64,000 nt of DNA from positions 620,001-684,000 of the forward strand of contig OZ251225.1 of the NCBI GenBank assembly GCA_965240325.2. The letters are read 5' to 3'. A model generated the notes under the pieces. That model was given only the letters and a program-made list of their open reading frames with translations, was not told where the DNA came from and did not search any database. Below are positions 1-64,000 of the stretch, piece after piece (position 1 is the first letter of the stretch; each line of letters starts with the position of its first letter). Position numbers and translations under genes: made by a program. This DNA comes from Rebecca billardiae RCC1528 (taxonomy: Eukaryota; Protista; Haptophyta).

Positions 1-618
1 TAGTTGGAGCAACTGCTGCCGCCCGTCATGATACTGTACGTACTGCTGCTGCAGCATCAACAGCGCCGCTGTTACCAGCAGCGCTGCGCTCGTGTATCCG
101 AAGCAGCACCGCATTGATGGTCCTGCGGTCTGAGTAGGGGAGTATGCCAGTAGCTCGCATGTACCTGGAGTGCAGTCCATGCCTGTACTGCCTCGCCGAG
201 TACTACTAGAGTAGTAGGACCTCATGTGCTCACGCAGCTGAGCCGCTGCCGTCTCCTTGCTGTGACGCGCAGAGCAAGTCGAGGAGTGTCTGGCGACCAC
301 CGGTGCCAGTGCTGCGCCGACAGGTATATGCCCACCACCCGGCCGCGCCCGTAGCATGGGCGATGGTAAGATGAGTGGCAGCACAGCGCACAGCTACGAG
401 CAAGGTTGATGTGCGACGGTGTGGAGGCACGCGTGCTCGCGGCATGCTCCGAGCCCCGTGCTGCGTGCCCCCTGCTGCTTCTCGCCCTTGGTCATCTCCT
501 CGTCGATGCCCTCCTCCCCCGTACGCGTGAGCTCCGCGACGCCATCGGGCCAGCCTACCAACGAACAGTGGGCGTGGCGCCCTGCTGACGGCTGGCTGCC
601 ATCGCAAGCCATGCACGC

Positions 619-781
619 CTGCACACGGCAACAGGGCCGTTTGCGCCCTGTTGCCGTGTGCACGGCCACAGCGGGCCGGTGCACACGGCAACAGCAGTGC
701 GAAACCCCCTGAGGGTGACCCCTTTTGCGCCCCAGTGTGCACACGACAACAGGGCGCAAACGCCCCTGTTGCCGTGTGCAG
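619..781. repeat. Nested inverted repeat: two 45-bp arms that are each palindromic (MITE-like)
   Basis: 619-663 CTGCACACGGCAACAGGGC-CGTTT-GCGCCCTGTTGCCGTGTGCAC is the reverse complement of 737-781 with 2 mismatches. A third TGCACACGGCAACAG copy lies at 680-694. Confidence 0.85.
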
Positions 782-1013
782 TCGCCAGTGGCAAACGCCA
801 AACCTGGCTGGCACAGGAGGGGCACACCCGCGGGCCAGGCTGACGGTCGAGGTGCCACGCGGGCACCGCGGGGCTGCGACGGAGGGTGTGGACCGTCGGG
901 GTAGTGTGTGAGCAGGATGCTCATCACGTCCTGCCGCCTGCAACTGTCGACGACGTCCGTCCTCCACCTGCACCTCGCGACGGTGCGGCCGGCCACCGAT
1001 CTTTCTGTAACGC

Positions 1014-1900
1014 TCGACGAGTCGGATCCGCACGACGGGCGTCGCCTGCAACTGATCACAGCCGCCATCCTGCCCGGGGCTCAGGAGGCGCGCGCTTGGT
1101 GCGTGTCCTGTGCGGTTCACCTAGCTACCTGCCCCGGCGGTTGCAACTCTCTACATCTCTCGACGGTGGCGCGCCAATCCGCGTTGCTACGTCGACTGGA
1201 TCTGCGCCACCAGGCGTTGCCTGCGCAGCTATTTACGGCCGTCCACCAGCCCTACCGAGTCCGAGGCTCGATAGGCGCGCACGCTTGCTGCATGCCGTGC
1301 CCTGCGCGGTTGTCACCTGGCTGCCCGCGCCCCTGCTGCCGCAACTCTCGACGGCGGTGCGCCGATCAGTCAGTTGCTCGACTGGATCTGCGCACCGGGC
1401 CGTCGTCTGCAACTGTTCACGGCCGTCCACCAGCCTCCAGGCCGAGGCCCAGTGGGAGCACGCGCTTGATGCGTGCCCTGTGCGGTTGTCACCTGGCTGC
1501 CTGCCCCTGCTGCTGCAAGTCTCGACGGCGGCGCGCCGATCAGTGTTGCTCGACTGGATCTGCGCACCGGGCCGTCGTCTGCAACTGTTCACGGCCGTCC
1601 ACCAGCCTCCTGTCCGAGGCCCAGTGGGAGCACGCGCTTGATGCGTGCCCTGTGCGGTTGTCACCTGGCTGCCTGCCCCTGCTGCTGCAAGTCTCGACGG
1701 CGGCGCGCCGATCAGTGTTGCTCAACTGGATCTGCGCACCCGGGGCGTCGCCTGCAGCTGTTCGCGGCACCTCGCACGGCCGTCCGCCAATGATGGTCCT
1801 ACTACAATCATCAGAGCGGTTCAGTGACTCACTGTAGTGACAGCCCGGGCGCGCGCTTGATGCGTGCCCTGCGCAGTTGTCAGTTGTCACCGCACCGCAC
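1014..1900. repeat. Tandem repeat, ~172-186 bp unit, ~4.5 diverging copies
   Basis: TC(G/A)ACTGGATCTGCGC recurs at ~1192, 1378, 1550 and 1722. The 172-bp period is not a multiple of 3, so it is probably non-coding. Confidence 0.85.
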
Positions 1901-2047
1901 GGGCAGGCTGCCACCGGCCCCGCCCCGCAGCGTCAGCAGCACCGTAGCGGGACCGTGGCACCGCAGCTCGGCCTCATCGGACGACCAGCGGTGAGTGTCA
2001 GTGACGGCTGCTACCAGCTAACCGATCACTGTGATGAGTTATTATAT

Positions 2048-3697
2048 GTGGCGTCATAGGGAACCTATAACTGAGTGTCTATGAGCGACGCCAAGAATCC
2101 GGCTCGCACGGCATTCCTGCGTTGTCCTGTGCGCACCGCCGCGCGCAGGAGTCCTGGTGCGCTGCCAATCTGGCCCACAGCGGCGCACCTGCAGGACTCG
2201 GTTGGTTACCGCTCACATCGGATCGATCAGGCTTCGCTCTCGGGGGCGCCATGGGGCTGCTCACGACGAAGGCGCCGAGCTGGGCAAGGGAATCGCCTGC
2301 ATCGGGCACTGCCGGGTGCACGCTCCGCTGCAGGAGGTGCACCGCAGTCGCCGCAGCCCCTCTGCTCGGTAAGGTCGCTGGCTGTCTGTGTGGCCCGGCT
2401 CCCCGCCTGATCGTTCGGCGGCGCGACGTCATCATCTGTCTTCGCCGCGTCGCCCCTCATGCAATGGTCTCTTGCTCTCGCCGCTGTCGCGTCAACCCGC
2501 ACGCTTCATCGTTTGAGATACGCGCTCGCCTCGCGCCCGTGCGTCGCGCGGGTGCGGCGCACTCTGACGCGTGTCTGCTCGCCGCGCGTCGCGATCGATC
2601 GTGCGCGCGCGGCCGCGCAGTCCTCGTCTCTTCTATTTCTAAACGGGATTCATCAACGACTACTTGGACGCCCGCTCCAACTTATAAACGGGACTCGCGG
2701 GCGCCCTCTCGACCTCGGGCAGCAGCTCAACCGCCACGCCGCTGCCAGCGCCCGCCGTCGTTCGTTGCTCAAATCCCAACATAGCTAACCTGATCGTTCC
2801 ATGATTGATCATTGTGGTCTGTCTACTCCACGACGCCGCGCGCCGCGACCATCCAGCTCCAGAGTCCATTCGTACCCGACGCCTTGTACGAGCCGGGCAT
2901 GGCGGAGTGGCTAGACGTGGCGTTATAGGGAACCTATAACTGAGTGTCTATGAGCGACGCCAAGAATCCGGCTCGCACGGCATTCCTGCGTTGTCCTGTG
3001 CGCACCGCCGCGCGCAGGAGTCCTGGTGCGCTGCCAATCTGGCCCACAGCGGCGCACCTGCAGGACTCGGTTGGTTACCGCTCACATCGGATCGATCAGG
3101 CTTCGCTCTCGGGGGCGCCATGGGGCTGCTCACGACGAAGGCGCCGAGCTGGGCAAGGGAATCGCCTGCATCGGGCACTGCCGGGTGCACGCTCCGCTGC
3201 AGGAGGTGCACCGCAGTCGCCGCAGCCCCTCTGCTCGGTAAGGTCGCTGGCTGTCTGTGTGGCCCGGCTCCCCGCCTGATCGTTCGGCGGCGCGACGTCA
3301 TCATCTGTCTTCGCCGCGTCGCCCCTCATGCAATGGTCTCTTGCTCTCGCCGCTGTCGCGTCAACCCGCACGCTTCATCGTTTGCCCGCCCGCCCACCCT
3401 CGGCCTCTGGCGGATATGGAAGCACTGCAGTGTCAGCGAGCCATCAGCCTTAATCGACCTTGCTCAGTGACTGACGACTCGCGGGCGCCCTCTCGACCTC
3501 GGGCAGCAGCTCAACCGCCACGCCGCTGCCAGCGCCCGCTGTCGTTCGTTGCTCAAATCCCAACATAGCTAACCTGATCGTTCCATGATTGATCATTGTG
3601 GTCTGTCTACTCCACGACGCCGCGCGCCGCGACCATCCAGCTCCAGAGTCCATTCGTACCCGACGCCTTGTACGAGCCGGGCATGGCGGAGTGGCTA

Positions 3698-3700
<3 letters not shown>
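2048..3700. mobile_element. Non-autonomous dimeric element, copy 1 (unit A 2048-2916, unit B 2917-3700)
   Basis: Both units start GTGGCGT(C/T)ATAGGGAACC and end GGAGTGGCTAGAC and are joined with no spacer. Flanks are TTATAT on the left and (AT)n on the right. A near-identical dimer is at 10556-12086. Confidence 0.8.

Positions 3701-3784
<84 letters not shown>
3701..3784. repeat. (AT)n microsatellite
   Basis: Pure AT dinucleotide run. Confidence 0.98.
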
Positions 3785-3786
<2 letters not shown>

Positions 3787-4201
3787 TTGTCTGAATCGTG
3801 AATTAAGTCTTCGCTGGCACGTCACACGTGTCGCATGCAGGCACGGTCGTCGTCTGCAGCGAGACAGCGAGTCTGTCACAACGCAGACGGTCGTTGAACG
3901 CTGTCCGCACCGCGCCATCTGCCATTGACCCGTTGCACGGGTGAGTAACCGTGAGCGTATGAAAAAACGACATGCGTATGAAATGTCGGTTTTGTCACTC
4001 GCGCTGCCGCATGGCTGACGCCCGCGCCGATCCGAGCGGAATGGGGCATTGCGAAGCCGATTCGCAATGCCCCAATCCAATCGGCATGTCAATCGACCCA
4101 ACCGTCGCTGAGAACGAACGACAAAACCCAAGGCAGGTGCCCACCAAGCGACGCCGCCCGCGCGCCGGCAGCGTGAACGCGCGGTCGCGCAGAGGTGGCC
4201 A

Positions 4202-4813
4202 ATGCAGAAGGCATCAGCCAATGCTGCTGCCGTCGGCAAGCGCGCCACCTCAGCGTCAGCATCGGGTGGGACCGTGACGATATATGCCCTGGATGCGGCT
4301 CCAGCCAAACGCCCTCGACACGGGGAGCCGCCATCGGCAGCGAGCGCGCCACGGATACATACACGTGCTGTCCTCGTGAATGAGGATTCAGGAGACGAGG
4401 CGCCGGCGGCTCGGCCCGCGATGCGCAGGCAGGCTGGAGTGGCTCACGCTGCGATCGCGTGTACGGGTACAGAAGGCGTGCGCACGCAACAACACCGCCT
4501 ACGTGAAGCGCGTGGGCAAGCTGCTGAAGCTCTCACGATGCGTGCGCGCCTTCCTTCTCACCTCTGCGCTCGCCGACCGCTGCCTTCCGCGCGGCAGACA
4601 GGGGACACCTGCCACCTGGCGCGCACGACGCAGCGTGTAACGCAGAAGGTGGTAGATCCACTGCCACGCTCCCGCTGCCGCTGCTGCCGGCGGCAGCGGC
4701 ATGCCCGAGGCGGCGACGGTGACTATCACTGCCAAAGTGTCGTTTTTTCGGCGCTCACGCGTGCAACTGGTCCATTCTGCCCCCCCCATCAAGGCATCAA
4801 CTACGCTGAATAA
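4202..4813 (+). pseudogene. Possible degenerate coding remnant, unidentified
   Basis: Protein-like segments lie in different frames (MQKASANAAAVGKR..., LEWLTLRSRVRVQKACARNNTAYVKRVGKLLKLSR). No family recognised. Confidence 0.2.
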
Positions 4814-5134
4814 CGACGAGGTCGAGGTAGTCGTGAACTGCTGCCAGCGTGCAGCGGCGGCTGCAACTCACTCTCTACAGTAGTCTTGCATCATCGTCGG
4901 TGGAGTTTGGGTGGATCAAGGGCGGTCGTGGATCATGTTCGTCAGATGTTCTGCGGGCGCCCCATCTTCAATCTGGCAGTCGCCGGCGCCCGGCGAGGCA
5001 GCGAGGCGAACTCAGAATCGTCGTCTGAACAAGTCTGAATATCTCCGCTGCGAAAACCGACTCATCAAGCTGCTACTGTGGGCTGATCCGCTGCGGCACA
5101 CGCGCGCCCTCCCTGGTGGGCGAGTGACCCGCCG

Positions 5135-6244
5135 ATGGCCATCTCGCAGGCTCAGGAGCCGAACGAGGCGGAGGCACCCGCCGAGTACACGGAGGATGCG
5201 CTCAACGCGGTCATGCGGGCCGCCAATGCTGACTACAGCATCTACTGGCGCTTCGTCCCGCCAGCGCGCGAGGCCGAGGACGATAACGCGATCACGACAG
5301 AGCAGACTATGCAAGCGACCAAGGGCATGCTCGAATTCGCGCAGTACTGCAGCATGGACGGGGTGCTGATGGGGGGCTCGTCGACCTTCGCCGCGCCCAC
5401 GCACCGAGGCATCATGGGCGGTGTGTGGAGCTCGGGCGAGCCCTACTTGCTCGGTCCGGTCGGCACTGCCGACGAGGCGCGCTTCGATCGCAAGAAGCTC
5501 GCGATGTTCGAGCGCGTTCTCTCGATCGCGTTCTTCAAGCAGGGGGGCGGCGTCCTCGAGGTCGGGTCGAAGAAGGCGTGGAAGGAGCTGCCCACGCTCT
5601 CACTGGCCGACGCCAACGCGCAGGCCGTCGCCCTGCCCCGCGTGGAGGACGAGCACCTCGAGCACCTCGCGCGCGTGCTCGCGCTGACGGGCGCCGAGTA
5701 CGTCCTCTTCTACCAGCTGTTCGACGAGGTGGACGAGCTGAAGGGCGCGCGGTACGCCTCGCAGGATGGCGCGCTGATGCTCAAGAGCCGCACCTTCCCG
5801 CTCAGCCCCGAGGTCGGCATCGTGGGCAGGGCCTGGGCGCGGCGCGAGCGCTGCTTCGTGCGCGACGCGTCCGCGGCCGACCCGCGCGACTTTGTGCGGC
5901 AGCCGCTGGCCGAGTTCCACGGCGTGCGCTCCATCGCGTTCGAGTGCTTCGCGAACGGCATCATCGAGTACGGGACGACGCAGCTCTGGGAGAGCGCGCC
6001 AACCTTCTCCGTTGGCGATCTGCGGGCCGATGATGCGCCGCCAGCAATCACTGCCACGGCGCCCGCTGCGGAGGCTGCACCGGATTTGGCGGCCGCGCCG
6101 GCTGCGGCGGCTGAGCCAGCCGCGATGGCCGCACGGACCGTGTCCGTTGCAGCGGCACCGGCCGCAGGAGCCGCGCCGGCGGCCGCGGTCGCGGCAACTT
6201 CGGGCGCGGTAGCTGCGCCGGCTGCGTCGGAGCCTGCTGCGTAA
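5135..6244 (+). CDS. Protein with two tandem GAF-like (bHLH-MYC_N-type) domains and an Ala/Pro-rich tail
   Basis: Strong codon bias. Internal repeat: DYSIYW/EYVLFY, GIMGGVWSSG/GIVGRAWARR, R..LA....V.SIAF, GVLEVGS/GIIEYGT, as in MYC_N/GAF domains. Confidence 0.75.
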   Translation: MAISQAQEPNEAEAPAEYTEDALNAVMRAANADYSIYWRFVPPAREAEDDNAITTEQTMQATKGMLEFAQYCSMDGVLMGGSSTFAAPTHRGIMGGVWSSGEPYLLGPVGTADEARFDRKKLAMFERVLSIAFFKQGGGVLEVGSKKAWKELPTLSLADANAQAVALPRVEDEHLEHLARVLALTGAEYVLFYQLFDEVDELKGARYASQDGALMLKSRTFPLSPEVGIVGRAWARRERCFVRDASAADPRDFVRQPLAEFHGVRSIAFECFANGIIEYGTTQLWESAPTFSVGDLRADDAPPAITATAPAAEAAPDLAAAPAAAAEPAAMAARTVSVAAAPAAGAAPAAAVAATSGAVAAPAASEPAA

Positions 6245-6433
6245 GCTGGAACGCTCGTTCGCTCGTCGTACGACATCACGCGGCGTCGCGGTCGGCGACT
6301 CGGCGCCGTCAGTCAGCATCATGCTTCATCACCTGTCCGCGGCTGTATCCGGATAGTCAGTTCGTACGGTGTTGAACCTGATGGATGATTGATGCTACTT
6401 TACAACTCGTAACGTCGCGTGTACTACTCTCTG

Positions 6434-9400
6434 ATGAAAAACCTGTGTCATCCTCGGCCTGTGAACCGAAAGGGCTCCATCGTGCGTCAGCAAGATTCGG
6501 GCGAGATGCTGCTGTCCGCGCTCAAGGCGTGCATCTCGGCGCGGGCCGGCGGGCCGCCCATGCTGATCGTCACCGACCCCGGTGCGTCGGCTCGGCGCCT
6601 GCGCGCCCCGTCCCGCGTGCACTGCCGCGCGCTCAGCCACCCACCCGCCGCGCGCGCCCGCCCGCGGCAGGTCCCGACCCGGACGACGTGAAGGCGCTGC
6701 TGATCGCGGCGACGCTGCACCTGCAGGGCCAGCTCTCGCTGCTGGGCGTGGTGTGCAACGGCGGCGCGCAGCCGCTCGCGCGCGCCAAGCTCGCCCGCTG
6801 CATCTTCGACCACCTCGGCTGCGCCGTGCCCGTCGGCGTCGGCTCTGCGGGCAGGCCGTATGCGGCCGAGCCGCACGAGTACGCGATCCCGGGGTACGAG
6901 GGCGTGGACGAGGGGCGGCTGGAGGACGGCGCGGCGCTGATCCGGCGCGTGCTCCACGCCGCGCCGCGCGGCGCGCTGCGCGTCGTGCTCATCTCCTCCC
7001 TGCGCGACTTTGCCGACGCGGCGCGCTCGCACCCGGCGCTTGTGGTCTCCAAGGTGCACACCGTCGCCATCCAGGCGGGACTGGTGCGCGACGAGGGCGC
7101 GCCGGGCGGCTGGGCGCCGGACACGTCGGTGAACAACGTGTTCGACGTGGACGCGGCGGCCGAGCTGTACGCCTTCTGCTTCGAGCGCGACGTGCGCATG
7201 ATCGTCACCTCGCGGCACGCGGTGCCCAAGCTGCCGATGCAGGTGTGTGCGTGGGCGTGCGTGTGTGTGCGTGTGCGTGTGTGTGCGTGTGTGCGTGTGT
7301 GCGTGTGTGCGTGTGTGCGTGTGTGCGTGTGTGCGTGTGTGCGTGTGTGCGTGTGTGCGTGTGTGGGCGCGCTCGTGGGCGCGCTCGTGGCCGAGCGTCG
7401 GCGCTCACTCTGGCCCACGCGCGCCGCGCCTGCCCCGCTCCTCCCCCTTCCCCCGCGCGCGCGCCGCAGCTCGCGCGCTCGTTTGCGTGGCGCGCGCAAT
7501 GCCCGATCATGGAGTACCTGGCGAATGCGCAGGGGCTCGGGCTGGCGGGGCTGTGGCGCAAGCTGTGCGAGGGGCGGCTGCCCGCGCGCTGCACCAAGCA
7601 GTGGTACTTCGAGACCTTCTGCGGCGTCGGGCCCGCCGAGTTCGAGGCGCAGGGCCTCGACGCCCTCGGCGCGGACGCGCCCATCGGCGAGCGGCTCAAC
7701 GGGTACGTGAAGCCGTACGACGTGCTCACGCTGATGAGCGTGCTGCCGCACACGGAGGGGCTGTTCGGGGGGGGCGGGGGCTGCGCGGGCGGCGCGGCGC
7801 GGCGGGGCGAGGGCGGGGGACGGGGCGGCCGCGGCCGCGCGCGCCACCTGCTCCTGCTCACCGAGGCGGACGCCATCGACGTCTCCCCCGTGATCGAGCT
7901 GCTGCGCGACGCTTACGTGGAGGTGACGCTGCGCACCGCCGAGCTGGCCGCGCGGCTGCACGCGGCGGACTCGCGCCGCACGAGCGCGGGCGGCGGCGCG
8001 GAGGAGCAGGCCGAGGGCTCGTTTTCGCGCGCGGCCGGCGCGCTGCGCACGCAGCTCAGCGGCGGCGCGCTGCGCACGCCGGGCGGCTCCTTCAGCGCCG
8101 GCGGCGGCGGCGCGTGCGCTCCGGGCCTCTCCGAGTTGCGCCGCTCGCCATCCAACGGGCCCGCCGCCGTGCTCTCCGCCCTGCGCGGGAGGGTGGGCGA
8201 CTCGCCGGCGTGCGCGGGCGCGAGCGCGGTGCGCTCGCGCGCGCGGCGCACGCCGGGCCGCGCGCTCTCGCCGCTCGAGCTGCGCCAGCTCCTCGACGAC
8301 GTCGTCGCGGGCGCGAGCGCGCGCAAGCGCTTTGTGAGCGCCGCCGCGCTGTGCGGCGGCGCGGGCAGCATGGCGCTGGCTCTGGGGCTGTCGGCGTGGG
8401 AGCGCAGGGGGAGCGGCGCGCGCGCGGCGCTGGCGGTGCACCTGCTCGGGCCGGCGGCGCTCTCGCTGCGGCTGCGGCTGTGCGCGCTCAGCGGCAAGCT
8501 CGGCGCGGCGACGGGTCTGCTCGCGCTGCACCCGACGGACACGGAGCTGCGCCGGCTGCGCGCGGCCGGCTGCGCGCTCGCCGCCCTGTGCGCGCTGCTC
8601 GGCTGCTCGGAGGTGTGGGGGCTCGCGCGCCAGCCGGTGCCGGTCGCGCAGCTGGGCGCGGCGGCCGCGCCGGGCGGGCCGGGCGCGGGGCAGCGCGCAC
8701 AGGCGTACTGGGCGTCGTGCTGGCGCGTGCACACCGCGCTCAAGGCAGTGCAGCCCGCGGGCTGCACCTGCCTCTTTCTCTCGTGCCGCGCGCTGCTGCG
8801 CGGCCGCGAGGGCGCGATGGAGGCGCTCCGCGCGCTGTGGTCTCTGGTTGGTCTCTGGTGCGCGCTCGACGGGCTGGCGGACGCGCACGTGCTCGGCCGG
8901 CTGCTGCACGCGGGGCTAGCGCTGCGCGGCGGCGCGGGGGCGGGCGCCGCGCACGGCGCGGGCGGCGGCGCGGAGGGCGGCGCGGAGGGCGGCGCGGAGG
9001 GCGAGTCGGCGCCGGGCGGCGGAGGCGCGTCCGCGCTCGCGCTGAGCGCGCTGGCGGCGGCCCAGCTGTGCATCTCGCTCTTCCTCGCCGCCGTGCTCAC
9101 CGCGGGGCCTCTCCTCCGCACGCGCTGCCAGGCGGCCATTGCCAGCCTGGCGCGCGGCACGTGCGCCGAGTCGTCCATCGCCGCGCTCATCGGCTTCGGC
9201 TCGCTCAAGGTGCGGGCGGAGGGCGGAGCGCGCACGGACGCGCGCCGCGCGCGCGCCGCGCGCGCCGACGCGCACGCGCCGCGCCGCGCCCCTCGCTGCC
9301 GCCGCGCGCGCCGCGCGCCGCAGGGCATGATGAGCTCGGCGCGGCTGGTGCGCGAGGCGGAGCGCTCCTTCCGCCCCGCGCCCCTCGACGCGCAGGCGCT

Positions 9401-10373
9401 CGCGCTGCTCGACGAGGGCGGGCTGCTCGAGCGCGTGAAGGAGCCGTGCCACCGCCTGTCGCTGCCCGCAGCGGTCGCGCGCGAGCGCGGCTGGGGCGGC
9501 CTCGCGCGCGTCGCGCGCGAGATGACGCAGCGCGCCGACTACTACGTCGTGCACTCCGACCTGGACGCGGCGGCGGACAAGGCGGCGGCGCTGCGCGGCT
9601 TCGCGCTCAAGTTCTCCGCGCTGCACGGCCGCCCGCCCTCCGTGTTCCTCGACGTGCTCTGCGCCGACACGTCGCTTACGCTCACGCAGCTCCTGGCGCA
9701 CGCGCCCGTGTACCTGGGCAAGTGCCAGCGCGTGCTGCTGCTGTGCGGCGCGACGCTCGGCGACCGGCTGTGGCCCGCGACCGAGCTGCACGTCTGGCGC
9801 GCGATCGGCGGCGACCTGCAGACGGACGTGGCCGTGCTGCCGCTCGTGCCCGCGCGCGCGCCGCCCGCCGCGCGCCGGCTCGCGCTCGGCCACATCGCCG
9901 CGTCGTTCGATTCGTTCCACGTCGTGTACGCGCGCGGCAGCGGCGGCGCCGAGTGCGAGCAGCGGCTCAAGCTGTGCGTCGAGCTGGCCGGCGTGACGCA
10001 GTTCAACCGGAACGTGCGCGCGTACGCGCCGCTCGTCGAGCTCGCGCTGCTGTCCATGCTCGAGGACCTGCAGACGAGCGACGAGCGGCCCAGGCCGCCA
10101 GCGCGCTCCGCGCCCCGCCAGCGCGAGCCGGCGGCGGCGGAGCGCTGCTCGGCGTCACAGCGCTCGGGGCACGAGGTGGTGGACGCGACGTCGTCTGATG
10201 GCGCGGGCGCAGCCGATGCGGCGGATGACGAGGCGCATGCCGCCGGGCCACCCGCTCGCCCGGCCGAGGAGCACGCCGACGCGCAGTCGTGCCAGCAGCT
10301 GCTCGCGGATCTTCGGCGTCGCCATAAGCGGCACGGCGGTGCGGGTGCGCGCAGTCGCATGTTTACCATGTGA
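6434..10373 (+). CDS. Nucleoside hydrolase-like domain + multi-TM region + TIR-like domain; introns 6582-6670, 7243-7469, 9210-9323
   Basis: Splicing yields LIVTDPGPDPDDVKALL (IU-NH DxxxDxDD-type motif), PVGVG and KPYDVL. Hydrophobic helices at ~8340-9110. C-terminal YVVHS..D...K...VFLDVLC...PVYLGKCQRVLLLCG....RLWPATE follows the TIR-like pattern. Confidence 0.7.
7243..7364 (+). repeat. Intronic (GT)/(GCGTGT) microsatellite
   Basis: GTGTGC-type repeats start at the intron donor. Confidence 0.9.
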
Positions 10374-10555
10374 TGACTAGTGCAGGTGAGGAGTCAGTCC
10401 GGGCCCGGGTCGCGCGTCGTAGTCATCGTCGATCGTCATCGTCATGCATATATCGTATAGCGATTATACGATGATGCGCGCAGTAGATCATCATCATCAT
10501 ATATATATATATATATACTCATATATCGATCTTACTTATATATATATATGTTAAT

Positions 10556-12083
10556 GTGGCGTTATAGGGAACCTGCTATAACTGACGCCTCGCTCTCGGG
10601 GGCGCCATGGGGCTGCTCACGACGAAGGCGCCGAGCTGGGCAAGGGAATCGCCTGCATCGGGCACTGCCGGGTGCACGCTCCGCTGCAGGAGGTGCACCG
10701 CAGTCGCCGCAGCCCCTCTGCTCGGTAAGGTCGCTGGCTGTCTGTGTGGCCCGGCTCCCCGCCTGATCGTTCGGCGGCGCGACGTCATCATGCATCTGTC
10801 TTCGCCGCGTCGCCCCTCACGCAATGGTCTCTTGCTCTCGCCGCTGTCGCGTCAACCCGCACGCTTCATCGTTTGAGATACGCGCTCGCCTCGCGCCCGT
10901 GCGTCGCGCGGGTGCGGCGCACTCTGACGCGTGTCTGCTCGCCGCACGTCGCGATCGATCGTGCGCGCGCGGCCGCGCAGTCCTCGTCTCTTCTATTTCT
11001 AAACGGGATTCATCAACTACTACTTGGACGCCCGCTCCAACTTATAAACGGGACTCGCGGGCGCCCTCTCGACCTCGGGCAGCAGCTCAACCGCCACGCC
11101 GCTGCCAGCGCCCGCTGTCGTTCGTTGCTCAAATCCCAACATAGCTAACCTGATCGTTCCATGATTGATCATCGTGGTCGTCTACTCCACGACGCCGCGC
11201 GCCGCGACCATCCAGCTCCAGAGTCCATTCGTACCCGACGCCTTGTACGAGCCGGGCATGGCGGAGTGGCTAGACGTGGCGTTATAGGGAACCTATAACT
11301 GAGTGTCTATGAGCGACGCCAAGAATCCGGCTCGCACCGTCGCACGGCGTCAGGCACGGCATTCCTGCGTTCATCCCGCGCGCACCGCCGCGCGCAGGAG
11401 TCCTGGTGCGCTGCCAATCTGGCCCACAGTGGCGCACCTGCAGGACTCGGTTGGTTACCGCTCACATCGGATCGATCAGGCTTCGCTCTCGGGGGCGCCA
11501 TGGGGCTGCTCACGACGAAGGCGCCGAGCTGGGCAAGGGAATCGCCTGCATCGGGCACTGCCGGGTGCACGCTCCGCTGCAGGAGGTGCACCGCAGTCGC
11601 CGCAGCCCCTCTGCTCGGTAAGGTCGCTGGCTGTCTGTGTGGCCCGGCTCCCCGCCTGATGGTTCGGCGGCGCGACGTCATCATCTGTCTTCGCCGCGTC
11701 GCCCCTCACGCAATGGTCTCTTGCTCTCGCCGCTGTCGCGTCAACCCGCACGCTTCATCGTTTGCCCGCCCGCCCACCCTCGGCCTCTGGCGGATATGGA
11801 AGCACTGCAGTGTCAGCGAGCCATCAGCCTTAATCGACCTTGCTCAGTGACTGACGACTCGCGGGCGCCCTCTCGACCTCGGGCAGCAGCTCAACCGCCA
11901 CGCCGCTGCCAGCGCCCGCTGTCGTTCGTTGCTCAAATCCCAACATAGCTAACCTGATCGTTCCATGATTGATCATCGTGGTCGTCACTCGTCTACTCCA
12001 CGACGCCGCGCGCCGCGACCATCCAGCTCCAGAGTCCATTCGTACCCGACGCCTTGTACGAGCCGGGCATGGCGGAGTGGCTA

Positions 12084-12086
<3 letters not shown>
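10556..12086. mobile_element. Non-autonomous dimeric element, copy 2 (unit A 10556-11275 with ~150-bp deletion, unit B 11276-12086)
   Basis: Same termini, same A-then-B order and same orientation as 2048-3700. TA-rich left flank and (AT)n right flank. Confidence 0.8.

Positions 12087-12174
<88 letters not shown>
12087..12174. repeat. (AT)n microsatellite
   Basis: Pure AT run. Confidence 0.98.
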
Positions 12175-12177
<3 letters not shown>

Positions 12178-12277
12178 ATGTCCTTGACCTTGCGTACGCA
12201 ATCAACTGCCTGGATGCGGCAGGCGCATACATACTTATATATATATATATATCAATGCAGAAATTCCGCCCCTTGGG

Positions 12278-12382
12278 ATTTTCTCGTCGTCGAGACGGTC
12301 GAGTAGAACATGATGCAGCCCACAGTAGGATGGAGATTTTCTCGTCGTCGTAGAACATGATGCAGCCCACAGTAGGATGGAG
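12278..12382. repeat. Short tandem duplication
   Basis: ATTTTCTCGTCGTCG...TAGAACATGATGCAGCCCACAGTAGGATGGAG occurs twice. Confidence 0.85.
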
Positions 12383-13421
12383 TGGGGCACAGCGGGCAGC
12401 GACCAGAAGCAGGCGGGTGCGCGAGATGCGGATATCGCGCCATGCAGTAAGATCGCCGTAAGATGCGCACAGCACAGAGGCAGCGCTGGCTGCACAAGGT
12501 GGAGATAGGGGAGGTGGAGGCAGGAGGGACGAGCACGAGCACTTGGCACGAGGTGCCGAGCTGCGAAACAGCAGGGCAGCTAGCCACACAACTGAACGGC
12601 GCAGCAGCTGGGAATTGGGTAAACTCGCCAAGCAGCGAGTGCGCGAAGGTCACCGAGATCGAATCCGAGCTGACTGCTTTGACAAGCTTTTTGGGTTCGC
12701 CGACCTCACCGTCGATCGAATACAGGAAGAGGAAGAGGTCGGCCAACCATTTGTACTCAAAAACCGAGGGCCTCCCAATGTATGATCAACGACTGGCTGC
12801 AGCAGGTGAGTAGATGAAAGCCAATCAATGAGTTGGACGAATATATTGCTGGCAGAGGACCGCCGCGTGTTTGTAGTCATTGATGCAGCTTGCGTGATGC
12901 TTGGTCATTGGTGGCGGAGATGGTGAGCGCTCAGGGTGAGTGCTCCGCCAGAGTGATGGACGAGTTGTATCCGCCATGCAGCTGTACTCGAACCGGTGTA
13001 GCGCTTCACCAGCAGTGGGCCAGCTCAGCAGGAGGCGCGGGGTACCGCGAGGCAAGCGGCTGCAGCGCGCGCGTCCGATGATGGTGCGTTGACGTCGAAA
13101 ACAGCCAACTGGTTCGCCCTGTACGACGCAAGCGGACAAAGTCGATCGGCTGGTAGTACAGTATGGCCACGTACTTCTCGCCGGCGGCCGACACAATAAT
13201 CGATTATTGTCGTGCCAGCAATAACTACACCGCACATAGTCCACATACTACTATACTCAGTACGGAGTCTCAGCGCAGTCGCGGTCAGTAGCACGACGAC
13301 TCCGACTCGAACCATCAGCTGGATTCATTCCACTAATATACTCAGATGAGTGCGCGCTATATATAGACCGCGCATCTATCATCGTCCGCCGTAAATAGTT
13401 CGTCGATCAGCAGCATCAGCA

Positions 13422-16400
13422 TCACTCATCAGCAGGCGGCTCGTCGTCCGCGTCATCGACATCAGGCGCGTCACCGAGCCACACAGCCTTCCCCGCCGCG
13501 AGCGCGGGCAGGCTGGTGGCCGGCTCGCGCAGCAGCAGCCGGTAGCCCACCTGGCCGGCGCTCGCCCACGCGCACGCGCCCACGCGCGCCACCGAGCGGT
13601 GCAGGTACACGGCACCCACCTGCGCGCCCAGCGGCACGGGCGGCACCCAGCCGGCGGTCGCTCCAAAAAGAGCCTCGCACTCGTCCAGGCTGGCGAGCCG
13701 CGCGCGCGCGCGGCCGATGCCGAGCGCGTCGGCGAGCGCGCGCATGTCCGCGCGGACGGTGGCGGCGGTGACGAGCAGCGCGAGCGACGGCGCGTGCCGC
13801 CCGCCGGTGCTCTGCTGCGCGCCCGCCGCGGCCGAGCCGGCCGGCTGCGGCGGCTGCGGCGGCAGCAGCAGCACACACAACGCGTTCAGTTCGGCGCACG
13901 GCCGCGCGCCCACCGCGGCCGCGGCGCCCTCGGCCGAGCCGGCCGCGCCGGCCGGGGCTGCGGGCTCGGCGATCACCTGCGCGCGCGCGCCCTCGACCGC
14001 CGCGGCCGCGGCGCGCACTCTCGCCAGCGCGGCCTCGCTCGGCGCCGCGTGCGCGCGCGCCGCGGAGCGCGCGCGCACGCGGCCGCGGCGCAGCGCCGGG
14101 CGCAGCGCCGACGTCGCGCCGCGCAGCGCGTGCGCGCCGGCCGGCGTTGCGCACATCGCCGCGCAGAGCTCGAGGAGGCACGCCGCGTCGGCGGCGGCAT
14201 ACGCGCACTGCGCGTCGCTCAGCGGCCGCGCGCCCCAGTCCGACAGCTGCTGGCCCTTGTCCAGCGTGCGCGCGCACACCGCGCTCAGCAGAGCGCCGAG
14301 CGACGGCGTCGAGGGCGGCGCGCGCCCCGACGCGCCGTGCACGCCGGCGGCCGGCGCCGCGAGCAGGTGGCGCGCCGCCTCGCGCACGTCGCACAGCGGC
14401 TCGACGAGGTCGAAGCAGCGCGCGCGCACGCTCCCGTAGTGCAGCCGCTCCAGGTCCGCGCCGAACCCGAAGCCGAGCTTGAGCGCACGCGAGGAGCGCA
14501 GCGCGTGACGCAGTGCGCTCTCAAGCGCGCGCGCGGCCGCGCCGAGCGCGCTCGCGCGCGGCGGCTCCGCGCGCGGCGCGGTCGCGGCTGCGCCCGGCTC
14601 CGGCCCCGCCGCCTCCGCCGCCTCGGCCTCCGCCAGCGCCCCCTCGAGGCTGAGCAGGTCGAGCAGCCACACAGCGACCGCACACGCGGGGTGCGCACCA
14701 CAGCCGCGCGCGCCCTCGGCGCGCAGTGGCGCCAGAGCCAGCTGCAGCAGGGCTGGCGGGCTGGCGCGGCCGCACGCGCCCTCCGCGCCCGCCGACGCCG
14801 GCGGCGCGGCGGCGGTGGGCTGCGCGTCGGCGACCGCAGCCGGCAGCACCGACGGCTCGCCGGGCGGCGATGGCGTCAGCGGCGATGGCGTCAGCCCCGC
14901 CTCCGCTGACGGTGGCGCCGCGCCGGCGGCCGGCTGCGGATGCGGCCGCAACGTGTGCCACCCGCGCCCGCGCTGCGCGCGCGCGTCAGGCCGCCATTCC
15001 ACGTCGAGCGCGAGCGCGCAGCGCGGCGCGGCGTGCGCCAGCGCGTCTCCGAGCGCGCGTGCGAGCGCGCGCATCGAGGGCGCGTCGTCCACCAGCCGCA
15101 CCGCGCACCCCTGCGGCAGCGAGTAGCGCTGCTGCTGATGCTCCGCGGCAGCGGGCGGCGGCGGCGCGGCCAGCGCGCGCACCCACGCAGGCAGCTGCGC
15201 ACTCGGCGCGAGGCCGGGCGCCGTGCCGGGCGCGCCCGCGGCGGGCGTGGCGTGCGCCGAGCTCGCGTGCTGCGCGGCCGCCCACGCCACCGCCGCCGCC
15301 ACCTCCGCGCGCGCATCCCAGCCCTCCGCCGCGCCCCGCGTCTGCGAGGGCGGCGCCGCCCTCACCGCCTGCTCGCACGCCAGAGCCGTGCCGATGCGCG
15401 CGCGCTCCCGCTCGTGTGCGGAGCCCGTGTCCGCGGCCAGCGCGCGCAGCAGCCCTCTCGCCTCCGCGGCGCTCAGCTGCGGCGCCAGCCCGGCCGCGAG
15501 CACGAGCTCAGCGAGGGCGGTGGCGGGCGGCGGAGGGCGCGCGGAGGCGAGCGCGGCGGCGCGGGCGGCGGGGTCGCGCGCCGCCGCCGCCGCCTCCGCC
15601 GCTGCCGCCGCCTCGGCAACGGCGTCGCGCAGCGAGCGCCCGGCAGGCTCCGAGCCCAGCACGCGCACGCGCGCGCACTGCAGCGCGCGCGCGGCCACGC
15701 GCGCGCCAAGCGCCGCAGAGCCGTCCAGCGCGCGCCGCAGCAGCAGCAGCGCGCACTCTCGCGCGCCGCCGAGCGCACAGTCGTACGCACACGCGCGCTC
15801 GCGCTCGGCGGGGGACGGCGCCGCCGCCGCCGGATGAGGCGGCGGCGGGGGCTGGGCGGCGCGCGCGGCGCGCGCGCGCTGCGCCGCGCCCGCCGCGCCG
15901 CCGCCCGCCGCCGCGCGGTGTGCGTCGAGCAGCGCGTGCGCGGCGGCGCGCACGGCGGGCGGCGCAAGCGGAGCGCGCGCGCCGCCGCCGCACGCGCACG
16001 CGCACCCGCCGCCGCACGCGCGCCCCTCCGCCGCCCAGCGATCGAGCAGCACCAGCGCGCCGAGCACAAGCGCCGCGCGCCCGTCCGCGCCCGCCGTCGC
16101 GCGGACGAGCGCGGCGGCCGCGCCCGGCCCGCGCGCGCACAGCCGCGCGCCGCCGCTGCCTCCCGCGGGCGCGCTCGCGCGCGGCGGCGCGGACGCGGGC
16201 GCGCGCGACTCGGCGGCGGGCGGCGCCGTCAGCCCGCGCTCGGCCTGCGCCTCGCACACGCCGAGCACGCCGAGCAGCGAGTGCGCGGACACCAGCTCAC
16301 GCGCCGCCTCAGCCCAGCCGCCGTGCTCGGCCGCGCCCGCGTCGGCCGAGGGCTGCTGCGCGCCCGCGCCGCCCTCTCCGTGAGTCCGCGCCTCCGCGGA

Positions 16401-18191
16401 CACAAACACGGCGCGGCTGCCCGCCACGCGCACGCCCACGATGCGCGTCCCCTCGTCCGCGCTCGAGCGCGCGGCGGCGAGCGCGCGCGCGTGGAACTTG
16501 GCCGCGCGGCGCGAGGCGCCTGTGCCAACGACGACGGGTGGTGGTGCGGGCGCGTGTGTGGGCGCGTGTGCGGGCGCGTGTGGCGCTTGCTCGTTCCGTC
16601 CAAGCTCGGCTGCGGCGCGCTGCTGCGCTGCGAGGGGAGGGCGCATGCCGGGCGGCGGTCGGTGCCAGAGCGGCGACATGTCCCAGCCGTGTGGCAGCAC
16701 AAAGCCCCTGGAGCCCTCCACCCACTCGCCATCATCGCCATCCTCGCCATCCTCAGCCGCAGCAGCCGCAGCAGCGGCGCCGCCCTCGGCGCCGCCCTCC
16801 GCGCCGCACGGCCGAGCGGCGACAACGCGTGCGCCCTCCGCCTCGCCCTCGCCCTCGGGCCCCTGGGCGGCTGCCGCGCGGGCGGACGGCGCGGCCGAGG
16901 CGGGGGCTGCGCCGAGCGCGTACGCCCGCGCGCCGCCGCGGCGCGCGGGCCAGAGCTGCAGCAGCAGCACGGGCATGCCGTCACCGCGCCCGAGCACGCG
17001 CCGCGCCGCCTCCGCCGCTTCCGCGCCGCTCAGCAGCGGCACTGGCGCAATGCCCAGCGCCGCCTCGCCCGGCACGTGCGGCACGCGCGCGCCCGGCGGC
17101 GCGTGCGCGCGCGACGCGCGCACGGGCGCGAGCCAGTGCAGCTTGCCCGAGCCCTCCCCCATCGGCATCGCCCAGCGCGCGCCAGGGAAGGCCTCGAGCG
17201 CGCCCGCCAGCTCGTCCGTGTACCAGCCTCGTCCGTGCCGCGCGCCCAGCACGCCGCGCCAGCCCTCGTCGACGGCGGCGAGGTCGGCGCCGCCGGGCGA
17301 CGAGGCGGGGCCGCCGCCGGCGCCGCGCCGCGCCGGCTGGCGCAGCGGGTAGAAGAGCACGCCGCGCAGCAGCGCGCGCGACTCGAGCTCGAGCTCAGCA
17401 GCCGCGGGCGCGCCGTCCGCGGCAGGCGGCGCGCCCGCCTCGGCCTGCGAGGGCGCGGCCGCGGGCGCGCCGGCGGCCGGGCGAGGCGCGAGGCGCTCGC
17501 GCAGCCACTCGCGCACGATCGGGGCCGAGGCGAGCGCCAGCCGCTGCGCCATCCGGCGCGAGCGGTCGAGCAGCGTCTCGCCGACGAACGGGCCGACGAA
17601 GCGGCCGAGCGCCACGGCGCTCTCACTGCCAGCGGGGATGGCCGCCGCGCCCTCGGCGGCTGGCGCGTGCGCGAGCGCGTCGAAGAGGCTCCCCTCGGGC
17701 ATGTGCAGGAAGAACTTGATGTGCAGCTCCCAGTGCCGCAGCCGGAGCCCCGCCGCGCCCGCCCCCGCGCGCGCCTCGCCCGCAAAGACGTACTTGAGCC
17801 GCACGCACGGCTGCATCGCTCCGTCCAGCAGCTGCACGCCGGTGACGACGTCGAGCGAGGCGAGCACGGGGCAGTGGCGCAGCCAGTACTCGAGCAGCGC
17901 GGCGCAGTACAGCCCGAGCCGCGTGCGCCCGTGCTGCGCCGAGAGGAACGCCAGCAGGTGCGACGCGTCCTGATCAAGCGCGCGCAGCCACGGGGCGGCC
18001 GAGCGCACGACGCGGGCGCACCACTCGTCGTGTACGAGGGGCAAGCCAGCAGCGTCGCCGAGCAGGTGACCCGAGCCGAAGACCCACCACAGGTCGCGCA
18101 CGACCTTGTGCCGCAGGCCGTCGGGCGGATGCGCACCCCGGTGCGGATGGGACCGCTCGTCGTCCGCGCGATCATCAGCGTCGGCATCCAT
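13422..18191 (-). CDS. DUF1853-like domain + DEDDy 3'-5' exonuclease (EXD3/Mut-7-like) + YbaK/ProX-like deacylase domain
   Basis: DUF1853: VRDLWW, RLGLY, HWELHIKFFL, FVGP, RGVLFYP, RGFVLPHGW. Exonuclease: ALDVEW, LLQLA, KLGFGFGADL, LDKGQQLSDWGARPLSDAQCAYAAADA. YbaK: RLASLDECEALFGATAGWVPPV, ASAG. Confidence 0.8.
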   Translation of the reverse strand: MDADADDRADDERSHPHRGAHPPDGLRHKVVRDLWWVFGSGHLLGDAAGLPLVHDEWCARVVRSAAPWLRALDQDASHLLAFLSAQHGRTRLGLYCAALLEYWLRHCPVLASLDVVTGVQLLDGAMQPCVRLKYVFAGEARAGAGAAGLRLRHWELHIKFFLHMPEGSLFDALAHAPAAEGAAAIPAGSESAVALGRFVGPFVGETLLDRSRRMAQRLALASAPIVREWLRERLAPRPAAGAPAAAPSQAEAGAPPAADGAPAAAELELESRALLRGVLFYPLRQPARRGAGGGPASSPGGADLAAVDEGWRGVLGARHGRGWYTDELAGALEAFPGARWAMPMGEGSGKLHWLAPVRASRAHAPPGARVPHVPGEAALGIAPVPLLSGAEAAEAARRVLGRGDGMPVLLLQLWPARRGGARAYALGAAPASAAPSARAAAAQGPEGEGEAEGARVVAARPCGAEGGAEGGAAAAAAAAEDGEDGDDGEWVEGSRGFVLPHGWDMSPLWHRPPPGMRPPLAAQQRAAAELGRNEQAPHAPAHAPTHAPAPPPVVVGTGASRRAAKFHARALAAARSSADEGTRIVGVRVAGSRAVFVSAEARTHGEGGAGAQQPSADAGAAEHGGWAEAARELVSAHSLLGVLGVCEAQAERGLTAPPAAESRAPASAPPRASAPAGGSGGARLCARGPGAAAALVRATAGADGRAALVLGALVLLDRWAAEGRACGGGCACACGGGARAPLAPPAVRAAAHALLDAHRAAAGGGAAGAAQRARAARAAQPPPPPHPAAAAPSPAERERACAYDCALGGARECALLLLRRALDGSAALGARVAARALQCARVRVLGSEPAGRSLRDAVAEAAAAAEAAAAARDPAARAAALASARPPPPATALAELVLAAGLAPQLSAAEARGLLRALAADTGSAHERERARIGTALACEQAVRAAPPSQTRGAAEGWDARAEVAAAVAWAAAQHASSAHATPAAGAPGTAPGLAPSAQLPAWVRALAAPPPPAAAEHQQQRYSLPQGCAVRLVDDAPSMRALARALGDALAHAAPRCALALDVEWRPDARAQRGRGWHTLRPHPQPAAGAAPPSAEAGLTPSPLTPSPPGEPSVLPAAVADAQPTAAAPPASAGAEGACGRASPPALLQLALAPLRAEGARGCGAHPACAVAVWLLDLLSLEGALAEAEAAEAAGPEPGAAATAPRAEPPRASALGAAARALESALRHALRSSRALKLGFGFGADLERLHYGSVRARCFDLVEPLCDVREAARHLLAAPAAGVHGASGRAPPSTPSLGALLSAVCARTLDKGQQLSDWGARPLSDAQCAYAAADAACLLELCAAMCATPAGAHALRGATSALRPALRRGRVRARSAARAHAAPSEAALARVRAAAAAVEGARAQVIAEPAAPAGAAGSAEGAAAAVGARPCAELNALCVLLLPPQPPQPAGSAAAGAQQSTGGRHAPSLALLVTAATVRADMRALADALGIGRARARLASLDECEALFGATAGWVPPVPLGAQVGAVYLHRSVARVGACAWASAGQVGYRLLLREPATSLPALAAGKAVWLGDAPDVDDADDEPPADE

Positions 18192-18851
18192 CGTGGACTG
18201 GCTACATACAGTTTACTATGATTTAACGTGCACACTTGGTTAAGGCGTGATTTAACGCCATCCAACACTGCACAAAGACACCGCCACAAAACAGTTTACT
18301 AAGAATAAGAGACGCACACAGCTCTGGCAGGCGAGATTGACGCCCGACAACTGTCACCGCCCATGAAGCCGTCGCCGACTCGCCGATGGTAGCGCCGCCG
18401 GAAAATTCGTTCAGCCGTCCGCCTGCGAGGCCTGGATGAGGGCTGCGGCCGCCTCGCGGCGCGCCAGCGCCCGTCGTCCTCGCCCCACCGTCGTCCACAA
18501 AACGTCGTCGTCCGAACGGCGAACTCGCCGACTGGGCGCCGATGCAACAGCGCGCCGACAGGACTTGTAGTAGTATGGAATGTCACCGAATGTGGAGCCC
18601 ACATGATGACGACTCAGACGAACTTCTACAATATACTTTGCTACTGGACTAGGCAGTTACTGCTATACAGTACAGTATTGTACGACTACCGTACTACTAC
18701 TACGGTACTACCGGTAAGCTACTCCTGACTCTGAGCTACGACGATACAGTATGCCGATGGCAAGGTGGTGTACAACGGTGGCGAGGCAAGCCTGCTTGGG
18801 ACGGTCTTCGCGTACTGTACATTGTATTCCGCCGGGCATCTCGCCGCCGTT

Positions 18852-19631
18852 TCAGCGGTTGGCCATGATGGAGAGCAGCGTGTTCCACACGATCGCGATC
18901 AGCCCGGAGAAGCCGACGCGCAGCTGCGGCGGGACGAAGGTGAAGTTGATGAGCTGGGGCAGCACCCACACCTTCCAGTTGGCGACCAGCCCGGGCAGGT
19001 ACTCCGAGCCCCACTTCTGCGCGATCGACGACGCGAACTCGCCCGCAGCGGGGAGCGGCTGGCCGAGCGCCGCGTCTGCGAGCGCCTCGGCCGCCCCGAA
19101 CACGGGGAAGAAGCCGAACAGGTTGGCCGGGGCGTTGATTAGCTGGTCGCACACGAGCATGACGAGCGTGCACTTCCACATGCCCGACTTCAGCCTGAGC
19201 TTGTCCACGGCCAGCCACTCGAACGCGTTGTAGCATACGTGCAGGATGGGCGCGAAGTAGAGCACGTTTACCATCACCAGCACGAACACGCGCTTGAGCG
19301 CAAACGCGCCGCCGAGCATGGACTGCGCGATGAAGTCGCCGATGGCGGCGAGGACGGCGGCCGTTGCCATCTTCGTCGGAAGCGGGCGCTCCTCGAGGGC
19401 CGCGAGGTACGCCTCCCATGGACTCTCCCCCAGGAAGCTGGCTGCCGATCCGCCTCGCAGCGAAAGCGCCATCGTCGCCGGCGCTCGCGCCACTCGAGAC
19501 GCGTCGACCCGCGTGGAACGCGCCGTCGGGAGCGATGGGAGCGACGGCTTCGATGTATCGAGCACCGCGTGCGCCCCGGCGCTACGCACCGTCGCGAGCG
19601 TGACGACTGCGAGGAGAAGGATATGGGTCAT
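18852..19631 (-). CDS. Mpv17/PMP22 family membrane protein with N-terminal signal/transit-like extension
   Basis: YLAALEERPLPTKMATA, GDFIAQ, DQLINAP, NWKVWVLPQLINFTFVPPQLRV, WNTLLS. Hydrophobic leader from ATG 19631. Confidence 0.92.
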   Translation of the reverse strand: MTHILLLAVVTLATVRSAGAHAVLDTSKPSLPSLPTARSTRVDASRVARAPATMALSLRGGSAASFLGESPWEAYLAALEERPLPTKMATAAVLAAIGDFIAQSMLGGAFALKRVFVLVMVNVLYFAPILHVCYNAFEWLAVDKLRLKSGMWKCTLVMLVCDQLINAPANLFGFFPVFGAAEALADAALGQPLPAAGEFASSIAQKWGSEYLPGLVANWKVWVLPQLINFTFVPPQLRVGFSGLIAIVWNTLLSIMANR

Positions 19632-19985
19632 CGTGCTGGACTGCACGGACGAGGATCGGGCCATCGATCGGACGTGATGCAAGCAGTTCTCGGCTTTTCG
19701 CGCTCTTTCGAGGGCTTGAATGACGAGGAGGCTGATGCGCCCTCCGCCGCCTTCCCGTTGTAATGTATGCGGGATCGAATGAAGAATCAAAGTTCTGCAA
19801 CCCATACTGCTAGTAGTAGTGTAGCCACCCGGCCGCTGCTAATGAATGGCGGGCCGGCGGCCGCGTCCACCTTGAACGGAGAGCTCGCAACGAGATTGAG
19901 ATTTTTCCGCATCGGATTTTCTCTTCACAAAAAAAACCAGCCGGCGTCCGGTTTTTCTCGCGCCGCTGCAGGCGCCGCGCCTTTG

Positions 19986-22487
19986 ATGACGACACGGATG
20001 GCATCGTCCGTGCTCCTCGCGACGGTCCTGGTCCTGGGCTGGGCGTCGGCAGCAGTGGGCAGCGGTGCGGGTGCCGACGCCGGGTTCCCCACCGCCCACG
20101 CGCCCGCGCACGCCGCGCGCACGCGTGCCGATGACGCCGCCTTTGCGAGCGACCCGATCGCGATGGCCAAGCCCCCGATCCGCGAGAGCTGGGATCAGCC
20201 GCAGCCCGACGACCCGCAGACCTTGTACGCGCTGGTCGCGGCGTCGATGCGGGCCCACGCGGAGCTTCCCGCCTTGGGCTACCTGCCCGTCGCCGGCGGG
20301 CCGGTGAGCTCGCGCGTGCACATCACGTACGCGCAGCTGTCGTACCTGGTCATGCGCGCGGCGCGCAGCATGCACGCGCTCGGGCTGCGCGCGGGCGAGC
20401 GGCTGATGCTGCTCGCGCCCAACTGCCCCGAGTGGGCGGTCTCTGCGTACGCAGCCAACGCGCTCGGCGCCGTGTACACCGCCATGTACCCGCAGGCGCA
20501 GCCGCGCGAGTGGGTGGAGATTGTGCGAGACGCGCAGCCGTCGCTGCTGGTCGTGGGCAACGCGACGCAGCTCGAGGCGCTGCACGAGGCGGCGCGCGCG
20601 GCGGGCGTGCGGCTGCCGCGCATGCGCGTCGTGGTGCTCGGCGGCGAGCACGACCGCGCCGGGCTGCTCGGCGCGTCCGGCCCGCCGCCGGACGCGGCGC
20701 GCGCGCGCGAGCAGCCCGCGAGCGCGCGCATGCGCCTGCGCGCCGCGCTGCGCGCGCGCTCGCCCCTCGGCTGGGCCGAGTTCTTGCAGGTGGGCGCGGA
20801 CAGCCCCGACGCCGTCCGGCTGGGCGCGGGCGGGCCCGCGTCGCTCTGCGCCCTCGTGTACACCTCGGGCACCACCGGCGTGCCCAAGGGCGTGATGCTC
20901 ACCAACTGGAACATCGTGAGCAACGTGCTGGGCGCGCACCACATGGGCGGCGTGCGCGCGGGCGAGCGCACCGCCTCCTTCCTGCCGTGGGCGCACGCGT
21001 TCGGATCGACGCTCGACCTGCACTTCATGCTCGGTGCGCGCCGCGCGCACCGCCGCGCGCCCATGGCTCGCCCACGGCTCACGCTCGCCCGCGCTGCGCG
21101 CTCGGCCGCGCCGCGCGCGCCGCTCCGCGGCCCCCTCCTGCTCGTGCCTCCGCGCGTGTCTGCTGCCTCCGCGCGTGTCTGCCTCCGCGCGTGTCTGCTG
21201 CCTCCGCGCGTGTCGCGCGCGCGCAGCCAAGGGCGCGCACCTCAACCTGATCTCCGACACGTCGCGCATCGTGGTGGAGGCGCAGGCGATCCGGCCGCAC
21301 GTGATGCTCGCCGTGCCCCGCGTGTGGGCCACCTTCCACGACCGCGTGTGCGCCGCGATGGAGGCCAGCCCGATCAAGCGGCGCCTCTTTGCCGCCGCGT
21401 GCGACGAGGCACGCTCGAGGCTCGGGCGCGCGCGCGTGGACGCGGTCGCCGTCCCGCCCGCGACGAGGCGGGACAAGGTGCGCGGCGGAGCGGCGCTCGG
21501 CGCGCGGCGGCGGCGCGCGCGCGCGCGCGCGTCGGCGCGCGCCCAGCCCCGGCGCCCCACCACCGCCCGTGCCCCCCTTCCGCGCCCCGCGCCGCCGCCC
21601 CCGCCGCCGCCGCGCAGCTGCTCGACGCGCTCGTGTGGCGCAGGGTGCGCGCGCGGCTGGGCGGCGAGCTGCGCCTCTCCATCTCGGGCGCGGCGCCGCT
21701 CGCGCCGCACATCTGCGACTTCTTGCGCATGGTGGGCATCGGCGTGCTCGAGGGGTACGGGCTGAGCGAGACGGCGCCCCTCGTCGCGGGCAACGGCGTG
21801 CACGGCCTCGCCTCGTGCGCGCGCGGCACCGTCGGCCACCCGATCCCGGGCGTGCGCGTCGAGCTCGTGCCGCCGAGCGGGTGGGCGGGCGCGACGAGCG
21901 CGGGCGAGGGCGAGCTGGTCGTGCACGGGCCCAACGTGATGCGCGGGTACTGGCGCAAGCCGCTGCAGACGCGGCGCGTGCTGCGTGGCGACGGCGGCTT
22001 CTGCACGGGCGACACGGCGGTGTGGACGCCCTCCGGCCACCTGCGCATCACCGGCCGGCTCAAGGAGCAGTTCAAGCTCGCCAACGGCCGGTACGTCGCG
22101 CCGGCCTCGCTCGAGGAGTCGCTGCGCCGCGCGCCCGTCGTCGCGCAGTGCTTGGTCGACGGGCGCGGCAAGCGCGCGCCGTTCGCGCTGGTCGTGCCCG
22201 AGCCGGGCGCGCTGCGCGCGCTGCTTGCCGCCAACGCGGTCGACGTGGGCGACGGCAGCCTGCGCGCCATGTGCGCGCAGCCCGCGGCCGCTCAGGTCGT
22301 GCTCGACGCGTTGCGCGCCGCGACCGCGGACCCGGCCGCTGGGTGGAAGCCCTACGAGCGGCTGCAGGCGGTGATCCTGGACGCGGACGAGTGGACGGTG
22401 GGCAACGGGCTACTCACGCCGTCGCTCAAGGTGAAGCGCCAGCCGGTGCTCGCGCGGCACGATGATGCGGTCGGCACCCTCGCTTGA
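19986..22487 (+). CDS. Long-chain acyl-CoA synthetase (AMP-binding); introns 21034-21226, 21478-21617
   Basis: YTSGTTGVPKGVML, SFLPWAH, VPRVW, SGAAPL, EGYGLSE, GPNVMRGYW, TGD, LTPSLKVKR. N-terminal signal peptide. Confidence 0.93.
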   Translation: MTTRMASSVLLATVLVLGWASAAVGSGAGADAGFPTAHAPAHAARTRADDAAFASDPIAMAKPPIRESWDQPQPDDPQTLYALVAASMRAHAELPALGYLPVAGGPVSSRVHITYAQLSYLVMRAARSMHALGLRAGERLMLLAPNCPEWAVSAYAANALGAVYTAMYPQAQPREWVEIVRDAQPSLLVVGNATQLEALHEAARAAGVRLPRMRVVVLGGEHDRAGLLGASGPPPDAARAREQPASARMRLRAALRARSPLGWAEFLQVGADSPDAVRLGAGGPASLCALVYTSGTTGVPKGVMLTNWNIVSNVLGAHHMGGVRAGERTASFLPWAHAFGSTLDLHFMLGARRAHRRAPMARPRLTLARAARSAAPRAPLRGPLLLVPPRVSAASARVCLRACLLPPRVSRARSQGRAPQPDLRHVAHRGGGAGDPAARDARRAPRVGHLPRPRVRRDGGQPDQAAPLCRRVRRGTLEARARARGRGRRPARDEAGQGARRSGARRAAAARARARVGARPAPAPHHRPCPPSAPRAAAPAAAAQLLDALVWRRVRARLGGELRLSISGAAPLAPHICDFLRMVGIGVLEGYGLSETAPLVAGNGVHGLASCARGTVGHPIPGVRVELVPPSGWAGATSAGEGELVVHGPNVMRGYWRKPLQTRRVLRGDGGFCTGDTAVWTPSGHLRITGRLKEQFKLANGRYVAPASLEESLRRAPVVAQCLVDGRGKRAPFALVVPEPGALRALLAANAVDVGDGSLRAMCAQPAAAQVVLDALRAATADPAAGWKPYERLQAVILDADEWTVGNGLLTPSLKVKRQPVLARHDDAVGTLA

Positions 22488-22942
22488 GCGTTTGTCATCA
22501 GTGCATTGTGCAACCGCGCAGTGCGGCTTTCCGGGCCAGGCTGCTCGCACTGCGGCTGGCATGCCACGCTCATGTGACCATGGGCATGTGCGGCCCGGAC
22601 CACGCCCGACGCCGGTCGACGCGGTGCCGCCGGAATCGCCGGATCTAGACTGTTAGTCTACGACTAATTAGAGTCTAAATAGTAAATAGAATCTTCCGCC
22701 CCGGCCACGCGACACAGATTATTCAATAACTTCAAGGCCATCATGGCTGAGGCATGAGCCGCGGTCACTGGTCAGACCGCGGCGGCGCCCGGCGGGGCGC
22801 GGCCCGGCCGCGGCGCGGAACCGGCCCGCCGCCCCGCGCGGCCGACCCGGCACGATCGCGTCGCCGATCGGGCCGGGACTCCGGTGCCCGGGCGGCTGAC
22901 ATGCTGATGCATAATACCCTGAGCACAAGTTTATTCTTTCGA

Positions 22943-23103
22943 CAGCTTCGACAAAACAACAAGACCCCCCATCGTCGACGCAAGCGCTCGTTTTCCCAGC
23001 ATTGGTACCGTGGTACCTCTCAGGCTGCCTGCACGTCCGCGGGGAGGCCGAGACTGGTCGGACGCCATCGGCGATGGGGGGTCTTGTTGTTTTGTCGAAG
23101 CTG
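22943..23103. repeat. 38-bp inverted repeat with 85-bp spacer (MITE-like)
   Basis: CAGCTTCGACAAAACAACAAGACCCCCCATCG... at 22943-22980; reverse complement at 23066-23103 with 2 mismatches. Confidence 0.85.
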
Positions 23104-23335
23104 CGGCCGGAATTATTCAGAGCAAGTGAGGCACCTCGCGCCGAATGAATTGCGAATAATTGCTTTCGCTTCATGGGTCCGAGGGAAACTTCATCACCAC
23201 CAACTGCCACCTCAGAGGTTCCACAAACCAGCCATTCTAATAAGTCGTTCACACCCGCACCGGCCGTCGTCCTCCATATCCGATCGACAACGTCCCGCGA
23301 ATCGGTGTGACACCGCGCTCCCGCCTTCCGGCGCG

Positions 23336-23869
23336 ATGTCGCCAACACTCCGCGAACCGATCAACTCGCTCGCGAAGATCTACACGCAATACAGCGCATC
23401 CAGTGGGTTGACTGAGGGCTCGAGCACTGGCTTGACGTCTCGCAGATTCTTCGACCTCTGCCACGACTGCAGCCTCGCAGAGAACGCTGTGTCGAGCGTC
23501 GCCATCCTTCACATGTCCTTCATGCGAGCCGCACGTTCATCCTCAGGGAGCGCCGAGCCTGCACACGCGATGGCACACTCAGCAGACTGGGGCGAGAAGA
23601 AAATCAACTTCAGCCAATTCCTCCTCGCCCTCGACTACATGGCCGCATCACGAGGCGTGCCCCCTGAAGTCCTGCATGAGCGCATTGTGCGCAAGGCGCG
23701 CAACTCGGGCAGCCCACATGGCGCGCGCACACGCTCCGCGCCGCCGTCGAACGTGAATGGCGTCGGAGTCTACGACGGTCGGCGGCTATACACAGCATTG
23801 TCACGAAACCATTCGGGCTCGCCGCATAACCGGAGAACATGGAACGTCGGGCAGACACTCCAGTCGTGA
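23336..23869 (+). CDS. TPPP/p25-alpha family tubulin-polymerisation-promoting protein
   Basis: L..IYTQY, LTSRRFFDLCHDCSL, KKINFSQFLLALDYMAASRG, RLYT. Start taken at the internal ATG. Confidence 0.7.
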   Translation: MSPTLREPINSLAKIYTQYSASSGLTEGSSTGLTSRRFFDLCHDCSLAENAVSSVAILHMSFMRAARSSSGSAEPAHAMAHSADWGEKKINFSQFLLALDYMAASRGVPPEVLHERIVRKARNSGSPHGARTRSAPPSNVNGVGVYDGRRLYTALSRNHSGSPHNRRTWNVGQTLQS

Positions 23870-24131
23870 CGCCTGACGGGCCTCGATTTGCGCGCAGTTG
23901 TGACCGCACGACTCGGCACGACTGACTGACGGGCAGCGTGGTCCTACCATCTAGGTCTTCCGTCGTAGTAGTTGTACACTAGTACACTGTAGTGAGTGTG
24001 ACGACATCCTGAGAGTAGTAGCATTGACACTGACAGACGCGCGGCCGGCCGGAGAGACGAGTGACGACTGAGTGCCCCGCAGAAGTATACTAATATTATA
24101 ATTACTGATAGCTAAGCGCTAGTCAGATTAA

Positions 24132-24287
24132 CACTACGACCGAGTCAGTTATATAAATCATTTCACGGCTCGCGCGGCAAGCAGCGAGGTGACGCAGGCC
24201 CGCGGGCTTAATACTACGACCGAGTCAGTTATATAAATCATTTCACGGCGCTCGCGCGGCAAGCCGCGAGGTGACGCAGGCCCGCGG
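24132..24287. repeat. ~80-bp tandem duplication
   Basis: ACTACGACCGAGTCAGTTATATAAATCATTTCACGG...GACGCAGGCCCGCGG occurs twice. Confidence 0.9.
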
Positions 24288-25477
24288 CAGGGCCCAGGCG
24301 ACGCCCGCGACATTTCTGATTACTATTCATATCAAAACAATTAGCGCGCTATATATATAGCTAGCTAGCAATTCATTTGACAGTGAGTGAGGAGTGCCGA
24401 TTCAGGTCACTGCGTCTGCCGTCGCCCAGCCGGCAGCCTACGACGGTACAGAAGTGCGTCAGCCGAAGCAACTTAGTCTTAGACAGAATTCAGACTAAGA
24501 GTAAGAACATCAGCCTGATCAGGATTCAGGGATTCGTCAGCTCGATCGAGTACTTCGTCTAAGGTCACTCTTTGCGATCCGTGACTCGGATCACGCGACA
24601 CGCCACACGGGCACGGCCCACGGCCACGGGGGCACTGACACTCGTGGGCGTGGCGCTCGGCGCGCTCGCCACGCTCTCCGCGTCTGACTCGGACGGCACC
24701 GCCCCGCGGCCGCGTTATCGAGAAGGACGCCGCCGGCCCGCTGGGGAGTCAGGACCCGCATCATAGTGCGGTTCCTGAGTCCCGTTTCTAACTGGAACGG
24801 CGTGCAACGCTAGCTTGCATCGCTCGGTGGAGCCTCAGCAGTGACAATGATATACGACACGAATCGTCATCATCAGTCACGAACGGTCGACGGTCCCGCC
24901 TACTCCCCGACTAACCGTGCTCGCCGCGCAGCGCTCTCGAGCTTGGCGAGTCCCGGTCGGGGTCCCGGACACGGCCCGGGCGCACTTAGCATCGGCAGTG
25001 ACTCCGGGCACTAGCTCGGGCCGCGCGCCCGGTCAGGCCCGGCGACGAAGAGTCGCCGTCGGGCGCCCGTCGGCCGCCCGGGCCGCGCGCCGCGCGGCCC
25101 GCCGGCCGCGGGCCGGACCGCGGGGCAGGCCCGCTTCAGCTCAAGTGACCCTGCCCGGTGGCTGCTGCGACGGCTCACTGCTGGGCGATCATCCTCACAT
25201 CAGAGGAATTACCGACACGTGGTGTCGCCGCGGACCAGTCACAGTGCTGCTGAGTAGCCAACCGACACCCGCACCGTCCGCGCGGTCAGCCCCGAGCCCG
25301 TCCGCGGGTCTGAAGGGCCGTCCGCCTGCCGCCGTGCGACGACATCCACGGCCACACTGTGGCCCGGTCGACGCACGCCTCACTGGCAGGCGGCCAGCTC
25401 GCCACCATCGGACCAGCGCCGCCTCCACCGCGGCCGAAGTCGTCCTAGCACCGCAGATCACTGAGCACTCAGATCGG

Positions 25478-27272
25478 TCAGTGCTGCGTCCACTGGATTT
25501 TGCTCAGGTCGACGCCCTCCTGCACCATCTCCCAGAGCGGGCTCATCTGGCGCAGGCGCTCCACGTGCCGCACGCACATGTTGATCGCGTGGTCCACCTG
25601 CGCGTCGCAGCGGCGCGGATGCCAGGCGCGCGCCGGGCGACCCGTGTGGTGAGCAGCCCGCGGGGGCGGCCGCGCGGCCGCGGACGCTGCGGGGCCACCG
25701 GCCGCGCTGGCACGCACCTCGCCCTCGGTCGTGAAGCGGCCGATGCCGAAGCGGATGGAGGTGTGCGCCATGTCCTCCTCGACGCCGAGCGCGCGCAGCA
25801 CGTACGACGGCTCGAGCGAGTCGCTCGTGCACGCGCTGCCGGACGAGACCGCAATGTCCTTGAGCGCCATGATCAGGCTCTCACCCTCCACGTACGCAAA
25901 CGACACGTTCAGGTTGCCGCAGTAGCGCTGGTCGACGTCGCCGTTGATCGTGATGTGCGGGACCCTCTCGACGAGCGCCGTGCGCAGCTTCTGCGAGAGG
26001 CGGCTGATGTGCGCCGCGTCGCGCTCCATCTCGTGGGCGGCGACCTCGCACGCCGCGCCGAGCCCGACGACGAGCGGGTGCGGCAGCGTGCCCGAGCGGA
26101 GGCCGCGCTCCTGCCCGCCGCCGTTGATCACGGGCTCGAGCCTCACGCGCGGTCGCCGCCGCACGTACAGCGCGCCGACGCCCTTCGGGCCGTACACCTT
26201 GTGTCCCGAGATGGACATAAGGTCCACGTTCCACGCATCCACGTCCACGGGGATCTTGCCGAGCGCCTGCGCCGCGTCGCAGTGGAAGAAGACCTGGCGG
26301 AGGCACGCACGCCGTGCAGGGGCGCGCGCAGATGGTGAGAGGCGCCGACGCCCGCCCGGCGGCGCCCGCCCAGCCGCCCAGCCGCCAGCGCTCGGGGATG
26401 CGCGCCGGGCGCGCAGCCGGCTCCTCGCCCGCGCGCTCGCCCGTCGCCTCCCTCGCCCGCGCACTCCGCGGCGCGCGCCCGCGGCCGCCGGCGCGGCGCG
26501 GCCAGCTGTGCGCGGCCGCACCTTCTTCTGCCTGCACAGCCGGCCAATCTCCTCGACCGGCTGCAGCACGCCGATCTCGTTGTTGATGGCCATCACGCTG
26601 ACGAGCGCGGTGTCGTCCGTGATCGCCGCCTCCAGCTGCGCCATGTCGACCAGCCCGTTCGTCTGCACGGGCAGGTAGGTGACGCGCATGCCCTCGGTCT
26701 CCATCTGCCTGCACGAGTCGAGCACGCACTTGTGCTCGGTCGAGACGGTGATGATGTGGTTCTTCTTCGGGCGGTAGAAGCGGCCGACGCCCTTGATGGA
26801 CACGTTGTTGCTCTCGGTCGCGCCCGATGTGAAGATGATCTCCTTCGGGTCCGCGCTGATCAGGTCCGCCACCTGCTGGCGCGCGTGCGCCACGCCGTCG
26901 GCCGCCTCCCAGCCGTACGAGTGCGAGCGCGAGTGCGGGTTGCCATACATGCCGGTCATGTGCGGCAGCATGGCGTCGAGGACGCGCGGGTCCATCGGAG
27001 TCGTCGCCTGCGCATGGCGCCGCGCGAGGACCCACCAGTGAGCCTCACTCAGGGCGTGGATGCGCTCCGCGCAGCGCATGCCGCGCCCATGCGCCGTCGC
27101 GCGCGCGCATCCGCGCGCGCACGCCTACCTGCGAGTCCAGGTAGATGGCCTTGCCGGGCAGTGCCTCGCCGGCAATGCTAAAGGACGCCGACGGATGCGT
27201 CGCCGACGACAGCCGGCGGCTCCCGCGCCGCGCATGCGCGGTCAGTCCGAGTGCGCGCCTCATGCCCCTCAT
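25478..27272 (-). CDS. NFS1: Mitochondrial cysteine desulfurase; introns 27008-27128, 26294-26521, 25598-25717
   Basis: [42 protein letters not shown] (PLP Lys), SSGSACTS (catalytic Cys), SPLWEM, C-terminal WTQH. Arg-rich presequence. Confidence 0.97.
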
Positions 27273-27509
27273 CCACTTCGCTCGTGCGCGCGCGCCACCC
27301 CCGCTTTGATGCAGGCGGCCCAGTTTTACCCGGACAGGATGTACGTTAGAGAAGATGCCGGAATCCTGTCAAGCGAGCGCTCGCGCCCCCAGCCGGAGCG
27401 CTCGCGCACGGTTTGAACCGCCGAGCTTTTTCCAGTTGGCGCGTTCAGTCGGCCAGTGGCAAGGGCTCCCAGCGGCGGCGCCCGAGCGCCCGCGACCTCG
27501 CGACGCAGC

Positions 27510-29846
27510 ATGTCGGGCGCGGGGCCGCCGGCTCTCACGCGTGATGGAGTCAGCCGGCTGCGCCTGGAAGAGGGCTGGCGCTCGGATGTCGGCGGCCTTT
27601 CCGCGGAGCCGCTCGTGCTCCAGCTCACGCAGCTGCGCCGCTTCGCCATCGACCGCGACTTCCAGAGCATCAACGGGATGAACGTCGCGCTGCCGCCGTG
27701 CGCGGACGCGTTCGAGCTCACGCTCTCCGACGGCAAGGGCACCAAGCGCTGCGTGCTCAGCACGCTGCTCAACCGCGCCGTGTATCGCGGCAAGCTCAAG
27801 CCGCACGCCGTGCTCCGCGTCGCCAAGTTCAAGCACCAGCGCGCCCTCGACCAGGACCTCTCGGAGCCGCCGACCGTCGTCCTCACCGACCTCGAGCCGA
27901 TCGGCGTGGCGGACGGCGTGATCGAGGCGGTGCAGGGCGCGCCGCCCGCCGCGACGGACCGCGAGCTGACGAGCGACAGCCCCATCGCCGGCGCCCGCCG
28001 CTTCTTCCTCCGGCTCGAGTGCAACAGCGTGCTGGTCACCGACAAGTGGCGGCGCGATCCGAGCGAGGCGCTCGACCTCGACCTGACGGCCGCGGCGGAC
28101 GAGCGGCGCGAGGAGGAGGACGGTGGCGAGAGCGACGAGCAGACGCTCGACGTGAACGACGGGCCTGCGCGCAAGCTCGGCCGCGCGGCCGCGCGCGCGC
28201 CGTCGATCCAGGCCGTGCTCGCCGAGCACATTGACGCGCACGCGCGCGGCACGCGCAAGAATCGGAAGCGCACCGCCGCCGGCGCGCCGGCGGGTGGCCG
28301 CGACCCCGAGATGCTCGTCGGCCGCGTGGTGCGCAAGGGCGCGCTGACGCACTTCGCCAAGCCCGAGCACACGGGCAAGGAGTCCGCGTACCCCATCTTC
28401 TTCTCGCTCGCGCTGCAGGACAGCGAGGGCGGCGAGATCGAGCTGAGTGTGTGGAACTACGCGTGCGTGCGCTTCTGGGGAGCCGTGCAGCTCGGCGAGG
28501 TCGTCCTCGCCACCCACTTCCGCATGAAGCCGCCGCGCGTGCACAGCGGCGGGGGCGACGAGGCCGCCGCGCCCGCGGCCGCGCGGTGGGAGGCGGCGAT
28601 CAACGCGTCCAACCCCACGGGCCGGCTGCTCGCGCTCTCAGCCGACGACCTGCGCGGGCTGCGCGCGACCGCGCTGCCGGCGCGCGTCGACGTGCCCGTG
28701 TGCCAACCGTGGAGCGTGCAGCAGGCGCTCGCGCTCTCGGCGGAGCACGCCGAGCCGTGCGACGTGTTCGGCGTGCTGGTGCACGCGACCGAGCCCGTGC
28801 GGCTGGCCGTGAGCTTCGCCGCGCCCGCCGCACCCGCCGCGGGCAGGCCGCCGCTCGACCCGGCGATCGCCTCCGAGCCGAGCGCGTTCGCGTACGGCCG
28901 CTGGCTCACGCTCGCCGCCGCGGCCGAGCCCGAGTCGGGCGCGCGCGCGGCGGCGGGCGCGCGCGGCGCGCAGCCGACCTCGCGCGCGCTGCGCGTGTGG
29001 ATGGAGGAGCGCGCGTGCGATCAGCTCGGCGGCGCCGCGCCCATCGGCGCGCGCCCGATGGTCGTCGTGCTCACCGCGCTGCGCGTGGTCGTGGGCGGCG
29101 CCGGCCGCGCCCGCTACGCTCGGTGCACGCCCCTCAGCCTGGGCGCGCGCGCGCACAAGCTGCTGCCCAACGACCCGCGCGTGCGCGCGCTGATCGACGC
29201 GCTGCGCGACCAGCCGACGCTCGGCGCCGCGCTGCAGAGCGCCCACGCCCTCGAGCCCGCCCTGCTCCTCGTGCCCGCGCCCGCGTGCGCGCTGCTGCCG
29301 CGCGACGCGTTTGGGTCCAAGGCGGAGCTGGCCGCACTGCCGCTGCTGGCGGCGCCGAGCGCGCTCGCGCCCGCGCCGACGTGCGCCGTGTCGCAGCTGG
29401 CCGAGGTCGAGGCGCGGCTGCACGCGCAGCAGCAGCGCATGGTCGTGCTGCGCGGCGTCGTGCGCGCGCTCCACGCCCGCCCGTACCTCCCGACCGCGTG
29501 GATGTTCGAGCTGAGCGTCAGCGACGCTGCCGACGACGAGGGCGCGCCCGTCGTGCTCGCCGTGCGCGTGCCAATCGAGGGCGCCGTGGACGCGCGCGCG
29601 CGGCTGCGCGCTTTGCTCGGGCTGGAGGAGGAGGGCGACGGCGTGCCCTCCGCCTACCAGCCGGGTGCGCCGCCCGAAGCGCTCGCGCGCCTCGTCTTCG
29701 CCGAGATCGACGGCAGGCAGGCGGACTGCGCGGTCGACCTGCACTTCCGAGGCGGCGACGACGCCGTGACGCGGCAGCTCGCGGCCGCCTTCTGCGCGCC
29801 GCCGGCAGGCTCCGGCGCCGTCGGCCGTGGTGCGCAGCAGCGATGA
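27510..29846 (+). CDS. RADX-like (RPA1-related) multi-OB-fold ssDNA-binding protein
   Basis: FELTLSDG...KRCVLSTLLNRAVYRGKLK; PIAGARRFFL; LVGRVVRKGALTHFAKP...YP...LQDSEGGEIELSVWN..C..FW..VQLG. Confidence 0.65.
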   Translation: MSGAGPPALTRDGVSRLRLEEGWRSDVGGLSAEPLVLQLTQLRRFAIDRDFQSINGMNVALPPCADAFELTLSDGKGTKRCVLSTLLNRAVYRGKLKPHAVLRVAKFKHQRALDQDLSEPPTVVLTDLEPIGVADGVIEAVQGAPPAATDRELTSDSPIAGARRFFLRLECNSVLVTDKWRRDPSEALDLDLTAAADERREEEDGGESDEQTLDVNDGPARKLGRAAARAPSIQAVLAEHIDAHARGTRKNRKRTAAGAPAGGRDPEMLVGRVVRKGALTHFAKPEHTGKESAYPIFFSLALQDSEGGEIELSVWNYACVRFWGAVQLGEVVLATHFRMKPPRVHSGGGDEAAAPAAARWEAAINASNPTGRLLALSADDLRGLRATALPARVDVPVCQPWSVQQALALSAEHAEPCDVFGVLVHATEPVRLAVSFAAPAAPAAGRPPLDPAIASEPSAFAYGRWLTLAAAAEPESGARAAAGARGAQPTSRALRVWMEERACDQLGGAAPIGARPMVVVLTALRVVVGGAGRARYARCTPLSLGARAHKLLPNDPRVRALIDALRDQPTLGAALQSAHALEPALLLVPAPACALLPRDAFGSKAELAALPLLAAPSALAPAPTCAVSQLAEVEARLHAQQQRMVVLRGVVRALHARPYLPTAWMFELSVSDAADDEGAPVVLAVRVPIEGAVDARARLRALLGLEEEGDGVPSAYQPGAPPEALARLVFAEIDGRQADCAVDLHFRGGDDAVTRQLAAAFCAPPAGSGAVGRGAQQR

Positions 29847-30421
29847 GTGCCGCGCACCGAGTCCAGGCGCGGCGTGGTCGAGGCGGCGTGTGCCAGGCAC
29901 ACGAGACGCGATTATCTCGAGAGGCCCGCACGGCATATCCGCATATCCAGCCAACCATCAATATGGCGCTGCTGCCAGCGGCAACTGGCAGTGGATCCAA
30001 CGTCTTGCGTCAGTTTGAGGCAGCATCGACTTCGAGATCATCACCGTCAGCAGTGGCATCATGCTGATCATCGAATCGCGCTCTAGCGCGCGCTGCTATA
30101 TTCTGACTCATGAGTATGATGTATAGATATAGCCATCTCACTCATTATCATCGTCGTCGGACCGTAGAGTCAGACCATCATTGGCGAGTGGCGACCGCGT
30201 AGGCGCGTAGTGGGCGTGGCGTTGGCCGTTGCCCTGAGGGCCTGAGGCTCCGGCCGAGCCCGAGGTCGAGGAGGGCCGAGAGCCGAATGGCGATATATTC
30301 GTGCGACGAATTCCCGTGCCGCCGGCGGGCCGCCGTGCCAAACCGCCCGGGCGCAGGGAAGCGTGCCCATCGGCCGGCCGCGCAGCTCGCCTCACCCCCA
30401 GGCTCGCACACGCGTCGCCGG

Positions 30422-31844
30422 CTATGAGCTGGCCGGCGCAGCGCCCGGGCCATCTGGCTGCTGCGGCGGCTCGGCCTCGGGCTTGGGCGCGGGCTTCTTG
30501 TTGGGCTTGACGTTGTACATGAACACAGAGGCGATCACGAGCACCACGCCCTGCGCGAACTGCGCCGACGGCACCGTGCCGTACAGAGGGATCTGTGCGC
30601 GCGCGAGGCGGGTCGGAGCGATGAGCGGGCGGCCACCGCCGCAGCCCCCCCGCCCGCTCGCGCACGCGTGGCGCGCGCACCGCGATCAGGCAGGTGACGA
30701 TGATGGAGATGGCCGTCGCAAACGACTTGAGCAGGCTGTCTGCGAACTTGACGGTGGAGGCGACGACGAGGCCGCCGAGCGCCTTGAGCGCGATCACGCC
30801 CCACACGGCCAGCGTGAAGCCATGCAGCACCCCGCTCCGCCCGATCCCCGCCGAGTCCTTCGCCATGAACAGGAGGGACTGCGGCACGGTGAACGCGGCG
30901 AGCTGCAGGTTGCGCACCCAGATCGAGGTCGGCGTCGTCTTCACGAGCTTCTCAAAGTACACGTTGGCGAAGCCCGAGAGGACGCTCGAGCCGAGCACGG
31001 CGGAGACGCCGACGAGCTGGTTGCCCACGTGGAGCGGCGACGAGCTCCCCACCGAGTCCAGCTGCACCACGCTCACGCCGGCGATCAGCGTGCCGAGCGC
31101 CCCCCACTGGCGCGCCGCTAGCCGGCCGCCGAGCATCGTCACCCAAAAGCCCGCCGTCGCGAGCGTCTTGAGCTGCGAGAGCACCTGGTACGTCGAGGCG
31201 GAGAGGTTGGTGAGCGAGACATAGAAGAGGATGTTCTGCAGCGTGTAGCACATCGCGGGCACCGCGAGCTTGAGCACGTCGAGCGGCTTGCTGAAGCCCT
31301 CGCGCGTGTCGCGCCATGCGCCCCTTGCGCCGAGCGTGTACAGCATCATCGCGGCGCACATGGGCACCTTCAGCAGCTCGGTGCAGAGGACCGCGGACGA
31401 GTCGAAGTACATCGGCACGCCCTCCACCTTGACGCGCGTCCAGCGCGTGAGGATCGCCGACGCCGCGTTCTGGAAGACGAGCAGGGTGAGCACGAACGCG
31501 CGCAGGTGTGTTCGTCGCTGAGAATCCGCTGCGGCCGCGAGCGCCGCTTTCTGCTCCGCCGCACGCGCGGCGGCCGCGGCGTCGTGCTGCTCCTTATCAC
31601 CAGACCCACCCGCAGCCGCCGCCGCGCTCGCGGTGATGTGCTGAGCCGCAGACCACCGCGCGCAGTGCGCGGGACCAGCGCACTCCGCCTCCCCTCGCCG
31701 CGGCCATACCCGCATCCGTGTGAAGCCAGGCGCGCGAGCGCGCGCTACGCCTCGCGCCGAGAGGGGCGCGAGCCGCGCTGTGTGCGCGCATCTGGCCCCG
31801 TTGAGCGCCGCCAGCACGAGGAGAAGCGCCAGCCGGAGCGCCAT
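30422..31844 (-). CDS. SLC35A-type nucleotide-sugar transporter; intron 30593-30680
   Basis: AVLCTELLK, LAVPAMCYTLQN, YQVLSQLKTLATA, SGFANVYFEKLVK, SIWVRNLQL, GGLVVASTVKFADSLLKSFAT. Confidence 0.92.
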
Positions 31845-32052
31845 CGGGTTGGTCGGCGCGCGGCGTCGCCGCGGACCGCCGACGTGCCGACGACCAGAAT
31901 TCTTGCGCGGCTCAGCAAATTGCAACGCGTGCGCCGCGCCGCGGCCGCCCGCGTCGTCTTCGTCTCGGCTGACCTCGCGGAGGGGCCTCGAAGCTACAAC
32001 CACGCGTGGCCTTCGTCGTGTTGCGAGGGCGTCTCGCACGACGAGCGCCGAG

Positions 32053-33075
32053 ATGGGGGATCCGCCGCCGCGTTCGCGGGACGACGCGGGGGGCTCGCCG
32101 CGCGACGACGACAGGCCGTATCGCCGTCCCAGCCCCGAGCGCCACGGCCGGGCGGACGACGAGCGCGGGCCGCCGCCACCATCCGGCGACGCGGAGGCGT
32201 CGGAGACGATGCCGCTGTCCGACCAGGACGTCGCGTACCTGGTGGGTAAGAGTGGGCAGACGCGCATGCGGCTGGAGAACTTCTCTGGGGCACGGCTTCA
32301 GATCGGGAAGGGCGTCGCGGAGGTGACCGGCACCGACGAGGAGCGCGACCGCGCCAAGCTCGCCATCGACATCACGCTGCAGCAGCGCAACGGCAGGCAC
32401 ATCTCGTACGACTTCCACGCGCTGGAGCGGCGGCACGACGTGGAGGTGCTCGACGTGCCCAAGGACGTGGTGGGCTTCCTCCTCGGCGCCAAGGGCCAGT
32501 CGCTCCGCGCCCTCGAATCGAAGTTCCGCACGTTCATGTTCTTTGACAACGAGCACGTGCGCGCCGATGGCGGCCGCGCGGAGACCAAGCGGCTTTACAT
32601 CCTCGGGGGGAGGCGGGGGCGCGAGGACGCGCTCGCGGAGGCGCAGGAGATGGTGGCGTACAAGGACGGCCGCGGCGGACGAGGCCCGCCGCCTCGACGC
32701 GAGCCGCCGCCGCCGAGCGGCGGCGGCGGCGGCCCGCGCGGCGGCGGCGATCGGCACGACCGGCCGGGTCGCTACGAGCGAGGACCGCCCGAGCACGACC
32801 GTTACGAGCGCGGCCGTTACGACCGCGACAGGTACGATCGCGACCGGTACGACCGCGAGCGCTACTACGAGCCACGCGACAGGTACTACGAGCGCGAGCG
32901 AGACTACCCGCCGCGTGAGCGCGGGGACCTCCCGCCTCGTGAGCGGGAGTACGGCGGCGGCGGCGGCGGCGGGCCGCCCGGGCGCGAGTACCCGCCCGCG
33001 CGGCCGGCGTATGAGCGCGGGTACCACAACGACCACGGGCCGCCGCCCGACGGGCGTGGCAGCTATCGGGGATGA
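32053..33075 (+). CDS. KH-domain RNA-binding protein with RD/RE/RG-rich C-terminus
   Basis: Two KH GxxG loops (VAYLVGKSG, VGFLLGAKG) and YDRDR repeats. Confidence 0.88.
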   Translation: MGDPPPRSRDDAGGSPRDDDRPYRRPSPERHGRADDERGPPPPSGDAEASETMPLSDQDVAYLVGKSGQTRMRLENFSGARLQIGKGVAEVTGTDEERDRAKLAIDITLQQRNGRHISYDFHALERRHDVEVLDVPKDVVGFLLGAKGQSLRALESKFRTFMFFDNEHVRADGGRAETKRLYILGGRRGREDALAEAQEMVAYKDGRGGRGPPPRREPPPPSGGGGGPRGGGDRHDRPGRYERGPPEHDRYERGRYDRDRYDRDRYDRERYYEPRDRYYERERDYPPRERGDLPPREREYGGGGGGGPPGREYPPARPAYERGYHNDHGPPPDGRGSYRG

Positions 33076-34325
33076 GGTGCGCCGCCTGCCGCGCCGGCTG
33101 CGCCGCCCACGCGCGCCACGCGCTCACGCGCACCGCCGCCGCCCTGCGTCCCGCGTCCCGCTCTCGCGTGCGCCGTGTGGCCTCGCAGCGCGCGCACAGG
33201 TGCTGCGTCGTCCGTCCGCCCGTCGTCCTCGTCGCGCGGCGAGGACATGGGGACGTGCGCATCCGCGCATCGCGCGCCACCAGTGCAGCTGTGCTCAACC
33301 ACCCGCCATCGACGCCATGGCGCCGTGTCTGGCAGCCAACTTCAAGCCTCACGGTGAGGGTCTGGCCGGATCTGGGCTAGCCTGCGGACACCAGTCGGCC
33401 TTCGTCGGCGACAGCCGCATCATCGCCATCGGGATTCGGGCATCGGGGGCCACAGGATTGCACATGACTCCACTGTCCGGAGTAGCTACTATCAGCCGCG
33501 CTGTAGCGGATCCGGGTCAGAAGGGACGACGAACACCACGGGCGCCATCAGGATCGCGCGGCTGCTGCTGAATGCGCTGGCGCTCCTCTGCAGTCTGCTG
33601 ATTCCTCTGTCAAATATAATAAGGCGGACCCGTCTCAAGTTACTCATAAGCTCGCTGTCATTCTGTCGTCATTATTATATATTATTATTCATTCTGTGAT
33701 GTCGTCTGATCGTGATGAACTCGTGAAGCCCGTGTGAGTCGTCATGGCTGTGAGACGGTCCGGCCCCGCCCCGCCGCCCCGCTGCCCGCCACTCGTCACT
33801 CGACCTGCCCGGACGGCCTCGTACAGTCACTGACTGAGTCGCGCAGCCACCCGCGACGTAGGCTATAAGTAGGCGCTTCGCCCACTATATGTCATCGTCA
33901 CTCCGCATCGATCGCCGCCGCCCCGATGAGCCCGAGCGGAATAAGCCCGTAGCCGGCGATGGGCACGGCGACGCGGACGCCACCGTGACCGTCCGCGGCG
34001 TCCGCTGGCGTCGCGGCCGTCGTCCGACTGGCGACTCCGACTCGTCGGTGAGTCGTCCGTTACATGCGGCGTCAGCAGTGGCGGCGTCTGGTGGCGTGAC
34101 GATCACTCAGCGTGGCACGCGATGCGCATGATCACTGATGATGCGCGCCCCTCTGTTGATAAGTGTAGTCGTTAAGTTATCGGTACGGTGAAGCCGCCTA
34201 GTGAGTACTACAGGCAATAAGACGTATACTGATGAACACATTACTCGTCGTCAGCGCAGCAGTAGACGTAGTCATCATCAGCATCGTCAGCGCATATATA
34301 TTATATACGACGCGCGTATATATAC

Positions 34326-34328
<3 letters not shown>

Positions 34329-34367
<39 letters not shown>
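34329..34367. repeat. (TA)n microsatellite
   Basis: TA run. Confidence 0.95.
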
Positions 34368-34370
<3 letters not shown>

Positions 34371-34433
34371 GCGGCGGAGTAGTGACACATGTGACATGAC
34401 TACCGCCAGCAGTAGTGAGGAGTACTGGCAGAG

Positions 34434-34762
34434 TGTCAAAGGGTGAAGAGAGCGACAGGGCCGTGAGGCCCGAGAGCGTGACGAGGGGGGCGAGGATGCC
34501 CCGAGAGACGGAGGTTCGACTGAGGTGCGGTGAAGCGACACGGAACTGAACTGCCCTGGCGAGGAAGGAATCCCGAGCCGTCTAAGACTGTGCTGGAGGC
34601 ACTGATAGCCATCAACGGGTAAGTCGGGAAAGTGGCCATGATGGGCGCGTGTATGATCCCGACTCGATAATGAATGTCGGTGTAGTCTGGTGTAGTGTGA
34701 CGGTTGGTGATCCGGGTGTGTACGCACGGGAGAGCGAGTCCGGGTAACGTTGGATCTTGACA
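34434..34762 (-). repeat. 3' LTR
   Basis: Identical to 40785-41113 by visual comparison; TG...CA ends. Confidence 0.97.
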
Positions 34763-35028
34763 CCCCCACCCAATCGCAGCGGTGGTCGTACGAAACCTGG
34801 TCGACCCGAAGGGACTGGGTGTAGACGTGTGACCATCGTGTGATTGTAGATGATGCGATGTTGCCGTATGGGATGCATGCGTCGGAGCGGTTGTCCGAGT
34901 AGACGATGTAGAAGTCGGGCGAGTCGGTGCCGGCAGCGTCTCCGTTCAGAAGAGACAGCGTGAGGTCAATGTGCGTCCGACGAGCGGCGACCGATGTAGC
35001 ACTGGGACTTCGTGTGTGCGGCGAGGCC

Positions 35029-38000
35029 TTACATGCCCAGGATCTGAGCACGAAGTTTGAGGAAGGCGGCCGGGCCGAGCGGCTTGGTCATGATGTCGGC
35101 CGGGTTCTCGGTGCCGGGGATCAAGAAGAGCTTGAAGGTGCCGGCTCGGGCGTGCTGACGGTTCCAGTGGTACTGGACGTCGATGTGCTTGGTGCGGTTG
35201 TGGTACTTCTCGTTGTCCGTGAGGTCCACCACCGCCTTGTTGTCCTCGAAGAGCTTGGTCGGCGCGAGCTGCGGGTAGCCGAGGTCGGTGAGCAGCTTGC
35301 GCATGAAGATGATCTCCTTGCCGGCGGAGGTGACGGCCATGTACTCAGCTTCGGTCGAGCTCAGAGCCGTCGTGCGCTGCTTCTCGCGGCGGCCGCTCAC
35401 CGTCGAGCCGCAGAGGTGCATCACGTAGCCGGTGACAGACTTGCGCTCGTCGTGGAGGTCGTTGGCGTAGTCGGCGTCCACGTACGCGACGAGCATGACG
35501 TCCGAGCCCGAGCGGAAGAAGAGGCCGTGGTTCGGCGTGCCGGCGAGGTAGCGGATGACGCGCTTGGCAGCCTCGAGGTGCTTCTTGCCCGGCTTGGACA
35601 TGAAGTGGGTGAGCGTGCCGACGGCGTAGGCGATGTCCGGGCGAAACTGCGTGATGTGGATGAGCGAGCCGACCACGGAGCGGAAGAACGTCGTCGTCTC
35701 CGCGTCGAGCGCGTCCGACTCGGAGCACGGGCCGAGCTTGAGGCCCTCGGTCATCGGCGTGTCGGACGTGTTGCAGTTCATGAAGCCCGTCTTCTCGAGG
35801 AGCTCGAGGATGTTCTTGGTGACGGTCACCATGATGCCGTCCTTGGAGCGCGTGAGCGTGGCCGACAGGTAGCCGTCGATGTCGGCCGTGATGGTCATCT
35901 TGTACGAGGATGTGATCTTCGAGATGAAGTTGTCGCAGGCGGTCGGGTCGTCGCTGTCGTCGAGGATGAGCATGTCGTCCACGTAGATGCACACGGCGAT
36001 GATGCCCGACTGCGTGTTGAGGACATAGAGGCACGGGTCGGCCTGGCTCTGCGCGAACCCGTACTCCTTCATCCAGTCGTCGATCATGAGACGCCAGTTG
36101 CGGCCGGACTGCTTGAGACCGTAGAGGCTCTTGAGGAGGCGCAGCACGACGTCGCCCTTCGTCTTCGGCTTGTACCCGAGCGGCAGCTCGAGGTAGATCT
36201 CGTAGTCGATCGGCGCGTTGAGGTACGCCGTCGTGAAGTCGCCGTGGAAGAGGCGGCGCTGCTTGGCCGCGGCGATGGCGATGATCATCTTGAGGGTCTC
36301 GTAGCGGACGACCGAGGAGAAGGTCTCGTCGTAGTCGATGCCCTCGATCTGCGTGAAGCCCTTGCCCACGACGCGGGCCTTGAACCGCTTGATGTTGCCC
36401 TTCTTGTCGCGCTTGATGTTGAACACGGGCGCCGCCTTCAGCGTGCGCATCCCCGGCTTGCGCGGCACCTCCACCCACGTGTCGTTGGCCAGGATGGAGG
36501 CGTACTCGGCGTCGAGAGCGGCGGCGAACTGCGTCGCATGCGGGCCGTTGAGTGCTTGCACCGCCGTCGGCGTGTCCGAGAGTCCGATGGCGAGCAGGAG
36601 CGCGTAGATGCGCGGCAGCTTGGAGTAAGTCGGCGACGCGACCGAGTTGACGTGTGCGCGCGCGCGCGTGCGAGATGAGGGCGGGTCGTCGTCGTTGAGC
36701 GCGTTGCCGACATCGAGGGAGTCCTCGGCGCCGGCGGCGTCGTCGTCAGCGTCTCCGACGTAGGCGTGCGGTGCGTCCCCCACCCGCTCAGCGTGTCCGA
36801 ATGCGCCGGCGCCATCGCGGCGCCGGACGGCGCCGTGGGAACTTCCCCCATTACCCACATCGGCAGCATGGAGGTCGAGCGGCGGCGGCGTCGGCGGCAG
36901 CTGCGGCGCGGCGGCGAGCGGGTCGCGCGCGATGTGAGCGGCGTCGGGGTGGTCGACGTAGAGCGTGTCCTCGTCGAAGCGCACGTGGTGCGAGATGATG
37001 AACATGTCCGGGACGATCTGGCCGTCGCCGGGCACGCGCACGATGATCGCCTTCGTGTAGCGCGTGCGGTTCTTGGGCGGGACGTTCACCATGTGGCCGT
37101 CGTCGCCGTGGCCGACGTAGACGCCCATGACGGCGCGCGGGTCGAGCTTCTTGAAGTGCGTGTTCGGCGGCACGACGTAGGCGACGCAGCCGAAGACACG
37201 CAGCTGAGCGAGATCTGGCGGGAAGCCGCGCAGCAGCTCGAACGGCGTCTTGTCGAACGTCACCGGCGTGGCGATGCGGCGGATGATGTACGCGGCGTGG
37301 CGCAGCGCGTCCTTGGCGTAGGCGTCGATGCGCAGCTTGGAGTGGAACAGGATCGAGCGCGCCGCGTTGAAGAGCGTCTGGATGAAGCGCTCGGCGATCG
37401 GGTTGTGCTGCGGCGTGTCGGGCGGCGTGACCTGGTTGGGGGCGATGCCGTGGGCGCGGCAGATGCCCTCCCAGTCGGTCGAGTTGAGCTCGGGGGCGCC
37501 GTCGACGCGGAAGCGGCTGACGGTGTGGCCGTAGACCGACATGTCGTCGATGAAGCGTCGCATCGCCTCCGGTGCGTCCGAGCGGCGGTCGAGGAAGTAG
37601 ATGAAGCCGGCCCGGGTGTAGTCGTCGACAAACACGATCACGTAGAACTTGGCAAAATCGTCCGGGTTCACGATGAACTTGCCGTCGACGTAGCCGGCGA
37701 CGTCGACATGGACGAGCACGAACGCCTTCTCCGAGCGGGGCGACGTGGACGTGAACGAGTTGCGCTTCATTTTGGCGAGCGCGCACGAGCAGTCCGACTT
37801 GAGGTTGCGCGCGCCGAGGTGCTTGGATGCGGCGAGCGTGCGGTTGACGGCAGCTGCGTGAGCGTGGCCGAGCCGGAGGTGAGCGACGCGCGAGAGCTCG
37901 TCGGTGTCCTTGAACTCGACGCAGCACTCGTCGCAGAACGTGTCGTCGTCCGGCGCGAGGTCGGCGGTCTGCGAGGCCTGGTCCATGGTCACGATGACGA

Positions 38001-40785
38001 GAGCGCCGTCGGACGTGGGCGGCTGCGCCGGCGGCGGCGGCAGCGAGGACTGGAGCGGGGCGGGCGGCACGTGGAGGCCGGACGCGGCGATGGTGGGCGA
38101 CGGCGAGTCGTCGTCCGGGATGAAGACGGCGCATGCGAGATCGCGGCCGTGCAGAGGAACGAGCTTGTCGCCGTACAGCAGGTACCGGCCGCCCTGCGCG
38201 TGGATCGGGGTGGCGCCGGACATGAAGGTGGTCGGCGCCGCGAGCGAGATGAACGAGATGCCGAGGCGGGTCAGCCAAGTGTCGCTCATGTAGAAGCCCG
38301 GGACGTCTGGAGAGAGCGGGACGTCCGTGAGCGGCAGCGTGATGAGGTCGCCGTCGATCGAGCGCATGCCGAGGGCGAACGAGGCCGAGGTGTTGATCTT
38401 GATCCGCGTGCCGTTCGCCGCGCGCGCCTCCGAGAACTGGCGGAAGGACTTGGCGGCAAACCGAGAGAACGCGGTCGAGGCGATGGTGGTGTCCGCGCCG
38501 GTGTCGATCATGATCGAGATGCTCGCCTGGGCGATGTCGCCTGTGAACGGCGTGCCGATGGCGAAGGAGATCGTCGAGTGCACGTTCTCAATCTCCTCCG
38601 GATCGGCGAGCAACGGCTGCTGGATGCAGGTCGGGTTGATCGGGTCAAACGAGCGGGAGACGCCGCAGATGATGGGCGGGCCGGTGCGGGCGCAGCAGGT
38701 GACCGCGGTGAGGATCGAGATGATGGCGAGGACGGCGAGCGCGACGAGGAAGAGGAAGGCACCGTGCGAGGACTTGAAGAGCGCGCGGAGCCGACCCTCG
38801 TGCTTGAACCGCGGCGGCGGCGGCTCGTACCGGACGATCAGGTCATCGATGTAGGCGCCGGCGTCACCGAAAGACCGTGCGCGATGGATCTCGGCCTCGG
38901 CCGCGGCGGCTGCGGCGAGGAACTCGTACGGGCTGAGCGTGAGCGGCTCTCCGGCGAGCTGGCCGAGGTGGCCGAGCGGGTAGGTGTAGTTGCCCGCGGT
39001 GGAGACGTCGTCCAGGCTGGGGCAGTCGTCGGACGTGTCCGAGGCCGCGTCCGAAGCCGAGGTCGTGGACGAGGGAGTGCACGGGACAAGGTCCGGCAGC
39101 TCATCGTCCGTCTCCGAGGCCGAGTCGGAGGCGGAGTCGTCGCGGTCGTCCGGGGGGTTGGCGAGACGGAACGGCTTGAGGTGGAACGGCTCGTAGGAGG
39201 CGGGCTTGCGGATGGACTGGCGCAACGCCATGATGAGCACATTCTGGCCGCGCTCGAGCTCGGCCGCCGTCGCGAGCTGGATCGGGGAGCCGGCCTCAGA
39301 CGCCGGCGGCGACGGCGAGTCGACCTGCGTCGGCGGCGACGGCGGGCCGAAGGGCGGCGGCGGCGAGCTGGCCTGCGTCGGCGGGTCGAACAGTGGCGGC
39401 GGCGGCGAGTAGAGCGCCGGCTGCTGGTCGATGAGCGACAGCGCCGGCTGCTGCGAGTCGGCAAGCGGCGGCAGCGGCGGCGTGTTGGTGAGCGCCGGCT
39501 GCGAGTTGGAGTGCGCCCGCGACAGCTGCGGGTCGGCGGGCGGCGGCGAGTTGGCGGGCGCCGGCGGCGGCGGCGGCGCGCCGGCGGGCTGCCGCGACGA
39601 CGGCGTGAGGACGAGCGTCGGCAGCGAGTTGAAGCGCGCCCGCGACAGCGGCGAGTCGGCGGGCGGCTGCGAGTTGGCGGGCGGCGGCGGCGGCGCGTCG
39701 GCGTCGGTCGCCGCCGGCTGCGAGTTGGGGCCTGACGCCGAGCCCGAGATGGAGATGGCGTTGAGCGTCGGCGTGCCGTCCTGGATGAGCCGCACGCGCG
39801 TCGTGGTCGCCGACGGCTTCGCCCGCTGCGGCGTCGGCTGCGGCTGCGACTGCGAGGGCGCGGAGGGCACGCGCTGGAGCTTGTTGGACTTGTGAGTCGG
39901 GCGGCGCGCGCCGCCGGAGCGAGCGTCGGCTGCGGGCGTCGCGCCCGAGGAGCGCGAGGTGGACGTCTGGGGGCGGTTCGGGCAGTCGCGGTTCCAGTGC
40001 ATGCCGCCGCAGTACTTGCACGGGGTAGGAGGCATGGATGCGCCGGGCTGGCCCTTGGAGGTGAGCGCGTTGACGGCCTGGCGGTTGGGGTTCGTGCCGT
40101 TGGCGGCGGCGGCGACGCGGTCGAGATCGTGCACGCGCTCGATGAGATCCTCCACCGAGATGGGCTGGTCGTTCATCGTCGCGATCACCGAGCTGACGAA
40201 GGACGGGTTGCGGCCGTAGAGGTTCACGAGGATCACGACGAGCGTGAAGATGTCGTCCTTGATCTCGACGCCGCGCAGCTCCGTGGCGTTGGACATCACG
40301 CGGGCAGCAAAGGCGTGGAAGCTCTCGCTCGGCGACAGTTTGATCGAGAGCAGGGCGTACAGCTTGGCGACGAGCGAGGAGGGGCGGGAGCTGTTGCAGC
40401 GCACGTTGAGCGCGTTGACGAGATGAGACAGCTCGAGCCCGAGACCAGAGTGCTGCAACTGCGCGATGATCGGGTCGAGGATGCGAGGAGCGACCGCCTT
40501 GAGAAGCAACTGCACGATGAAAGCCTGCGTGCGCAGCTGCTTGGCCTGGATGGTGGCGGCGGCGGTGGACGGGGGGCAGACGATGGGCTTGTCCGCGCCG
40601 GTATCGTCCTTGCCCGGCTCGAGGGGCGAGGACGGGTTGGAGAACGCGAGCGCGACGTCCATGTCCGGCTTCGACGTGACCATGACCACAAGAACGGAGA
40701 TGGCCGTGCGGAGGTCCTGCGGCTTGAGGACGAGAGCTCGCGGCGGGAGCTGGTCACGCATGTCGCCACCCGGCGGCTCCGCCAT
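35029..40785 (-). CDS. Copia Gag-Pol polyprotein (1918 aa, uninterrupted)
   Basis: Zn knuckle CKYCGGMHWNRDC; protease IDTGA; integrase HLRLGH, VHVD, VDDYTR, DGAPE, NPIAER; RT KSLYGLKQSGRNW, YVDD; RNase H DADYA, SSTEAEY, NPADIMTK. Confidence 0.97.
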   Translation of the reverse strand: MAEPPGGDMRDQLPPRALVLKPQDLRTAISVLVVMVTSKPDMDVALAFSNPSSPLEPGKDDTGADKPIVCPPSTAAATIQAKQLRTQAFIVQLLLKAVAPRILDPIIAQLQHSGLGLELSHLVNALNVRCNSSRPSSLVAKLYALLSIKLSPSESFHAFAARVMSNATELRGVEIKDDIFTLVVILVNLYGRNPSFVSSVIATMNDQPISVEDLIERVHDLDRVAAAANGTNPNRQAVNALTSKGQPGASMPPTPCKYCGGMHWNRDCPNRPQTSTSRSSGATPAADARSGGARRPTHKSNKLQRVPSAPSQSQPQPTPQRAKPSATTTRVRLIQDGTPTLNAISISGSASGPNSQPAATDADAPPPPPANSQPPADSPLSRARFNSLPTLVLTPSSRQPAGAPPPPPAPANSPPPADPQLSRAHSNSQPALTNTPPLPPLADSQQPALSLIDQQPALYSPPPPLFDPPTQASSPPPPFGPPSPPTQVDSPSPPASEAGSPIQLATAAELERGQNVLIMALRQSIRKPASYEPFHLKPFRLANPPDDRDDSASDSASETDDELPDLVPCTPSSTTSASDAASDTSDDCPSLDDVSTAGNYTYPLGHLGQLAGEPLTLSPYEFLAAAAAAEAEIHRARSFGDAGAYIDDLIVRYEPPPPRFKHEGRLRALFKSSHGAFLFLVALAVLAIISILTAVTCCARTGPPIICGVSRSFDPINPTCIQQPLLADPEEIENVHSTISFAIGTPFTGDIAQASISIMIDTGADTTIASTAFSRFAAKSFRQFSEARAANGTRIKINTSASFALGMRSIDGDLITLPLTDVPLSPDVPGFYMSDTWLTRLGISFISLAAPTTFMSGATPIHAQGGRYLLYGDKLVPLHGRDLACAVFIPDDDSPSPTIAASGLHVPPAPLQSSLPPPPAQPPTSDGALVIVTMDQASQTADLAPDDDTFCDECCVEFKDTDELSRVAHLRLGHAHAAAVNRTLAASKHLGARNLKSDCSCALAKMKRNSFTSTSPRSEKAFVLVHVDVAGYVDGKFIVNPDDFAKFYVIVFVDDYTRAGFIYFLDRRSDAPEAMRRFIDDMSVYGHTVSRFRVDGAPELNSTDWEGICRAHGIAPNQVTPPDTPQHNPIAERFIQTLFNAARSILFHSKLRIDAYAKDALRHAAYIIRRIATPVTFDKTPFELLRGFPPDLAQLRVFGCVAYVVPPNTHFKKLDPRAVMGVYVGHGDDGHMVNVPPKNRTRYTKAIIVRVPGDGQIVPDMFIISHHVRFDEDTLYVDHPDAAHIARDPLAAAPQLPPTPPPLDLHAADVGNGGSSHGAVRRRDGAGAFGHAERVGDAPHAYVGDADDDAAGAEDSLDVGNALNDDDPPSSRTRARAHVNSVASPTYSKLPRIYALLLAIGLSDTPTAVQALNGPHATQFAAALDAEYASILANDTWVEVPRKPGMRTLKAAPVFNIKRDKKGNIKRFKARVVGKGFTQIEGIDYDETFSSVVRYETLKMIIAIAAAKQRRLFHGDFTTAYLNAPIDYEIYLELPLGYKPKTKGDVVLRLLKSLYGLKQSGRNWRLMIDDWMKEYGFAQSQADPCLYVLNTQSGIIAVCIYVDDMLILDDSDDPTACDNFISKITSSYKMTITADIDGYLSATLTRSKDGIMVTVTKNILELLEKTGFMNCNTSDTPMTEGLKLGPCSESDALDAETTTFFRSVVGSLIHITQFRPDIAYAVGTLTHFMSKPGKKHLEAAKRVIRYLAGTPNHGLFFRSGSDVMLVAYVDADYANDLHDERKSVTGYVMHLCGSTVSGRREKQRTTALSSTEAEYMAVTSAGKEIIFMRKLLTDLGYPQLAPTKLFEDNKAVVDLTDNEKYHNRTKHIDVQYHWNRQHARAGTFKLFLIPGTENPADIMTKPLGPAAFLKLRAQILGM

Positions 40786-41113
40786 GTCAAAGGGTGAAGA
40801 GAGCGACAGGGCCGTGAGGCCCGAGAGCGTGACGAGGGGGGCGAGGATGCCCCGAGAGACGGAGGTTCGACTGAGGTGCGGTGAAGCGACACGGAACTGA
40901 ACTGCCCTGGCGAGGAAGGAATCCCGAGCCGTCTAAGACTGTGCTGGAGGCACTGATAGCCATCAACGGGTAAGTCGGGAAAGTGGCCATGATGGGCGCG
41001 TGTATGATCCCGACTCGATAATGAATGTCGGTGTAGTCTGGTGTAGTGTGACGGTTGGTGATCCGGGTGTGTACGCACGGGAGAGCGAGTCCGGGTAACG
41101 TTGGATCTTGACA
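40785..41113 (-). repeat. 5' LTR
   Basis: Followed on the minus strand directly by TGGCGGAGCCG (putative PBS). Confidence 0.97.
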
Positions 41114-41203
41114 CAGAGAGTAGCAGTTGCGTGTTGTGATGGGCGCGCGCGATTATGTCCGCCGATTAAATATATCATCGTCATATCAGTGGCCATTATT
41201 ATT

Positions 41204-41747
<544 letters not shown>

Positions 41748-41776
41748 GCAGATGAGCAGCAGTGCGCTGATGACGA

Positions 41777-43864
41777 TTATTTTCCCCGTCGTCCCGCATC
41801 GTCGAGCCCAAGCAGCGTGCAGACCCCGTTGCACGTGTGCGTCCTGAAGAACGCGCGCATGCCCTCCCGCCCGCGGTCAGTGCGCCCGTACACGTTGACG
41901 CGCCCGCGGTTGGACGCAAAGTGGATCACGGGATCTGTGAGCTCGAACGTGGGCGGGCGTGCGCGCGGCTCGAACACGCCCTGCAGGTCGCACACCATCA
42001 TCTTGCCGCGCGTGTACGCGTGCGTGAAGTGCGTGAAGGCCTGGGGCACGTCCGTTGGCACGATCTGGCGAGGCGACGAGGCTGGCCGGCGCGCGCGCGC
42101 GTGCGTGCGCGGCGAGAGCTCGGCGTCGCTCGCAGATTGCGTGTCGGCGGTGGCGGTCTCCCAGCCCTCCTCATCAGAGCCCTCCTCGATCACAGACGAG
42201 ATACGGCCCGCGGGGCCGGCGGCAGGGCCAGGCGGCGGCAGCAAGGGCGCGACGCTTCCGCCCGCGGCGCCCTCGGCCCGGTCGCCGTTGAGCACGCGGC
42301 CGGCGTTGTTGTTGTACTTGACATAGCGCGCCACATCAAGCCTGCGCTCGACCAGCATGCCGTACTCCCCCCACACCTTGTCCCGGACTACGTACACACG
42401 GCACTCAAGGAACCGGACGCGTGGCACGTGCGTGGCACGCAGCGCATCGAGAGCATCGTTGAACGCGTCGGCGAGCGCAGCTGCCTGCGCCTGTGTCTTG
42501 CAAAAGGTCAGGTAGTACTGCCGCTGCTGACCTGGCTCGCGGAAGCCAGCAACAAAGCGAGACTCCTTGGCGACAAGCGGCGGGCCGATTGGGTCCTTCG
42601 ATTTGCTGAGCTCGCGGAAGCGATGCACCACGCGCTCGGCGCCCTCGCCCATGATGCACTCGTGAACAGCGACCCCCGCCGCCCGCGCCGAGAAGGGCGG
42701 CGCCTCCTCCCACTCGCCCCCGACGCCCAGCTTGAGGCAGTGCACCCACTCAGCATCCGTGTACCACATCCACTCCGCCTCCCAAGGATCATCGTCCGCT
42801 GCGCCGAGGCTGCCCAACGCCTCGCGGCGAAGGGAGCGCACCTCGAGCTGCGCGGAGCCGTGGAGCGCTGTGAGTTCTGTGCGCGTGCTCGTGAGCGAGG
42901 CAGATACACTCGAGAATGCGCTGGCCAGCAGTGGCACGCCATCGCGGTCACCGCCGAGCGATGCCTGCGTGAACTGCGCGCACGCACCGTACTCGGCTGC
43001 CTCCGCCACCATCGCGCGCAGCACGGAGAAGTCCTCGGTGGCTGGACCGAAGCCTACGGCGCCGAGCGTGAGCCGCCGGCCCACGCGGCTCGCGAGCTCT
43101 TCGATCGTGGGCCGCACAAGGGCCTCGTACTTGGCGGCGGGCGCGCCCGGGCCGGGGGGCAGGCGGTCGCTCGGCCTGCCGTCCGAGAGGAAAAGGAGCG
43201 CGAGCGCGCACGCGCCGTGCGCGGCGCAGGGCAGGAGCAGCCGCCCGGCCGCGGCAAGCGCGGGCAGATAGTTGCCGTGCGAGCGCGGGCGCACGGTGTC
43301 GCGCAGCTCGAGCACGCGATTGAACAGGCGCGCGTCCAGGGGAGCACAATCCACAAGCACGTGTGCGCTATCGTTGAAGTAAACAACGGAGACGACGTCG
43401 CGAGAGCTGGCGCGCCCACGCTCGAGCTGCTCGGCCAGGAAGTCAAGGGCGATAGCCGTCCAAACGGCATCCGATCGGTCGTACGCGCCCGCCGCATCCT
43501 GCTGCTTCATCGAGCCCGAGCCGTCAACCACGAGCACTGTGTGCGACGTCCACGCACTCGGCACGTGGCGTGCGCTGTCTCGCAGCTGCGCGAGCTGACG
43601 CTTCGTGAGCGGGATGGGCTCTGTGATGCGAGGTGGCCCGACGCGGTACGACGTGATCTCGCGCCGGCACGTGTTGTCCGTGATATACACGACGCCGTCG
43701 TACTCAAACCGCCAGCGCGGCAGCCCCGTACGACCACACGGGCGCGCGGGCGAGCGCGTGCCGTGCTTGATCGCCGATTGCAGGTCGCGGCGGTCGATGT
43801 GGCGCTCAGCACGCCGCTGACGACCGTGCGCGCAGGACACCAGGCTGATGGCGCTGGTCGGCAT
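41777..43864 (-). CDS. vWA-domain alpha-kinase (eEF2K/MHCK family) with small N-terminal DUF4258-like domain
   Basis: vWA: [21 protein letters not shown]. Kinase: [54 protein letters not shown]. Alternative start at 43921. Confidence 0.9.
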
Positions 43865-44240
43865 CGCGCCACTCGGAGCGGCGGTAGGACCGCGCGCATC
43901 GCGCGCATGGTGGTGCTGCATCGCGCGGTCTGAGACCGGGCCGGGTGGGGTGTGCCGTGCGGGTGTGCACGCCCTTCTCATCAAGGGTCCGGGGACCGGG
44001 GTCGTCCACCGGACAGCGCCCAGCCGCCCATACTGCCACAGCACGGACGCTCCGGCTCATCCGTCCACCACCCTCAGCGGCTCAGCAGGCGCGCGCTCGC
44101 GCCGTCGACGGCATGCGCATCGGATGAGATGTCGCCAGCAGCCACTGCAGTCTGAGCAGAGTGCCAGAGTCGGCTAGGCTTCCGGACCTGGCACAGTCTG
44201 CCGCCGTCGCGCAGGCCGTGAGGCGCGTGTGCTCAGCCAG

Positions 44241-46442
44241 TCAGCCGCCCTCGTCAGCGCACTCGCCCGCCTCGCCGGCTGCCGAGTCGCCGTGCGCGTC
44301 GGCGTCGGCGTCGGCGCTCTGCTTCGCCGGCTCATCGGCGCGCTCCTCCCCGGGCCCGCCACCGACGGTGCTGATCGCGCTCCGCAGGCGCATCAGCCGG
44401 TCGAGCTCGTGCATGGTGGGCGGCATGCGTCGGCGCACGTCAGCGTACGCGACCAGCTCGTCTGCGGAGCTCAGCATCAGCGAGCGGTTGAACTGGGCGA
44501 AGCGCGGGGACTGCCGCGTGCCGCCGACAAAGTGCATCAGCTGCACCTTCCGGTCGCACGTGCAGCCCAGCAGGTCCCCGGGCTCGCCGTGCGCGCCGCT
44601 CACGCCGTTTGGGCACGTGTCGTACACGACCGCAGGCGCGAGCTCGGCGTCCGAGCCGGCGGCGAGCGGCAGCACGCTCACGAGGTGGCCGCCGAGGTTG
44701 GTGGACATGTAGTTCCACACGCAGTCGAGCGGGCGCCATATGTGCGGCGCGCGCGCGATCACGTAGTTGATCGTGTCCTGCTCCGCCAGCTGGCAGAAGG
44801 ACTCGAGCTCGCCCGCGGCGCGTCGGCGCGCGCCCTCGTGCGTGCTCTGCGCTACGTGGCCGGCAAAGCGGGTGGCGCGCATGCGCGCGAGGTGGAGCAT
44901 CATCAGCCCGCCGTTGACGCCCGTGCGCTGCGGCACGCCCGCCCAGCCGGGGGAGTACACCGCGTCCGTCGGGTCCTGCAGCCGGTAGTAGTACCGGTGG
45001 CTCTGGTCCACCGCCATCGAGAGGATGTGCGCGCGCTCGAAGGCGCGGAACTCCTCCCACAGCGCGCGGATGTCGCCCAGCAGCATCGCGTCAGAGTCCA
45101 CCACGAGCAGGTGCGACTCGCCGGGGAGGAACTCGGCGGCGAGGAGCTTGTAGAAGAGGTAGACGTACCCGCCGGTGTGGCAGATCGGGTGCAGCTGCGC
45201 CGGGTACCCGGACATGCCGAGCGACGCGTCCGGACTGAACATGGAGACGAAGTCGTCCGGCCGCAGCAGCCCGGCCGCGCGCGCGTGCGTGTCGAGCACC
45301 TCGCGGAACGCGCCGAGTCCGGGCGGGTCGCCGAGCACGTACAGCCGGAGCGGCGTGGTGCGCGAGGAGAGGAGGGACTTGACGAAGACGGGCGTGCGCG
45401 TGCGCGCGTACTCCTCGCCGTACACGATGAGCAGCAGCGTCGGGGTGGGCGGCAGCGGCGCGTCCACCGCGTTGAACCGCGCCTCGTCAGCCGGCGCCTC
45501 GCCTTCTGCTGCGCCGTCATCGTCGCGCGGCTCGGCGGCGCCGATGCGCCGGTTGTGCTCGGCATATAGCCTCACCATCCGCGCGACCTCGGCGGGCGCC
45601 TCGCCGAGGCAGTCGACGTGCACGACGAACGGCCCGCCCAGGAAGGGCGGCGGGCGGGCGCCCTCGGCGCCGGCGCGCAGCGCGGCCGCTGGCCAGCCGG
45701 GCGGCAGCCCCTGGGCGCACTGCGCGTTGGGGAGGGCGGCGAGCATGCTCTCGAGCGGCGCTGTGCCGAAGAGCTGCGACTCGTCCGGGTACGCACCGAG
45801 CAGCGCCATCTGCCCCAGCGAGCCGAACTGCGGGGCGCGCGTGTGGCCATCGTACGCAAACGCGTGCGGGATGGAGCCAGAGCCGCGCGGCTGCGGGTAC
45901 GGCATGTCCTCGCGCGGGAGGAAGCTGCTTAGGCGGCGGAGCACGCGCAGGCCGGCGGGCGTGTTGGCGACGAGGGTCGCCTTTGGCGTGTGCTGGCCCT
46001 CGGGCGTGCCGCTCATCGGCAGCAGCAGGGGCTGCGCCGTGCGAGCGCTCAGCAGCCAGCGCTCGAGGTCCGCTCCCACCGCCTCGCCCGTCGCTGCGAG
46101 GAGCGCGTCCACGTCGAGCCACAAGACGGCATCCGAGCCGTTGCCCGGAAACGTTCCGAGCGCGGCGAGCGAGGTGTAGAACCGAGACATCCACGGGTGG
46201 TACTCCTCCCGCCCGGGCGGCAGCGAGCGCCACAGCTCGTGCGTGCACGCCCACGAGCGCAGGCCGGCGCAGAACCATCGGGCGTTGGCCTCGATCTCGT
46301 CGCCTAGGGGCTCTTGCCACGGCGCGACCGAACGGATCACGTGCAGCCGCCTTCCCGGGGGCGCGGCATCGATGGCCGCCCCACTCACCCGGCGCAGGGC
46401 AAGGTGGGCCAGCGCGACGAGCAGCCAGCGCGGCGCCATCAT
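44241..46442 (-). CDS. Secretory glycosyltransferase: C-terminal GT8 (xylosyltransferase/LARGE-like) plus a probable second GT-A domain
   Basis: Signal peptide; VLWLDVDALL; LYKLL, LVVDSD, GVNGGLMMLHL, LAEQDTIN, CVWNY, MHFVGG. Confidence 0.8.
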   Translation of the reverse strand: MMAPRWLLVALAHLALRRVSGAAIDAAPPGRRLHVIRSVAPWQEPLGDEIEANARWFCAGLRSWACTHELWRSLPPGREEYHPWMSRFYTSLAALGTFPGNGSDAVLWLDVDALLAATGEAVGADLERWLLSARTAQPLLLPMSGTPEGQHTPKATLVANTPAGLRVLRRLSSFLPREDMPYPQPRGSGSIPHAFAYDGHTRAPQFGSLGQMALLGAYPDESQLFGTAPLESMLAALPNAQCAQGLPPGWPAAALRAGAEGARPPPFLGGPFVVHVDCLGEAPAEVARMVRLYAEHNRRIGAAEPRDDDGAAEGEAPADEARFNAVDAPLPPTPTLLLIVYGEEYARTRTPVFVKSLLSSRTTPLRLYVLGDPPGLGAFREVLDTHARAAGLLRPDDFVSMFSPDASLGMSGYPAQLHPICHTGGYVYLFYKLLAAEFLPGESHLLVVDSDAMLLGDIRALWEEFRAFERAHILSMAVDQSHRYYYRLQDPTDAVYSPGWAGVPQRTGVNGGLMMLHLARMRATRFAGHVAQSTHEGARRRAAGELESFCQLAEQDTINYVIARAPHIWRPLDCVWNYMSTNLGGHLVSVLPLAAGSDAELAPAVVYDTCPNGVSGAHGEPGDLLGCTCDRKVQLMHFVGGTRQSPRFAQFNRSLMLSSADELVAYADVRRRMPPTMHELDRLMRLRSAISTVGGGPGEERADEPAKQSADADADAHGDSAAGEAGECADEGG

Positions 46443-46609
46443 CGCGTCCGGCCCAGGCGCCCTTCGGTTGCTTTAGCTTTGGCTGAGGCTGCCGGATGCC
46501 TTTCCTGGCTCGCTCGCGGGGAGGCGCGGCGCCCGGACGCTTGAGAATCTCTGCGCTGGGGCCCCGTCCGCTCCTCGCTCTAGACGTGGCGAGCGTCATC
46601 AGGGCGACG

Positions 46610-47263
46610 ATGGCGACGTGTGCTGTGCCACGCGAGGCGGATGAGGCTTGGCGCATCCAGGGCGGGGGACCGATCGTGGCGCCGACTGGCGCGCAGTCTG
46701 CCGCCGTTGCAGCCCCCACCATGCACAGCTTCGCCGGCCGGCAGTACGACGTGTCCGTCCACCGCCCATCTCGGCTGCTGCTTCGCGATATCGAGCCCGT
46801 CTTCCGACCAGACCTCGACGCGGCGTTCCAGGCGAGCGCGGGCCAGTGGGGGTCGAAGGAGGAGTTCCTGCGCGAACGGCTGCTCGTCATGCCCGTGTGG
46901 CAGCCCTCTACCCTCGACCTGTCCGTCATCAGCGACGAGGTGAGCGCCGAGCGCAAGGAGCTGTGCCGCCAGTTTGTTGAGTGGTTCGAGAGCCTCAAGG
47001 CCAAGCTACCCGGCCACTGGCTGGACGCGAGCGACCCGCGCACCGGGCAGGCGATGTTCGGCACGGACACCTCGGCCACGTACAATGAGCTCGAAGGGCT
47101 GACCTCGTGCCTCAAGTACAAGTTCGAGCCGTTCGGCTGCTGCGGCATCGTGATGCACCCGGCGTGGAGGCGCAACGCGTACCCGGTCAGCGTCTTCACC
47201 ACCGCGCCCGCGGAGGAGCTGCTCGACGCGGTCGAGCGCACGAGCCCAACGGTCGCTGCATGA
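46610..47263 (+). CDS. MMADHC: Cobalamin trafficking protein CblD-like
   Basis: LLRDIEPVF, ERKELCRQFVEW, GHWLDASDPRTG, GCCGIVMHPAW...YPVSVFTTAP. Confidence 0.85.
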   Translation: MATCAVPREADEAWRIQGGGPIVAPTGAQSAAVAAPTMHSFAGRQYDVSVHRPSRLLLRDIEPVFRPDLDAAFQASAGQWGSKEEFLRERLLVMPVWQPSTLDLSVISDEVSAERKELCRQFVEWFESLKAKLPGHWLDASDPRTGQAMFGTDTSATYNELEGLTSCLKYKFEPFGCCGIVMHPAWRRNAYPVSVFTTAPAEELLDAVERTSPTVAA

Positions 47264-47882
47264 GACGCGCGCGCGCGCTGCGCTGACTTCTCGGCGGCGT
47301 CGATCGCGCGCGCTCGGTGCTGGGTGAACGCTCCAGCCAGGCGCCAGGCGGCACACTCAGCCCTGCACTCTCACGCTGCGGGGCAGTGCGCGGGCCGTCC
47401 CCTGGGGGCACGCAGGCCGTGCGATGGTGGTGGGCCCGCCTCAGGGGGCATTGCGTCGCTGATGTGACGATGTGTGATGACTGCGTCCGCGCACGCGGCT
47501 GCGCGCCGACAGACCACACATCTTCGACATTCGTCAGTCAACGGTCTGAGTCGGCGTCCTGGCACGACTCACTCTGAGTCAAGCTCACGAGACGAGGCAC
47601 GACCAGTGGCAGTGTCCAGTCGCTCAGTGTATACAACATACAGTATGCGTCATCATCGGACTGCTGATGCGATTAGATTGCGCGTGAATGATTGTGCCCC
47701 GGGCCTGAGCCTGCCGTGTCGTGTGCCGGTTGCTCAGCTCTCCAGTATGTCGGCGAGTCTGCCCGTCACACATTGCTTGGTCACACGGAGGAAAGCTCTC
47801 CGCTCCGGTGGGTCCGGTCAATCTGAAATCAGCGGCCGATCGCGGATCAACACGACGTACTGGTACGCACGGCACGGTCAGC

Positions 47883-49208
47883 ATGGCCGACGTCCTCTTG
47901 CTGTCCGAGCCCTATGCATTGCTAGCACACCTGGTGGCGCGCGCCTTCTACGAGGACCTCGAGATCCTCGTGTTCGACAAGCTGGTCAGCCTGCGCCAGG
48001 CGCTCACCGACAAGGAGCTCTCGGCCGTGCTGCACATGCCCGAGCACCAGGTCCGCAAGGGGCTGGCGCAGCCGCTCAAGGACCGGCTCATCTCGCGCAC
48101 GACCACCAAGGCGGACGAGCTGGACATGGACACCGTCACGGCCGCGGAGTTCCGCGAGCACCAGCGCACGCTCGGCGAGGTCACGCGCTACCACGTCGAC
48201 CTCGAGACCATCCCGGATTTCGTCAAGTTCAAGCTGCACCGGCTGCTGGAGCGCGCGGGCGGCGGCGCGGCGAACGGGGACGCCGACGGCGCGGACGACG
48301 AGGCCGTGGCGTGGCGCTGCACGCGGTGCGCGCGCGAGTACACGGAGGGCGACGCGTGGATGCTGTACAGCCGCGAGCGCAACCTCTTCCTCTGCGAGTG
48401 CGGCCTCGAGTGCGAGAGCGTGCGCGAGCCAGCCGAGGGCGGCGGCGGCGGCAGCTCTGAGAAGCAGCGCGCGCTCGAGCAGGCGGTCAAGCCGCTGCTC
48501 GTCGCGCTGGGGCAGACGGACAAGGAGTTCGAGGAGGGGAACCACGCGCCTGGGCTGATCCGCGCGGACGCCGCGCCGCCCGGCGGCGCCGCCGCCGCCG
48601 CCGCTGGCGCGACGCGCGGCGGCGGCGGTGCGGCGCGGGCGGGCGGCGCGGCGGAGCCGTCCGCCGAGCTCGAGCCGCTGCACGTGCAGATTGGGAGCTC
48701 GGCCCGAGCGGCGGGCGCGGGCGCGGCGGGCGGCGCGGCGGCGGCGAAGGCCAGCGCGGTGCTCTTCTGGCAGAAGGACGGCGCGGCCGGGCAGAAGCGG
48801 CCGCGCGACGAGGGCAGCGCCGGCGCGGCCGACGGCGAGGGCGGCGGCGGCGCCGAGCAGAGGGAGGAGGACGCGTGGGCGCGCGCGCTGCTCGAGAACC
48901 AGCGGCAGCAGCAGCGGCAGCAGGCGCACGCGCTGCCACCGGCGGGCGCGGAGGCGGGCGGGGCGGCGGTGCCCCGCGCCACGCCCGCAGCGGCGCCCGC
49001 GCCGCCCGTCGCGCCCTCCTCGGCCGCCTCGCCGCGCGCGCAGCCTGTGCCGCCGCACGCCGAGGAGGGCGAGGGCGAGGAGGAGGAGGAGGAGGAGGAG
49101 ATGGTGGCGGTGTGCGGCCAGCTCGTGCCGCTCTCGGAGGTGACGGACGAGGACACGGAGCGGATGACGTCGGAGGAGTACAAGCGGTACTACGAGCTGA
49201 TCAGCTGA
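47883..49208 (+). CDS. Transcription initiation factor TFIIE alpha subunit
   Basis: LVARAFY winged helix, VKFKLHRL, Zn ribbon CTRC...CEC, acidic C-terminus VAVCGQLVPLSEVT...MTSEEYKRY. Confidence 0.9.
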   Translation: MADVLLLSEPYALLAHLVARAFYEDLEILVFDKLVSLRQALTDKELSAVLHMPEHQVRKGLAQPLKDRLISRTTTKADELDMDTVTAAEFREHQRTLGEVTRYHVDLETIPDFVKFKLHRLLERAGGGAANGDADGADDEAVAWRCTRCAREYTEGDAWMLYSRERNLFLCECGLECESVREPAEGGGGGSSEKQRALEQAVKPLLVALGQTDKEFEEGNHAPGLIRADAAPPGGAAAAAAGATRGGGGAARAGGAAEPSAELEPLHVQIGSSARAAGAGAAGGAAAAKASAVLFWQKDGAAGQKRPRDEGSAGAADGEGGGGAEQREEDAWARALLENQRQQQRQQAHALPPAGAEAGGAAVPRATPAAAPAPPVAPSSAASPRAQPVPPHAEEGEGEEEEEEEEMVAVCGQLVPLSEVTDEDTERMTSEEYKRYYELIS

Positions 49209-49805
49209 GCGGCGGCGCCAGCCTCCGCGCCCGCGGGCCTCCGCGAGCGCGCGCGGACCCCGCGACAGTTGTCGGAGATGATGGCCCATGCCCCATTCAC
49301 ATTGATGCCTGCCGAGTGCCGCCGGCCCAGCACGGGTCCGCGCTGTCTCGCGCGGCGTCTGTCCTGTGGCTGTGTCCAACTGTCCATCACAATTCACATC
49401 CGGTCCGCCGGAACGACATTATCATCGCCGTTGCCGTTGGCACCCCCGTTCGCCGTCGACGTGCGTCTGTGGACTGATGAGAGGCGACAACATGCATTGT
49501 GCTGATACACACATATATATACACACACATATATGAGACTCCCTTTCACAGATGCAGCGCAGGCTCCGCAAGCGCGGCCTGCGGCGGCATTGCTGCCACG
49601 GACTCCTAACTACTCACGCTCCTGTTTCACGCTGCACGGGGAAATGCGCTCGTGAGAAAATAATACGGAAGCTAGGCCGCCTAAACTCTCAAAGGGCCGC
49701 TGTTCATCAGCATGGCCGCCGCCGGCACGCCCTACTCGCACAAAGCCCAAGCCAAGCGCCTCGCGCGACGATCTCGCTCGTCGGCACTGCGCGACGGCGG
49801 CGACA

Positions 49806-51732
49806 ATGCTGCGCGAGGTCGCGCTCACGAGCTTCGTCGACGAGGCGCCGCGCATCGACGTGGGATCGGCGCGCGGCGCGGTGCGGACGGACGGCCCTTT
49901 GCGCGCCGATGCGTACACCCTCTTGTCGCACGGCTCCATCGGCCGCATGATCTGCTGGTGAGACGGCGCGGCGCGCGCGGCGCTGCGGCGGCCATGCGCG
50001 CGCGCGCGCCGCGCCGCGCCGTGCGCGTAGGCCATCGGGCCTGCTCCGCCGCGCGCGCCGCGCCGCGCACTCACGCCGCTCGTCGCGCGTGCGCGCGCGC
50101 GCCGCGGCCGCGCCTGCGCAGGCGCGCGCAGGGCAACCTGGTGAGCCTGTGCGAGGTGACGACCGGCGTCGCGGCCGGCAGCGACTTGCACGGCGCCGAG
50201 CTGGCGCTGTGCTTCGGCGACGGCGAGCTGGTCGGCGACGTGTGCTTCGCGGAGGATGTCGACGGGCTCTACGCCCTCGCCGTGTGCCAGGACCGCGCCT
50301 CCGCCGCCGGCGCGCACGACGGCGCGGGCGCGCTCACGTTTCACTGCGTGCACTTTGCGCCTCCACCGACCGCCGGCGGCGCGGCGGGCGTGCACACGCT
50401 CTCGTCGTGGCTCGACGCGTCGCGCGCGCCGCCCAAGCACGCGAGCGTCACGCGGGTCGACGGCCCGTCCGCGTGCGCCAACGCCGTCTGCGCGCTCGCC
50501 CCCGACACGCTCGCGGTCGGCCTGTGTGACGACTCGGTGTGTGTGGCGGCGCTTGACTGGAGGCGCGGCGCAGTGAGTCGGCTGCAGGTGCTGGCGGAGG
50601 GCGCGGGGCTGCTCGGCCGGATCGTGGGCAAGCTGATGGGCGGCGGCGCGCAGTCCGACGCCGCGCCCAACCCCACCGCGCGCGAGGCGAGCGGCATCGC
50701 CTCCATGGTCGCTGTGGAGGTGCGCCGCCGCGCGCGTGCGTGCGCGTGCGCGTGCGCGTGCGCGTGTGCGCTTGCCGGGACGCGTGCGGTGCGGTGGCGG
50801 TGCGGGTGGGACGCGCGCGAGGCGGGCGGCGCCGAGGCCAGCCGGTGCCGTGCTGCCCACGCCGCACGCACAGTCGGAGCGCGTGGGGCGGCGCGCAGCC
50901 GCCGGGTCCCGCGGTCCGCGCCCACGCGCCCCCCCAGCCCCCGGCCTATTTATCGGACCGGCCCGCCAGCCCGCGCCCCGCACGGGGCGGCGGGTGCGGT
51001 GGTGGCGTCGGTATGACAGGGCCGGCAGAGCGCGCTGCGGCCTGGGCGCGCGCGCGCGCTCGGCCTGCCCTCCAGCGCGCGCGCGTGCCCCGGGCGCCCC
51101 TTCTCCCACACCGGGGCGGGCGCGCGCCGCACAGCGCAGAGGCCCGGCTGCCCCCGTGCCGCGCACACGCCGCGCCCCGCGCGCGCGCGCGCTCACACGC
51201 GCGCGCGCGCGCACGCGCGCCGCGCGCGCCGCGCGCGCAGGCGGCGCGTCGGCAGGTGCCCGCGGACATGCCGCCCTTCCAGGCGGCGCTCTGCTGCCTC
51301 AGCTACGACCGCCGGCTGCGGCTGTGGGCCGTGCCCACCGGCCGACTGCTGCTGTCCATCGACCTGGGGCAATGCGTGTCGCGTGCGCTCTCGCGCGCGC
51401 TGCTGCCCGGGCCGACCGCGCTGCGGCTGCGCGCGATCGCCGACGGCGCGCGGCACGGCGCGTTCGGGCTCTCCGTCGCGCTCGGCGTCGAGCCGCCGCC
51501 GCCGCCCGCCGGCACGGAGCGCGCGCACGCCGTGCAGCGCGCGGGCGCGGGCGCGGCCGTGCCCCCGCCATGCCCTCCGCGCGTGCTGCTGCTGTCCGCG
51601 CGCAGCGACACGCCGTGGAGCGCGCCGCCGTCGCACGCGATGCTCGCCGAGCTCGGCGCGGCGTGCGACGTGCTCGACGCCGTCGCCGCCTTCAGCCCCG
51701 ACCTCGGCGCTGCACGCCGCGCCGACGCTATG

Positions 51733-51778
<46 letters not shown>

Positions 51779-54700
51779 GCGGCGGCGGCGGGCCGGGCGC
51801 GCACGAGGCTGAGGGTTGGGAGTCGGGCCCCGGCGTGAGCGTCGCCGCGCTCTGGCGCCCGCTGCCGCACGGCGCGGGCGCGCCCGCCGGCGCGCCGCGC
51901 GCGCCCGCGCGCGTGTGCGCCGCGAGCACGCGCGTGCCGCGCATCGGCGGCGGCGGCGGCGGCGGCGGCGGCGGGAGCGGCGGCGGGAGCGCAGACTGCG
52001 CTCGGCGCGCCCTCGCGTGGGCGGCCGTGCGCGCGGACGGCGCGTGCGCGGACGACGACGGCGGCGGCGAGGAGGAGGAGGCGGCGGCGTCGGCGCGCTC
52101 GGACGACGCGGCGCTGTGCGCGGCGCTCGACGCCGCGCTGCGCGACGCCAACGTGGCGGCCGCCTCGGCCGCCGCCGCCGCGGGCGCCGAGGGCGGCGGC
52201 GGCGGCGCGGGTGCGGACGTGGGCGCGGACGCGGGCGCGTGCGCCGTGTCAGAGGCGCGCGTCGCGCTCGAGTGCGCGCGGCGGCGCTGCCTCGACCCGT
52301 CGCGCTTCTCGCCGAGCCACCTGCTCGCCGCGGCGCGCGCGCTCGGCGCGGTGCTCGACACGCGGCCGAGCGCGGCCGCGGCGTACGCGCACCGCACCGC
52401 CGCGCAGCGCGCGGCCGCGGCGCGCGGCACGCTGTGCGAGGCCGTGAGCGCTGCCGCGGCGGCGCGCGGCGCGGCGGCCGACCCGCACGCGGCGCAGGCG
52501 GACGAGGGCACGGTGGCGGCGCACGCACGGCTGTGGGTCGACGCGTGCCTCGCGTGCGCGCGCGCCGCCGCCGCCGACGCCGCCCTCGCCATCGCCATTG
52601 GCCCGCGCGCCTCAGCTCGGTGGTGCGCTCTCGGCGCGCTAGACGGGCGCGCCCTGCTGTGTGTGCGCGCGCGCGGCGTCGGCTGCGCGCGCGCCGAGGC
52701 GCACGTGGCGGCGCTGGCGAGCGCGCTCGCGGCGCGCGCGCTCGCGCACGCGCCGCCGGCGCCGCCCGGCGCCGAGGCGGAGCTCGCGCAGCGCGCGCGG
52801 CGCGGCGCCGCCGCCGAGGGCGCCGCCGCCGTCGCCGGCGGCGCGGCGCTCGACGGCGCGGGCGCGGCGGCCGCGCTGATCGGCCGCGCGGCGGCGCTCG
52901 CGGCGCGGCGCGGCGCGTCGGCCTCGCGCCTGCCGGCCGAGGCGCTCGCGCAGTCGGACGTGGTCTGGCTCGTCGCGGCGTGCGAGCTGCTGCTCGCCGC
53001 GTGCGCGCGCGCCGGCACGCCCGCGCGCGCCGTCTGCGACCTGGTCGGCGCGGAGGGCGACGCAGACGCGGACGGCGGCTTGTGTGGCGGCGCGGGCGCG
53101 GCGGCGTGGGCGGATGAGGCCGGCTCGGATGACGACGGCTGCGGCCGCACGCACGTGGCGCGCGCGGCGCTCGAGGCCGTCTCCGCCATCGCGGCGGGCA
53201 GCGGCGGCTCGGACGCCGGCGCGCTCGCCGACGCCGCCGTGCGCATCATGACCGACCAACTGAGCGACTCGCCGCGAGCGTTTTGCATGCTGCACGCGCG
53301 GCTGCTGCGCGCGGCCGGCGGCGGCGGCGGCGAGGGCGGCGGCGAGGGCGGCGCGGAGGGCGCGGCGCGCGGCGGCGCGGCGCTCGGCCCGCCGCCCGAG
53401 GCGCTCGCCTCCGCCGTCTGCGCCGCGGCGCGCTCTCGCCTCCGCCTCGCCGTCGGCGCCGTGCTCGCCGCCACCCTCGCCTCCGCCGCGCGCTCGCACC
53501 TCGCCACGCGGGTGCACCCCAGCGCTCTGCGCGCGCTCGGCGGCGACACGCTCGCGCGCGCGTGCGCGCTGGTGCGCTGCCTGGGCACGCTCGCGCGCAT
53601 GGGCGGCGCGCCCGGCCCGCTGCCGCGCACGCCGACCGCGGCGCTCGTGCTCGACGCGCGCGCCGCCGCGCCGCGCGCCGCCGCCGCCCTCGCGCGCCGC
53701 GCGGCCGCCGAGCGCGCCGCGTGCGCGCGCGCCGCGGAGACGGCGGCGGCGAGCTCACTCGCTCTGGCGCTGCGGGGCTGCGAGCCCGCGCTGCGCGCGG
53801 CGCGCGGCGCGGCCGGCGGCGCGCCCGCCGACGCGGCGCTCGACGCGCTCCTCGCCCTCGCCTGCGCCGACGCGGCCGGCTGCGCGCGCGGCCCGTCACC
53901 TCAGCACTCCCTCGCCGCCCTCTTGCTGAGCGCGGGCGCGCCTGCGTCAGCGCTCGAAGCGTCGCGCTCGGTGGGCGCGGGGGCGCCGTGCGTCGGGCTG
54001 GCGCACGCGCAGGCGGTGGCGTGCGCCGCGCTCGGCGAGCGCGAGGGCGCGGCGCTCGCGTTCGAGCGCGTCGCCACGCACCTCGCCGCCGCGCGCTCGG
54101 ACGACGCCGCCGCCGCCGCGGCCGCGCGCGCGCTGCTGCGCGCCGCGGGCGTGCGCGCGCGCGCGCTGAGCGCGGACGGCGCGGACGGCAGCGGCGGCGG
54201 CGGCGGCGGCGGCGAGGGCGCGTTCGCGGAGGTGCCAACGCGCGCCGAGGCGCTGTGCGCGTACGTGCTCCACGCGATCGGCGTGCTCGAGCAGCTCGGC
54301 GGCGGGCGCGGCTGCGAGCACGTGCCGCCGCTCGCGCGCCTCGCGGCTGCAGACCCCGACGTGAGTGCGTGTGTGCCTGCGCACTCGCGGCTGCAGGCGC
54401 TCGCCTTTCTGCACGCGACGCGGCTGGGGCACGCGCGCGACGCGTACGTGGCGCTGATCGGCATCACCGAGCCCGAGCGGCGGTGCGAGTGCCTGCACCA
54501 CCTCGTCTCCGAGGCGTGCGAGCGCGGCCGCCCCGGCGCGCTCGCCGCCCTCCCGTGGGCGCGCGGGCTGCGACAGGAGTTGCTGCTGACCCTCTGGTGG
54601 AAGGCGCACAACGGGGACGTCCGCCGCAGCCCCGACTACTTCGAGGTGATCTTCGCGCTGGCGAGCCGCGCGGGGGACTACCGCGCGGCGGCGCTGGCGA

Positions 54701-56127
54701 TGTGGACGCGCGCCGCGCGGCTCGGCGCGCCCGCCGCCGCCGCGGGCGACGCGCTCGGCGGCGCGGACGACGCAGGCGCCGCGCGCGCCGCGCTCGCCGA
54801 CGTAGCGGCGCAGCGTGACGCGCTCGGCGCGTGCCTCTGCGCGCTGCGGCTGTGCGCGGCGGACGAGCGGTATCTGCTCGAGTCGGAGGTGCTGCCGGCG
54901 CAGCCCGACGGCGGCGGCGGCGAGCACCACGCCGCCGAGCCGCCGCAGACGCGCGTGCGCCGCATCGGCGAGGCGGAGGTGCAGCGCGCGCTCACGCTGG
55001 CGAGCGCGAGGCTAGCGCTCGGCGGCGCGCTCGTAGGCGCGGGCTGCGGCGCGCACGCGCTCGGCAGCGCGCTGGCGCTGAGCGCGGTGGAGACGGTGCT
55101 CGTGCTGAGCACCACGGCCAAGCACGCGCCCGTCGACTCGGCGCAGGCCTCCGCGCTCTACAAGGCGGCCACCGACGTGGTGCGCGCCGCCAGCCGCGCC
55201 GCCGCGCCGCGCGCCGCCGCGCCGCGCGCCGCCGCGCGCCGCCACGCCGCGCCGCCGCGCCGCGCCGCCGCGCGCGCCCCGCTGAGCTGGCGCGCGCGCG
55301 CGCGCGCGCCGCCTTCGCCGCGCGGCCGTTGTGCGCAGGCCGTGTCCTTCGCGGACGAGGTGCGCCGCGCCGCGGACGTCGAGCTGCTCGTCACGCTGGC
55401 GACCGCCCTCGCCGAGCGCTGCATGGCGGCGGAGGCGGAGGCGGGCGGCGGCGGCGGCCATGGCTCCGGCCCCGCGTGGCAGCGGCTGCGCGCGTTGCTG
55501 CGCGCGCATGATGGCCCGGCCTGCAACTTCGAGCTGACCGCGCACGCGATCGACGCGATGTGCGCGCAGGCCGCCGCGCGCCGCGCGCCCGCCCCGCGCG
55601 CGCGCCGCTCACGCCCGCCCGCCGCGCGCCGCGCTGCGCGCAGGCTGACGGCGCAGCCCTCGCAGCAGCTGCCGCCCTGGCTCTGCACGTGGCTGCTGGG
55701 AGAGGGCAGCGCGCTCGACGGCGCGCCGGCCGGTGCGCGCGCGCGCGCGCGCAACCCGCGCGCGCCCCTCAGCGCGCGCGCGCACGCCGCCGCCGCGCCT
55801 CACAGCAGCCCGCGCCGCGCGCCGCCGCGCACGCCGCCGCGCCTCGCAGCCGGCGCGGCCGGCGCTGCGCCGCGCGCCGCGCCGCGCAACCCGTGCCTGG
55901 TGTGCCGCGTGCTGCTGAGACACGGCCGGCTCGAGGACGCGCTCGCGCTCGCGCTCGAGGGCATGGCGCGCGCGCACGACGAGTCCGGCCGCTGGCTCAC
56001 CCCCGGGCTGATTGACCAGCTGCACGCGGCGGCGAGCGCGCGGCTGCCGAGCGGCGGCGCGCACGCGGCCGAGCGCGTGCGTGAGCTCGAGAAGGCCGCG
56101 CGCGCCTACCTGCTGGGCGGAGCGTAG
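49806..56127 (+). CDS. NUP160: Nucleoporin Nup160-like; introns 49958-50121, 50720-~51256 and further in-frame introns near 55180-55850
   Basis: MLREV...RMICW/RAQGN, DRRLRLW, AFLHATRLGHARDAYVAL...ERRCECLHHLV...CERG, YFEVIFA...GDYRAAALAMW. Exon structure is approximate. Confidence 0.75.
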
Positions 56128-56301
56128 GCGCGCGCGCACGCGCGCGCTACGGAGTACGGAGTACGGCGGCAATACGGCTGCTAAACTCGATGACAGTTGA
56201 CCTGCTGTTCAATTTGCCCACGACTGCTAATTTATTAGTACTGCTTATATATTAGTGACTGGTAATAACGACACCGTATACGCGCCGGGGTCAGTCTTGA
56301 A

Positions 56302-56305
<4 letters not shown>

Positions 56306-56339
<34 letters not shown>
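56306..56339. repeat. (TA)n microsatellite
   Basis: TA run. Confidence 0.95.
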
Positions 56340-56340
<1 letters not shown>

Positions 56341-57286
56341 TGCTCTGCGCTGGCACGTGCACGCGGAGATCAACCACACGCAGCGGGTCCGGGATAGGCA
56401 CTGGCACCCTCTTTCTCCAGCCGGCCGCCGGCTGCATCGCCTCGGGGGGCGATGCAGCAGGTGGACGCCGCTGCACCCATCTGGCCCTTGGCGCTGGCCT
56501 CCTCCGTGCCCTTCGCTCCACCCTAGGTGGAGCAGGGGGTGCGGGGTGTGACGCGCCCAGGGGCCAGGTTCCCCAGCATCAAGCACTGCATCTGCAGCAG
56601 CCCGCCGGCGGGCTGGGCTGCGACATCGACTACCACCTCATCTGCTTCATCGCCCAGAGCGCGCTAGGCGGCGCGCTCACTCTCCAAGCCCCTCTTCTGC
56701 AGCTGCGCGCCGCTTGGCCGGCGCGCGGCGACGCGTACTACGACCTCATCCTCATCCAGGCGCCCACGCGGGCGCACGGGGGCGACAGCCGCGGCTGCCG
56801 CTTGCCGGAGCTGCTCGCCGCTAGGTCGGCGGGCGGCGACATCGACTACGACCTCACCCTCATCCAAGTGCTCCGGAAGGCGCTCGGCCGCGGCGGCATC
56901 TGCCGTCGCCGCCGCGTGCCCCAGGCCGAGGGCGAGGCGGTGCTCCATCCCGGCCCCGCTCCCGTAGGCCCGGTAGGGGGGCAGGGCTGCGGGTGGCGCA
57001 CTGTCTGACCTGGACGGAAGGCGCGGACGCATTCTATGTGTCTGTTGCACTCTGAGCCTGACGCTTGTCCGATGCTGCCACGTCGTTAAATATATATATA
57101 TATATATAATAATTTATAATAATTATAATAATTACAATTATTAATTAATCAGACTGCTATAGTCTGTGATTGTGAGTACGTAGTATTCTTAATAATTATG
57201 ATCGGCTACGCCGATCTTCGGGTAGTGAACAACGAAGTTGATGGCGCACGGCCCTGGGCCTGGTAGTTGTCGCGTTCTTCACCGAA

Positions 57287-57900
57287 TCACTGTGAATTTA
57301 TCACTACGATGCGCGCGCCCGGCGCCGGCGCCGTGCAGGAGGCGCGGGCGCGAGTAATCCGGACTCGATCGACGGCCTCGGGGGGCTGGGCCGTGTCGAA
57401 CTCGACGCGCAGCAGCCGCAGCGCCTCCGCCCGGTGCGCTTCGGGCAGCCCTGCTGTGGCCGCGCGCAGCGCTGAGGAGATCGCGCTCGGCAGCCCGTCC
57501 GTCAGCCTCGCACAGCCTCGCGCGCCGGCGGGATCGGCGCAGCGTCGGACAAGCTCGCGCAGCTCGTCGTCGGCGTCGGCGGGGAAGAGCGTCGCGAGCA
57601 GCCGCGGCTCGAGCCTGTCTACGATGTCCCGCAGCCGCAGCAGCCGCTCCTTGCACGCCCTCGGCGTCTTCCCCTCGAATGCGGGCCACGCGCGCTGCGA
57701 GGTCGCGTGCAGCACGTGCGCCGATACTGCGACTGCAGCAGGCCAATGTCCCGTGATCGATCGTCCACGACGAGTCGTTCTGCGTGTAGAAGCGCAGGAC
57801 GCGCTGGTCGTGCATGGTGCGCAGCGCGGTGTGCAAGCGCGCGAACGCGCGCTCGGGCGAGTCCTCCAGCAAGAGCTCGTCCTGCGGCTCGGTGCCCGGC
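57287..57900 (-). pseudogene. Probable frameshifted gene remnant, unknown family
   Basis: Codon-biased segments LEDSPERAFARLHTALRTMHDQRVLRFYTQN and HWPAAVAVSAHVLHATSQRAWPAFEGK...LRVEFD lie in different frames. Confidence 0.35.
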
Positions 57901-59087
57901 TGCCGCTCTCCCTGCCTGCGCGCCGCCGCACGCCGCGCGGACAGACAGCGTCGCCATCACAGCCGGTGGGTAACGAGGCTGAGCAGTGGTAGCCAGGCGA
58001 AGCATCGTCGCGGGCGAAGCTGCGCTGGGTGATGCAGCTCGGGTCGGTGGGCAAGTCGCACCCCGCCGTCGGTCGCCTCCACGCCCCAGGCTCGCTCGAG
58101 GTCGAGTCACCTGCGCGGCGCGGCAGTCCGATGGCCGTGTTCGTGAACGTACTTCGTCGGCGGGCGCCGACGCCGCGGGCCGGGCGGGGTGTACACTTTG
58201 GGCCGAAGACGCATGGCAGGGCGGGGCGCGTGGGGTGAGCGAGGCACGAATGCGATGCCGACGGCTGTTGGGACCCGCCGCAGCTGCAGTGCGCGCACCT
58301 GCGCTGAGTCGCGCGCACCGGCACGCAAAACGAGAGCCTTTTCGGCTTTGAGCCTCCGATCGCCCTCGGTCGCTCGGCGTGTGCCGGGGCCGCCAAATAA
58401 CGCTTACGGGTAAGATTCCCTCATTTGGTCATATCACTTAGTCGGCCACGCCCGCACGGGCGCATATATTCTGGTCGAAGCGAACCGCCGTTTTTGTAAG
58501 TTTGTATAATTATAAGTTAATCTCATAAATGGTACGGCGAAACGGTGCGAAAACGCGTGCCTAGGCGTTTTTGATTAGGCGAAGATCTGGCAGGGTTCAT
58601 TTCGCGGGTACCAATAGACAAACGAGCCGCGATGACGAACGTCGTGCCATAATACGTTGATACTGAAACGTTGTTTTTGCTGAAGTGTGGTTCTCTTCAG
58701 AGGAGAAGGATAATAGGAGACGATACTTTACTCTTTGAATTGGAATCAGCAAACCAAAAGTGTATATCAGCAGGAGAATCACGAACGGCCCACCATAATT
58801 ATCAGAAAGATGCAGACGCCTTTGTCCTATTCGAGTTCGATTTCTTCTATTACTTACTATCCAAGGATTAAGGAGCAGTACAAACGCAATCATGAGCAGC
58901 GATATCGAGTCAAATGCGGATTTCACACCTAAATCCACCTACAAAAATCCCCCAAATCCTGCGCGCATCCTCTTTTTTGATTTTGCGGAGCACGTGCGCC
59001 GCCCCCCCCGGCTTTCGCTCACGCTCAGACCTTTCGGGGGGGCCGTGCGCCATAATGCATCATGGGATGCATCATCACTGCTCTGGC

Positions 59088-60497
59088 TCACGTCATGGCA
59101 ATGCTCATCAGTCGCCCTGATGTCGGCCCTGCCTCGCTACCACCTGCCGCACGCGGATCATCCTTCTTGACATCGGCGAGCACAATCGCCGCGGCAAATT
59201 GCCAGACGTCGCGGAAGTTGTCGTGAAACTCGCGCTTGCCGATGCGACCGTCGCCGTTCACGTCGCGCTCGCGCATCACCTCCTTTGCGACGTAGGAAGG
59301 CAGGCCCCAGGCGACAAGGAGCTTGCCGATCTCGGCGAGGCTCATCGTCTGCTCGTTGGCGTCGTGCAGCTTCTTGAAGACGTAGGCTGAGATCTGCTCG
59401 TCGCTGAGGTGTGCCTCGCGCTCCATCTTCTTGAGCGTCTTGATGCGCACGAGACCCTCCGGCTTGACAAAGTGCTTCTTCAGCTTGGCGGTGATGGCCT
59501 CGCCGCCGGCCGAGTAGATCTCGCCGTCGCTCCTGTGATTCTCGGGGTCCATGGTGAGCAGGAACACCACGTTGAAGATGACGATCGCCACGAACAGGAA
59601 GGCGGGGCACGTCGAGCCCATCGAGGCGGGCATGCACACCGCCGCGCCGAGCAGGATGGAGACCGAGTAGCGCGCCTGGGCGAGGACGTTGAGGTTGGTG
59701 AGGATGGAGAAGGTGACCCTGTTGAGGACGTAGATGTGCGTCATGATCCACCACTCGATCAGCGCGCGCTCGAGCGTCGCGTACGACGAGGTCCACACCT
59801 CGCCCAGCACGTAGCAGTACATCGCGACCACGAAGATGAACGCGGGCATCAGGATGCGCACGGCGCCGAAGGGCGTGCGCGACATGAAGATGGCGGTGGG
59901 CGTGTGCACGAGGAACCCCCACACGACGAGGAAGCGCGAGAGCACGATCACGGTCGAGCGCAGATCGTCGTAGAAGAAGCGGTGCATGACCCACAGCGTT
60001 GGGCCCAGGACCGTCTGCAGAGCGCCCGAGACGATGTGCGCCCTGATCACGCCCTTGCGGAGCTTCGTGACGACGAACTTGGGGTGGACGGGATGCGTCA
60101 CGTGGTAGGTGATCACGAAGACGTCGAAGAACAGGCACAGCCCCGAGATGACGATCTGCTGCGTCAGATGGTGATCGTCGGTCGAGATCGACTCGAGGTT
60201 CTGCGGGCACTGCGAGAAGACGCACCAGAAGGAGCCGAGCAGCACGTTGTGGGCGAAGCACGTGAAGACGAAGATACAGAACACACTCGTCGCGAGCGCC
60301 GCGAGCTTGGCCTCGCGATGCTCCCAGAACGCCATGCCGAGGTTGTCGTCGTCCGGCTCGTCCATGGTTGAGGTCGAGCGCTGCCTCTTGCTGATCGGCT
60401 CGGGCTCGAGACCGAACGAAACGCGGCCGGTGCCCGCGCCCGCGCCGGGCGACGAGGCCTCATCGCCCTGGTGCGTCGACGAGTTGCACCCTCCCAT
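59088..60497 (-). CDS. Multi-pass (~8 TM) membrane protein with C-terminal EF-hand pair and N-terminal MGGC acylation motif
   Basis: Strong codon bias; hydrophobic helices; DVNGDGRIGKREF EF-hand; degenerate first EF-hand DANEQTMSLAEI. Confidence 0.85.
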   Translation of the reverse strand: MGGCNSSTHQGDEASSPGAGAGTGRVSFGLEPEPISKRQRSTSTMDEPDDDNLGMAFWEHREAKLAALATSVFCIFVFTCFAHNVLLGSFWCVFSQCPQNLESISTDDHHLTQQIVISGLCLFFDVFVITYHVTHPVHPKFVVTKLRKGVIRAHIVSGALQTVLGPTLWVMHRFFYDDLRSTVIVLSRFLVVWGFLVHTPTAIFMSRTPFGAVRILMPAFIFVVAMYCYVLGEVWTSSYATLERALIEWWIMTHIYVLNRVTFSILTNLNVLAQARYSVSILLGAAVCMPASMGSTCPAFLFVAIVIFNVVFLLTMDPENHRSDGEIYSAGGEAITAKLKKHFVKPEGLVRIKTLKKMEREAHLSDEQISAYVFKKLHDANEQTMSLAEIGKLLVAWGLPSYVAKEVMRERDVNGDGRIGKREFHDNFRDVWQFAAAIVLADVKKDDPRAAGGSEAGPTSGRLMSIAMT

Positions 60498-60659
60498 GAC
60501 GGGGGCTGAGACTGCCCGCGCTCAAGCGGGGGGCTCGCGTGGGTTTGACAAAGGGGCTCCACCGAGCGCCCGTCGACCGTTGCACGGCCGCTTTTGAAGG
60601 ACGACTCGTTCAATAGAGGCTACGGGTACCCCCATCAAGTAGTACTACTGTGATAGTAA

Positions 60660-60886
60660 AGTTTACTAAGCAGAATAAGAGACGCTCATGTACAGCTCAG
60701 CAGGCAGGCGAGATTGTACTCATCACAGCAACAATCGGCCTACAGTATGGCAATCATTGGCCATCTTACCGCCATACTTTACCTTACCTTCTGTCAACCG
60801 TGTGATGGATAGGCGTGATGGATCGATCTCGCGCCTGTCTGAGCTGTGCATACAATCATGTGCGTCTTTTATTCTTATAGTAAACT
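60660..60886. mobile_element. Degenerate MITE-like element with ~57-bp imperfect TIRs
   Basis: AGTTTACTAAGCAGAATAAGAGACGC...CAGCTC...GGCGAGAT at 60660-60714 with an inverted copy at 60826-60886. Related single copy at 18293-18338. Confidence 0.6.
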
Positions 60887-61439
60887 GTAGGCGATTGCTG
60901 GTGATTAGTGCTGGTGATTGCTGGTCAGTAGAACGTACCCCTCAGAAAATGAGACGCCATCATTCTGCCCATCTTCTCAGCGCCTTGAGCCCGCACGGAG
61001 TCACGGCGGCACGGACGTGCGCGCCGCCTCTGACCTAGTCTCGCTGGCAGCCGCCGCCGCTGTCGGTCCCCGCAAAGTATGCGCGCGCTGAGCGCAGCCC
61101 GAGGCGCGCATCCCAGGAAGACATCAGCCATGTTACAGTGCGGTCGTAGACGCGCGCCCCGCATGGTGCCGAGCGGCTGGCCACGCGCCGTGTCGTGCCT
61201 TTCCGCTGCCTCGGCAGGCAAGGCGGCGCCCATGTCTCAGGCTGAATGTCAATGACACTTCACTCACTTGACAGACACAGACGGTCACAGTCAATGTGGC
61301 GGCGGCGCGGCGACAGCTGACCGTCGAGAGTGCGAGGCGGCGCATGCGGCGCGATGCGCCACGGCTCGGACCGTCCTCTCCGACGTCTCGGTCTCATCTC
61401 GATCGACGATCGGTTCTAGCTCTCTCTCTCTCGAGTCAG

Positions 61440-61441
<2 letters not shown>

Positions 61442-61514
<73 letters not shown>
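61442..61514. repeat. (AT)n microsatellite
   Basis: AT run. Confidence 0.97.
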
Positions 61515-61515
<1 letters not shown>

Positions 61516-61560
61516 GGTATATTATAATTATTGTCACTTGATGACGACAATGCTGTCAGA

Positions 61561-64000
61561 TCACGACGCAGTCTCAGACGGGCGCCTCATCGGACCGTGA
61601 CCGTCCCGCGGCGGCGAGGGCAGCACGTACGCGCCGTCGCCCGCCGGCTGCGCGCTGCTCGCCGCTGCCGCCGCCGCCGCCGCGCGCGCGGCGGCCGCGC
61701 CCGTGCCAGCCGGCGGCGCGGTGGCCGCGAGCGGCGGCGCAGCGCGCGGCACGGCGGCCGCGCTGCCCGGCGGCGGCGGCGGCGGCGGGCCGGCGCCGCC
61801 GCCGCCACCTCCGCCGCTCGCCCCAAGCTGCCGTCGCAGCGCGAGGATCTCGCGCTGGTACCGCGGCACCGCCTGCGCGACGTACTCGTGCGTGCGCGCC
61901 AGCTCCTCCTCGAGCTGCACCGCCCTCGCGCCCAGCCTCGACCGCTCGCGCTCGAGCTCGTACTGCAGCCGGCGCAGCTCGGCCACCTGCGCCTGCAGCG
62001 ACGCGAGCGCGCGCGCGCCGTCGAGCGACGGGCCGCCGGCGCCGCCTTCGCGCGGCCGCGGCTGGGAGGCGCGCCACGCGACGACGGAGGCGAGCTCGTC
62101 GCGCAGCTCGGCGACGGTGCCGCGCAGCCCGTCGTTCTCCTCGCGCAGCGCCTGCGCCCGCAGCCGCTCGCGCTCGAAGTCCCACTCGCCGCCGCCGCGC
62201 AGCGCGTCGAGCTGCTGCAGCAGCGCCGCGTGCGCCGCGCGCACCGACTCGGCCGGCGCGGCGCGCGCGAGCTCGGCCTCGGCGGCGGCGAGCTCGGCGC
62301 GCAGGATGGAGGCGCCCGCGCGCAGCGCGCCGAGCTGCTCGCCCAGCGACTCCCGCGCGCGCACCGTCTCGGCCAGCTCCTCGTGCAGCCCGTCGTGCAC
62401 GCGCAGCGAGCGCTGGCGCTCGTCGGTGAGCGCGGCGCGCGCGGCGCTCAGCTGCGCGGCCGCGTCGCGCGCCGCCGCCTCGTGTGCGCGCTGGAGCTCC
62501 GAGGCGAGGGCGCGCGCCTCGGTGGGCTCGTCGGAGGAGGCGTCGAGCGTGAGGTCCTGCGGCGCCGCGCGGGGCGGCGGGCGCCGAGGCGCGCAGACCG
62601 ATCAATCGCGCGCGGCGCGCGGATGGCCGCGGGGCGGCGGCGCGCGGCGCGCCGCGCGCGGCGCGGCGCAGCGTCGCGGCGCAGCGCGCGGCGGCGCGCG
62701 GCGGCGCGCGGCGGCGCGCGCACCGGCGGGAGCGGCAGCTCGTCGTGCGCCTCGGGAGCGGCCTGGCGCAGCGTGCGCCGCGCGTCGAGCGCCGCCTCCG
62801 CCAGCGCCGCGTTGCGCAGCAGCAGCCGGCGCACCTGCGCCGCCGCCGCCTGCAGGCTCTGCGCGAGCTCGGCGGCGGCGCGGCCGTCGGCGCCGGGCGG
62901 CGCGGCCGCGTCGGCGGCGGCGGCGGCGGCGAGCGCGGCAGCGCGAGCGGAGACGGCGTCGACCGAGCCGAGGGCGAGGTGCGCCTCGAGCAGCGAGCGC
63001 GCGTCAGCCTCACCCGGCGCGAGCGGCGCGCGCGGCATCGTGCCGCCCACGCTGAACTCGCGCGTCTGCGCGAGGCTGGCTGGCGGCGAGCGCTGCGGTT
63101 GCCCCAGTCCCTGCGGCTGCGGCGGCCGCGGCCGCGCGGCTGGCGGCGACGGCGGTGTTGCGCTCCCAGCGGCGCTCTGCGCGCGGGGCTCGACGCCGTC
63201 GGCGCCGAGGCTGTCGCGCGCGGCGCGCGGCGCCGATCGCGCGGCCAGCTCGCCGCCCGCGCCGCTCGCGCGGCCGCCGGATGCGCCTTCGTCGTCGGTG
63301 GCGGTGGCGGCGGCGCCGCCGCTGTCCCCGCCCGCGTCGGCGGCGGCGGCGCCGCCGCCGCCGCCGACGGCGGCGCTCGCCGCGCCGCCCGGCACCGCGC
63401 CGCCCTTGGAGAAGCCCGCGCGCACGATGGTGGCGTGCGTGGGGCCGGCGCGGGCGGGCTCGCGCATGCTGCCCACGCGCGAGACGCTGCCCCCCTCGCC
63501 CTCATCCGCCTGGCGCCCCTCCGCGCCGCCGCCGTCCGCGCCGCCGCCGCCGCCGTCCGCGCCGCCGCCGCCGCCGTCCGCGCCGCCGCCGCCGCCGCCC
63601 GCGCCGCCGGATCCGCCGCCCGCGCCAGCGGCGGCGGCGTGCGCGGCGTGGTGTGCGCCGAGCGGCGGCGTGGCTGCGGGCACGACGAGCCCGAGCGCCT
63701 CGCGCACCTCGCGCGCCTCGCGCCCCCCGCCCACCGCCCTCGCGAGCACGTCGAGCTGCAGCTCGAGCGTGGCGCGCGCGCAGTCCAAGTCGCGCAGCTG
63801 CGCGGCGCGCGCGGCCGCGCGCACGCGCCACGCCTCCGCCTCGGCGCGGGCGGCGTCGCGCTCGGCCTCGAGGGCGAGCGTGGCGCCGCGCTGCCGCGCG
63901 ACCAGCGCCTCGCGCTCCGCCTGCAGCGCCTCCACCCGCTCCACCGCGCCCGCCGCCTCGCGCAGCGCGCGGCCCTCGAAGGCGGCGCCGCGCGCGTCCG
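61561..64000 (-). CDS. Coiled-coil protein with CCDC78-like C-terminus (5' end outside window); intron 62557-62723
   Basis: Splicing joins the 62448-63944 and 61561-62400 frames. QYELERERSRLGARAVQLEEELARTHEYVAQAVPRYQREILALRRQL resembles the CCDC78 C-terminal motif as recalled. Confidence 0.6.

Follow-up and report, generated by a model that had tools for sequence, protein, structure and literature searches.

A four-exon gene of a haptophyte alga encodes a XopQ-like nucleoside-hydrolase-fold domain joined to a membrane block and a TIR-like domain

The 64,000-nucleotide stretch of Rebecca billardiae DNA analyzed here (the window) contains, at positions 6434 to 10373 of the + strand, a single four-exon gene, which is a genuine nuclear gene of this GC-rich haptophyte. 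Its N-terminal domain has the nucleoside-hydrolase fold and belongs to the HopQ1/XopQ-like clan. Its C-terminal domain belongs to a divergent TIR/HET-like family that lies below all Pfam TIR thresholds, and six predicted membrane helices stand between the two. The gene is a member of a large, uncharacterized family of pavlovophyte algae. Domains of the TIR type are known for making immune signals from NAD. The function that we consider likeliest, though we judge it about evenly poised, is that the XopQ-like domain hydrolyzes an ADP-ribose-derived signal which the TIR domain itself makes.

The coordinates of the gene and its features are collected in Table 1. The coding sequence is spread over three frames, as an earlier note on this DNA had claimed, and everything from the second half of the hydrolase domain through the membrane block to the TIR-like domain lies in a single open 3.8-kb ORF (6582-10373). 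The window exons were searched singly, and full-length modeling was performed on P0158, a transcript-derived homologue. The note's reading of three introns and one fusion was borne out, since each splice restores a motif or a spacing that runs uninterrupted in homologues, and several of these come from complete transcripts. Joining exon 1 to exon 2 places LIVTDPG directly before PDPDDVKALL. The resulting DPGPDPDD motif is contiguous in all complete homologues, which supports the intron 1 splice. The halves of the hydrolase domain encoded by exons 2 and 3 are adjacent in homologues (for example, residues 27-218 and 219-368 of P0003), and the NCBIfam XopQ model runs on across the junction, from position 255 to position 273. 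Once intron 3 is removed, GFG and L..EA.RSF.P stand 10 residues apart, compared with 8 to 10 in homologues and 48 if the intron is retained; this matching spacing supports its removal. The start codon may be the ATG at 6434, ~6507, or 6560. Homologues start 5 to 25 residues ahead of DPGPDPDD, those such as P0064 beginning with MLIVSDPG, and the GC content of 6434-6550 is only ~58%. The single-gene reading is supported by homologues, by transcripts of relatives, and by structure prediction.

Table 1. Coordinates of the gene and its features in the window
Feature	Position	Strand	Description
Exon 1	6434..6581	+	Ends with MLIVTDP and the first base of a Gly codon
Split Ca-binding motif D-P-G-P-D-P-D-D	6575..6687	+	D 6575-6577; G 6581 + 6671-6672; D 6676-6678, 6682-6684, 6685-6687
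Intron 1	6582..6670	+	89 nt; GT at 6582, AG at 6669-6670
Exon 2	6671..7242	+	First half of XopQ/HopQ1-like nucleoside-hydrolase domain; GT at 7243
Intron 2	7243..7469	+	GT..AG; 227 nt; many GT and GCGTGT repeats
Exon 3	7470..9209	+	Second half of hydrolase domain (to ~7940), low-complexity linker, six-helix membrane block
XopQ-shared lid/active-site residues	7602..7721	+	W 7602-7604, F 7617-7619, Y-D 7716-7721; alignment to 4kl0/4p5f
Six conserved hydrophobic helices (predicted)	8343..9089	+	8343-8399, 8472-8528, 8562-8618, 8724-8783, 8832-8888, 9027-9089; family hydropathy profile
Intron 3	9210..9323	+	GT..AG; 114 nt; in frame, stop-free
Exon 4	9324..10373	+	Juxtamembrane helices, TIR-like domain, low-complexity tail, stop 10371-10373
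TIR-like (TIR/HET-related) domain	~9534..10064	+	AF2 model, structural matches; RLWPATEL at 9765-9788, candidate catalytic Glu 9783-9785

Exon 2 alone matched Pfam PF01156 with 40 bits, above the cut-off of 34.2 (E 4.9e-10), and the DPGPDPDD motif is formed by the intron 1 splice, confirming the nucleoside-hydrolase-like N-terminal domain that had been proposed. The same exon matched positions 65-255 of the NCBIfam XopQ model (E 1.9e-13). Against the NCBIfam equivalog NF041355, which has a cut-off of 500 bits, exon 2 scored 49.9 bits and exon 3 scored 20.1 bits; since even the higher score falls far under the cut-off, the domain is not a XopQ orthologue. Sequence matches in the PDB were XopQ entries only, for both halves of the domain (7jlu, 4kl0, and 4p5f for exon 2). 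DPGPDPDD has the HopQ1-like form DXXXDXDD, which replaces the canonical DXDXXXDD in this clan (PMC11685791, PMC6019455). The four Asp residues of this metal/catalytic motif and a Y-D pair are almost invariant in the complete fusions.

The likeness to XopQ extends to the lid and active site, where the roles of the XopQ residues are those described previously (10.1101/2020.08.13.246413). The W and F of WYFETF are equivalent to XopQ W361 and F366, and the Y-D pair is equivalent to Y398 and the next Asp; XopQ numbering was assigned with an offset of 81, inferred from four matching residues. Five of the six named XopQ residues that contact ADPR are kept in the alignments (D120, L345, W361, F366, and Y398), the sixth position, Y311, being apparently a Pro just beyond the alignment end. 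D116, the first Asp of DXXXDXDD, is also conserved. The four best Foldseek matches of the P0158 homologue model were XopQ (E 2.5e-14 to 1.9e-12, TM 0.69 to 0.76), and canonical hydrolases appeared only from E 2e-7. Judged by its sequence, and by a predicted structure taken from homologue P0158, the hydrolase domain resembles XopQ more than it does canonical hydrolases. The possibility of a salvage nucleoside hydrolase of canonical type was considered and rejected, the motif being of the wrong type and XopQ being the best match.

The membrane region described in the earlier note is present and was refined to six conserved hydrophobic segments. The model of homologue P0158 contains six long helices (pLDDT ~86-95), and the alternating charge of the loops fits a topology in which both termini, and hence both end domains, are inside. 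These predictions fit a six-pass membrane protein in which the hydrolase and TIR-fold domains would both be cytosolic. Pfam was blank for the fold or family of the six-helix block, and a search of the language-model atlas yielded no usable match. A hydrolase domain led by a signal peptide and facing the lumen was also rejected, a hydrophobic N terminus being absent here and in homologues.

The AF2 model of the C-terminal domain had a pLDDT of 95.9 and a pTM of 0.90. Its best 27 Foldseek matches were all TIR domains, but weak ones (E 1.8e-3, TM ~0.4), and the best 16 in VIA-align were likewise all TIR, with Z scores of 9.7 to 7.5. The TIR-like domain of the earlier note is borne out, but the extent given for it (~9530-9850) was too short. 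The family profile matched the TIR domain of TLR15/TLR2 (E 0.0029) and aligned the candidate Glu to that of WCQYEL. In the model, this Glu sits on helix alpha-C (model helix 94-105), which is the catalytic position of TIRs, in agreement with the claim that RLWPATE keeps it there. It stands in a W-x-x-x-E-[LI] context, which SARM1 and plant TIRs have as well.

Pfam TIR models (PF01582, PF13676, and others) did not match the window's C-terminal domain at an E value of ≤1. Over 86 relatives, Pfam returned a weak TIR_2 match in 13 and a weak TIR match in 2, with a best E value of 5.6e-4. NCBIfam and PDB sequence searches with only the C-terminal domain of the window gave no match, and word-index protein searches with it found nothing; relatives were found only by exhaustive search. 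The Pfam HET model (PF06985) did not match the window's copy and matched 3 of the 86 relatives at E 0.003 or weaker, and a cluster named "HET domain (fragment)" was among the nearest in a language-model search.

Both domains were found together in 47 fetched proteins, transcripts included, from Pavlova gyrans, Diacronema lutheri, Pavlovales sp. CCMP2436, and environmental contigs. The complete transcripts among these fusions include P0018 and P0158 as well as P0161 from Pavlova gyrans. The window's copy retains both catalytic signatures. The TIR Glu is kept in 19 of 26 aligned fusion homologues and in 56 of the 86 members of the wider family. Several fusions have an intact hydrolase motif and no TIR Glu, showing that the two signatures are not strictly coupled; P0023 and P0152 have a degenerate Asp motif and keep the Glu. 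Strict coupling of Glu loss to Asp motif loss was not seen among these few, related rows. In a tree of the 86 C-terminal domains, the hydrolase-bearing rows did not group; their 20 label changes were no improvement on shuffled labels. Twelve of the 19 long rows labeled as having no hydrolase begin with the tail of a hydrolase domain, which indicates that these 12 are N-terminally truncated and that the label is unreliable. Bacterial and archaeal genomes scanned with hydrolase-domain patterns yielded no relative, so that no bacterial hydrolase-TIR neighborhoods were seen.

A literature search found no paper describing the hydrolase-membrane-TIR architecture, although each end of the protein resembles known systems. 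The type III effectors XopQ, HopQ1, and RipB share with the algal hydrolase domain the fold, the DXXXDXDD metal motif, the lid residues (L345, W361, and F366), and the Y398-Asp pair, and XopQ is its best match in both sequence and structure. They differ in that identity is ~24-30%, far under the NCBIfam equivalog cut-off, and the equivalent of Y311 seems to be a Pro. Moreover, the algal domain is encoded by a eukaryotic host and forms one protein with a membrane block and a TIR domain, whereas the effectors are secreted by bacteria. Algal sequences, including some from Emiliania huxleyi, had already been placed in the HLP clan by the same motif (Piechocki et al. 2018, PMC6019455), but the algal and moss HopQ1-like proteins in that study were trimmed to the hydrolase domain, and a transmembrane region, TIR, or the architecture is unmentioned.

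On the TIR side, multipass TIR proteins of Gephyrocapsa huxleyi shift in expression during virus infection and resistance (New Phytol 2025, PMC12489294). Like the protein described here, these haptophyte proteins have transmembrane helices N-terminal to a cytosolic TIR with a conserved Glu. However, they were found with Pfam TIR models, which the TIR family of the algal fusion escapes, and that paper mentions nucleoside hydrolase 0 times. The best structural matches are catalytic TIRs (SARM1, plant RPP1/RUN1/Roq1, Thoeris ThsB, and AbTir), which have their beta-alpha elements in the same order and the Glu likewise on alpha-C. Identity to them is ~10%, and the algal domain has extra C-terminal helices and, unlike catalytic TIRs, a WLD.LCAD motif that recalls fungal HET domains. 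The algal fusion also lacks an NLR, ARM-SAM, or Thoeris partner.

The earlier note had proposed two N-glycosidases acting in NAD depletion or signal turnover, with an N-terminal activity of the nicotinamide-riboside type. Signal turnover remains the better idea. The N-terminal chemistry calls for refinement, since the domain, rather than being a generic N-ribohydrolase or a nicotinamide-riboside hydrolase, belongs to a clan whose characterized members reportedly do not cleave ordinary nucleosides and have been reported to cut 2'cADPR, a product of TIRs, at its ribose-ribose O-glycosidic bond, yielding ADPR (bioRxiv 10.64898/2026.06.15.732069). The 2'cADPR activity was reported for bacterial XopQ homologues only (bioRxiv 10.64898/2026.06.15.732069). 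XopQ is specific to 2'cADPR and leaves 3'cADPR uncleaved. Algal TIRs can make cADPR isomers, and the sole algal TIR tested made 3'cADPR. The specificity of XopQ, set against this product, counts against a reading in which one protein makes and breaks the signal.

In the reading that we favor, activation, probably by oligomerization in the membrane, would lead the TIR domain to cleave NAD+. The product would be a signal derived from ADP-ribose, likely one of the cyclic ADPR isomers, and the fused XopQ-like domain would hydrolyze this product to linear ADPR. A single polypeptide that both makes and erases a signal could set a threshold, end signaling, or keep the signal local. The six-helix block may be an anchor, a sensor, or a channel, and expansion into many paralogues would fit immune or stress sensing. 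Signal synthesis and hydrolysis are combined in one protein in the CD38 cyclase/hydrolase, GGDEF-EAL proteins, and RelA/SpoT. The proposed logic would be the same in the algal protein, by an analogy that spans unrelated folds. A more specific version, possible though doubtful, is a host-encoded eukaryotic "writer-eraser" in which a membrane TIR makes a cyclic ADPR-type signal, a XopQ-type glycosidase destroys it in cis, and the six helices may be a gated effector or channel.

It is unlikely that the XopQ-like domain serves mainly as a sensor for an ADPR-type or nucleoside signal that originates elsewhere, whether from infection or from other TIR proteins, with binding controlling the oligomerization and activation of the fused TIR, the membrane block, or both. 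The ARM domain of SARM1 provides an analogue, as it senses NMN and NAD+. XopQ was crystallized with ADPR in a closing lid whose residues are kept here, the retention of the TIR Glu beside a degenerate Asp motif in P0023 and P0152 would suit a sensor, and diatom hydrolase-TPR proteins resemble sensor architectures. Nevertheless, the near-invariance of the motif Asp residues and the Y-D pair in complete fusions points to retained catalysis rather than binding alone. We also consider it improbable that the TIR/HET-like domain is a nonenzymatic assembly domain or death-fold-like adaptor, leaving the hydrolase as the sole enzyme, with a substrate unrelated to TIR products. This explanation would account for the position of the C-terminal domain below every Pfam TIR threshold, for replacement of the Glu in 30 of the 86 relatives, and for the weak matches of 3 relatives to the HET model, for which enzymatic activity is not established. 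However, the Glu lies in a W-x-x-x-E-L context on alpha-C and is kept here and in most fusions, catalysis is reported in a preprint for most non-TLR eukaryotic TIRs that have this Glu, and the hydrolase partner comes from a clan in which action on a TIR product has been shown for a member.

Far less probable is an artifact or pseudogene, in which two neighboring genes or a decayed copy were read as one through frames kept open by high GC. A GC content of 75-82% does give long spurious ORFs on both strands, and intron 3 is in frame, so that its retention is possible. Yet conserved motifs along the whole frame match 26 aligned homologues, the fusion recurs in transcripts of relatives, the catalytic residues are preserved, and dips in GC at 6250-6550 and past 10373 bound the gene.

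The natural fusion is independent evidence, of the "Rosetta-stone" kind, for a shared pathway of XopQ-type hydrolases and TIR domains, a link that had previously rested on one 2026 preprint on bacterial effectors. The system is compact and easily testable, with two soluble domains that can be expressed apart and one obvious point mutant for each, and its many paralogues, some without one catalytic signature, are natural controls. If the favored function is correct, the widespread eukaryotic HopQ1-like proteins would gain an endogenous role in ending or shaping TIR signals, and the finding would hint at cADPR-type immune signaling in haptophytes, algae with blooms under the control of giant viruses. 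If the writer-eraser version is also true, bacterial XopQ would be a mimic or a descendant of an endogenous off-switch with which eukaryotes terminate TIR signals, and haptophyte algae would have cyclic-ADPR immune signaling with built-in termination.

The earlier note had read this region as one gene with three introns. The DNA reading predicts three GT..AG introns, and splicing restores a motif, an adjacency and a spacing found in homologs, which bears that structure out. The sequence T/S-D-P-G-P-D-P-D-D is contiguous and near-invariant across complete homologs (degenerate in P0023/P0152 and P0115), matching the intron 1 splice. In homologs the stretches matching exons 2 and 3 directly adjoin, as do residues 27 to 218 and 219 to 368 of P0003, and the NCBIfam XopQ model runs on from position 255 to 273 over that junction. 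With intron 3 removed, the spacing from GFG to L..EA.RSF.P is 10 residues, and with it kept, 48; in homologs, transcript-derived ones included, it is 8 to 10. The candidate start is the first ATG (6434); an alternative at 6560 gives MLIVTDPG, the start type of the homologs P0064 and P0002. GC content is 70 to 82% in the coding parts and dips at 6250-6550 and 3' of 10373. The open frame 6582-10373 runs 3.8 kb without a stop; its portion from 7470 onward encodes the rest of the hydrolase domain, followed by the membrane block and the C-terminal domain. Since the three parts share this one frame, their fusion is independent of any splice.

Upstream, a separate 369-residue open reading frame matches Pfam bHLH-MYC_N (PF14215; E 3.3e-9, above the cutoff), has an Ala/Pro-rich C-terminal tail and is separated from the ATG by a gap of ~190 nt with lower GC. 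Intron 2 is mostly GT and GCGTGT repeats. After the stop codon lie (TA)n and ATC runs with ~49% GC, versus 75 to 82% in coding sequence. Head-to-tail copies of an ~0.9-kb element lie directly downstream of the gene (10587-12086) and are 96 to 99% identical to an upstream element, labeled a dimer-like non-coding mobile element in the earlier note.

Features of the gene and its surroundings (window positions)
Feature	Position	Strand	Remark
Related element	2048-3700
Upstream neighbor	5135-6244	+	separate frame
Intron 1	6582-6670	+	GT..AG; removal joins LIVTDPG to PDPDDVKALL
Intron 2	7243-7469	+	GT..AG; exon 2 and 3 halves adjoin in homologs
Repeats in intron 2	7243-7370		GT, GCGTGT
WYFETF	7602-7619	+	XopQ W361, F366
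Tyr-Asp	7716-7721	+	XopQ Y398 and next Asp
Hydrophobic segment 1	8343-8399	+	hydropathy profile
Hydrophobic segment 2	8472-8528	+	hydropathy profile
Hydrophobic segment 3	8562-8618	+	hydropathy profile
Hydrophobic segment 4	8724-8783	+	hydropathy profile
Hydrophobic segment 5	8832-8888	+	hydropathy profile
Hydrophobic segment 6	9027-9089	+	hydropathy profile
Intron 3	9210-9323	+	GT..AG; 114 nt, in frame; homolog spacing favors removal
Candidate catalytic Glu	9783-9785	+	in RLWPATEL
(TA)n and ATC runs	10440-10550
Element copies	10587-11479		~0.9-kb element
Partial repeats	11480-11764, 11856-12086

Exon 2 by itself exceeds the Pfam PF01156 cutoff (40 versus 34.2 bits), and the PDB sequence matches of exon 2 and the start of exon 3 are only the three entries for XopQ, a bacterial type III effector. 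After splicing, the Asp motif DPGPDPDD reads D-x-x-x-D-x-D-D in place of the canonical D-x-D-x-x-x-D-D; this modified calcium-binding motif is the defining mark of HopQ1-like proteins (PMC11685791, PMC6019455). The nucleoside hydrolase-like domain and motif proposed earlier are thus upheld. XopQ numbering was related to the chain index of PDB entry 4kl0 by an offset of 81, which puts L345, W361, F366 and Y398 on the correct residue types. In this alignment the window keeps D116, D120, D122 and D123 of the Asp motif, L345 (in GLW), W361, F366, and Y398 with the next Asp; an equivalent of Y311 is not clearly kept. In XopQ these residues are named as contacts of ADPR, at its phosphate, ribose and base (10.1101/2020.08.13.246413). 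Foldseek with the AlphaFold model of the transcript-derived homolog P0158 (pLDDT 82.4, pTM 0.80) ranked four XopQ structures best (E 2.5e-14 to 1.9e-12, TM 0.69 to 0.76), with canonical hydrolases beginning at 2e-7. Orthology to XopQ was rejected (49.9 bits versus the NCBIfam equivalog cutoff of 500). Piechocki et al., considering the hydrolase domain alone, had already assigned algal sequences to the HopQ1-like clan (PMC6019455).

The membrane region was likewise confirmed: a hydropathy profile computed over 26 aligned homologs revealed six conserved hydrophobic segments, and in the P0158 model six long helices, predicted with confidence, occupy these positions. No known family could be assigned to this block from Pfam or a language-model atlas search, and no homolog has a signal peptide. 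Net charge alternates (N-flank, +1.1; loops, -0.35, +1.8, +0.35, +2.0 and +0.6; C-flank, +2.65), which by the positive-inside rule fits a predicted cytosolic location of both termini and hence of both enzyme-like domains.

The window's C-terminal domain by itself had no match in Pfam, NCBIfam or PDB sequences, and word-index protein searches were blank. An exhaustive search returned 967 relatives at E<=1e-3, mostly with the domain at the C terminus of 700- to 1,300-residue proteins. Its model (86-row alignment; pLDDT 95.9, pTM 0.90) has alternating strands and helices. The first 27 Foldseek matches in the PDB were all TIR domains (among them RUN1, TRIF, MAL, RPS4, RPP1, SPARTA, Roq1, SARM1, AbTir and MyD88), and the model adopts a TIR fold despite weak E-values (1.8e-3 and up; TM ~0.4). 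An independent structure aligner also placed 16 TIR domains on top (Z 9.7 for RPP1, 9.3 for MyD88 and 9.0 for SARM1). The family profile matches TLR15/TLR2, SIGIRR and one bacterial TIR in the PDB, pairing D.YVVHS with DAFISYS and L.LaGp...rLWC..EL with VLFVLSPSFVNSCWCQYEL. The Glu lies within model helix 94-105, alpha-C, the helix that carries the catalytic Glu in NAD-cleaving TIRs (preprint); it is present in 56 of 86 relatives and 19 of 26 aligned fusion homologs. These data sustain the proposal of a TIR-like domain with this Glu. Weak Pfam matches among the relatives were to TIR_2 (n = 13), TIR (n = 2) and HET (n = 3), and a language-model search placed haptophyte "TIR" and "HET" fragment clusters nearest. 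The most apt label for this domain is a divergent TIR/HET-like family.

The same architecture, sought in other algae, was found: 47 fetched proteins have both domains. Another 12 "long, no hydrolase" rows start with a hydrolase-domain tail and are therefore truncated fusions. Where a source is named, it is Pavlovales sp. CCMP2436, Diacronema lutheri or Pavlova gyrans. All fusion proteins are annotated as hypothetical or "nucleoside hydrolase domain-containing," and full-text literature searches found no paper describing a hydrolase-membrane-TIR fusion. ESM Atlas haptophyte clusters match the six-helix block plus TIR only. An ESM Atlas diatom cluster of 81 proteins joins a PF01156 domain to TPR repeats and may be another sensor-like architecture on such a hydrolase. 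In P0168 (Logan contig, 947 aa) the order is reversed (TIR-like, 265-428; hydrolase, 489-815), which may reflect tandem paralogs joined in one gene model rather than a true permutation.

That the fusion is an annotation artifact is very improbable. Beyond the named sources, it also occurs in MMETSP transcripts flagged as complete and in environmental contigs that match a full open reading frame in length. A non-catalytic TIR/HET scaffold joined to a hydrolase with an unrelated substrate is unlikely. Among complete fusions, 16 have the Asp motif and the Glu, ~5 the motif only and P0023/P0152 the Glu only; both are degenerate in P0115 and intact in the window's copy. That the hydrolase domain serves as a sensor is as unlikely as the scaffold reading.

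In a June 2026 preprint (bioRxiv 10.64898/2026.06.15.732069), XopQ homologs are reported to turn the TIR product 2'cADPR into ADPR by cutting its ribose-ribose O-glycosidic bond, with near diffusion-limited efficiency and without cleaving nucleosides, 3'cADPR, cADPR or pRib-AMP, and thereby to switch off TIR immunity. According to a separate preprint, the Glu is retained in most non-TLR eukaryotic TIRs, and an algal TIR produces 3'cADPR. In G. huxleyi, multi-pass TIR genes respond to virus infection (PMC12489294). From the XopQ chemistry, the algal TIR chemistry and this response to virus we infer, as the best reading and at roughly even chances, that one protein both makes and breaks an ADPR-derived signal in cis: synthesis by the TIR domain would take place at the membrane, and hydrolysis of the signal would fall to the fused XopQ-like domain.
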